Below are positions 1 to 26,786 of a stretch of 26,786 nucleotides of DNA, piece by piece. Made by a program: the position numbers and the translations under genes. Numbering within the stretch: position 1 is the first letter of the stretch; each line of letters begins with the position of its first letter. This stretch comes from an uncultured Thermoplasmata archaeon (GTDB lineage Archaea; Thermoplasmatota; Thermoplasmata; RBG-16-68-12), in contig CAVYJM010000003.1 of NCBI GenBank assembly GCA_963768855.1, positions 1 to 26,786 of the forward strand, read 5' to 3'. The notes beneath the pieces were generated by a model. The model had not been told where the DNA came from. It saw only the letters and a list, made by a program, of their open reading frames with translations, and did not search any database.

Positions 1-42
1 CCGCGAGCTTTATGGCGGGACCCCCCGTTGGAGGCCGCGCCC

Positions 43-981
43 ATGATCGAGGTCCGAGGACTCACGAAGGTCTACACCCGCGCGCGCGGGCAGGGCGCCA
101 AGGCCCTGGACGGCGCGACCTTCACGGTCCCGGACAGGAGCATCTTCGGATTCCTCGGGCCGAACGGCGCGGGGAAGACGACGACGATCCGGATTCTGGC
201 GACGATCCTCGAGCCGACGGAGGGCACCGCGATCGTCGAGGGCCACGACGTGCGCACAGATCCGCTCGCGGTCAAGGGCGCGATCGGCTACATGCCCGAA
301 TACCCCGGCTACTATCCCACGATGACCGCGGAGGAGCACCTCGACTACTGGGGCCGTTTCTACCACATGCCGAAGGCGGAACGGGCCAAGCGGGGCAAGG
401 AGCTCCTCGACCTCGTGGGCCTGGGCCAGGAGCGCGCGAAGAAGGTGAAGGCCTACAGCCATGGGATGCTCAAACGCCTCGGCCTGGCGCAGGCGCTCCT
501 CCATGACCCGCGCGTCTTGATCCTGGACGAACCCGCGGGCGGGCTCGACCCGTACGGGATCATCTTCTTCCGCAAGCTGATGAAGGACCTGAACCGCGAG
601 GGGAAGACGATCCTCCTCGCCTCCCACATCCTCTCCGAGGTCGCCCAGACCTGCACCCACGTCGGCGTGATCGACAAGGGGAAGATCGTCGCGGTCGACA
701 CGACCGAGGCGCTCCTGTCCCGCATCGGCGGCGCAGGGGTGCGCTGCCTCATCGAGGCGCCGAGCGTCCCGGACGCGGCCCTGCGCGGCCTCCTCGACAT
801 CAGCCACGTGAAGGATGTGGTTCGCACGGACTGGGGCCTCATCGTCACGATGGACAAGGACGCCCGGGCCGCGGTCAACGCGTTCCTCGTCGGCCTCGGC
901 GTGCCCGTGGTAGGCGTGAAGCTCGCGGAGGTCACGCTCGAGGACGCCTTCCTCTCGCTCACGGGAGGCGGGCCGACGTGA
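43..981 (+). CDS. ABC-2 type exporter ATP-binding protein (312 aa; alternative TTG start at 28)
   Basis: Walker A GPNGAGKT, Q-loop GYMPE, signature YSHGM, Walker B ILDEP, H-loop LASH. Stop overlaps the next start (GTGA, 978-981). Confidence 0.95.
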   Translation: MIEVRGLTKVYTRARGQGAKALDGATFTVPDRSIFGFLGPNGAGKTTTIRILATILEPTEGTAIVEGHDVRTDPLAVKGAIGYMPEYPGYYPTMTAEEHLDYWGRFYHMPKAERAKRGKELLDLVGLGQERAKKVKAYSHGMLKRLGLAQALLHDPRVLILDEPAGGLDPYGIIFFRKLMKDLNREGKTILLASHILSEVAQTCTHVGVIDKGKIVAVDTTEALLSRIGGAGVRCLIEAPSVPDAALRGLLDISHVKDVVRTDWGLIVTMDKDARAAVNAFLVGLGVPVVGVKLAEVTLEDAFLSLTGGGPT

Positions 982-2408
982 GCTTCGACCCGCGGGATGT
1001 GTTCCGCGGATCGCTCATCGTCGCGGGGCGCGACCTTCGCTCGAACGCGCGCGGCCTCAAGGTATGGATCATCTCAGGGCTCACCCTCCTGGCGATCCTC
1101 GGAGCGGCGTTCGGGATCGGTGGGCTCACGTCAGGGGGTCCGTCCGTCACCTCGCAGTACGTCCTCTGGGCATCTGCCTACTGGCCGGCGAACAACTCGA
1201 CGGGAGGCGTCGTCGTGTGGGTGAGCGACTATCTCGGCGCCCCGCGCGCGGGACAGGTCGTCCTCCTGGGAGAGCCGTACTCGCCCGCTGCTCAGAACAC
1301 GAGCTTCGTGGAACGCGCGCGACTCACGACGAACGCGACGGGATGGGGCACGTTCGCCAACCTGACTGCGGGTACCTGGCCCCTCCGGATCACCGTGGGC
1401 GTGCTGAACATCCCCGGAGCTGTCGGCATCCCGCCTCAACGGCCCGCCGAGAACCTGACCGTGACGGTCCAGCAGTTCGACCTCATCGGCGACGGTGCGG
1501 GGCGGGATGTGAGCCTCCACGCGATGTGGGCGGACGGGACGCCCGCCCGGGATGCCCAGGTCGCGGCGAACGGGACTGGCGTGGGCGTCACGGATCGCAA
1601 CGGCTTCCTGTACAAACGATTCGGCGACGGCAACTGGGGGTTGACGGTTACCGCCCGTGGCGAGAGCTGGGGACAGTCGGTAGCGGTCCACCCGTCCCCT
1701 CTCGCGATCCTTCCGTTCCTCCAGGGACCCGACGCGCTCCTCCTCTTTCTCGGGGTCGCGCTGATGGGTCTGTTCGCGCCGATCATCGCGATCGCCATGT
1801 CCTACGACGCGGTCGCAAAGGAGCGGATGCAGGGCAGCCTTGAGCTCCTCCTCGCGCGCCCCGCCTCCCGAGCGGGAATCGCGATCGGGAAGTTCATCGG
1901 GTCGTTCCTCTCCGTCGGACTGCCGATGCTCGGCGTCCTGCTCGGAGCCGTGGTCGGCGTCGCAGGGGTTTCGGGGAAGTGGCCCGACGTGGTCTTCGTC
2001 GCCGCCTTCGTCGTCGGGACCCTGGGCCTGATCGCGGTCTACGTGCTGATCATGCAGATCTTCTCGACCCTCGCGAAGTCCGCGGGCACGGCGATCCTCT
2101 CGGCCCTCGTCGTCTGGATCGTGTTCAACATCGTGTGGAACCTCGTGTTCCTGGCGGTGGAGTCGGCCTTCCGGATCGAGGGCGGGACGCCGGCCGCCTT
2201 TACGCTCAGCACGATCACGACCCTGTTCAACCCGAACGGGGTGTACCAGCTCCTGGTCACCACGTTCGTGCCCGCGTCCGCGCTGGGCCTCTTCGGCACG
2301 ACGGGAGGCGGGAGCCTGCCGGACTGGGTCGGGCCGGTCGCCATGGTCGTCTGGATTGCCGTCCTGCTCGTCCTCGCCGTCCTCGTGTTCCGCAAGCGGA
2401 TCGTCTGA
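978..2408 (+). CDS. ABC-2 type permease (ABC2_membrane_2/NosY-like) with a large extracellular insertion
   Basis: GGAGG at 964-968 and GTGA coupling to the ATPase. One N-terminal TM, a ~200-aa soluble loop, then the motif YDAVAKERMQGSLELLLARP...GKF and about 5 TMs. Confidence 0.9.
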   Translation: MSFDPRDVFRGSLIVAGRDLRSNARGLKVWIISGLTLLAILGAAFGIGGLTSGGPSVTSQYVLWASAYWPANNSTGGVVVWVSDYLGAPRAGQVVLLGEPYSPAAQNTSFVERARLTTNATGWGTFANLTAGTWPLRITVGVLNIPGAVGIPPQRPAENLTVTVQQFDLIGDGAGRDVSLHAMWADGTPARDAQVAANGTGVGVTDRNGFLYKRFGDGNWGLTVTARGESWGQSVAVHPSPLAILPFLQGPDALLLFLGVALMGLFAPIIAIAMSYDAVAKERMQGSLELLLARPASRAGIAIGKFIGSFLSVGLPMLGVLLGAVVGVAGVSGKWPDVVFVAAFVVGTLGLIAVYVLIMQIFSTLAKSAGTAILSALVVWIVFNIVWNLVFLAVESAFRIEGGTPAAFTLSTITTLFNPNGVYQLLVTTFVPASALGLFGTTGGGSLPDWVGPVAMVVWIAVLLVLAVLVFRKRIV

Positions 2409-2412
2409 GCGA

Positions 2413-2438
2413 CCGCCCGGGCGGATGTGGGCCATCCG
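2413..2438. repeat. Palindrome CCGCCCGGGCGG (2413-2424) and overlapping hairpin CGGATG/CATCCG (2422-2438); possible terminator
   Basis: Read directly; begins 4 nt after the permease stop. Confidence 0.5.
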
Positions 2439-2464
2439 ACCTCGAGATTCGGGCGTGAATTGGG

Positions 2465-2533
2465 ATTACTATCTTAATAGTATTCCGCCGATTGTGTGAC
2501 TATCACTTCGCGAAGTGTACAATGACCCTTAAG
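2465..2533 (+). promoter_or_regulatory. AT-rich promoter region of the GT2 gene with two dyads and TATA-like boxes
   Basis: TACTAT-ctta-ATAGTA (2467-2482), perfect 14-bp palindrome CACTTCGCGAAGTG (2504-2517), CTTAAG (2528-2533). Confidence 0.55.
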
Positions 2534-2553
2534 AAGCACGGAGGTGCAAGTCG

Positions 2554-4194
2554 GTGTACAAGGAGACCCCGCGGTTGACGATGGAAGGCCGTTCTGTCGC
2601 GCAGCGCCGCTTTGCCAACCGCTTCTTCGTCCTGGTCTTCGCCATCTGGATCGGCGCCGTTGCCATCTTCGCCGGCACGACGGTGAACTTCCGCTCCTGG
2701 ATCAGCGTCCTCCAGTTCGGGCTGATGGTGTTCTTCCTGTTCAGCTTCGCAATCGTGTTCTCGAAGCGCGTCGTCTCCCTCTTCGTGAAGCCGTACCCGC
2801 TCCCCAAGCTCGACTCCCTCGCGAGGCAGCCGCGCGTCGCCCTCCTCTACACGACCATGAACGACGTTGTCCCGGACTGCGTGGAGGCGATCCGCCAGAC
2901 GTACCCGGTGGACGTCTACATGCTGGACGACTCCTCGGACCCGTACAGGCGAGCCACCGTCGACGACCTGGCGCGCAAGCATGGGTTCCGGATCCTCCGC
3001 CGCCCCGAGCGCAAGGGGTTCAAGGCGGGCGCAATCAACGGCTGGCTCCGGCAGTTCGGCGCGCAGTACGACTACTTCGTCCTCTTGGACGCGGACTCGA
3101 TCCTCCCGCCCGACTGGGTCGCGGAGGCCCTGAAGTACGCGGAGCATCCGGAGAACCGGGACCTCGCGATCTTCCAGGGTCTCATCAACATCTGGAACAC
3201 GGACCGCCCGTTCCCCCGCGCGCTCGCTGCGACGACCCTCCTCGGCCAGGACGAGTGGGAGCGTCGGGTCAGCGGCTACGTGGGCGCGGTGTTCTGCTAC
3301 GGGCACAACGTCATGCTGCGGACGAAGCCGGTCCTGGAGATCGGCGGGTTCGTCGAGGACTATGTGTCCGAGGACTTCGCGACGGCCGTGAAGCTCGCGT
3401 CGGCGGGCCACGGCTCCGTGTTCGTGCCCCTCCACACCTGGGAGGCCATGCCCGAGAACGTCCGCGGGTTCGTGAAGCGGCAGACCAAGTGGACGCGCGG
3501 GTCGATGGAGTTCTGGTCGTTCGTGCCCCCGGCCCGGCTGCCGTGGTGGAAGAAGGTCTTCCTCTACACGACCCCGATGAATCACGTGGCCTATATCACG
3601 ATCATGTTCGCGATGGTCGCGGCCGTATTCGGCCGCGTCTCGACGCCCGGGGCGTTCTTCGCGTTCGGCCAGAACCTCCTCGTCGAGCCGATCGCGTACA
3701 TCTGGTCGATCAACCTCTTCCGTTTCATCATCGTCATGTCCCTCATCACGTCCGTCTTCACGGTCGCGAAGCTCGTCCAGGTGCGGCTGGGCTTCTGGCG
3801 GTACTACCGGGCCCGGACCCTGAGCAAGGCGATCGGGGCGATCATGCTGCCCCACGAGATCCGGGCGATGCTCATGTACCTCGTCGACCCGCGGAGGAAG
3901 TTCCCCGTGACGCCCAAGGACGAGCCGCCGATGACGATGCGGGAGATCCTCCACGTCGGCCGCGGGACCGTCGCGCTCGTCGCCGTCATGGCCCTCGGCC
4001 TCACGATGTGGAACCCCGTCGGGCTGTGGTACAACGCCCTCTGGTTCCTGTCGTTCATCACCGCCCCCTTCGTCCTCTACTACTACTGCGGCCCGCTGAC
4101 CCGGCCCGCGGACCCGACGGGACAGGGACCGCGGGACCTGCTTGCCGACCCGAGGATCCGGACGAGCGTGGACGGCGCCGTTTCAAGGATTTGA
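2554..4194 (+). CDS. Membrane-bound processive family 2 glycosyltransferase (OpgH/MdoH- or BcsA-like glycan synthase), 546 aa
   Basis: GGAGGTG 7 nt before the GTG (alternative ATG at 2581). 2 N-terminal TMs; motifs LDDS, FKAG, LDADS (DxD), GHN, SED and QTKW (QxxRW-like); several C-terminal TMs. Confidence 0.88.
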   Translation: MYKETPRLTMEGRSVAQRRFANRFFVLVFAIWIGAVAIFAGTTVNFRSWISVLQFGLMVFFLFSFAIVFSKRVVSLFVKPYPLPKLDSLARQPRVALLYTTMNDVVPDCVEAIRQTYPVDVYMLDDSSDPYRRATVDDLARKHGFRILRRPERKGFKAGAINGWLRQFGAQYDYFVLLDADSILPPDWVAEALKYAEHPENRDLAIFQGLINIWNTDRPFPRALAATTLLGQDEWERRVSGYVGAVFCYGHNVMLRTKPVLEIGGFVEDYVSEDFATAVKLASAGHGSVFVPLHTWEAMPENVRGFVKRQTKWTRGSMEFWSFVPPARLPWWKKVFLYTTPMNHVAYITIMFAMVAAVFGRVSTPGAFFAFGQNLLVEPIAYIWSINLFRFIIVMSLITSVFTVAKLVQVRLGFWRYYRARTLSKAIGAIMLPHEIRAMLMYLVDPRRKFPVTPKDEPPMTMREILHVGRGTVALVAVMALGLTMWNPVGLWYNALWFLSFITAPFVLYYYCGPLTRPADPTGQGPRDLLADPRIRTSVDGAVSRI

Positions 4195-4269
4195 GGTTCG
4201 GTCGGCCTCAAATCGTCCGGTTCGGGAAGGCCGTGCTCCCATCCGTCTCGATGGGAGCCATTTGCAAAT
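4188..4269. other. Structured intergenic element: two 9-bp-stem hairpins and a 10-bp palindrome
   Basis: GATTTGAGG/CCTCAAATC (4188-4214, spans the GT2 stop), GCTCCCATC/GATGGGAGC (4235-4258), ATTTGCAAAT (4260-4269). Confidence 0.55.
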
Positions 4270-4336
4270 CCGGCAATCACCTTTGACATTCGAAGCGCCA
4301 GTCGTATCTCCCTGGAGCCCCCGTGGCCCCTGCCGA

Positions 4337-6136
4337 ATGCGACCCATCCTCCGGAGCGATGACAGCGCGGTGGCCTCGGCGGTCGCCACGATGCTCGTGT
4401 TTCTCGTAGTCGTGGTAATCCTCCAAACCGTCGTGATTGGGGCGGTCCCCGCCCAGCAGTACTCGGCCGAGTGGGTCACGTCCAAGCACGATCTCCAGCA
4501 GTTCGATCGGATGCGAGCCATGGCAGCTGGACCCGCGGTCGCCGGCACGATGTTCACGATTCCGTTCAACCTGGGAACGCCAGCCGTCTCCCCGTTCGCA
4601 ACGACGAGCACCGGGACGCTCTCGTACTCCGCGAACGACTCGTACGCCCTGTCGATCTCGTACACGTTCGTTCCACACTTCCGCCAGGCGAGCGTGACGA
4701 AGGTCAACCAGGACGTCATCCTGCTCATGGACAACTCCGGGTCGATGGCGTGGAATGACCCGCAGAACCTCCGGATCACCGGCGCCCAGGAGTACGTTGG
4801 CCGCCTGGCAACGCCTGACTGTGTGGCAATCGTGGCCTTCAACGGTCGTTCGTATCTGACGCAGGCGAACATCGGCGGAACGCCCCACCACCTCTATTAT
4901 CCGGGGATGTGCGGCGTCCCGGACTACACCCAGCCGCAAGCCGACTTGGGGACGATCAGCGACATCGACAGCACGAACATCGGTCTTGCGATTCAGACGG
5001 GGAACAACGAGCTCATCGCGAACGGCCACAAGGGCAAGGCCTGGATCGAGATCCTCCTGACGGACGGCCAGAATGAGTGCAGCGGGAGCCAGCCTCCCTG
5101 CGGGAACACGTTCACGATCCAGCAGGCTCAGATCGCGAAGGCGAACAACATCACGATTTTCACGATCGGCCTGAGCAGCGCAGCCGATGCGAACCTGCTC
5201 GGGCAGATTGCGTCGATTACGGGGGGCACGTACTATCCCGCGCCAACCGCTTCCTCGATCCGATGGATCTACTATGAGATCAGCATGCGCTACCAGAGCT
5301 CGGTGCAGTGTGGCAGCCTCGTCACGTCCGAGGTCTACGGTGGCGCGCTGTCCCTCGAACTCCAGACGAGTCAGTACCCGTCTCAAACCATCCGGTTCGA
5401 GTCCGGCGGGATCTCCCTCATCCAGACCGCGGGCTCGACCATGTACGAGGGCCTGCCCTTCACATACTCGAGGACCGGTGGCGGTGGGGGAGACCTGTCC
5501 GTGGCGCTCGTCCTCATCACGGGCACGCCGTTCGGGTTCTCGGGGAGCGACACCCGGGTGGTCCAAGCGAACGTCCTGGGCCGTCAAGTCGTGGACCAGT
5601 CCAGCATCCGGATCGACCTCGGGACGGAGACCTCGGCGGTGGGGAACCTTTCCGCGAGCATGACATACTGGGCCAATCAGGGAGCCCTCACGCCTGCGGC
5701 GGCGGCGGCCGTGAACGCCCCGCTCGACGCGGCTCAGTCCGAGCTCAGCTTCGCCGCATGGAACGCGACCTCGGGCGATATCAGCGGCGCGAGGTTCGGC
5801 GTGGATCGGGCCCAGACGGACCTCTCCATCGCGATCAATGTGACCGAGGCCCAGCGAAAGGCGAATGCGATGCAGGCATGGCTCGCCCAGCAGACCCGGG
5901 ACTCGATCCGCCTCGAGCAGTGTCGCGTCGCCCAGTGGGGGAACTGGTACGACGGTCTCACAGTCACGGTGACCTCCCCAGCGGCCGCCGCCTGGGCCTC
6001 CTGGTTCAACGCGACTTTCCTCGCCCTGAATGTGCCGTTCTCGCTAGGCCTCTCGGGTAACGTGGCTGTCGTCACCATTCATGCGCTGGACCAGATCACG
6101 ACCGACCGTCGAGTCCTATCCCTGACGGGCACGTGA
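4337..6136 (+). CDS. Archaeal type IV pilin-like secreted protein with an inserted von Willebrand A domain (599 aa)
   Basis: N-terminus MRPILRSDDSA/VASAVATMLVFLVVVVIL resembles a class III signal peptide. The vWA domain (~4710-5290) has an intact MIDAS: DNSGS, STN, LTDG, plus IFTIG. Several Cys and N-x-S/T sequons. Confidence 0.8.
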   Translation: MRPILRSDDSAVASAVATMLVFLVVVVILQTVVIGAVPAQQYSAEWVTSKHDLQQFDRMRAMAAGPAVAGTMFTIPFNLGTPAVSPFATTSTGTLSYSANDSYALSISYTFVPHFRQASVTKVNQDVILLMDNSGSMAWNDPQNLRITGAQEYVGRLATPDCVAIVAFNGRSYLTQANIGGTPHHLYYPGMCGVPDYTQPQADLGTISDIDSTNIGLAIQTGNNELIANGHKGKAWIEILLTDGQNECSGSQPPCGNTFTIQQAQIAKANNITIFTIGLSSAADANLLGQIASITGGTYYPAPTASSIRWIYYEISMRYQSSVQCGSLVTSEVYGGALSLELQTSQYPSQTIRFESGGISLIQTAGSTMYEGLPFTYSRTGGGGGDLSVALVLITGTPFGFSGSDTRVVQANVLGRQVVDQSSIRIDLGTETSAVGNLSASMTYWANQGALTPAAAAAVNAPLDAAQSELSFAAWNATSGDISGARFGVDRAQTDLSIAINVTEAQRKANAMQAWLAQQTRDSIRLEQCRVAQWGNWYDGLTVTVTSPAAAAWASWFNATFLALNVPFSLGLSGNVAVVTIHALDQITTDRRVLSLTGT

Positions 6137-6171
6137 GCAGCTAGAACCTCACACTCATCCGGCGCAAACCG

Positions 6172-6194
6172 TTCCCCGACGTACCGTTGGGGGG
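6172..6194. terminator. Hairpin between convergent genes
   Basis: TTCCCCGAC-gtacc-GTTGGGGGG, a 9-bp stem with G.U pairs, between the stops at 6136 (+) and 6210 (-). Confidence 0.35.
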
Positions 6195-6209
6195 AATGGC
6201 CGACGCGGC

Positions 6210-6491
6210 TCACTCCGCTTCTATAGCGTGGACGGAACTCATCTGGAGAAGGAGGTACGCGCGCGCGAGCTCGTCCTTGTCTTCGTCCGAGAGGCGAGGG
6301 TCTTCCATGTACTGCTCGTACAGGGGCTCGACGTCCCCGTGGGCGAGGCAGGTCACGGCCATGTTGAGAACATACTCCGTGAGGACCCGCTGGACGGCCT
6401 GTCGCACATCGACGACCGCCCCTGCCGGCGTGGTTGTGGAGCCGAGGAGCGACTTGATCGATTTCATCGGGGTCACGGCGTGGACATACAT
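6210..6491 (-). CDS. Small hypothetical protein with an acidic, probably helical C-terminal half (93 aa; alternative start at 6467)
   Basis: Fills the gap between the vWA and roadblock genes; composition is unlike the Arg/Pro-rich shadow ORFs. No family recognised. Confidence 0.55.
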   Translation of the reverse strand: MYVHAVTPMKSIKSLLGSTTTPAGAVVDVRQAVQRVLTEYVLNMAVTCLAHGDVEPLYEQYMEDPRLSDEDKDELARAYLLLQMSSVHAIEAE

Positions 6492-6607
6492 GGGAGTCCC
6501 TCGTACCTAACGGCTTGCGCCTGGTTATCATGCATGGTCATTCTGGCGCCCGGGTCGCCGACTCAGGGTCCCTTCCCCGGATAATTGCCGTCTGTGATAG
6601 TGAGGTC

Positions 6608-6630
6608 CATTCCCTTTTGAAGCGGGAATG
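6608..6630 (+). promoter_or_regulatory. TATA-like TTTTGAAG enclosed by inverted repeat CATTCCC/GGGAATG
   Basis: Arms at 6608-6614 and 6624-6630; about 30 nt upstream of the ATG at 6652. Confidence 0.5.
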
Positions 6631-6651
6631 CACCATCCTATCCGGAGTGCG

Positions 6652-7062
6652 ATGGATTCCCTCCGGATGGTCCCCGCCGACTTCTTCGCTGAGCTCGTGC
6701 CGAACGGCCGGATCGAGATGGCGATGCTCCTGAAGCGGAACGGCCGCATGCTCGCCGCGTGGGCGCGCTCGCCGGTGGCGTGGGAGGTCGTGTCCATCAT
6801 GGCGGCGACCACGCTCGGGTCCCTCGAGACGATGCTCGAGACGATCCACGCCCCCTCGCCGGAGGTGGTGGGGATCGTCGCGTGCGGCAACCGGATCCAC
6901 GTCCAGAAGGTCGACCCGCAGGGGATGCTCGTCCTCGTGGCGAAGGACGTCGTGACGGAGGCCTACCTCCGGGACACGGCGCGTCGAATCCTCGCGAAGC
7001 TCCCGCTGGCCACGAAGGACGACCCCCCGCGGCGGGTGACGTTGGGCCCGAATTTCCGCTGA
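6652..7062 (+). CDS. Roadblock/LC7 (MglB-like) domain protein (136 aa; alternative starts at 6628, 6667)
   Basis: Pattern MAMLLKRNGRMLAA, helix SIMAATTLGSLETML, three strands (VGIVACG, RIHVQKV, MLVLVA), then C-terminal helix EAYLRDTARRILAKL. This matches the roadblock fold layout. Confidence 0.8.
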   Translation: MDSLRMVPADFFAELVPNGRIEMAMLLKRNGRMLAAWARSPVAWEVVSIMAATTLGSLETMLETIHAPSPEVVGIVACGNRIHVQKVDPQGMLVLVAKDVVTEAYLRDTARRILAKLPLATKDDPPRRVTLGPNFR

Positions 7063-7157
7063 ATGCTGTGCTGAGTTGTCCTCCCGCTATACGGGCCGAC
7101 TACTTCTCGGCAATCCCATGACGATTTCCCTCATTCTAGCGCCCGATACCGAGGGAA

Positions 7158-7169
7158 GAACGCTTAAGC
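7158..7169 (+). promoter_or_regulatory. BRE-TATA element GAACGCTTAAGC
   Basis: Identical 12-mer lies upstream of the epimerase (16409-16420, minus strand). Confidence 0.6.
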
Positions 7170-7225
7170 CGGGCGCGATTTCATTAGTGGCTCCCCTCTT
7201 CAGTCCTGGGCGAGGGACGCGGGCG

Positions 7226-7780
7226 ATGGAGCACGAGAACCTCAAGACCAAGATCTGCCTCGTCGGCGACAACGGCGTCGGCAAGACGTCGCTGATCCGG
7301 CGATACGTCCTCGACATGTTCGAGGACAAGTACCTGACCACCCTGGGCACGAAGGTCTCCAAGAGAGAGATCGAGGTCTCGTTCCCCAAGGAGAACCTGG
7401 TCGCCAAGGTCGACATGCTCATCTGGGACATCATGGGCCAGCACGGGTTCCAGGAGCTGCTCAAGGAGGCGTACTTCTACGGCGCGCGCGGCATCCTCGC
7501 CGTGGTCGACGTCACGCGCCGATCGACGCTCGCAGGGCTCGACGACTGGATCGCGTGCGTCGAGGAGGTCGCGGGGCACCTGCCCACCCTCATCGCGGTG
7601 AACAAGACGGACCTCGCGGACAAGGCCGAGTTCGGCCTCCCGGAGATCACGGAGCGCTGCGACGCGCTCGGTTGCGGCTACTTCTGGACGAGCGCCAAGA
7701 CGGGCGAGAACGTGGAGCCGTCGTTCCAGCGCCTCGCCGCGATCGTCGCGGAGCAGCAGATCTGGGGCACCCAGTTCTGA
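7226..7780 (+). CDS. Rab/Ras-like small GTPase (184 aa)
   Basis: G1 GDNGVGKT, G2 TTLGT, G3 WDIMGQ, G4 NKTD, G5 SAK. RabF-like segments MLIWD, YFYGA, VVDVT. No C-terminal prenylation Cys. Confidence 0.93.
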   Translation: MEHENLKTKICLVGDNGVGKTSLIRRYVLDMFEDKYLTTLGTKVSKREIEVSFPKENLVAKVDMLIWDIMGQHGFQELLKEAYFYGARGILAVVDVTRRSTLAGLDDWIACVEEVAGHLPTLIAVNKTDLADKAEFGLPEITERCDALGCGYFWTSAKTGENVEPSFQRLAAIVAEQQIWGTQF

Positions 7781-7823
7781 CGCGCCGTCAATCCTAAGTG
7801 CGCGGACGCCCTCGCCGGATGCG

Positions 7824-8396
7824 ATGCGGACCACCGCTGTGGAATTGCGGAAGGTGCTGCTGCCGGAGGGCCTCGCCGAGGCCGAGCTCGCATCGAAGCC
7901 CTCGTCCGCCGTGATGGTCCTCCTGCGGCCTGCGGGCGACGGCCTCGAGGTCCTCCTCGGCCGCCGCATCCGGCGCTCCGGCGATCCGTGGTCCGGCCAG
8001 GTCTCCTTCCCCGGGGGCCACCACCACCGCGACGACGGATCCCTCCTCGAGACCGCCCTGCGGGAGACCCGGGAGGAGGTGAACCTAGACCTCCGCGGGA
8101 GCGCCGAGATCCTCGGACACCTTGCGCCCCGCTCTCCTGGCAACGTCCCTGAAATGCTCGTCGTCCCCTTCGTCGCCTTCGCACATGGTCCGCTCCGACC
8201 CCAGCCCGGGCCGGAGATGAAAGAGACGTTCTGGGCCCCCCTCGCCGAGCTTCCCGCCTCCTGGGGCCAGACGGTCGTGTCGACCCGGGTCGGGGAGCTC
8301 AAGGTGCCCGCGTTCCTGTGGAAGGACCGGATCGTGTGGGGGCTGACCTACCGCATCCTCGAGGAGCTCCTCGTCCTGGTCGGGATCAGCCGCTGA
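7824..8396 (+). CDS. Nudix hydrolase, CoA pyrophosphatase (PCD1/NudL-like) subfamily
   Basis: WSGQVSFPGG followed by the Nudix box GGHHHRDDGSLLETALRETREEV; C-terminal VWGLTYRIL. TATA-like CCTAAG at 7793-7798. Confidence 0.9.
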   Translation: MRTTAVELRKVLLPEGLAEAELASKPSSAVMVLLRPAGDGLEVLLGRRIRRSGDPWSGQVSFPGGHHHRDDGSLLETALRETREEVNLDLRGSAEILGHLAPRSPGNVPEMLVVPFVAFAHGPLRPQPGPEMKETFWAPLAELPASWGQTVVSTRVGELKVPAFLWKDRIVWGLTYRILEELLVLVGISR

Positions 8397-8417
8397 CGCC
8401 CGCTGCCGGAGGGCGCA

Positions 8418-8975
8418 CTACGCGGGCCCCTTCGGGCGACGCTCCGCGGGGTCGCGGATGCCGCCCCGCGAGTCCAGCTGCCGCAGGATGCGCTCGAACT
8501 CCTCGACCGGCACGGGCGCGTTCTCGATGTCGCCCGGCAGCCGAAGCTCGTTCGGTCGGGGTCCGGCGAGGCTCTTCTGCGCGGACTGGCGCGCCTCGTC
8601 GATCGCCTTGCGCAGCATGACCGCGGCGAGGATTTCCTTCTCCGTGGGTCGCGGGGTGAGCCCGGTCCGGGCGTGCCGCGCGACCGCGCCGGACGACGCC
8701 GGGTCCAGGGCGCGGCCGCATTCCTCGCAGACGACCACCTGCGGGCGGGCGCGCGGATAGTAGAGTCCCGCGACGACGAAGATCATGCGGAGGAAAAGAT
8801 AGAGAATGGCCGTGACCAGGAGGAATCCCTCCAGGTTCAGCGACCGTCCAGCGCTGCCCGGCGAGAGGTAGAGCGACCCGTGGATGAAGAAGAGGAAGGC
8901 GCCCACGGCCGCGACAGCTAGGACGGCGAACTCCCTCGCAGTGGTCCGGGCGAACTCGCTTTCGCGCAGCTCCAT
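8418..8975 (-). CDS. Hypothetical membrane protein, 2 TMs, CxxC motif, charged C-terminal tail (185 aa)
   Basis: Two hydrophobic segments, then VVCEECGR...H and an amphipathic EEFERILRQL. Confidence 0.7.
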   Translation of the reverse strand: MELRESEFARTTAREFAVLAVAAVGAFLFFIHGSLYLSPGSAGRSLNLEGFLLVTAILYLFLRMIFVVAGLYYPRARPQVVVCEECGRALDPASSGAVARHARTGLTPRPTEKEILAAVMLRKAIDEARQSAQKSLAGPRPNELRLPGDIENAPVPVEEFERILRQLDSRGGIRDPAERRPKGPA

Positions 8976-9051
8976 GCCTGATCACGTGGGACGGCATCGC
9001 CGCGCCTTGCGGCGAGGTCCCCTCCTCCGCGACTCCGAACCGCTCCTCCCC

Positions 9052-9129
9052 GGATAAATCCTCCTTCCCGCCGCTCCGGCTGGACGGAACCAGTATCAAA
9101 AACGAGAAGGAGGGGGTAGGGTATATCCG
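9052..9129. promoter_or_regulatory. Divergent promoter pair with mirror-image GAAGGAGG...TATCCGG elements
   Basis: Minus strand GAAGGAGG-ATTTATCC (9067-9052); plus strand GAAGGAGG (9106-9113) followed by GTATATCC (9121-9128). Confidence 0.5.
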
Positions 9130-9153
9130 GCCCCAGACAGGGTCGGTGTCCCA

Positions 9154-9900
9154 ATGGTCTCGGAACGAGTCTTTCGACCGCGCACGTTGTCGGCCATCTT
9201 CGGCGTGTACTTCCTCGTGATGGCGATCATCGCATGGTACAGCGGCGAGACCCTGGGCTATCACTACACGGTCGACATCACCCGCTTCACGTTCACGATC
9301 TACCTGGTCGCCGGCGCCGTGTTCCTCATCGGCGTCCTCCTCGCGGCAGTCCTCGGCGCACGCTCCCTCGACGCTCGCATCGAGAAGCTCGAGCGGACGG
9401 CGGAGCCCGATGGTGAGGTCGTCGAGGAGGTCGTCCTCGAAGAGGAGGCGACCGACGCCGTCCCTCCCCCGCTCGAGGAGACGGCGGGCCCGAGCGGCGA
9501 CCACGTGGATCGCGACATCGACGAGCTGCTCGTGAGCCTCCAGGAGATGGAGCAGGACGCCGGGACCTCGGACGCGGACGAGGAGGTCGTGACGCCGTCC
9601 CGCGAGGAGCTGCCGGCGTCGCGGGCAACCCGTTCGAGCCCCGTGGCCCCGTCCTCCGATTCCAGACGCCTCGCGATGCTGAGGAAGAAGCGCAACGGCC
9701 TCATCGGATACGTCGTGGGACCCGCGCTCGCCTCGATCGGAGCGATAGGCATCAGCGCGGCGATGCTGCCTGGCTCCGACGCGTTCCTCCAGACGTACTA
9801 CCAGCTCAACACCTCCCTCCTCCTCGGGCTGGGCTACAGCTTCGTCGGGGTGGCCGCCTACGTCGCGGCGTCCCTCCTGACGCTCCTCCGCTCGAAATAG
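9154..9900 (+). CDS. Hypothetical 4-TM membrane protein with a long acidic low-complexity loop (248 aa)
   Basis: 2 TMs, a ~110-aa Glu/Asp/Pro-rich loop, 2 TMs. TATA-like box about 30 nt upstream. Confidence 0.75.
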   Translation: MVSERVFRPRTLSAIFGVYFLVMAIIAWYSGETLGYHYTVDITRFTFTIYLVAGAVFLIGVLLAAVLGARSLDARIEKLERTAEPDGEVVEEVVLEEEATDAVPPPLEETAGPSGDHVDRDIDELLVSLQEMEQDAGTSDADEEVVTPSREELPASRATRSSPVAPSSDSRRLAMLRKKRNGLIGYVVGPALASIGAIGISAAMLPGSDAFLQTYYQLNTSLLLGLGYSFVGVAAYVAASLLTLLRSK

Positions 9901-9977
9901 GCGGATTGGAGCCCGTTTCTATGGAGGAAAGACCCAATATGGCGCCCCGTTATCGAGGTCAAGGCCTGCGCACGGTA

Positions 9978-9988
9978 CCTTTATATCC
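9978..9988 (+). promoter_or_regulatory. TATA box CCTTTATATCC
   Basis: Best match to the archaeal TTTATA consensus in the window. Its position favours the ATG at 10025 over 10001. Confidence 0.6.
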
Positions 9989-10024
9989 TCGGAGCGTCCA
10001 ATGCCCATTCTCAAGGGAAACGCC

Positions 10025-10258
10025 ATGATCACCACCGTCGTGACTGTTACATCGACCTTCCTCGCGGGCTCGTTCGGAGCCGCCGCGGTAGTGTCTCTGA
10101 TTCTCCTGTTGATCATGCGCGAGCTCTCCAGCGCACACGCGGAAGAGTCCGGGAACCTGAAGTCCAAGATCCTCTCCCACACGCTCCTGGTCCCGATCTC
10201 GCCGCTGCTCGTCGTCTTCGCCTTCATCGTCGCGGTGAAGGTGCTCGAAGTCCTCTGA
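10025..10258 (+). CDS. Small 2-helix membrane protein with a Thr-rich N-terminus (77 aa)
   Basis: MITTVVTVTSTF, TM1 (LAGSFGAAAVVSLILLLIM), charged loop starting RELS, TM2 (LLVPISPLLVVFAFIVAV). Confidence 0.75.
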   Translation: MITTVVTVTSTFLAGSFGAAAVVSLILLLIMRELSSAHAEESGNLKSKILSHTLLVPISPLLVVFAFIVAVKVLEVL

Positions 10259-10302
10259 AGGCCGAGCCCCGTTTCGGTCTGTCCATTCCTCGCGCGGGAG
10301 CC

Positions 10303-11172
10303 CTAGGGCCCGATGGGCGGAAGGACCGCCGCGAGCAGGAAGGGCGCGATGAGGTACAGGATCACGTTGCCGAGGGTGTGGCTCATGATTGCCCCCCAGA
10401 GGCTCTTCGTCTTCACGACGACGACGGCGTAGAGTAGGCCGACGAGGAAGACGAAGGTCAGGTCGAACGCGTTGCGGAAGAAGATGTGCATCGCGGAGAA
10501 CACGAGCGTGACGAACAGGACGCCGACCTTGTTCCCCAGGACCGCCATCGCGCGTCGCAGCATGATCCCACGGAAGATGAGCTCCTCTGCGAGCCCCGTC
10601 GCGAAGAAGATCACGGCGCCGCCGAACAGCACCTCCGTGATCGTCTCGCCCGTGATCCAGGCCTGTTCGCGCAGGATCGTGTACTCGACGAAGCCGAGCG
10701 GGATGCCCGTGAGCCCGATCAGGACCTGGACCCAGAGCTCCTTCCACGACCGGATTGCGAGGCCCAGGAGCCACGGGCTGAGTTGCTGGACGTAGGCCAC
10801 CGCCGCGGCGGCCGTCAGGAGCGGGATGCCAACGACCGCGAGCCAGGGCAGCGTGGCGGTCGGCGCCGTGCCCCAGAAGCGGGGCATGGACAGGGAGAAG
10901 ATCCGGATGAGCGGCGCGAGGCTCAGGGCCATCAGGAAAACGGAGAGCTCGACGTCCCGGTCCTGGATCGTCACGGCATGGAACAGGAGGGCAAACACCA
11001 GGAGGATGTGCAGGGTGAGCCCGTACTGCTGGAAGGGGAAGACCGTCGGATTCGACGGGTCCTGGATGGCGATCAGGGCCTCTGCGAGGATCAGGACGCT
11101 GAGGTAGATCGCCCCGATGGCCCACCGCGGGAGGCGGAAGGTCCGGGCGGCGTGGGCGGTTTCCGTCGCCAT
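10303..11172 (-). CDS. CPBP family (Abi/Rce1-like) glutamic intramembrane protease (289 aa)
   Basis: All three family motifs: AEELIFRG (EExxxR), FSAMH (FxxxH), HTLGN (HxxxN). Multi-TM; SD-like GAGGGGTG upstream. Confidence 0.92.
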   Translation of the reverse strand: MATETAHAARTFRLPRWAIGAIYLSVLILAEALIAIQDPSNPTVFPFQQYGLTLHILLVFALLFHAVTIQDRDVELSVFLMALSLAPLIRIFSLSMPRFWGTAPTATLPWLAVVGIPLLTAAAAVAYVQQLSPWLLGLAIRSWKELWVQVLIGLTGIPLGFVEYTILREQAWITGETITEVLFGGAVIFFATGLAEELIFRGIMLRRAMAVLGNKVGVLFVTLVFSAMHIFFRNAFDLTFVFLVGLLYAVVVVKTKSLWGAIMSHTLGNVILYLIAPFLLAAVLPPIGP

Positions 11173-11183
11173 CCCGCACCCCC

Positions 11184-12542
11184 TCACAGCTCGATCGGCG
11201 TCGGCTCGAGCGGTTCGAGCGGCTCCGTCTCGAACGACTTCCGCGCGACGAACCAGTAGTAGGGCGTCTGTGCGACAGTCGCGATGACGTAGGCGATCGA
11301 GAGACCGGTGATGCCGCTCGTCGTCAGGAGGCTGTAGCCGAGGCCCAGCATGACCGCGGAGGAGATTGCGGCTCCCACGATGAGCGGCAGGGTGCGGCGG
11401 CGCACGCGGACCCGCGTCGCGAGCAGGTTGTTGGCGACCGCAGGGATCGAGGCGAGTGTCAGGATCCGGAGAGGCTCCGTCGCCGCGTCGGCGTACGAGG
11501 TCGTCGCGCCCCCGAAGAGCTCGAGGACCAAGTGGGCGAAGATCCAGAACACGATGATCGCCGGTGTGAGGAGCGCCAGCGTCAGCAGGAGGGCGCGCCG
11601 CTCGTCCCGGTGGCGGTCCGCGCTCCGGTAGCTGGCCTCCGCGTAGAACGAGGTGAACGCGGCACCCGAGATGACCGTCAGCAGGCCGGCGACCGCGCTC
11701 GCCACGTAGAAGTACGCCGCGTTGTCCGGGCCCGCCGGACCCAGTGCGTTCAGGATGAGCAGGGGGAGGAGGGCGGTCCCCGCCCCCCCGACGATGCTGG
11801 CCGCATAATTGCCGTTGCTGAAGCGCATCATCGGACGCAGCCGGGCGAAGTGGGCGCGGAGGCGCGGGCGGTAGCCCTCCAGAATCCGCGGGAGGAGCCA
11901 GAGGCCCTCGAGGAGCACGCTCGCGGCCATCGCCGCCACGAGGGCGAGAAACACACCGAAGCGCCCGACGCCCAGGGAAACGCTGAGCGTCAGGGCGATG
12001 GCGACCGCGATCGGGATCTTCATGATGCCCAGGGCCACGGTCCGCCACATGGGGATGTCGGACCGGCGGAGCGCGACCGCCGCGTTGTCCAGGATGGGGC
12101 CGAGGGCGCACGCGAGGCATCCGATGACGATCAGGATGGGGTAGGCGGGGTTCTCCAGCACGAAGGAGAGGTCCAGCCCGACCAGGGCGATCACCAGGAG
12201 GAACCCGAGGCTCAGGAGGATGGATGCCGCGCCGACGAGGGTGAGGGAAGTGTTCACCAGGTCGTTCTTGTCCTCCGCCTCGGGGAGGTAGCGGATGATC
12301 GCGATGTTCTGCCCGAGCAGGCTGAGGGAGGCGACGAAGCTCACCGTCGAGAACAAGGCGACGGCGAACCCGATGTCGCTGCGCTGATAGACGCGTGTGA
12401 CGACGGCCCAGAAGAAGAACCCGAGGCCCTGCCCGACGACGCTGTTGGCCATGAGGAAGATCGCGTTGCGGTACAGGGACGTCTTCGCCTCGCCCCAGAG
12501 CCTTCCGATCGTTCGCTTCGTCCCGCCGAGGCTGTCTCCCAC
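11184..12542 (-). CDS. Wzx/RfbX-like oligosaccharide flippase (MOP superfamily), 452 aa
   Basis: About 12 TMs. N-terminus LYRNAIFLMANSVVGQGLGFFFW; LGQNIAIIRYLP; FSNGNY; FYVASAVAGLL patterns typical of polysaccharide-biosynthesis flippases. Confidence 0.85.
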   Translation of the reverse strand: MGDSLGGTKRTIGRLWGEAKTSLYRNAIFLMANSVVGQGLGFFFWAVVTRVYQRSDIGFAVALFSTVSFVASLSLLGQNIAIIRYLPEAEDKNDLVNTSLTLVGAASILLSLGFLLVIALVGLDLSFVLENPAYPILIVIGCLACALGPILDNAAVALRRSDIPMWRTVALGIMKIPIAVAIALTLSVSLGVGRFGVFLALVAAMAASVLLEGLWLLPRILEGYRPRLRAHFARLRPMMRFSNGNYAASIVGGAGTALLPLLILNALGPAGPDNAAYFYVASAVAGLLTVISGAAFTSFYAEASYRSADRHRDERRALLLTLALLTPAIIVFWIFAHLVLELFGGATTSYADAATEPLRILTLASIPAVANNLLATRVRVRRRTLPLIVGAAISSAVMLGLGYSLLTTSGITGLSIAYVIATVAQTPYYWFVARKSFETEPLEPLEPTPIEL

Positions 12543-12590
12543 ACGTCACGCGTCCTGGGGCCTGCTTCTGCGAAGAAAATTACCTCTGAG

Positions 12591-12603
12591 GGATAAAGCC
12601 TTC
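12591..12603 (-). promoter_or_regulatory. BRE-TATA element GAAGGCTTTATCC
   Basis: 12/13 identical to GAAGGCTTAATCC at 20397-20409. Confidence 0.55.
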
Positions 12604-12631
12604 GTCCTCCCTATCTTTCCGAAACCAGACG

Positions 12632-12647
12632 CCGCCCGGCCGGGCGG
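12632..12647. repeat. Perfect 16-bp palindrome CCGCCCGGCCGGGCGG; possible terminator
   Basis: Begins 4 nt after the stop of the minus-strand ATPase gene; same arms as 2413-2424. Confidence 0.5.
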
Positions 12648-12651
12648 ATCG

Positions 12652-13317
12652 TCACTTCTTCGGCTCGAGGCGGCCGTCCGCGAGGAGGTACTCCGAGGTC
12701 GCCATGGACCGCACCTCGCTATCGTGCGCGGCCACGACCACGGCAGCGCCGAAGCCGGTCCGCGCAAGGCGGAACGCCTCGAGGACCGCTGCCGTCCCCT
12801 TCGAGTCGAGGGAGGCGGTCGGCTCGTCCGCCAGGAGCACCTTGGGTCCGTTGGCAAGGGCGCGGGCGACAGCGACGCGCTGCGATTCCCCCACGGAGAC
12901 TTCCCCCGGTTTGCGCGATGCGAGTTTTGTCAACGCGAACGCCTCGAGGAGTTCGTCGACTCGCGACTCGGAGCGCCGCTTCGCGAGGCGCAGCGGGAGG
13001 GCGATGTTGTCTGCGATCGTCAGATCTTCGATGAGGTGATGGGTCTGGAAGACGAAACCGATTTCCAGGAGGCGCACCCGTGCGAGTGCGGTCTCCTTGA
13101 GCCCGGTGATCTCCCGGCCGCCGAGATCCACGCGCCCCCGCGTCGGCGCATCGAGCCCGCCGAGGATCGAGAGGAGCGTCGTCTTGCCACTCCCGTTCTC
13201 GCCCCATACGAGCACGGTCTGCCCCGGGTCGACGGTGATTTCGGCACCCCTCAGGACATCCGTGCGCCCGTCGAAGGACTTCCAGAGGTCGAGCGCGCGG
13301 AGCGCGGGTTCCGCCAT
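12652..13317 (-). CDS. LolD/MacB-type ABC ATP-binding protein, orphan at this position (221 aa; alternative start at 13329)
   Basis: Walker A GENGSGKT, Q-loop IGFVFQ, degenerate signature VSVGE followed by QRVAVARAL, Walker B LADEPT, H-loop AHD. Confidence 0.9.
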   Translation of the reverse strand: MAEPALRALDLWKSFDGRTDVLRGAEITVDPGQTVLVWGENGSGKTTLLSILGGLDAPTRGRVDLGGREITGLKETALARVRLLEIGFVFQTHHLIEDLTIADNIALPLRLAKRRSESRVDELLEAFALTKLASRKPGEVSVGESQRVAVARALANGPKVLLADEPTASLDSKGTAAVLEAFRLARTGFGAAVVVAAHDSEVRSMATSEYLLADGRLEPKK

Positions 13318-13340
13318 CGCACCGAGCATGCGACCCCTTC

Positions 13341-13425
13341 ATGAAAAACGTTCGCGCGCCGTTCGCGCGGGCGCGCGGCCGCGCCCGCGGGTGCATCGCG
13401 GCTTCCTCGTTGACGAAAGTTTCAA
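13341..13425. promoter_or_regulatory. Divergent promoter region with a direct repeat and a GC dyad
   Basis: GAACGTTTTTCAT (minus, 13353-13341), GAAAGTTTCAAG (plus, ~13414-13425), GTTCGCGCG twice (13350, 13361), stem CGCGGGCGCG/CGCGCCCGCG (13366-13389). Confidence 0.45.
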
Positions 13426-13468
13426 GTGGCGAACCCTGCATCGAGGCCGCGTCGGAAGGGATTGTGCA

Positions 13469-15376
13469 ATGCGCACTCAGCGAGCAACAGGCAAGGTAGC
13501 GATTGCGTTGGTTCTGGTCCTGGCGATGCTGGGCATCTCCCTGGTCGCCACCGCACCGGTGGCCCGGGCGGACCATGACACCATCGCGTGGAGTGGTCCA
13601 ACTACCGTCGCGTCGTCTGCGAACTTCGCTTACTCCAATTCATGGATTGTCGCGGACGGCCACGGCTCCATCTACGTGTTCTACGCGGCGACCAACACCT
13701 TGGCGTCGACAACCAACGTCAACGTCACGAAGTATGCTGCCGTCGGCCTGGGGGGCAATCCCCAGAAGCTGTTCGACAAGCAGGTGAACGATGTTTCGAA
13801 CGTCGTCACCAGCAATTACCCGATCTCCGCAGTGATCGACTCGAGCGGGAACCTGTATGTGGCGTGGACCCGCAACCCGGTCTCCGGGAACAACCAGGTG
13901 TACGTCAGCAAATCTGCGAACGGCGGGGTGACCTGGCAGGCGGCCAAGGAAGCCAGCTCCTCGACCAGCGGCACCAGCAACTTCTGGGGGAACATCGTGG
14001 CCGCGCCGGACGGGACCGTCTACGTCTCCTGGCTCTCGGAGTCGGGCAGCGCGGAGGCCGTAACCGTGGCCAAGAGCACGGACGGTGGATCGACGTTCTC
14101 CGCCGGGACCAACGCGACCACCGCTCTCTCCGTCGGTATCAACTCGATTGCCGTCGACTCCGCAGGACGGGTGTATGTGGCCGACAGCTTCACTCCTTCG
14201 GGCTCTTCGACTTCCGTCGTGGATGTAACGTGGTCGGACAACGGCGTGACATGGTCCCCGCACCAGAAGGTCTCGAACCCGACGTCGTCCACGCTCTTCC
14301 CGGCGCTCTTCGTAGACTCCGGGGGTCTAGTCCATCTGGCCTGGTACAACGTGGTGCCGAGCGGCTATGCAATTGACTATGTTCAGAGCCGGGACCGCGG
14401 GGCCACCTGGTCCGAACCCCTGGCGATCACGCCGGGCTTCACCGGCGGTTACATTGGATACATGGCGGGCGAAGGCGACACCTTGATGTTCGTCCGGGGC
14501 GACTTTGACGTGACGGGCTTCGGTTTCACCTTGAGCGCGGACCACGGAGTCACCTGGTACCCAGACGCGACCCTGAACACCGGGGCCACGAGCCTGTCCG
14601 CGGTCGCCGCTGACCAGAACGGAACCTTCTGGGCCACGTCTCTGGACGCGAGCGCCCACCTGACCCTCCGGCCCTGGTACGGACCTCCGTCCCGGCCCGT
14701 GATCGACAGCGTAGTCGCGAGCGGCTCGAACGGCCTCACGATCACCTGGACGCCCTCGCCGGAGCAGAACGTAGTGGACTACCGGATCTGGCGCAGCGCG
14801 GATGGCACGAACTACCAGGCCGTCGGCCTGGTCGGCGGGAGCGTCACGAGCTTCACGGACTCCGGCCTCGCGAACGGCACGTACTACTACATCGTGACGG
14901 CCATCAACATCTATGGAACCCCGAGCCACGCTTCCACGGGAGCCAGCGGGACCGTCGGAACGACGACCGCGCAGCTAATCGCGGACCTGCAGAGCCAGAT
15001 CAACGCCCTCGAGAACGAGCTCTCCCAGGCCAACGCGAGCACCGCGGCCGCGATTGCGGCGGCCCAGGCTCAGATCACGTCCCTGCAGAATCAGCTGACG
15101 AGCCTGCAGAACTCCCAGACCTCGGCCAACGCGGCGACTGCGGCGCAGCTGGCCCAGCTCCAGGCGAATCTCACGAGGCTGCAGGACCAGCTGAACACCC
15201 TCCAGGGACAGCAGGCGACGCAGACGATCTCCTATGCGAACCTGGCGTTCGAGATCATCGTGGTCGTCCTGCTCGTCGTGCTCCTCCTGAACCAGATGCG
15301 CAAGCCGAAGAGCCCGCAGATGATGATGGCGCAACCAGGTCACGCGGAGCCGAAGAAGCCGGAAGACGACCTCTAG
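13469..15376 (+). CDS. Membrane-anchored surface protein: signal peptide, Asp-box (BNR) beta-propeller, FN3, coiled coil, C-terminal TM (635 aa)
   Basis: Signal peptide ending VARA. Asp-boxes SANGGVTW, STDGGSTF, SDNGVTW, SRDRGATW, SADHGVTW. FN3 pattern ITWTPS...YRIWR...FTDSGL...YYYIVTA. Ala/Gln/Leu heptads, then TM AFEIIVVVLLVVLLL and MRKPK. Confidence 0.88.
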   Translation: MRTQRATGKVAIALVLVLAMLGISLVATAPVARADHDTIAWSGPTTVASSANFAYSNSWIVADGHGSIYVFYAATNTLASTTNVNVTKYAAVGLGGNPQKLFDKQVNDVSNVVTSNYPISAVIDSSGNLYVAWTRNPVSGNNQVYVSKSANGGVTWQAAKEASSSTSGTSNFWGNIVAAPDGTVYVSWLSESGSAEAVTVAKSTDGGSTFSAGTNATTALSVGINSIAVDSAGRVYVADSFTPSGSSTSVVDVTWSDNGVTWSPHQKVSNPTSSTLFPALFVDSGGLVHLAWYNVVPSGYAIDYVQSRDRGATWSEPLAITPGFTGGYIGYMAGEGDTLMFVRGDFDVTGFGFTLSADHGVTWYPDATLNTGATSLSAVAADQNGTFWATSLDASAHLTLRPWYGPPSRPVIDSVVASGSNGLTITWTPSPEQNVVDYRIWRSADGTNYQAVGLVGGSVTSFTDSGLANGTYYYIVTAINIYGTPSHASTGASGTVGTTTAQLIADLQSQINALENELSQANASTAAAIAAAQAQITSLQNQLTSLQNSQTSANAATAAQLAQLQANLTRLQDQLNTLQGQQATQTISYANLAFEIIVVVLLVVLLLNQMRKPKSPQMMMAQPGHAEPKKPEDDL

Positions 15377-15386
15377 GCGCAAGAAC

Positions 15387-15424
15387 GGAGGGCCGAGGAG
15401 GCCCTCCTCTTTCCCAATTTTCCG
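15387..15424 (+). terminator. Hairpin plus pyrimidine tract between convergent genes
   Basis: GGAGGGCC-gagga-GGCCCTCC (15387-15407) followed by TCTTTCCCAATTTT. Confidence 0.55.
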
Positions 15425-15436
15425 AGTCCCGCTGGC

Positions 15437-16381
15437 CTACGGCTTCGAGACCAGACCTTTGTGATAGGCGAGGGTGCGCTCGATTCCCTCGCGCAGCGAC
15501 GTCCGGGGGACGAAAGTGAGTCCGGCCATCGCTTTCGAGATGTCGGCCCGCGAGTGACGCACGTCCCCGGGGCGGAGCTCCTTGCGCGTCGCCTTCACGG
15601 GGCTCGCGGTGACCTCGGAGAGCAGGCGCGCCACCTCCGCGACCGTCGTCGCGGACCCGGACCCGATGTTGAAGACCTGGCCGGCGACGGGGCGCTCGCC
15701 TGCGAGCTCCATCGCCTCTGCGGCATCTGCGGCATAGAGGAAGTCCCGGGTCTGGTCACCGTCCCCGTAGATCTCGACGCCCTTGCCCGCGGCCACCGCG
15801 GAGCAGAACTTCGCTACGACGCCGGCGTAGGGCGCGTTCGGGTCCTGCCGCGGACCGTAGCTGTTGAACAGCCGCAGGACCACGGTCTCGATCGACTTGA
15901 GCTGGGAGATCTCCTCGCATGCGAACTCCCCGACCATCTTCGTCGTCGCGTACGGGGAGGCGGGCTCGGGCCGCATCGTCTCGACCTTCGGCACGACCTC
16001 GGACGAGCCGTACACCGCGGCGCTCGAGATGAAGACGACGCGCTTCACCCCGGCGTCCACGGACGTCTTCAGCACGTTGAGGGTGCCCTCGACGTTCGTC
16101 CGCCAGTACTCCTCCGGCTTCTCCGTGCTCTCCGGGACCGAAGTCTTCGCAGCGAGGTGGTACACGAGGTCGCGGCCCTCGAGGGCCTTCGCGAGCTGCT
16201 TCGGCTGAAGGATCGAGGCGCGATGGAGGCGAACCTCCTCTTTCGCGGCCTCGAGGTTCCTCAGGGAGCCTGTGGACAGGTCGTCGAAGACGGTGACCTC
16301 GTTGTGCAGGCTCAACCGCTCCACGAGGTGCGACCCGATGAACCCCGCGCCCCCCGTGACGAGGACCTTCTTGTCCTGCAT
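15437..16381 (-). CDS. NAD-dependent nucleotide-sugar epimerase/dehydratase (GalE-like extended SDR), 314 aa
   Basis: GGAGFIG, HLAA, SSAAVYG, YATTK (YxxxK), RLFNSYGPRQ, RDFLY, RPGDVRHS. Confidence 0.95.
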   Translation of the reverse strand: MQDKKVLVTGGAGFIGSHLVERLSLHNEVTVFDDLSTGSLRNLEAAKEEVRLHRASILQPKQLAKALEGRDLVYHLAAKTSVPESTEKPEEYWRTNVEGTLNVLKTSVDAGVKRVVFISSAAVYGSSEVVPKVETMRPEPASPYATTKMVGEFACEEISQLKSIETVVLRLFNSYGPRQDPNAPYAGVVAKFCSAVAAGKGVEIYGDGDQTRDFLYAADAAEAMELAGERPVAGQVFNIGSGSATTVAEVARLLSEVTASPVKATRKELRPGDVRHSRADISKAMAGLTFVPRTSLREGIERTLAYHKGLVSKP

Positions 16382-16408
16382 GGGCCCGCGACGGACGGGA
16401 GCGGACGC

Positions 16409-16420
16409 GCTTAAGCGTTC
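16409..16420 (-). promoter_or_regulatory. BRE-TATA element GAACGCTTAAGC, overlapping the TAA stop of the DinB gene
   Basis: 28 nt upstream of the epimerase ATG; identical to 7158-7169. Confidence 0.65.
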
Positions 16421-16968
16421 CGGTGACGCGACGTTCGAGAACTGGCGGGCCCTCCCTTCCGGGCGAGGTCCTCGAGCGCCCAGTTCGTCGACAGCCACGT
16501 CATCTCCGGCGGCCGCAGGTCATCCTGCCAGAGCATCGCGATGATCTCCCCCGTGTGGTGGGCCTGCTCCAACGTCACCTGCATGAGGGCGTCCGCCACG
16601 GTGCACGCCTTGGGCTGCCATTCCGCCCTCACGATCCTGCCGAGCTCGCGGTCCGTCAGCCCCTTCATGTACGCATCGATCTTCGTCCAAGTCTTCTCCA
16701 GCGACTCGCGGACCTCCTCCATCGACTCGAGGGACGACCAGGTCCGACGCATCATGGTGGGATCGGCGAGGTCCCCCTGGACGACGTAGTTCAGCCAGGC
16801 GTCGTACACGCGGAGGATGTGGTTGAACGTGCCCGCGATCGAGTGCCATCCGGCCTCCCGCTCCCGGGACACGACCTTCCACGGGAGCCGTTCGAGCTTC
16901 TTGCAGTAGACCTCGAGGACGCGCCGGTTGTAGGCCAGGATCCGGCGGTAGTCATCGGCGGTGACCAT
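16411..16968 (-). CDS. DinB/YfiT-superfamily protein (185 aa)
   Basis: YNRRV...SIAGTFNHIL...W, and EQAHHTGEI in the place of the usual HxxHHxGQ. Confidence 0.85.
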   Translation of the reverse strand: MVTADDYRRILAYNRRVLEVYCKKLERLPWKVVSREREAGWHSIAGTFNHILRVYDAWLNYVVQGDLADPTMMRRTWSSLESMEEVRESLEKTWTKIDAYMKGLTDRELGRIVRAEWQPKACTVADALMQVTLEQAHHTGEIIAMLWQDDLRPPEMTWLSTNWALEDLARKGGPASSRTSRHRNA

Positions 16969-17083
16969 GCGGACAGCATTCCGCCGGCGGCCTTCAGCTT
17001 GCCGCCTTCGTGTCGCGGCTCCGCGAGGACGCCATCCGAGCGGTGCGGCAGGGGTACTTCTTCGCCCCGGTGAGATTCTTCCC

Positions 17084-17101
17084 GGGGGCTTTAAGTCCCC
17101 C
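17084..17101 (+). promoter_or_regulatory. TATA-like CTTTAAG flanked by G5/C5 arms
   Basis: GGGGG-CTTTAAGT-CCCCC; about 28 nt upstream of the ATG at 17123. Confidence 0.5.
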
Positions 17102-17122
17102 AAGGTCGAGCGCCCTCCTGCC

Positions 17123-18109
17123 ATGGCGTCCTCGCCCCCGCCCTCGAACCGCCGCCTCATCCTGTACTTCGTCCTCCTCGCGGCGCTCCTCCCGGAGGCG
17201 ATCACGGGATCCACCCCGCCGCAGGGCTGGCTCAACCCGATCCAGGCCCTGCTGAACGTCTGGCTGTACGGCACGGGCGTCCTGGTGGTCCGCGAGGTCT
17301 CCCTGCGCTGGAAGGCGGGCTGGCCCGGGATTCTGCTCCTCGGCATGGCCTACGGGATCGTCGAGGAGGGCCTCGCCGTCACCACGTTCTTCAACCCGAC
17401 CCTCCCCCAGCTCGGGACGCTCGGATGGTACGGCCGCGACCTCGGCGTGAACTGGCTCTGGGCGGTGTGGCTCACCACGTTCCACGCGATCGTCTCCATC
17501 GCGATTCCCATCTTCCTGATCGAGTGGCACTGGCCCGCCCTGAAGGGGAAGGCGATCCTCTCGCACCGTGGCCTCTATGCCACGATCGCCCTGCTCGGCC
17601 TCGCGGCCCTCACGATCAACGCCCTCGTGCACGCCGCGAATCCGTACCAGGAAGCCGGGCCCGAGTATGTGGCGGCCTTCGTCGCCATCGCGCTGCTGGC
17701 CTACGCGGCGAAACGCTGGGCGGCGGCGTGGTGGAACCGCGTCCCCGTGACCGGCCCCGCCTACACCGTTCGGGCCTGCTTCGTCGTCGGCTTCGCCTTC
17801 ATCGGCGCGTCGTTCCTGGTCTACGCCGGCGGCCCGGCCCTCGGGGGTCTCCCCGGGATCTCCCTCGCCGAGGGGCTGCTCGTCGCCTTCCTCGCGCTCC
17901 TCGTGATGCGCCGGGTCGTGGGCCGGCCCGGTTCCGAGGTCCGGGTCTTCGCCTTCGCAGCCGGCGTGATCGGTTTCTTTTGCGTCTTCGATCTCATCCT
18001 CGTGCCGGGCAATCCGCTCATGGTCATCCCACCCGTCGCCTTCGGCTACTTGCTCGTGCGCCTGTGGCGGGAGCGCCCAATTTCGCTCGCCGCGGCCGCG
18101 CATGCCTAG
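17123..18109 (+). CDS. Hypothetical polytopic membrane protein with intramembrane Glu/His motifs (328 aa)
   Basis: About 9 hydrophobic segments; LPE, VRE, YGIVEEGL, FHA. Confidence 0.75.
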   Translation: MASSPPPSNRRLILYFVLLAALLPEAITGSTPPQGWLNPIQALLNVWLYGTGVLVVREVSLRWKAGWPGILLLGMAYGIVEEGLAVTTFFNPTLPQLGTLGWYGRDLGVNWLWAVWLTTFHAIVSIAIPIFLIEWHWPALKGKAILSHRGLYATIALLGLAALTINALVHAANPYQEAGPEYVAAFVAIALLAYAAKRWAAAWWNRVPVTGPAYTVRACFVVGFAFIGASFLVYAGGPALGGLPGISLAEGLLVAFLALLVMRRVVGRPGSEVRVFAFAAGVIGFFCVFDLILVPGNPLMVIPPVAFGYLLVRLWRERPISLAAAAHA

Positions 18110-18249
18110 GGACCCGCCGGTCCCCGCTCCGACGAGGCTCGACGGAAGGGAGTCGTTTTCCTTTCGGCCACCCTAAACGCGATAATTCACGCAAACGATA
18201 CTGCGGCAGAAACGGCTAAATCAGGGTGCTTCAACTCGTCCTTCCATTC

Positions 18250-19839
18250 ATGGTCGAGCCCGCGGACTGGTACTCCCTGATCTCGGTCTCCACCTCGGCC
18301 GTCGCCCTGGGCCTCGCCGCCTACGTCCTCAAGAAGATCCCCAACCGCCGCGCGGGCGACACGTTCGTCCTCGCCATGACCTTCTTCCTCCTCGCCGCCG
18401 TCTCCGCGTACCTCCTCCGGATCTCCGATCCCTGGGGCGAGGACACGTCCCTCGTCCTGGCCCACATGTTCTACTTCTTCCACATGCTCGCGGTCGGGTT
18501 CACGGCCGCGTTCGTCGGCTCGTACTTCTACGGCTTCAAGGTCATGGGTCGGCGGGCCGTGGTCCTGTTCCTCCAGATCTCGCTCTTCGCGTCCGCATTC
18601 GTGGTCTCGACCCTCGTGACGGCGGTGGAATCCTATCCGGGATACGGCGTCGTGGTTGACAGCGCGAACGCGACCCTGGCCCTCGCCGTACTGGCCACGG
18701 CCTTCATGAGCACGGCCCTGGGCGTCCTCGCCCGCACGCTCTACGTGAACAAGGATCCGATCGTCCGGAAACAGGCGCTCGTCATGACCCTCGGCATCCT
18801 GGCCCACGGCGCTGGGGCGGAGTCGTATGCGTACCTGAGGATCGGGCTCGACTCGTATCCGCCACCGTTCCTCACGATCACCGCGCTCGCGATGGCCGCC
18901 ACGTTCGGCCTTGCGGTCCTCCGGTACAAGATGTTCGTCGTTACGCCGCGCAAGGAAGCATCCCTGGATCTTCCCGTGAAGTTCCCGATCCGGGCCGGGC
19001 ACGCCTACGTCGTCGAGGAGGCGGCTCCCGAGCTTCTCCTGCGAGCCTTCGACGAGGCCGTCCACCGCGGCGAGAGCGGCCTCCTCGTGACCCGACGCAA
19101 CCCCACCGCGGTCCGCGAGGACACGGGATTGGCCGAGACGCCCGTCCTCTGGCTCACGGACACGCCGGGACTGAACCGCGTCGCCCCGGGAAACCCGGCG
19201 ATGCTCGAGCGGCTCGTCGAGTCGTTCGTGGAGAAGGCTCCCTCGGCGGTCGTCGGGCTCGACGGCTTCGAGTCTCTCGCGCGCGAGGCCGGCACCGAGC
19301 GCGCGATCCAGTGCGTGCAGCGGATGAAGGACCAGATCCTGTCCGCAGGGGGCGCGTTCCTCGTGAGCGTGGCGGGAATGGCGCTCGGCGCGGAGAGCAT
19401 CTCGTTCTTCGAGCGAGAGTTCGAGCGTCTCCCCGTGCCGGAGCCCGCCGCCGCGACGATCGAGGATCTGTTCGTCATCGAGGCGAACACGGGCATCCTC
19501 CTGGCACGGAGGGCCCGGCCGACGAGCGAGGAGCTCGACGCGGACCTCATGGCCGGCATGCTTACTGCGATCATGGACTTCGCGAAGGCCTCCTTCGCCC
19601 GGGGCAACGACCAATTGCGGGATCTCACCCTCGGGGAACGGAAGGTGGCCCTCGAGCGCGGATCGCGGATGATCGTGGCCGCGGTCTTCCATGGGCGCGA
19701 CCCGCCCGATGTGCACTCGGAGATGCGGGCCTTCGTGATTCGAGCGGAGACGGCCTATGGCCCCACGCTCGCGAAGTGGAGCGGCGACATGACGGAGATG
19801 CGCGGCCTCGAGGTCATGGCGGGGCGGCTGTTCCTCTAG
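18250..19839 (+). CDS. 7TM sensor (HisKA_7TM-like), DUF835 and longin/roadblock-like fusion protein (529 aa; alternative GTG start at 18226)
   Basis: 7 hydrophobic helices ending VLRYKMF. DUF835 pattern LLVTRRNP...VLWLT...VVGLDGFESL (~18980-19425). C-terminal IEDLFVI...G.LL...DADLMAGMLTAIMDF...ERG...KWSGD (~19455-19836). Confidence 0.82.
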   Translation: MVEPADWYSLISVSTSAVALGLAAYVLKKIPNRRAGDTFVLAMTFFLLAAVSAYLLRISDPWGEDTSLVLAHMFYFFHMLAVGFTAAFVGSYFYGFKVMGRRAVVLFLQISLFASAFVVSTLVTAVESYPGYGVVVDSANATLALAVLATAFMSTALGVLARTLYVNKDPIVRKQALVMTLGILAHGAGAESYAYLRIGLDSYPPPFLTITALAMAATFGLAVLRYKMFVVTPRKEASLDLPVKFPIRAGHAYVVEEAAPELLLRAFDEAVHRGESGLLVTRRNPTAVREDTGLAETPVLWLTDTPGLNRVAPGNPAMLERLVESFVEKAPSAVVGLDGFESLAREAGTERAIQCVQRMKDQILSAGGAFLVSVAGMALGAESISFFEREFERLPVPEPAAATIEDLFVIEANTGILLARRARPTSEELDADLMAGMLTAIMDFAKASFARGNDQLRDLTLGERKVALERGSRMIVAAVFHGRDPPDVHSEMRAFVIRAETAYGPTLAKWSGDMTEMRGLEVMAGRLFL

Positions 19840-20347
19840 ACGCCCGCGAGGGCACGAGCCGACCGTCGCGGAGGAACTGCCGGAGGACGGCCCATTTGTA
19901 CAGGCCGTAGTACCACGCGACGGCGATGAGGATGGCCCCGCCGACGATCTCGCCGAACTGGACGTACGGGTCCGTGAGCAGGATCTGAAAGTATCCCTCG
20001 AAGCTCTGGTCGCCCGGGGGGAACGCGGTCCCCAGGAGAGGCCACAGGGCCACGACGGGCTGCTGCCAGATCAGGTCCACGAGGAGATGCACGGCGTCCC
20101 CGAAGCCGACCCACCGCAGGTTCTTGAGCGCGGGCGCGAGGCTCGCGGCGAGGAGGGCCGCGAGGAAGAGGAGCGAGTGGGCCCAAAGTCGTGCCTCGAG
20201 GTGGAGGATCGCGCCCAGAGGTTTGTCGATCAGATCCGGGAGGATGGAGCCGAGGAGGACGAATCGAAAATCAAGCCCGGCACGGATGCGATAGGACACG
20301 GCCCAAGCGAAGGCCAAGCCAATCCCGAGCTCCCCGAGCGTGAACAT
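19814..20347 (-). CDS. YdjM/DUF457-like membrane-bound metal-dependent hydrolase (177 aa)
   Basis: GSILPDLIDKP, WAHSLLF, VHLLVD. Its 3' end overlaps the convergent 7TM gene by 26 nt. Confidence 0.82.
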   Translation of the reverse strand: MFTLGELGIGLAFAWAVSYRIRAGLDFRFVLLGSILPDLIDKPLGAILHLEARLWAHSLLFLAALLAASLAPALKNLRWVGFGDAVHLLVDLIWQQPVVALWPLLGTAFPPGDQSFEGYFQILLTDPYVQFGEIVGGAILIAVAWYYGLYKWAVLRQFLRDGRLVPSRASRGTAAPP

Positions 20348-20396
20348 TCGTCGTGGGTCGAAGCGTCGCGCGGAGATGACGATTGCGGTCCGCGCA

Positions 20397-20409
20397 GAAG
20401 GCTTAATCC
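20397..20409 (+). promoter_or_regulatory. BRE-TATA element GAAGGCTTAATCC
   Basis: 30 nt upstream of the ATG at 20439; GGAGGAGG SD at ~20426-20433. Confidence 0.55.
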
Positions 20410-20438
20410 CAGCGCGCCATACAGCGGAGGAGGGACGC

Positions 20439-21536
20439 ATGGGACGGCCGGTTCTCCGCCTCGCGACTCGCATCAACCGCCGCACGCGGTGGACCGCGTG
20501 GGCCATCGCGTTCGCCTGCATGGTCCTCGTCGGCTCCTTGAGCCTCGTCGATGGCTTGTCCGCGGGGGTCGATTCCGTCACCGCGCGGTTCTCGACGGGC
20601 CCCACCGTGTATCTCCATGGCGACGACCTGCTCACGAGCTCGATCGATGCGAATTCCCTCGTCGCCCCCCTTGCGGACTATGCGGTCCTCCGCGTGCATC
20701 GGGGCACGCTCTCGCTCAACGGCACGTCCCTCCCTGTCGTCGTGGCCTCGCTGACCCAGGTCCACGCCGGCAACGCGAGCGATCCCTTCCCGAGAGGCGC
20801 GCAGGACGTCGCGATCGACTCGGGCCTGCGGGCGCAGATCGTCGCGACGAGCGGCCCTCTCGGCCCGACCGTCAACTTGACCCTCTTCGGCCTCCCGCCC
20901 CAGGCCCTCGCGGTGGCTCCCGCTCCCGCTGCCCGTCCGGCCTTCCTCCCGGACACGTGGGCGTGGGTGCGGTCCGAGTTCCTCCTGGCGTTGGACCCGG
21001 CCCAGGGCGGACCCGTCCAGGCCGTGGTCACGCCCGCCCCGCTGGACCCGACGCTCGCGGCGCGGCTCGGCCTCAGCCCGCTGCAGACCGTCGGCGCGAT
21101 CGGCTTCACCCGGGCGAGCATCTCCGAGGCTCGCTCCGTCCTCCTGAGTCTCGCGCCCGTCCTCGCCGTGGTCATCGGCCTCCTCGTGTTCAGCGCGATG
21201 GGACTTGAAGTCGCTCAGCGGCGGGAGGAGATCCGGACCCTGCGCAGCCTCGGGGCCGCCCCTGCGACGGTCGTCGCGGTGTACGAAGGCCAGGCGCTGT
21301 TGCTCGCGATCCTCGGAGCGACCCTGGGCTCCGCGCTCGGGATCGTCGTCGCGCACGCGGTCGTTTCCTTCGCGCCTCTGGCCGGACTGCCCAACCTGGT
21401 CCTCCTCGGTCCCCCGCTCGTCCCCGTGGCCCTGGCGTACGGCCTCGCGCTCGCCGCGGCGTGCCTCGCCGGACTCGGGCCTGCCCTCCGTGCGATGCGC
21501 CTGGCCCGCGGGACGCCGGAGGTGAGACCGTCCTGA
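20439..21536 (+). CDS. FtsX/LolC-type (type VII ABC) permease 1 (365 aa)
   Basis: TM1, extracellular domain, then QRREEIRTLRSLGA and three TMs ending GPALRAMR. Confidence 0.88.
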   Translation: MGRPVLRLATRINRRTRWTAWAIAFACMVLVGSLSLVDGLSAGVDSVTARFSTGPTVYLHGDDLLTSSIDANSLVAPLADYAVLRVHRGTLSLNGTSLPVVVASLTQVHAGNASDPFPRGAQDVAIDSGLRAQIVATSGPLGPTVNLTLFGLPPQALAVAPAPAARPAFLPDTWAWVRSEFLLALDPAQGGPVQAVVTPAPLDPTLAARLGLSPLQTVGAIGFTRASISEARSVLLSLAPVLAVVIGLLVFSAMGLEVAQRREEIRTLRSLGAAPATVVAVYEGQALLLAILGATLGSALGIVVAHAVVSFAPLAGLPNLVLLGPPLVPVALAYGLALAAACLAGLGPALRAMRLARGTPEVRPS

Positions 21537-22735
21537 CGAACCGCCGCGCGTTCGCGGGCCTCCTGCTGTGCGCGTTCCTCCTCGGGCTCACGTGGCCCCT
21601 GCTGTCGGCGCTGCCGGCCGTGCCCAATGCGGTGCTCGGAGGGAACGTGTACGTGATCACGCAGGGGACGGGTGCCTACTCGATCAACGACAGCCTTGTG
21701 CAGAACCTCTCCGCCCAGGGGTGGGCCCGCACGGTGAGCCCGGAGATCTTCTCCCTGGGCACGCTCTTCGGCTTGCCCGTCGTCGTCCGCGGCGTCGACC
21801 CCGTCGCGTTCCTGCGCATCGAGGGCGCGACGGCGCCACCGCCCGGGTCGCTGTCCCTCTCGTGGGCCCTCGCGGGCTCCGGTCTCGAGGACCGCGCCGG
21901 CCTGGCCTCGGGGGAAGAGCTGACTCTGGTGGGGTCGTCGATCTCGCGGCTGGGCGTGGTCCCGCTCGCCGGTGTGTTCCGCACCGCGACCGCGGCGAAC
22001 GACGAACTCCTGGTCGACTTCGGCACCGCCCGCTTCCTGACGGGCGTAGGCGCGAACGTCTATCATACGATCCGCGTGCAGACGGACGATCCCTCCGCGC
22101 TGCTCGCGTTCCTCCAGGCGCGGGGCGCGAGCGCCCATGTCACCGGACCGTCCGGCAACGTCGGCGGGGCGAACACCGCGCCGCTCCCGACGGATCCGCG
22201 GATCATCAACCTCTTCCTGCGCTACGGGCTCGGCCCCCTGCCCGGGGACTACGTGGCGGAGGGGATCGCGGAGGCCACGAACTCCGTGCAGGTTGTCGCC
22301 TGGGGGCTCGAGGTCCTCGTCCTGCTCCTGGTGACGATGGGCCTGCATGCGGTCCAGGCGCGCGCGTTCGCGGATCGGGAGGCGACCGTGGGCGTGCTCC
22401 GCGCGCTCGGCGCCCCGAACGGCTGGATGTACCTCCGGGCTCTGCGGGAGACCGTGCCCTTGGCCACCGGGGCAGGGCTCTTGGGATCCCTCTTGGGCTT
22501 CGCGGCCGCCCTCCTCCTTCCCTCCAGCGCTGCGATTGCGGTCTTCGGTCACGCGGTCCGCGTCGCCTTCGACCCGCTCGGCATCCTCCTCGTCGCGGCC
22601 GCGGTCCTCGTCGTCTCGCTCGCCTCGGCGCTCCGGCTCGTGCGGCGGGCGATGCAGGAACGGCCCGCGGAGGCGATTCGCGGGACGCCCGCCCTCACGC
22701 CGCCTCCGTCTCTGGAGGTGGTCCTGCGCGAATGA
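21533..22735 (+). CDS. FtsX/LolE-type permease 2 (400 aa), probable CTG start
   Basis: GGAGGTGA (21518-21525) lies 7 nt before an in-frame CTG that overlaps the upstream stop (CTGA). Motifs DREATVGVLRALGA and RPAEAIRG. Confidence 0.82.
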   Translation: MTNRRAFAGLLLCAFLLGLTWPLLSALPAVPNAVLGGNVYVITQGTGAYSINDSLVQNLSAQGWARTVSPEIFSLGTLFGLPVVVRGVDPVAFLRIEGATAPPPGSLSLSWALAGSGLEDRAGLASGEELTLVGSSISRLGVVPLAGVFRTATAANDELLVDFGTARFLTGVGANVYHTIRVQTDDPSALLAFLQARGASAHVTGPSGNVGGANTAPLPTDPRIINLFLRYGLGPLPGDYVAEGIAEATNSVQVVAWGLEVLVLLLVTMGLHAVQARAFADREATVGVLRALGAPNGWMYLRALRETVPLATGAGLLGSLLGFAAALLLPSSAAIAVFGHAVRVAFDPLGILLVAAAVLVVSLASALRLVRRAMQERPAEAIRGTPALTPPPSLEVVLRE

Positions 22736-24366
22736 AGGGGCACCTCGCCCTGGTCGGGTCGCTCTACTGCCTCGCCCTGGCCTTGCGTCTCGTGCCCCTG
22801 ACGTTCTCGCCGCTACCGTACAACATCGACGGGTTCCCGCTCGCGCACATCGCGGCCCAGATCACGTCGACGGGTTCGTGGCAGATCCACCCGCAGGACC
22901 CGAACGCGTACAACGAGATGATGCCCGTCTACTCCCTCGTCTGGTCGTCCGCCTCCCAGCTGGCCGGCCTCGACCCGCTCGCGTACCTCCAGACGGTCCT
23001 CCCGCTCGTCCTCGCGACGGTGGTCCTCCCCGCGTACCTCCTCGGCGTGAAGGCGACCGGCCATCCGGCGGCCGGCTTCGCGGCGGGCCTGTTCATCGCG
23101 TCGTTCGGGAGCTTCCTCTCCGTCACGACCATGGGGATGAAGGAGTCCGTGGCCCTCGTCCTCCTGCCCACCGTGGTCCTCCTCTTCTCGGAGCGGCGCG
23201 ACCCGCGCAAACGCGGGCTGGCCTTCCTCCTCCTGCTCCTCCTGCCGTTCCTCCACCAGCTCTCCGACTTCCTGATCCTCGGGATGGTCGCCGCGCTCGT
23301 CGTGCTCACGCACGCGCGCGCGGTCCAGCGGGGCCGGTTCTCCGTGCGGTCCCTCCTCCTGGACATCGCGACGGGTCCAGGTCCCGCGGTCGTCGCCTAC
23401 GTCTACTATGTGACCGTGGACATGCCCGACCTGAGCGCGGTCACCTCGCCGGACGCGCTCGCCCTGTTCCTCGGCGTGACCCTCCTGCTGTCCGCCCTCC
23501 TGGTCCACATGACCCGCCCGGCGTCCGTGCGGACCGGCGCGCGGCTCGTGCGCCCGGCCGGCCCGATCCTGTTCGTGCCCGTCGTCGCGTTCGCGGCGCT
23601 CTTGGTCAACGCCCGCATGGACCTCTTCGCGGGCGTGCTCGAGACGCAACCCGCCCTCGAGCCGATCATGGTCGCCGTCGTCGCGCTCGTCGCGTTCGCG
23701 TTCCTCGGATACCAGCTCCTCCGGCGGACGGCCAACCGCTTCTCCGACCTCGTGATCGCGATGGGCATCGCTCCCGTCGCGCTGGTCCTCTTCGCCTTCC
23801 TCCGCGGACTCGACGGCCTGAGCCAGGTCCTCGTGTATCGGAGCTTCGACTTCCTGGACTACGGGCTCGCGGTGGCCGTCGGCGCGGGGTTCGCGCTCGT
23901 ATGGCGGCGCCTGCGGCGGCGGGACGCGGCGCGGCTCCTCCTGGCCGCGGGCTTCCTCGGCATCCTGCTCGCCACGACGCCCATCGCCTGGAACACCCAG
24001 GCCGTGTTCGGCGTGGACAACGTCACGACACCCTCCGAGTACCAGGCCCTCGCCGTCCTCGCCTCCCTGCATGCGGGGAACGTCACGACGGACCAGCGGC
24101 TCGCAGACGTCGGGCGAATGTGGTTCGGGCTCTCCACGGATCCGAACCTGCCCTTCGTCCTTCAGGGAAACCGGACCGTCTCGGGCCCTGCCTTCGCCCT
24201 CGTCATGGACCGGTGGACGACGGTCGGCGCGCAGATCCATCCGCAACCGAACGTCGTGCTGTCCGTCCCCGCGTTGGTGGCGTTCCTGAGTGCGAACCGG
24301 ATCGTCTACGTCGCGGGATCCGTCGGGGATCGGATCTACGTCGTCCAGCTCGCGGGATTGGGATAG
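22732..24366 (+). CDS. Polytopic membrane protein, probable GT-C fold glycosyltransferase-like (544 aa)
   Basis: ATGA coupling and GGAGGTG. TM1 (ALRL), then a loop with an acidic residue (PLPYNIDG...H...G...Y...P), about 12-13 TMs, PFLHQL, and a C-terminal soluble domain (TPSEYQAL...VTTD). The layout resembles PMT/STT3-like proteins. The CDS is secure; the function is inferred. Confidence 0.7.
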   Translation: MKGHLALVGSLYCLALALRLVPLTFSPLPYNIDGFPLAHIAAQITSTGSWQIHPQDPNAYNEMMPVYSLVWSSASQLAGLDPLAYLQTVLPLVLATVVLPAYLLGVKATGHPAAGFAAGLFIASFGSFLSVTTMGMKESVALVLLPTVVLLFSERRDPRKRGLAFLLLLLLPFLHQLSDFLILGMVAALVVLTHARAVQRGRFSVRSLLLDIATGPGPAVVAYVYYVTVDMPDLSAVTSPDALALFLGVTLLLSALLVHMTRPASVRTGARLVRPAGPILFVPVVAFAALLVNARMDLFAGVLETQPALEPIMVAVVALVAFAFLGYQLLRRTANRFSDLVIAMGIAPVALVLFAFLRGLDGLSQVLVYRSFDFLDYGLAVAVGAGFALVWRRLRRRDAARLLLAAGFLGILLATTPIAWNTQAVFGVDNVTTPSEYQALAVLASLHAGNVTTDQRLADVGRMWFGLSTDPNLPFVLQGNRTVSGPAFALVMDRWTTVGAQIHPQPNVVLSVPALVAFLSANRIVYVAGSVGDRIYVVQLAGLG

Positions 24367-24428
24367 ACCGACTCTCTGGGCAAGGGCTAATATGGACGCT
24401 TTCCCTACATCGAGACCGGTCTCGGAGG

Positions 24429-26585
24429 TTGAGGCTCGCGCGGGTTGTTCTGGTCGCGATGACGATCGTGATCGCCTCGCTGGCCCTCCCGTTGACTCCT
24501 GCCCGCGCATCCCCCGCCGCGACGACCGTCCGCTCCCTGCAGCCTCACCTGCCCATCGACATCGAGGGCGATGCCGGCTTCACCTCGTCCAACGGGGTCG
24601 TGGGAGGCCAGGGGACCCTCGCAGACCCGTATCTCATTGCGGACTGGGCAATCACGTCGCCTCCTGCGCTCGGCGTGCAGGTCCGGAACACCCGCCTCCA
24701 TGCGGTGTTCCAGAACGTGTCCGTCTCGAATGCGCCCATCGACGCGTTCTACTTCTTCAACGCGACCAATGTCACCCTGTCGAACGTGACGGCCTATGTG
24801 AACGAGGGGGAGGGCATCCGGTTCGAGGAATCCCATGCGTTCTCGATCGTCGAGAGCAACCTCACGGCGAACCTGGCCGGCCTCGTCCTGATCAACTCCG
24901 CGGATGGGATCGTCCGCGGCACGAGCTTCACCGCGAACTCGGGGGACGGCGTCGCGATCACCGGATCCCCGAACGTCACGCTGGAGGACAACGACTTCCT
25001 CTACAACGGCTTCAGCGGGGCGGGCCACGGGATCGACTTGACCTTCACCACGGGTGACGTGGTCCGCGCGAACCGCTTCATCGCGAACGGGGTCGTTCTC
25101 GCCGGCGACAGTTTGCCGTTCTTCGACTCCCACACGATCACGCCGGACAACCTCGTCGCGGGGCTCCCCATCCTGTACGAGAAGGACTGCAGCGGGCTCA
25201 CCCTGGCCGAGATGACCCTTGGGCAGCTCCTCCTGGCGGGCTGCCGCCACGTCCGCATCTCGAACCTCACCGTGACCGGAGGGGACGTCGGCGTCGAGAT
25301 CGCATTCGGTACCGATGCCGTCCTGGGCCCGGGCGTTCTCGTTTCCGGCGCAGCCATCGGAGTCGAGCTCCTGCAAACCTCCGCGGTCCAAGTCATGGGC
25401 GTGCAGATCCTCAACACCGGGGTCGGCATCGAAATCGACGCCTCGACCGACGTGCGGGTCTCCGCCTCGAAGATCTCGGCCCCGTTCGCCAACGCGGATC
25501 CGAACGACGGCGTGATCATCCGGGACTCCGACCGAGTGAACGTCACGGGCAACGTGATCCGTCGTCACCGCAACGCCATCTTCGTCAGCGGCTCGGGGAA
25601 CCTGAGCCTCGTCGACAACCTTGCGGGCCGGAGCGTCCTCGGCCTCAACGCGTCCGGATCTCGCGATTTCCAGGTGTCGGGGAACCTCATTGTCCAGGAC
25701 TCCGCGGGACTGCGTCTTGAAAACGTGACGAACGCGACGTTCGCGCAAAACGCACTCCTGGGCATCGCGACGACGGGCGCGAACCTCTCGGCCTCATCCG
25801 GGGTCGAGTTCGTCCACAACCTCTTCGGCGGATCGGTCGACAACGCCTACGACGCACAGGGGAGCCGTGACGCCTGGGATGGAGGCTATCCGGCCGGGGG
25901 GAACTCGTGGGGGAATTACGGGGGCGTCGACGTGTTCCAGGGCGTCGGGCAGAATCTCTCCGGCGCTGACGGGATCGGGGACACGCCGTACATGTTCGAC
26001 GTGAACGCGGTCGACCACTACCCGCTCATGTCCCCGCCGGTGACCGCGGATGTCCCCCCGGAGGCCCTGTTCCTTGTCGGGTTCCCGGAGGGGTATCCCA
26101 TCACCCCCTTCCACGTGACCGCGAACCTCTCGTCGGATCTGGAGGATCCACTGGGAGTCCTCCAGGTGCGGTGGTTCTGGGACGACGACGCGGGAACCCC
26201 GTGGACGGCCACGAAGGACGCGACCCACGTGTTCGGAACGACCGGGGTCCACTCGATCCGCCTCGAGGTGAAGGATTCGGCGGGCCTCACCGACAACTGG
26301 ACGACCCCGATCCTCGTTCTCCCGAAGCCCGACGCCCTCCCGCCCGTCATCCGTTCCGCGCCCCCCGCGAGTGCGGAGGTGGGCCAGCCCATCCCGATCA
26401 CCGCGAACGTCACGGACGCGAGCGCGATCGCGAACGTGACCCTCCTGTACCAAGGCGTTGACGGTGGACCGTTCCGCTCCATCCCGATGCAAATCGAGGA
26501 CAACGGGGCGAACTTCACGGCGACGATTCCCGCGCAGCCGCGCACGGGGACGGTCGTGTACGTGGTCGTCGCGAACGACTCCTGA
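24429..26585 (+). CDS. Secreted surface glycoprotein: parallel beta-helix (NosD/CASH-type) repeats, PKD domain, Ig-like domain; interrupted by TGA (718 aa to the TGA)
   Basis: TTG start gives the signal peptide MRLARVVLVAM...ARA; TATA-like GGGCTAATAT at ~24384-24393. HLPIDIEG...NGV..GQGT..DPY, PbH1-like repeats, GNSW...DGIGDTPY...D.YPL, PKD-like WFWDD...HVF...LEVKD. About 20 N-x-S/T sequons. Confidence 0.85.
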   Translation: MRLARVVLVAMTIVIASLALPLTPARASPAATTVRSLQPHLPIDIEGDAGFTSSNGVVGGQGTLADPYLIADWAITSPPALGVQVRNTRLHAVFQNVSVSNAPIDAFYFFNATNVTLSNVTAYVNEGEGIRFEESHAFSIVESNLTANLAGLVLINSADGIVRGTSFTANSGDGVAITGSPNVTLEDNDFLYNGFSGAGHGIDLTFTTGDVVRANRFIANGVVLAGDSLPFFDSHTITPDNLVAGLPILYEKDCSGLTLAEMTLGQLLLAGCRHVRISNLTVTGGDVGVEIAFGTDAVLGPGVLVSGAAIGVELLQTSAVQVMGVQILNTGVGIEIDASTDVRVSASKISAPFANADPNDGVIIRDSDRVNVTGNVIRRHRNAIFVSGSGNLSLVDNLAGRSVLGLNASGSRDFQVSGNLIVQDSAGLRLENVTNATFAQNALLGIATTGANLSASSGVEFVHNLFGGSVDNAYDAQGSRDAWDGGYPAGGNSWGNYGGVDVFQGVGQNLSGADGIGDTPYMFDVNAVDHYPLMSPPVTADVPPEALFLVGFPEGYPITPFHVTANLSSDLEDPLGVLQVRWFWDDDAGTPWTATKDATHVFGTTGVHSIRLEVKDSAGLTDNWTTPILVLPKPDALPPVIRSAPPASAEVGQPIPITANVTDASAIANVTLLYQGVDGGPFRSIPMQIEDNGANFTATIPAQPRTGTVVYVVVANDS

Positions 26586-26786
26586 GGGAACTCCGCGAGG
26601 GCCCCGGTCGCGGGGTCCTCGCCCGTGCGGATCGTGGACACGTTCACGCCGCTCGTGATCGCTTCGGTGCTCGTCGCGGTTTTCGTCTCCGCCGTCGCGG
26701 TCGCGTTCCTCCTCCTGCGGCGAAGGCGAACACGAGCTCAAGGAGAGCCGCCGCCGACGCGTCCCGCGAGCCCACCGGGCAAGCCT
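26586..26786 (+). other. In-frame continuation after the TGA encoding the end of the Ig-like domain, a TM anchor and RRRR (open to the window end)
   Basis: 67 sense codons: GNSARAPVAGSSPVRIVDTFTPLVIASVLVAVFVSAVAVAFLLLRRRRTRAQGEPPPTRPASPPGKP. Confidence 0.85.
26595..26622 (+). other. 12-bp RNA stem-loop 9 nt downstream of the in-frame TGA
   Basis: GCGAGGGCCCCG-gtcg-CGGGGTCCTCGC: 11 Watson-Crick pairs and one G.U pair. Confidence 0.7.

Follow-up and report, generated by a model that had tools for sequence, protein, structure and literature searches.

The window analyzed here is the whole of a 26.8-kb contig (C3) in a 2.87-Mb, 24-contig MAG with ~66% G+C. On its plus strand, a gene for a Roadblock protein is followed in tandem by the co-oriented gene of a small GTPase, as an earlier note on this DNA had described, and then by a NUDIX hydrolase gene (Table 1). 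A short gene for an 85-aa protein, here called p85, is divergent from the Roadblock gene. Scanning the window for Rfam families and tRNAs returned nothing in the intergenic gaps.

Table 1. Genes, protein motifs and candidate control sites at the locus, in window positions
Feature	Position	Strand	Evidence
p85, 85-aa three-helix protein, no known family	6210..6467	-	conservation, AlphaFold2
Upstream element TAATTGCC-N5-TGATAG, candidate regulator-binding site	6582..6600	+	8/8 orthologous loci
TATA-like box CCTTTTGAAG, predicted Roadblock promoter	6613..6622	+	8/8 loci aligned
Roadblock/LC7/MglB-fold protein, 136 aa (ATG 6652, stop 7060-7062)	6652..7062	+	profile, AlphaFold2 model, Foldseek
Roadblock-GTPase gap, 163 nt	7063-7225		
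Palindromic GCTTAAGC, TATA-like box or control site	7162..7169	+	6/8 loci aligned
Ras/Rab-like (Rup-type) small GTPase, 184 aa (ATG 7226, stop 7778-7780)	7226..7780	+	Pfam, motifs, PDB sequence matches
GTPase G1 GDNGVGKT	7265-7288		
GTPase G3 DIMGQ	7427-7441		
GTPase G4 NKTD	7601-7612		
GTPase G5 SAK	7691-7699		
NUDIX hydrolase, CoA-pyrophosphatase-like	7824..8396	+	Pfam NUDIX 8.6e-15

The Pfam family Robl_LC7 (PF03259) matches the 136-aa ORF at E = 0.03 and 14.5 bits, below its gathering threshold of 23 bits, so that the Roadblock call in the earlier note could not rest on Pfam. A few orthologs carry a weak precomputed Roadblock match, scans of the ORF against Pfam and NCBIfam gave nothing significant, and a search of PDB sequences gave nothing meaningful. 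Because these searches were null, establishing the fold needed a profile and a structure. We used 66 homologs with 56-100% identity, several of them named 'Roadblock/LC7/MglB family' by JGI, and an HMM built from them retrieved three ORFs of this genome that Pfam recognizes as Roadblock (5e-7, 1.4e-6 and 1e-4) in a search space of its 30,051 six-frame ORFs. The AlphaFold2 model (pLDDT 78.8) has the order alpha-beta-beta-alpha-beta-beta-beta-alpha, with elements H15-18, E21-28, E33-38, H44-64, E72-77, E80-87, E91-98 and H103-114. The best Foldseek matches in the PDB are MglB from Myxococcus xanthus and Thermus thermophilus, LAMTOR subunits and an Asgard Roadblock protein (E 3e-7, probability 1.0, TM 0.65-0.76), and the top 50 are all MglB, LAMTOR/MP1-p14 or Asgard Roadblock with probability 1.0. 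The family HMM, the model and Foldseek agree, confirming that the ORF encodes a Roadblock/MglB-fold protein. Its start codon was assigned on the basis of the N-terminus MDSLR, which is conserved in 25 homologs.

Conservation in the Roadblock protein is highest in helix alpha2, which has an invariant SIMAAT..GS..T..E pattern; in MglB, the alpha2 helix is the surface that touches MglA. The C-terminal tail is disordered and contains an invariant TLGP. We considered the invariant KRNGR loop as an arginine finger acting in trans and dropped the idea because the loop aligns with the RRDG hairpin that is typical of the family and present in this genome's canonical Roadblock proteins. The nearest Roadblock paralog, the C15 type, is 34% identical and lies beside a double-HTH regulator with no GTPase. 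A search for longer, fused forms of the Roadblock protein came back empty, which is weak evidence; one 315-aa candidate for a Roadblock-GTPase fusion (P0078) proved to be a partial GTPase joined to a GTPase.

The adjacent GTPase scores 106.6 bits on Pfam Ras (1.3e-30; cut-off 21.6 bits), is matched by Roc (3e-25), Arf (4.5e-8) and Gtr1_RagA (1.5e-5, 25 bits) and exceeds the cut-off of TIGR00231. The G motifs, the glutamine of DIMGQ and the segments YFYGA and VVDVT can all be read from the protein, as previously noted; switch I reads TTLGT, the G3 context is WDIMGQ and switch II is DIMGQHGFQELLK. All of the features by which the Ras/Rup type is recognized (G1, the switch I threonine, DxxGQ, NKxD and SAK) are present. 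The 60 best matches among solved structures comprise Rab1A/B (3e-24), the Thorarchaeota Rab 7EZB (4e-23), Rab27, Rab8, Sec4, Rab6 and one Ran. Judged by its sequence, the protein is an unambiguous member of the Ras superfamily, of the Ras/Rab-like kind.

The distinction from MglA-type GTPases also stands. The MglA-type G3 (TxPGQ, lacking the aspartate) is absent, both the aspartate and the glutamine being kept. The same genome encodes a separate fusion of a KaiC-like domain with an MglA-type GTPase, whose G3 reads FGTPGQ and which reaches only 36 bits on Pfam Ras; with both types in one genome, the contrast between them is visible internally. Two Pfam-positive Roadblock genes follow this fusion, with overlapping or abutting junctions, unlike the gapped pair in the window. 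We tried the best PDB match as a test for the MglA type, but the MglA-type domain of this genome returned Arl3 and Arl8 first rather than MglA. Because this test did not separate the types, the G3 motif and the Pfam scores were used for typing.

The Rab-like character claimed for the GTPase holds in part. Rab1 and the Thorarchaeota Rab are its best solved matches, Rab1, Rab8 and Sec4 (3e-24, 89 bits) share its P-loop GDxGVGK[ST], and YFYGA and VVDVT resemble RabF4 and RabF5. However, the RabF consensus consists of five motifs, RabF1-F5, and in an alignment to Rab1A the RabF1-F3 positions read LGTKV, DMLIW and GFQELL. Most RabF motifs are therefore missing, as is a C-terminal prenylation cysteine, since the protein ends in AEQQIWGTQF and this end (QQIWGTQF) is conserved in orthologs. 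In terms of its primary structure, the GTPase is not a true Rab.

A closer description is offered by the Rup family of prokaryotic Ras-like GTPases (Wuichet and Sogaard-Andersen 2015), with which the protein shares a single domain and G1-G5 motifs resembling those of eukaryotic Ras-superfamily proteins; it is also archaeal and highly duplicated, as crenarchaeal Group 2 Rup GTPases are reported to be (PMC4316618). By these features, the protein fits the Rup concept. It differs in coming from Thermoplasmata, in keeping the G3 glutamine and in being coupled to a Roadblock gene. In the 2015 survey, coupling to MglB was found for 0 of 121 Rup-type GTPases versus 404 of 488 MglA-type GTPases (PMC4316618, Table 1). 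Coupling to an MglB homolog, a criterion for MglA, is shared by the window's GTPase clade (12 of 13 loci).

Record titles and source names place the organism in Thermoplasmata, in agreement with the non-Asgard lineage suspected earlier. Orthologous contigs are titled 'Thermoplasmata archaeon', with one labeled Methanomassiliicoccales, and another species of the same genus (G128) is the NCBI Thermoplasmata MAG GCA_035632695; matching DNA occurs in wetland and freshwater-sediment metagenomes. The genome itself has 18 strong Pfam Ras matches (20 at E <= 0.001), and its paralogs include a tandem triplet on contig C7 and a doublet on C12. The implication that GTPase expansions are rare outside Asgard fails in Thermoplasmata: Ras-family genes occur in 111 of 151 sampled species genomes of the class, with 8-19 copies per genome across the order to which the window belongs and as many as 22 outside it, and in this sample they are missing from a few families only, mostly with complete small genomes. 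NCBI already names Thermoplasmata Ras-type genes 'Rab family GTPase', and the searchable literature holds only single Rab-like sequences for Thermoplasmatales and Aciduliprofundum (PMC4915359). Likeness to Asgard proteins extends to both partners, through 7EZB for the GTPase and through the MK-D1 Roadblock structures 7YH1 and 9JUE for the Roadblock model. In MK-D1, small GTPase genes generally do not lie in Roadblock operons and the link is seen in fusions (PMC10933270), whereas in this non-Asgard organism the link is a conserved gene pair, with no fusion found.

We found that the pairing is conserved in synteny. The Roadblock gene is directly upstream of the GTPase gene in 12 of the 13 distinct loci (near-duplicate contigs counted once) of a single GTPase clade, the one with switch II DIMGQHGFQELLK, and this is the only clade with such a neighbor among the GTPases examined. 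Both orthologs occur together in 5 of the 35 species genomes of the genus (G000, G128, G256, G310 and G321), and the pair is likewise found on several metagenomic contigs. Gene order is also retained in a deeper subclade (L065-L068), where identity falls to 45-51% for the Roadblock protein and to 62-67% for the GTPase. The exception is G317, which has p85 and the GTPase, no Roadblock gene and a PIN-domain gene inserted before the NUDIX gene. Beyond the clade, no Ras-type GTPase lies within 1.5 kb of any of 27 other Roadblock loci across the class, there is no detectable Roadblock gene within 3 kb of any of the 17 other Ras-type paralogs of the genome, and the GTPases just outside the clade (P0167 and P0129) have different upstream genes. 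In a maximum-likelihood tree, all Roadblock-linked GTPases together with that of G317 form one clade with modest support (UFboot 80, SH-aLRT 40), while the window's own orthogroup has support of 100/99. One gain and one loss explain the Roadblock linkage on this tree, and 0 of 500 shuffles were as good.

The linked GTPases are also distinguished by their switch regions. Four residues are invariant in them and rare in paralogs, and three of these, H73, Q76 and R88, are located in or beside switch II. Gln72 is kept by all Roadblock-linked GTPases, and the commonest paralog type has a glutamate at this position.

The pair belongs to a larger variable unit. p85 is conserved at 32-72% identity in 10 loci, and its AlphaFold2 model (pLDDT 80.5) has three helices; it has no match in Pfam, NCBIfam or Atlas, and a fold search against the PDB gave none (best E 0.74). 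In four genomes, a p85 paralog sits immediately before another GTPase paralog (the C6:448490 type) in the same orientation, and in L065 and L067 a GTPase of this type follows p85 at the cassette locus itself. Three genomes of the same genus (G100, G226 and G268) keep the NUDIX, m185 and p248 genes with nothing related to p85, Roadblock or the GTPase in front of them, and we therefore define the variable cassette as p85, Roadblock and GTPase. These three come or go as a unit before the NUDIX block, save in G317, and the gene upstream of the cassette varies (VWA, PNGase A, methyltransferase, glycosyltransferase or another GTPase). The NUDIX protein matches NF007980 at 1.5e-15, below the cut-off of that model, and its gene starts 43 nt after the GTPase gene in the window and 32-45 nt after it across loci. 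The NUDIX gene is probably co-transcribed with the GTPase gene, and it belongs to an older conserved downstream block rather than to the cassette. Since that downstream region (NUDIX, m185, p248, p77 and a Rce1-like gene) is likewise syntenic, part of the conservation of the pair reflects shared ancestry within one genus-level clade.

The arrangement of promoter-like elements bears on whether the two genes are expressed together. Across loci the gap between them is 54-163 nt. A TATA-like CCTTTTGAA is common to 8 of 8 loci at 30-40 nt before the Roadblock ATG, and in the window the box CCTTTTGAAG is the probable Roadblock promoter, judged by its position and conservation. About 50-70 nt before the same ATG sits the 19-bp element TAATTGCC-N5-TGATAG, whose sole mismatch-free site in the genome is the Roadblock locus; four further sites match it with up to 2 substitutions. 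Within the gap, the palindromic GCTTAAGC lies 57 nt before the GTPase ATG, and (G/C)CTTAAG(C/G) recurs at 55-62 nt in 6 of 8 loci, which gives substance to the earlier caveat that the GTPase may be transcribed separately. Because this box is conserved and TTAAG/TTATAA-type boxes occur 35-65 nt upstream of most GTPase paralogs, the GTPase gene probably has its own promoter. Read-through from the Roadblock gene into the GTPase gene may also occur, as no oligo-T run follows the Roadblock stop.

Turning to function, the closest known system is MglA/MglB of M. xanthus and T. thermophilus (PDB 3T12, 6IZW and 6H5B), in which a stand-alone Roadblock protein of ~130-160 aa is likewise encoded beside a small Ras-superfamily GTPase, and the Roadblock model finds its best structural match in MglB. 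The Roadblock gene comes first in the mglBA operon, as it does in the window. The systems differ in that the window's genes are loosely spaced with apparently separate promoters, and in that MglA-type GTPases are without the G3 aspartate (PMC4316618), while the window's protein has DxxGQ and its high Ras score. The GAP activity of MglB dimers toward MglA, at 2:1 stoichiometry, is established, and Rag and Rab GTPases are controlled by platforms built from Roadblock or longin domains (PMC9481161, PMC3747258).

We favor the reading in which the Roadblock protein is a direct, dedicated regulatory partner of the adjacent GTPase, and we put the chances of such a partnership at about even, with a GAP-like action as the preferred form. 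By analogy with MglB, the Roadblock protein would most likely form a homodimer, the alpha2-helix face of the dimer would contact the GTPase, in its GTP form, at the switch regions, and the docked dimer would set the nucleotide state of the GTPase. In the favored variant, its GAP-like action would orient the GTPase's own Gln72. The pair would have arisen once, in the course of the lineage-specific Rab-like GTPase expansion of Thermoplasmata, by a Roadblock paralog coming to sit before one GTPase paralog, and the switch II of the paired GTPase would then have taken its fixed, clade-specific form. The binding itself, its stoichiometry, the direction in which regulation runs and the role in the cell are all inferred.

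We also predicted the structure of the complex of two Roadblock chains with the GTPase, GTP and Mg. The prediction reached an ipSAE of 0.35, compared with 0.01 for the best control, a result classed as 'weak support'. Of 80 solved complexes, 58 attain the mark applied to the score, as do 2 of 110 mismatched pairs; scores of 0.60 or below include only 7 of those 80 solved complexes and both mismatches. The score falls in a range where, without a high prior, predictions are 'more often wrong than right'. Between runs, at least 87% of contacts coincide, and the partner pLDDT is 87 or higher. Part of the score may be memory, because the MglA/MglB complex has already been solved. The folds and families of both proteins, their adjacency in 12 of 13 loci against none at the background loci, the single clade, the cassette unit, the switch II residues, the complex prediction and the MglB/MglA precedent all count toward the partnership. 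The intergenic gap, the GTPase's own promoter-like box, the downstream synteny, G317, the modest bootstrap of the clade, the low complex score and the lack of a fused form count against it. The GAP action of MglB-type proteins depends on an intrinsic arginine of MglA, and no equivalent of this arginine was identified in the window's GTPase, which counts against the GAP reading.

Alternatively, the two genes may be mere neighbors, separately transcribed and with no direct interaction between their products, the Roadblock protein acting on one or more other GTPase paralogs or on a partner that is not a GTPase; adjacency would then persist through the youth of the clade and the synteny of the region. 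We regard this as rather unlikely, though it is the strongest competitor of a direct partnership. The promoter-like boxes before both genes, the gap between them, the equal synteny of the downstream block, the retention of the GTPase without a Roadblock gene in G317 and the weak complex score are all as this alternative would have it. The C15-type Roadblock paralog and 26 other Roadblock loci without a nearby Ras-type GTPase also indicate that the Roadblock subfamily can work without an adjacent GTPase. However, mere synteny accounts poorly for a cassette boundary that falls exactly around p85, Roadblock and GTPase, for a pair that stays while its upstream genes change and whose adjacency survives down to 45% Roadblock identity, and for switch II changes that are specific to the clade. 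In addition, stand-alone prokaryotic Roadblock proteins have an established function, the regulation of GTPases (PMC4316618, PMC9481161).

A second alternative keeps the interaction and changes its direction: the Roadblock dimer would serve as a platform or as an exchange factor instead of as a GAP, binding the nucleotide-free or GDP form and activating or localizing the GTPase, on the model of Ragulator or of the longin platforms of TRAPP and Mon1-Ccz1. We consider it improbable. LAMTOR subunits of Ragulator (LAMTOR2/3, MP1-p14) match the Roadblock model as well as MglB does (TM 0.61-0.82), and Roadblock/longin complexes with GEF activity are established (PMC9481161, PMC3747258). One study reports the C-terminal segment of MglB as an allosteric regulator of MglA (PMC6785124), which invites comparison with the TLGP tail, but that tail is absent from the deeper Roadblock-linked subclade. 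Rag GTPases heterodimerize and carry a C-terminal Roadblock domain, whereas the window's 184-aa GTPase is a bare G domain that scores far lower on Gtr1_RagA than on Ras. Ragulator binds the Roadblock domains of the Rag GTPases, not their G domains, and would find no such domain here. That Gln72 is kept only within the linked clade agrees better with a control of hydrolysis.

More ambitiously, p85, Roadblock and GTPase together might constitute a Ras-type switch of just three parts, one that arose in Thermoplasmata separately from Asgard archaea and eukaryotes, with the Roadblock dimer as GAP and p85, a small helical protein of a new family, as co-GAP or exchange factor, in analogy to RomY and RomX, which are co-GAP or exchange factors for MglA/MglB; we hold this extension to be quite doubtful.

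On the favored reading of a direct partnership, the Roadblock protein is probably the dedicated regulator of its Ras-type neighbor, and the pair is a variation on the MglB/MglA theme. Prokaryotes commonly encode Roadblock proteins (PMC12962969), and a GTPase paired with a Roadblock protein is viewed as the minimal ancestral unit of switch plus regulator (PMC9481161). So far, the Roadblock link in prokaryotes is documented for MglA-type GTPases only, as in the 2015 survey. If the partnership is real, the locus would provide a small, soluble two-protein system for the action of a Roadblock dimer on a DxxGQ GTPase, and if the three-part switch is real as well, Roadblock control of DxxGQ Ras-type GTPases would not be confined to the line of eukaryotes and Asgard archaea. 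The findings add to the evidence that Rab-like expansions and their Roadblock/longin partners are not exclusive to Asgard, and this non-Asgard occurrence bears on the use of such proteins as markers in scenarios of eukaryogenesis.

The divergently encoded neighbour of the Roadblock gene, p85, is a new protein family, and it recurs beside a second GTPase of the same genome. A p85 paralogue accompanies the Ras-type GTPase paralogue at C6:448490, and this co-oriented arrangement, with the two genes about 70 nt apart, is found in the present genome (G000) and in the comparison genomes G128, G214 and G256. In G100, G226, G268 and G292 there are p85-like genes that are more distant, with no GTPase gene nearby.

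On the other side of the cassette, the NUDIX gene begins 32-45 nt after the GTPase gene in every locus, and in other species of the genus it is present without the GTPase gene. In one locus, L060 of genome G317, a PIN-domain gene has been inserted between the two; this is also the only locus that lacks the Roadblock gene.

Features of the cassette, its surroundings and related loci (window coordinates unless a contig is named)
Feature	Position	Strand	Remarks
p85	6210-6467	-	three-helix protein, 85 aa; divergent from Roadblock gene
p85 paralogue	G000:C6:449101-449325	-	~70 nt upstream of GTPase paralogue C6:448490, co-oriented
Element TAATTGCC-N5-TGATAG	6582-6600		upstream of Roadblock promoter; kept in 8/8 orthologous loci
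NUDIX hydrolase, CoA pyrophosphatase-like	7824-8396	+	NF007980 1.5e-15, below cut-off
PIN-domain (VapC-like) gene	L060 (G317:C35) 2072-2476		inserted between GTPase gene and NUDIX
Membrane protein, large, Rce1-like CAAX-protease domain	10303-12549	-	few genes downstream
DUF835-domain protein, 537 aa	18226-19839	+	DUF835 2.9e-18
KaiC-like domain-MglA-type GTPase fusion, two Roadblock genes, KaiC-like gene	G000:C6:940606-943854 (L013)		G3 FGTPGQ
GTPase ORF pair	G000:C20:7288-7785; C24:12968-13465

The 2.87-Mb genome encodes about 18 Ras/Rab-like GTPases, and 8-22 copies are common among uncultured Thermoplasmata. In the commonest paralogue type, switch II reads DIMGE, with Glu replacing the catalytic Gln. 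At L013, both Roadblock genes that follow the KaiC-MglA-type fusion are Pfam-positive, and the gene junctions overlap. The ORFs on C20 and C24, which have an unusual P-loop (GANTGCKT), are identical over the N-terminal 70 residues compared and have nearly equal Pfam Ras scores; the cause is either duplication of the region or contig redundancy. The assembly's estimated contamination is 7.7%.

The gene for the Rce1-like membrane protein is kept in all relatives, a few genes downstream; a tie between it and the GTPase (7226-7780) is unlikely because the GTPase has no CAAX box. The upstream context (1-6136) is cell-envelope related, with genes for an ABC ATPase and an ABC-2 permease, for a family-2 glycosyltransferase and for a VWA-domain protein of 599 aa. 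Further downstream, a BNR-repeat protein is encoded, as is a beta-helix/PKD surface protein of 1412 aa.

The conserved element upstream of the Roadblock promoter, whose copy in the window is its sole mismatch-free match in the genome, is a candidate regulator-binding site.

Follow-up and report, generated by a model that had tools for sequence, protein, structure and literature searches.

Two separate parts of an expanded small-GTPase signalling toolkit probably lie in one region of a wetland Thermoplasmata genome

The 26,786-nucleotide stretch of DNA analysed here (the window) stems from a wetland Thermoplasmata archaeon and probably holds two separate pieces of an expanded, lineage-wide small-GTPase signalling toolkit rather than one dedicated circuit. 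We favour this reading because a gene for a seven-transmembrane (7TM) receptor and a pair of genes for a roadblock protein and a small GTPase come and go independently within one syntenic block, and because a box common to the GTPase gene and an epimerase gene is a generic promoter. An earlier note on this DNA had proposed that a roadblock protein, a Rab-like GTPase and a 7TM protein with a longin-like end act as one circuit. All three components were confirmed by profile, motif and predicted-structure evidence, and the accompanying statement that histidine kinases and response regulators are missing from the window was borne out, as domain searches of all its genes revealed neither a histidine kinase nor a receiver domain. 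The features are as follows:

6210-6491, minus strand: small conserved protein, 93 aa, divergent from the roadblock gene; position kept in the relatives G009 and G014
6652-7062, plus strand: divergent roadblock/LC7/MglB-like protein, 136 aa (Pfam matches of homologues, MglB profile alignment)
7158-7169, plus strand: promoter-like box GAACGCTTAAGC (exact match), 57 nt upstream of the GTPase start codon
7226-7780, plus strand: Rab-like (Ras-family) small GTPase, 184 aa (PF00071 Ras; G1-G5 intact)
7824-8396, plus strand: NUDIX hydrolase (PF00293 at 8.6e-15), starting 44 nt past the GTPase gene
16409-16420, minus strand: second copy of the box GAACGCTTAAGC, 28-39 nt ahead of the epimerase start codon
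18250-19839, plus strand: receptor of 529 aa with 7TM, DUF835 and longin-like parts (AlphaFold2 model, Pfam)
18250-18927, plus strand: its seven-helix membrane domain, probably of HisKA_7TM type (AlphaFold2 model; PF16927 in orthologues)
19003-19419, plus strand: its DUF835 domain (PF05763), an inactive KaiC-like alpha/beta domain lacking Walker A
19453-19836, plus strand: its longin-like domain, 'A1' family (AlphaFold2 model, Foldseek)

The behaviour of these genes in related genomes carries most weight. In every relative checked, the roadblock gene lies immediately upstream of the GTPase gene, even where the roadblock proteins share only 47-50% identity; the adjacency is present in G009, G013, G014 and L041-L043, and the two genes are separated by 163 nt in the window. 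The order roadblock, GTPase, NUDIX is common to L033-L035 and L041-L043, with the NUDIX gene as conserved third member. The 7TM gene, situated 10 kb away behind ten unrelated genes on both strands, follows a course of its own. In G013, a genome that is 98% complete, the roadblock-GTPase-NUDIX row is syntenic and the 7TM gene is absent both from its syntenic slot and from elsewhere; conversely, the 7TM gene is kept in G012 and at least six congeners, and the syntenic locus of G012 as well as the P0039 contig contain the 7TM and NUDIX genes and are missing the roadblock-GTPase pair. In view of this independent gain and loss, the claim of one circuit built from these three window genes is not supported. 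Nor is it supported by the promoter box: the 12-mer GAACGCTTAAGC is indeed identical at the GTPase and epimerase genes, as the earlier note had stated, and occurs exactly twice in the window versus 0.02 times expected by chance, but it conforms to AAC[CG][CT]TTAAG, the organism's generic promoter consensus, which throughout the genome shows an 11-17 fold enrichment at positions -50 to -30 of numerous genes.

Gene order around the 7TM orthologues likewise leads away from the window GTPase. Two tandem GTPases of 273-275 aa end 66 nt ahead of the 7TM orthologue in both L126 and G023:C2; they are orthologous to G000:C6:749251-750072, a 'long' paralogue of 273 aa, and are preceded by four other proteins with the same longin-like tail. 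GTPases located directly beside a 7TM orthologue belong only to this longer paralogue group, unlike the window GTPase, and the only gene-order clue to the receptor's partner thus points to the 273-aa paralogue. A GTPase is nearby at only 1 of 15 loci with 7TM orthologues and, together with G023:C2, both cases fall into a single family-level lineage, so that this proximity is compatible with chance.

The GTPase is a clear member of the Ras superfamily (PF00071, 2.8e-30, 105.5 bits, cut-off 21.6) with the motifs GDNGVGKT (G1), DIMGQ (G3), NKTD (G4) and SAK (G5), all of which, along with a T, are invariant across 32 homologues. Among solved structures, Rab1A/B (3e-24) and a Rab from Thorarchaeota come closest to it, and it appears Rab-like by this best PDB match only. 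Counterparts in the close relatives G009, G013 and G014 are 87-93% identical. Prenylatable cysteines (CC/CXC/CAAX) are absent from its C-terminus, which ends in ...QQIWGTQF. The roadblock protein itself reaches only E 0.027 and 14.6 bits with PF03259 (Robl_LC7), under the cut-off of 23; 25 of its 26 homologues match this model at E<=0.1 (best 3.2e-6), their JGI annotation reads Roadblock/LC7/MglB, and the protein's own profile aligns nearly full-length with Thermus MglB at E 0.05. Through this homology we infer the dimeric roadblock fold (alpha-beta-beta-alpha-beta-beta-beta) and, by analogy with MglB and MglA, the protein would probably act as a dimer that binds the adjacent GTPase and controls where this GTPase is located or which nucleotide state it adopts, be it as GAP, GEF or scaffold.

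The AlphaFold2 model of the receptor (pLDDT 86.7) contains seven transmembrane helices (aa 4-29, 33-57, 64-94, 102-121, 139-166, 170-199 and 207-225). PF16927 (HisKA_7TM) was found in many orthologues, in some of them weakly or faintly, and did not match the window protein at E<=0.01, while Foldseek aligned the seven-helix domain with class A GPCR bundles at TM-scores of up to 0.56 on the target. The DUF835 domain scores above its cut-off (PF05763, 2.9e-18, 66.4 bits versus 33.1); it covers aa 272-399 in a 537-aa frame starting from GTG at 18226, equivalent to roughly residues 264-391 when the protein is counted as 529 aa, and a P-loop of the form GxxGxGK[ST] does not occur in the receptor sequence.

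For the C-terminal ~130 aa, the earlier assignment as longin/roadblock-like was borne out by the predicted fold. The AlphaFold2 model (pLDDT 85.3, pTM 0.80) has the strand-strand-helix-strand-strand-strand-helix-helix topology of longin domains (E9-16, E22-27, H36-55, E63-66, E69-75, E79-86, H93-113, H119-133), and all of the best 50 Foldseek matches in the PDB are longin or roadblock proteins, among them Sec22b (TM-score 0.63-0.68) and Ykt6. At the sequence level, Pfam longin and roadblock models did not match receptor aa 400-529, Robl_LC7 was weakly matched by one paralogue of the domain (E 0.0015), and a profile of the domain found MON1 and MglB in the PDB only at E 0.3-0.7. For this domain, 6376 cluster representatives were retrieved from a search of 1.84 billion representatives.

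That this domain family is linked to Ras/Rab-like GTPases at the family level is supported by two kinds of counts. A single draw of Thermoplasmatota comprised 121 genomes, of which 22 encode both the domain and Ras-family GTPases, one the domain only, one Ras only and 97 neither. This pattern covers about 12 families with absences inside the same class, although these genomes are not independent of one another and common descent may explain part of the co-occurrence. In the same genomes, a Ras gene is found no more than 1.5 kb away from at least 10 genes with the domain versus 2.0 expected, an approximately five-fold enrichment; when one family is collapsed, seven adjacent pairs are left (Poisson p 0.005). 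Two adjacent pairs of a longin-like-domain gene and a GTPase gene exist in the host genome itself. A general association, present in 22 of 23 carriers of the domain, is supported in this way; the grouping of the three window genes is not, as pair and 7TM gene separate in relatives. Across 80 loci of a subfamily of giant surface proteins with DUF11, GTPases were not enriched, with four of them in 750 kb.

A bacterial locus adds to the family-level link. In L096 from a Caldilineaceae member, genes for a coiled-coil protein, a protein with the domain and a transmembrane helix (tblastn 43% identity, E 9e-28 for the domain), a GTPase that lacks the G3 glutamine (DLAGS) and a histidine kinase follow each other, and P0093 is a protein with the domain (hhalign 99.2%) and an OmpA end. 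Group 1 Rup GTPases, whose G3 lacks the catalytic glutamine, share their operon with a coiled-coil protein, with a membrane protein bearing a conserved domain, and with a histidine kinase or GGDEF protein (Wuichet and Sogaard-Andersen 2014, PMC4316618). Judged by sequence, the L096 arrangement is this full neighbourhood, which places the longin-like domain in that bacterial operon.

The host genome encodes 19 Rab-like GTPases, about 17 longin-like domains in 16 genes, 13 DUF835 domains and about eight roadblock-like genes. The genome-wide paralogue count that had been suggested thus gives several members for each of the three families. Most of the 19 GTPases have neither a roadblock nor a longin-like neighbour, a point against the toolkit reading. 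Besides the receptor, carriers of the longin-like domain comprise single-pass surface glycoproteins, proteins with 4-7 transmembrane helices, a receiver-domain protein and stand-alone copies, and the module is always placed right after the last transmembrane helix or at the C-terminus, once behind the receiver domain. The window receptor is one of 16 host proteins with the module at the cytoplasmic end. In the favoured reading, its 7TM bundle would perceive a signal and thereby alter how the module docks or regulates, at the membrane, a Rab-like GTPase that is itself soluble and lipid-free. More tentatively, we consider it possible that soil and wetland Thermoplasmata run a network leading from receptor via longin platform to Rab-like GTPase, in which diverse membrane receptors would have a built-in docking or GEF module; the carriers would then include the GPCR-like 7TM protein of the window with its inactive-KaiC relay domain, glycoproteins with a single membrane pass and a receiver protein of the two-component type. 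If true, eukaryotic longin-based Rab regulators would have a counterpart, perhaps even a relative, in archaea outside the Asgard group and in bacteria (Rup).

We regard it as rather unlikely that the longin-like tail is unrelated to GTPases and serves membrane proteins as a module for dimerisation, cargo sorting or binding of a small ligand, like the longin domains of SNAREs, with co-occurrence reflecting only shared lineage history. Non-GTPase functions are known for longin/roadblock folds, Sec22b and Ykt6 rank among the best structural matches, the majority of genes with the tail lack a GTPase next to them, and the co-occurrence counts are not phylogenetically independent. Against this reading stand the near-perfect 22/1/1/97 distribution, the enriched adjacency and the presence of the same domain in a conserved bacterial Rup GTPase operon (PMC4316618).

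Less probable still is an output through DUF835 to KaiC-like ATPases, as has been proposed for archaeal KaiC hubs, with the longin-like domain as an accessory. DUF835 has been labelled iKaiC and provides the output of receiver proteins in archaea (PMC5847659), the genome has 13 such domains, and the 7TM-DUF835-tail fusion is kept in all orthologues checked. However, a KaiC-like gene was not found beside the 7TM gene in the neighbourhoods read, the tail is conserved as strongly as the remaining protein, and such an output would be compatible with coupling to GTPases. The original proposal, with the receptor tail as GEF-like platform for the window GTPase, the roadblock protein as GAP and both controlling nearby envelope and adhesin genes, is very improbable: the three parts do lie within 13 kb amid envelope genes, the pair is conserved, and the longin fold and the family-level link are real, but the GTPase is one of 19 and the tail one of 17 in the genome, apart from the separation in relatives, the generic promoter and the different paralogue group described above.

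Several known systems share features with the two toolkit pieces. One is the Group 1 Rup system, in which the operon membrane protein has the same longin-like domain (L096, P0093) and whose Ras-family GTPases closely resemble those here in the motifs G1, G2 and G4. Membership of the window GTPase was ruled out, as its G3 glutamine is kept, and so was a Rup operon, as its neighbours are the roadblock and NUDIX genes; moreover, the domain is joined here to a variety of receptors, 7TM-DUF835 included, an adjoining coiled-coil partner, histidine kinase or GGDEF protein is missing from the window, and receptor and GTPase do not share an operon. The Streptomyces conservon consists of the histidine kinase CvnA, the roadblock protein CvnB, the DUF742 protein CvnC and the GTPase CvnD in one operon. 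It shares with the window, as does the mycobacterial Mfp system, a membrane sensor, a roadblock protein and a small GTPase with a prokaryotic G-protein-like logic, but was rejected since window genes encode neither a histidine-kinase sensor nor DUF742, the GTPase falls outside MglA group 2 and the genes do not form one operon.

Eukaryotic longin/roadblock platforms (Mon1-Ccz1, TRAPP, DENN, Ragulator-Rag and the SRX domain of SRalpha with SRbeta) have the fold in common, a Rab-like protein as (here presumed) partner, and the idea of a longin/roadblock (hetero)dimer that docks a Rab, Arf or Rag GTPase at a membrane. They differ in that sequence-level family membership was not found and the domain is covalently joined to membrane receptors here. 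The receptor bundle is probably of the PF16927 type of HisKA_7TM sensors, with DUF835 and the longin-like domain as output in place of a histidine kinase, and class A GPCRs are its best structural matches, a likeness at the level of the fold only and without a heterotrimeric G protein. With MglA/MglB of Myxococcus and Thermus and other roadblock regulators of small GTPases, the window has in common that a roadblock-like gene directly adjoins a small GTPase gene; nevertheless, the MglA family was excluded for the window GTPase, which has DIMGQ where MglA has TxPGQ with an intrinsic arginine, and the window roadblock protein is very divergent. The small protein encoded divergently from the roadblock gene, for which a Pfam search gave no match, is 66-73% identical to its counterparts at the same position in G009 and G014 and is homologous, with 47% identity along 51 aa (E 1e-14), to the product of a 127-aa gene that in distant relatives sits between a second GTPase gene and the roadblock gene.

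The source genome is a metagenome-assembled genome of 2.87 Mb in 24 contigs (94% complete, 7.7% contaminated, GC content about 67%) and is designated G000 in the following, where G, C, L and P denote genomes, contigs within genomes, retrieved loci and retrieved proteins. The window corresponds to contig C3, and the names of homologues put G000 in the Thermoplasmata. Related sequencing runs came from wetland sources only, and next to no sequence words of the window were present in three wetland metatranscriptomes. A codon-position-aware gene call and Pfam scans yielded the following gene order:

ABC-2 transporter
GT2 glycan synthase
vWA pilin-like protein
6210-6491 (-), small gene, 93 aa
6652-7062 (+), roadblock-like gene, 136 aa
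7226-7780 (+), Ras-family GTPase, 184 aa
7824-8396 (+), NUDIX
four small or unknown genes
10303-11172 (-), Rce1-like CAAX-protease-family (CPBP) gene
flippase
ABC ATPase
BNR surface protein
epimerase
DinB
AF_0692-like gene
18250-19839 (+), 7TM protein, 529 aa
YdjM
FtsX permeases
NosD/PKD surface protein

The Pfam scans revealed neither a histidine kinase nor a receiver domain among the window genes, in agreement with the earlier note, which had combined the roadblock protein, the Rab-like GTPase and the 7TM protein with its longin-like tail into one signalling circuit. The evidence speaks against such a dedicated circuit of the three genes. Synteny with the window extends from the vWA gene to the epimerase gene in G009, G013 and G014, which are close relatives; there, the roadblock protein is 68-80% and the GTPase 87-93% identical, and the NUDIX gene is present. 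In G013, which is 98% complete, an FtsX permease gene directly follows the AF_0692-like gene; the 7TM gene is missing from this syntenic slot and was not found elsewhere in the genome at E<=1e-50. Seven other relatives (G006, G007, G010, G011, G012, G015 and G017) carry the 7TM gene (52-55% identical) beside epimerase and DinB genes and have no roadblock orthologue, their best matches being only 29-38% identical and residing on other contigs. On G012:C166, and likewise on a 1-Mb contig encoding the retrieved protein P0039, the syntenic row is kept up to the NUDIX gene and the roadblock-GTPase pair is gone. Across the order, the 7TM gene occurs in 24 of 79 genomes. With the pair retained without the 7TM gene in G013 and the 7TM gene retained without a roadblock orthologue in seven relatives, the proposed circuit is not supported, and the roadblock-GTPase row and the 7TM gene are independent loci. 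The genome-wide paralogue count that the earlier note had suggested gave 19 Ras-family GTPases, about eight roadblock-like proteins and 17 copies of the longin-like domain in 16 genes (alignment A1), in addition to 13 DUF835 domains; with so many paralogues around, a shared 13-kb stretch does not count as evidence that genes are wired together. Two of the GTPase genes (G000:C20:7393-7827 and G000:C24:13073-13507) are near-identical and share the same four upstream neighbours. They probably represent a strain duplication in the 7.7% contaminated bin, and the 19 GTPases may therefore be 18.

A promoter box common to the GTPase and epimerase genes had been taken as a further sign of a connection. 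Both copies of the 12-mer GAACGCTTAAGC are indeed exact (7158-7169 (+) and 16409-16420 (-)), but they are not specific to these two genes. Genome-wide, the most enriched upstream 7-mers are AACCTTT, ACGCTTA, CCTTAAG, GCTTAAG and CTTTAAG, with a maximum 30-50 nt ahead of start codons, and CTTAAG by itself precedes about 90 genes. The box is therefore the organism's ordinary BRE/TATA-like consensus, approximately AAC[CG][CT]TTAAG with the variants CTTTAA and CTTATA at 30-50 nt before start codons, and its interpretation as a private signal was rejected because this consensus occurs upstream of genes throughout the genome. The box shows only that the window GTPase probably has its own promoter, and the consensus is useful for start annotation in this lineage.

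The individual components were recognized correctly. The window GTPase scores 105 bits against PF00071, as befits a full Ras-superfamily switch, its G1-G5 motifs are invariant across 32 homologues (G3 being DIMGQ), and its closest solved structures are Rab1A/B and a Thorarchaeota Rab. It lacks a C-terminal cysteine and therefore cannot be prenylated in the manner of eukaryotic Rabs. The Rce1-like gene is located 2.5 kb from this GTPase without a CAAX box, and the pairing is kept in the relatives L041-L043; the protease is probably unrelated to the GTPase and a member of the flippase operon instead. By sequence comparison, the 136-aa protein encoded upstream of the GTPase is probably a very divergent relative of roadblock/MglB proteins: it scores below the Pfam threshold itself, but 25 of its 26 homologues match Robl_LC7, its profile can be aligned to Thermus MglB over nearly the whole length (E 0.05), and homologues carry the JGI annotation Roadblock/LC7/MglB. 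MglB and Ragulator suggest by analogy that it may bind the adjacent GTPase. The roadblock-GTPase-NUDIX row is kept as a unit down to 47-50% roadblock identity (L041-L043), and a small gene on the divergent strand, likewise conserved, lies ahead of it; beyond this small gene, L041-L043 contain a second GTPase gene. A unit of a small helical protein on the divergent strand, roadblock protein, Rab-like GTPase and NUDIX hydrolase is thus seen at 6210-8396 in the window and at L041:2939-5727. The NUDIX protein, a constant partner of the GTPase, might act on guanine nucleotides.

The 529-aa 7TM protein was modelled with seven transmembrane helices (pLDDT 86.7). Class A GPCRs are the top structural matches for the helix bundle, and PF16927 (HisKA_7TM) is present in orthologues; the model also contains a beta-hairpin (aa 126-136) in the TM4-TM5 loop. 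The bundle is followed by an alpha/beta DUF835 domain (66 bits) that lacks a Walker A motif, and DUF835 has been classed as inactive KaiC (Galperin et al., PMC5847659). That the protein ends in a longin/roadblock-like domain, as previously proposed, is borne out by a model of this domain alone (pLDDT 85, pTM 0.80) with the longin order of elements and by a Foldseek search of the PDB, in which all 50 best matches were longin or roadblock proteins, among them LAMTOR, Rag C-terminal domains, AP sigma, Mon1-Ccz1, Ykt6 and MglB, with TM-scores of 0.63-0.68 for Sec22b. For the cytoplasmic half, the best matches included Rag/Gtr GTPase chains, which combine a G domain with a roadblock domain; a Rag-like identity of DUF835 plus tail was rejected, as the TM-scores were low (0.13-0.15) and derived mostly from the roadblock part. 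The roadblock and tail families align weakly in hhalign (E 0.0035, probability 9%) and are not claimed to be a single sequence family. The 7TM bundle and the inactive KaiC domain would pass a signal to the longin-like tail.

In the source genome, the longin-like domain is always cytoplasmic-terminal. It occurs in three stand-alone proteins, one fusion with a receiver domain, six single-pass ectodomain-TM-tail proteins, several of them with DUF11/CLIPPER repeats, four 4-7TM proteins, one giant protein with two copies and, as a further architecture, the 7TM-DUF835 protein of the window. At E<=1e-3, a search of 1.84 billion proteins yields 6376 cluster representatives of the family, which is not covered by any Pfam model. 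Apart from unnamed Thermoplasmatota clusters, an Atlas feature search returned only one Asgard roadblock/longin cluster (0.85), which we regard as a lead only.

At the family level, the phylogenetic profiling that had been suggested does connect the domain with Ras-family GTPases. In a single, even sample of 121 Thermoplasmatota genomes (domain at E<=1e-8, Ras at E<=1e-18), each was found in 23 genomes, both together in 22 and neither in 97; the exceptions were one genome with the domain only (two weak matches) and one with a single Ras match only. Fisher's test gives p = 7e-22 under the assumption of independent genomes, which these are not. Carriers cover about 12 families, and several families in the window's own class lack both. 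The coordinates listed for the 121 genomes place a Ras match no more than 1.5 kb away from at least 10 domain matches, versus 2.0 expected (G040:C60, G062:C122, G119:C2, G126:C22, G124:C180, G124:C73, G080:C2, G066:C134, G098:C282 and G116:C268); seven cases remain after collapsing four same-family genomes (Poisson p 0.005). Two further adjacent pairs occur in the source genome (C6:748236/749251 and C6:703413/702465), where the majority of GTPases have no longin-like-domain neighbour. Around the DUF11-type subfamily, GTPases are not enriched (four in 750 kb over 80 loci, which were found with a 7-row sub-alignment and are biased to this subfamily).

Mon1-Ccz1, TRAPP, DENN and SRX-SRbeta offer analogies, and together with the bacterial Rup operon they lead us to infer that longin-like tails may serve to dock soluble Rab-like GTPases at the membrane or to regulate them there. 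The longin-like domain is also present in bacteria. In P0093, it precedes an OmpA domain (hhalign 99.2%), and no neighbours were seen on the short contig that encodes this protein. The Caldilineaceae contig L096 encodes, in this order, a coiled-coil protein, a protein combining the domain with a TM helix, a Ras-family GTPase without the glutamine in G3, and a histidine kinase. This order corresponds to the Group 1 Rup neighbourhood, in which the associated domain is an unnamed 'conserved domain of unknown function' (Wuichet and Sogaard-Andersen, PMC4316618). The parts, i.e., Ras-superfamily GTPase, roadblock protein, Rup-type neighbourhood, DUF835 and HisKA_7TM, are of known kinds. The literature searched contained no description of a longin fold for the Rup-associated domain, of the way in which this domain has expanded into a universal tail of receptors in Thermoplasmata, or of the 7TM-iKaiC-longin architecture.

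Small GTPases regulated by longin and roadblock proteins count as a hallmark of eukaryotes and of the Asgard archaea. The archaeal lineage studied here is not an Asgard one; it has 19 Rab-like GTPases in one 2.9-Mb genome, together with a large, unannotated family of longin-like domains (>6000 sequence clusters) joined to receptors. Binding of these GTPases by the tails, if it occurs, would provide a function for uncharacterised bacterial Rup systems, explain the membrane recruitment of a lipid-free prokaryotic Rab-like switch and widen the pool of possible ancestors for eukaryotic Rab regulation.

Should the 7TM receptor have a cognate GTPase, gene order points to a long paralogue of 273 aa (G000:C6:749251-750072), not the 184-aa window GTPase. 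The most divergent 7TM orthologues (45-49% identity) stem from another family of the order. There, a co-directional cluster (L126:1329-11575) starts with four longin-tailed proteins (995, 300, 184 and 716 aa); next come a tandem pair of 273-275-aa GTPases, which have helical C-terminal extensions of about 100 aa, and, 66 nt past the pair, the 7TM-DUF835-tail gene. The gene after the cluster, on the opposite strand, encodes an ELP3-like radical SAM protein. The genes of G023:C2 (L137:1-5685) are arranged likewise, except that the 7TM gene is divided between two frames. These long GTPases are orthologues (48% over 98%) of the long paralogue, which in the source genome is flanked by a gene for a tail protein of 312 aa and, again, by the ELP3-like gene. 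Its candidacy as partner is a lead, not a result, because the clue comes from one lineage and 14 of 15 7TM-orthologue loci have no GTPase nearby. The long GTPase was found in 43 of 43 genomes of the family, and its phyletic profile is thus uninformative.

Further loci of the source genome bring related genes together. At C11:363470-364306, a receiver domain (PF00072, 2.4e-28) is fused to the longin-like domain, which links two-component signalling to this module; less than 12 kb away, C11:370912-375527 encodes two multi-pass tail-bearing membrane proteins and a double-DUF835 protein. Rab-like GTPase genes form tandem arrays of three at C7:106426-108257 and of two at C12:41724-42918, the latter followed after 2.3 kb by a gene for a stand-alone longin-like protein (C12:45265-45768).

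Follow-up and report, generated by a model that had tools for sequence, protein, structure and literature searches.

A probable strain-specific nonsense allele at an invariant tryptophan codon of an archaeal surface-protein gene

A gene for a putative surface protein lies at the very end of the contig analyzed here, and its reading frame is interrupted by a TGA codon shortly before the segment encoding the membrane anchor. The question raised by this locus is whether the codon is a device for making two forms of the protein, a recoded sense codon, a boundary between two genes, a recent mutation, or simply an error in the sequence. The window, by which we mean the whole stretch of 26,786 nucleotides under analysis, corresponds to the entirety of contig C3 of a 24-contig assembly (2.87 Mb, with estimates of 93.6% completeness and 7.7% contamination). 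Translation of the forward frame from 22347 to 26786 yields VVVANDS, the TGA at 26583-26585, and then GNSARAPVAGSSPVRIVDTFTP, with no further stop up to the last base of the window at 26786. This agrees with a preliminary description of the locus, which had noted an in-frame TGA between VVVANDS and GNSARAP...IVDTFTP followed by a hydrophobic helix of 23 residues (26649-26717), an RRRR cluster (26718-26729), and an open frame to the end of the window. Four explanations had been put forward there: (a) programmed read-through, which was favored, (b) insertion of selenocysteine (Sec) or other recoding, (c) a recent nonsense mutation, and (d) an error in sequencing or assembly. As detailed below, a real, very recent, and non-programmed nonsense allele carried by one of the strain haplotypes assembled together appears to be the best explanation, to which we assign a probability of roughly 0.6.

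A second copy of the gene in the same assembly provided its intact form. The end of C3 overlaps contig C18, in which the corresponding allele is an unbroken ORF of 776 amino acids (counted from its ATG) that ends in PPGKP and is then closed by a stop codon placed directly after the point matching the end of the window. C3 has A at position 26585 where C18 has G, so that the codon reads TGA in the former and TGG (Trp709) in the latter. On the forward strand of C3, we therefore treat 24429-26786 as one gene for a type-I anchored protein that extends as far as the final base of the contig. Its start is either the TTG at 24429 or the ATG at 24459, and the TTG is probably the correct one, since a relative with 91% identity (P0025) begins with MRLARVV; starting at the TTG places MRLARVVLVA ahead of the ATG and supplies a basic n-region that fits a signal peptide. 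The ORF listed from 22347 was rejected as a high-GC artefact, its real start being one of these two codons. The TAG of the upstream gene is found at 24364-24366, just before the start of the surface-protein gene, and the corresponding ORF of 932 amino acids (21568-24363) has no Pfam match at E ≤ 0.001. On the other side, just past the end of the window, the next gene in C18 encodes ribosomal protein S3Ae (L004:3474-4253, minus strand; PF01015 at 6e-70), as befits an archaeon. This protein continues past the Pfam domain for about 60 residues in an unusual acidic and proline-rich C-terminal extension.

The domain organization of the intact allele indicates what lies on each side of the TGA. As judged by eye from the translation, a predicted signal peptide (24429-24509) combines the basic n-region with a hydrophobic core and has ARA before the predicted cleavage point. 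It is followed by a right-handed parallel beta-helix (24672-25925; PF13229, Beta_helix, at 3.1e-25 and PF05048, NosD, at 4.7e-32), the repeats of which form two blocks in Pfam, and by a PKD domain (26112-26306; PF00801 at 6.5e-06, residues 552-616). All three models exceed their own cut-offs, whereas Big_7, which matches residues 633-693 of the last Ig-like beta-sandwich (26355-26636), falls just under its own. The presence of this last domain is also indicated by structure prediction. An AlphaFold2 (AF2) model of residues 521-776, built from 23 sequences, has a mean pLDDT of 83.5 and consists of two beta-sandwiches followed by a long helix (residues 729-760) that includes the transmembrane segment, while Foldseek matched the fold best to tandem Ig/FnIII-like modules, among them the CbhA Fn3-like domain, SiiE BIg, and titin. 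In the model, the strands of the final Ig-like domain continue up to residue 726 with pLDDT values of ~87-95, and the stop is located in the turn that follows strand 697-707, ahead of strands 712-715 and 721-726 and of the membrane helix. Thus, the preliminary description was right to place the stop in a turn of an Ig-like domain within a single gene, with the anchor downstream. The helix is followed by a cytoplasmic tail (26718-26786) in which the RRRR stop-transfer cluster precedes a proline-rich segment ending in PPGKP. An NCBIfam scan of the protein found no match to archaeosortase sorting-signal models such as PGF-CTERM, and about 20 residues follow the basic cluster, whereas a sorting signal is expected at the extreme C terminus. 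The domain models and the C-terminal transmembrane helix together identify an anchored surface protein of the parallel beta-helix/PKD/Ig-like kind, which resembles archaeal and bacterial NosD-like beta-helix surface proteins in its Beta_helix/NosD repeats, PKD and Ig-like domains, transmembrane helix, and basic cluster. It differs from the nitrous-oxide-reductase maturation protein NosD; an assignment as a true NosD was rejected because the protein scores 62.6 bits against TIGR04247, far below the cut-off of 300, and the two have nothing but the beta-helix repeat architecture in common. The family is a large and expanded one in the same order, as five genomes (G025, G027, G031, G036, and G040) each contain 28-44 matches to beta-helix/PKD paralogues.

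A stop used for programmed read-through should be conserved among orthologues, and the preliminary description had proposed exactly this comparison. Four species of the same genus yielded full-length orthologues (identities of 68, 55, 54, and 57%) in a search of 40 related genomes; all of these lack a stop, and all have tryptophan in the column, in the form ANDT/S-W-G/E/A-N. A search of a protein collection returned 22 homologues, one of which is assigned by NCBI to a Thermoplasmata archaeon, and the 21 closest of these, 754-823 amino acids in length, were aligned with the C18 allele. W709 proved invariant in the 22-23 aligned sequences, along with A705, N706, D707, and N711 (A-N-D-x-W-x-N). 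Within the 90% identity cluster of four members, the truncated form of 708 amino acids occurs only on C3, while the remaining three members, the C18 allele and two independent proteins, are full length and have the tryptophan. Overall, the stop is present in 1 of ~27 sequences and is absent even from relatives at 91-94% identity, whereas tryptophan is found in all ~26 homologues examined. The outcome is precisely the one that the preliminary description had named as refuting: since all orthologues and the C18 haplotype have a sense codon at the site, the recoding interpretation is not upheld. It should be noted that an exact-pattern scan with both alleles had no match in collections of metagenome and genome contigs from which the window's own genome may have been left out, and that a locus search with the full protein yielded a single distant metagenome paralogue (29% identity) and nothing among the genome contigs.

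The same alignments bear upon the possibility of two genes, in which a secreted protein would end at 26585 and a small membrane protein would be initiated from a downstream GTG. The preliminary description had stated that no start for a separate gene is present; taken literally this is incorrect, as in-frame GTG codons occur 14 and 17 codons past the stop (e.g. at 26625), but its conclusion of one continuous gene is borne out by homology. Every homologue is continuous across the stop position at 754-823 amino acids, the modeled Ig-like sandwich runs straight through it, and an intergenic spacer is absent. We consequently give the two-gene arrangement virtually no weight. The membrane anchor is present in every homologue examined, and the transmembrane helix, the arginine-rich cluster, and the PPG-x-P end are all conserved. 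Coding constraint in the downstream frame is therefore evident, but the same is expected for the tail of any single ORF, so it does not discriminate among the explanations.

Programmed read-through of the UGA to yield both secreted and anchored isoforms had been the most attractive option, and several features are in its favor. Among stop codons, UGA is read most readily by tRNA-Trp as a near-cognate, the open downstream frame encodes a conserved anchor, and a strong GC-rich hairpin with a perfect stem of 12 bp and a loop of 4 nt (26595-26622) begins 9 nt downstream, where it could perhaps act as a stimulator. The in-frame UGA, the open and functional-looking frame, and a hairpin after a short spacer are indeed shared with known read-through systems, such as viral gag-pol and coat protein extensions and archaeal insertion of Sec and pyrrolysine (Pyl) (PMC8211752). 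The hairpin lies inside the coding sequence for ARAPVAGSS, however, and exceeds shuffled sequences in stability by only a small margin (z = -1.9; 10 of 200 shuffles fold equally well). It is base-for-base the same in the TGG allele and is reduced to remnants of 4-7 bp in the orthologues, all of which have TGG, which argues that it did not co-evolve with the stop; it appears instead to be a by-product of coding for A-P...G-A/S in a genome of 67% GC. The nucleotide context is equally unremarkable, as TGA-G, the context found here, is the commonest genuine stop context in the genome (608/1414). Thus, neither an RNA structure nor a codon context specific to the stop was found, the former being shared with the TGG allele and the latter being standard. 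In contrast to known read-through systems, the stop is also not conserved, its hairpin exists without it in the sister allele, and neither a dedicated tRNA nor dedicated machinery was found. The preliminary description was correct that option (a) would have been new in archaea, given that, according to a review of archaeal recoding (PMC8211752), Sec and Pyl insertion are the only demonstrated cases of read-through of termination codons in that domain, and this too counts against it. With the stop confined to one sequence of ~27 and missing from a haplotype of 98.8% identity, we regard programmed read-through as very improbable.

Recoding of the TGA, either as Sec or as tryptophan under a reassigned code, fares worse still. 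UGA is the Sec codon and is a tryptophan codon in some reassigned codes, and the homologues do have tryptophan at this position. However, TGA is the most used of the stop codons here, ending 923 of 1302 long coding-like frames (~71%) as well as 12 other coding-like frames within the window, which upholds the earlier remark that it is a normal stop used by at least a dozen other genes here. ARAGORN found no tRNA-Sec in the genome, estimated as 93.6% complete, and no tRNA with a suppressor anticodon (UCA, CUA, or UUA); the tRNA-Trp has the anticodon CCA and carries an intron. Matches to the tRNA-Sec model RF01852 were all below threshold (best score 42.5 bits vs a cut-off of 47), and the three best of them proved upon inspection to be tRNA-Ser. 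SepSecS was likewise not found in the genome at its estimated completeness of 93.6%. Sec is further disfavored by the homologues, which have tryptophan rather than cysteine at a position that forms a structural turn in the extracellular Ig-like domain. Hence, we attach next to no credence to recoding. We also scanned the genome for in-frame stops flanked by coding-like sequence, but nearly all of the 107 instances look like adjacent genes that share a frame by chance, and the scan was set aside as uninformative on either read-through or the error rate.

With options (a) and (b) unsupported, the evidence leaves standing the two that the preliminary description had listed last, a recent TGG-to-TGA mutation and a sequencing or assembly error, and distinguishing between them depends upon how C3 relates to its neighbors. 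Positions 23448-26786 of C3 dovetail with the end of C18 (reverse strand, 175625 down to 172286); the overlap of 3340 bp is 98.8% identical and contains 38 substitutions and 1 indel, i.e. differences at ~1.1% of sites. At the opposite end, the first 4329 bases of C3 dovetail with C15 at 99%, and bases 1-4164 also match C5 at 93%. The chromosome path is thus probably C15-C3-C18. Because both ends of C3 dovetail in this manner, we conclude that the overlap with C18 represents the same locus in a second strain haplotype, the locus having been assembled twice from co-existing strains; such doubly assembled overlaps would also inflate the contamination estimate. The differences between the two copies of the gene are clustered at 24986-25042, 25356-25412, and 26561-26585, with long identical stretches in between, a patchiness that points to a mosaic produced by recombination or to locally diversifying variation in the beta-helix. 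Contig ends elsewhere carry differences of another kind. The C18 copy has an extra base 83 nt from the end of that contig (window 23529/23530, inside the 21526-24366 frame), and the C15 copy has indels 180-320 nt from its end (window 4010-4011 and 4149, inside the 2533-4194 frame). These indels of 1-2 bases interrupt genes that are intact in C3 and are likely either errors at contig ends or frameshift alleles of the other haplotypes.

The TGA itself belongs to a patch of five differences between C3 and C18 (26561-26585), of which three are synonymous, one exchanges serine and threonine, and the last is TGA/TGG. At the other four sites, C3 has C (26561), C (26570), G (26573), and T (26580). Third codon positions account for four of the five changes (at least four out of five would fall there by chance with a probability of 11/243 = 0.045), and the GCG and TCC states of C3 within the patch recur in other species. 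The third positions, the synonymous changes, and the states seen in other species all give the patch the look of natural variation, and about half of the 32 differences within the gene are synonymous as well, much as between strains that recombine in nature. We saw no motif recurring in the sequence that flanks the 38 haplotype differences, as might be left by methylation-linked errors in base calling; this argues against a systematic artefact. Moreover, the divergence of ~1.1% would be well above any plausible rate of substitution errors in the consensus, so that any given difference is more likely to be real. The alternative is that the A at 26585 is a sequencing or assembly error of the consensus, within a final few hundred bases of C3 that would be poorly supported, such that the organism has TGG and an intact protein. 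The codon is only 200 bp from the contig end, the dovetails at both ends were assembled twice from a mixed population, the contamination estimate of 7.7% is consistent with strain mixing, and the C18 copy, which is internal (3.1 kb from its contig end) and better supported, has TGG. The indels at the ends of C15 and C18 in genes that are intact in C3 point in the same direction, and the proximity of the codon to an end, at ends that carry likely errors, weakens the case for a nonsense allele. In addition, polymorphisms that survive seldom include nonsense alleles at invariant residues, which counts against a real allele. On the other hand, the four neighboring differences look like real variation that has been filtered by selection, the haplotype divergence would exceed the expected error, the likely errors at other contig ends are indels rather than substitutions, and a systematic error motif was not seen. 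Judged from the sequences, the balance tips somewhat toward a real nonsense allele; we consider a consensus error less likely, though it is the one competing account of real weight.

If the nonsense allele is real, a single G-to-A transition at 26585 would have converted the invariant Trp709 codon from TGG to TGA in the strain haplotype represented by C3, and the allele would be segregating in the sampled population. It would also have to be recent, since the 201 bases 3' of the stop are identical in the two haplotypes and show no decay. Termination at the TGA would produce a protein of 708 amino acids (counted from the ATG) that is presumably still exported, yet its final Ig-like domain would be missing two strands at the end, and neither the membrane helix nor the tail would be made; the product may be shed, degraded, or unstable. 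Some low-level misreading of the UGA by tRNA-Trp(CCA) may occur and would restore the wild-type residue, although this would be ordinary leakiness rather than a programmed device. We see only a slim chance that the TGA allele is kept at an appreciable frequency for the reason that such leaky decoding restores tryptophan.

The nonsense allele has no substantive difference from an ordinary nonsense polymorphism or nascent pseudogene, with which it shares a single G-to-A change from tryptophan to stop, restriction to one haplotype, the absence of downstream decay, and location in a fast-evolving envelope gene with patchy differences. The finding is therefore of an ordinary kind, namely either a nonsense change specific to one strain or an artefact of assembly, affecting an invariant tryptophan codon in a surface protein of a type that is common in archaea. 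Overall, the interpretation offered in the preliminary description is partly supported. For annotation, we advise a single interrupted ORF of 786 codons (from the TTG at 24429) or 776 codons (from the ATG at 24459), entered as a pseudogene or with a low-quality call rather than as a secreted protein plus an orphan, and the C18 allele should serve as the reference form of the gene. The value of the result lies chiefly in its being negative, as the locus drops out as a possible first case of near-cognate programmed read-through in archaea. Were the improbable leaky-allele reading true, most of the protein would be shed and a little would be anchored, and the locus would represent an incipient, population-level control of isoforms by read-through in an archaeon. 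As it stands, strain heterogeneity accounts for the in-frame stop, in a metagenome-assembled genome with doubly assembled contig ends.
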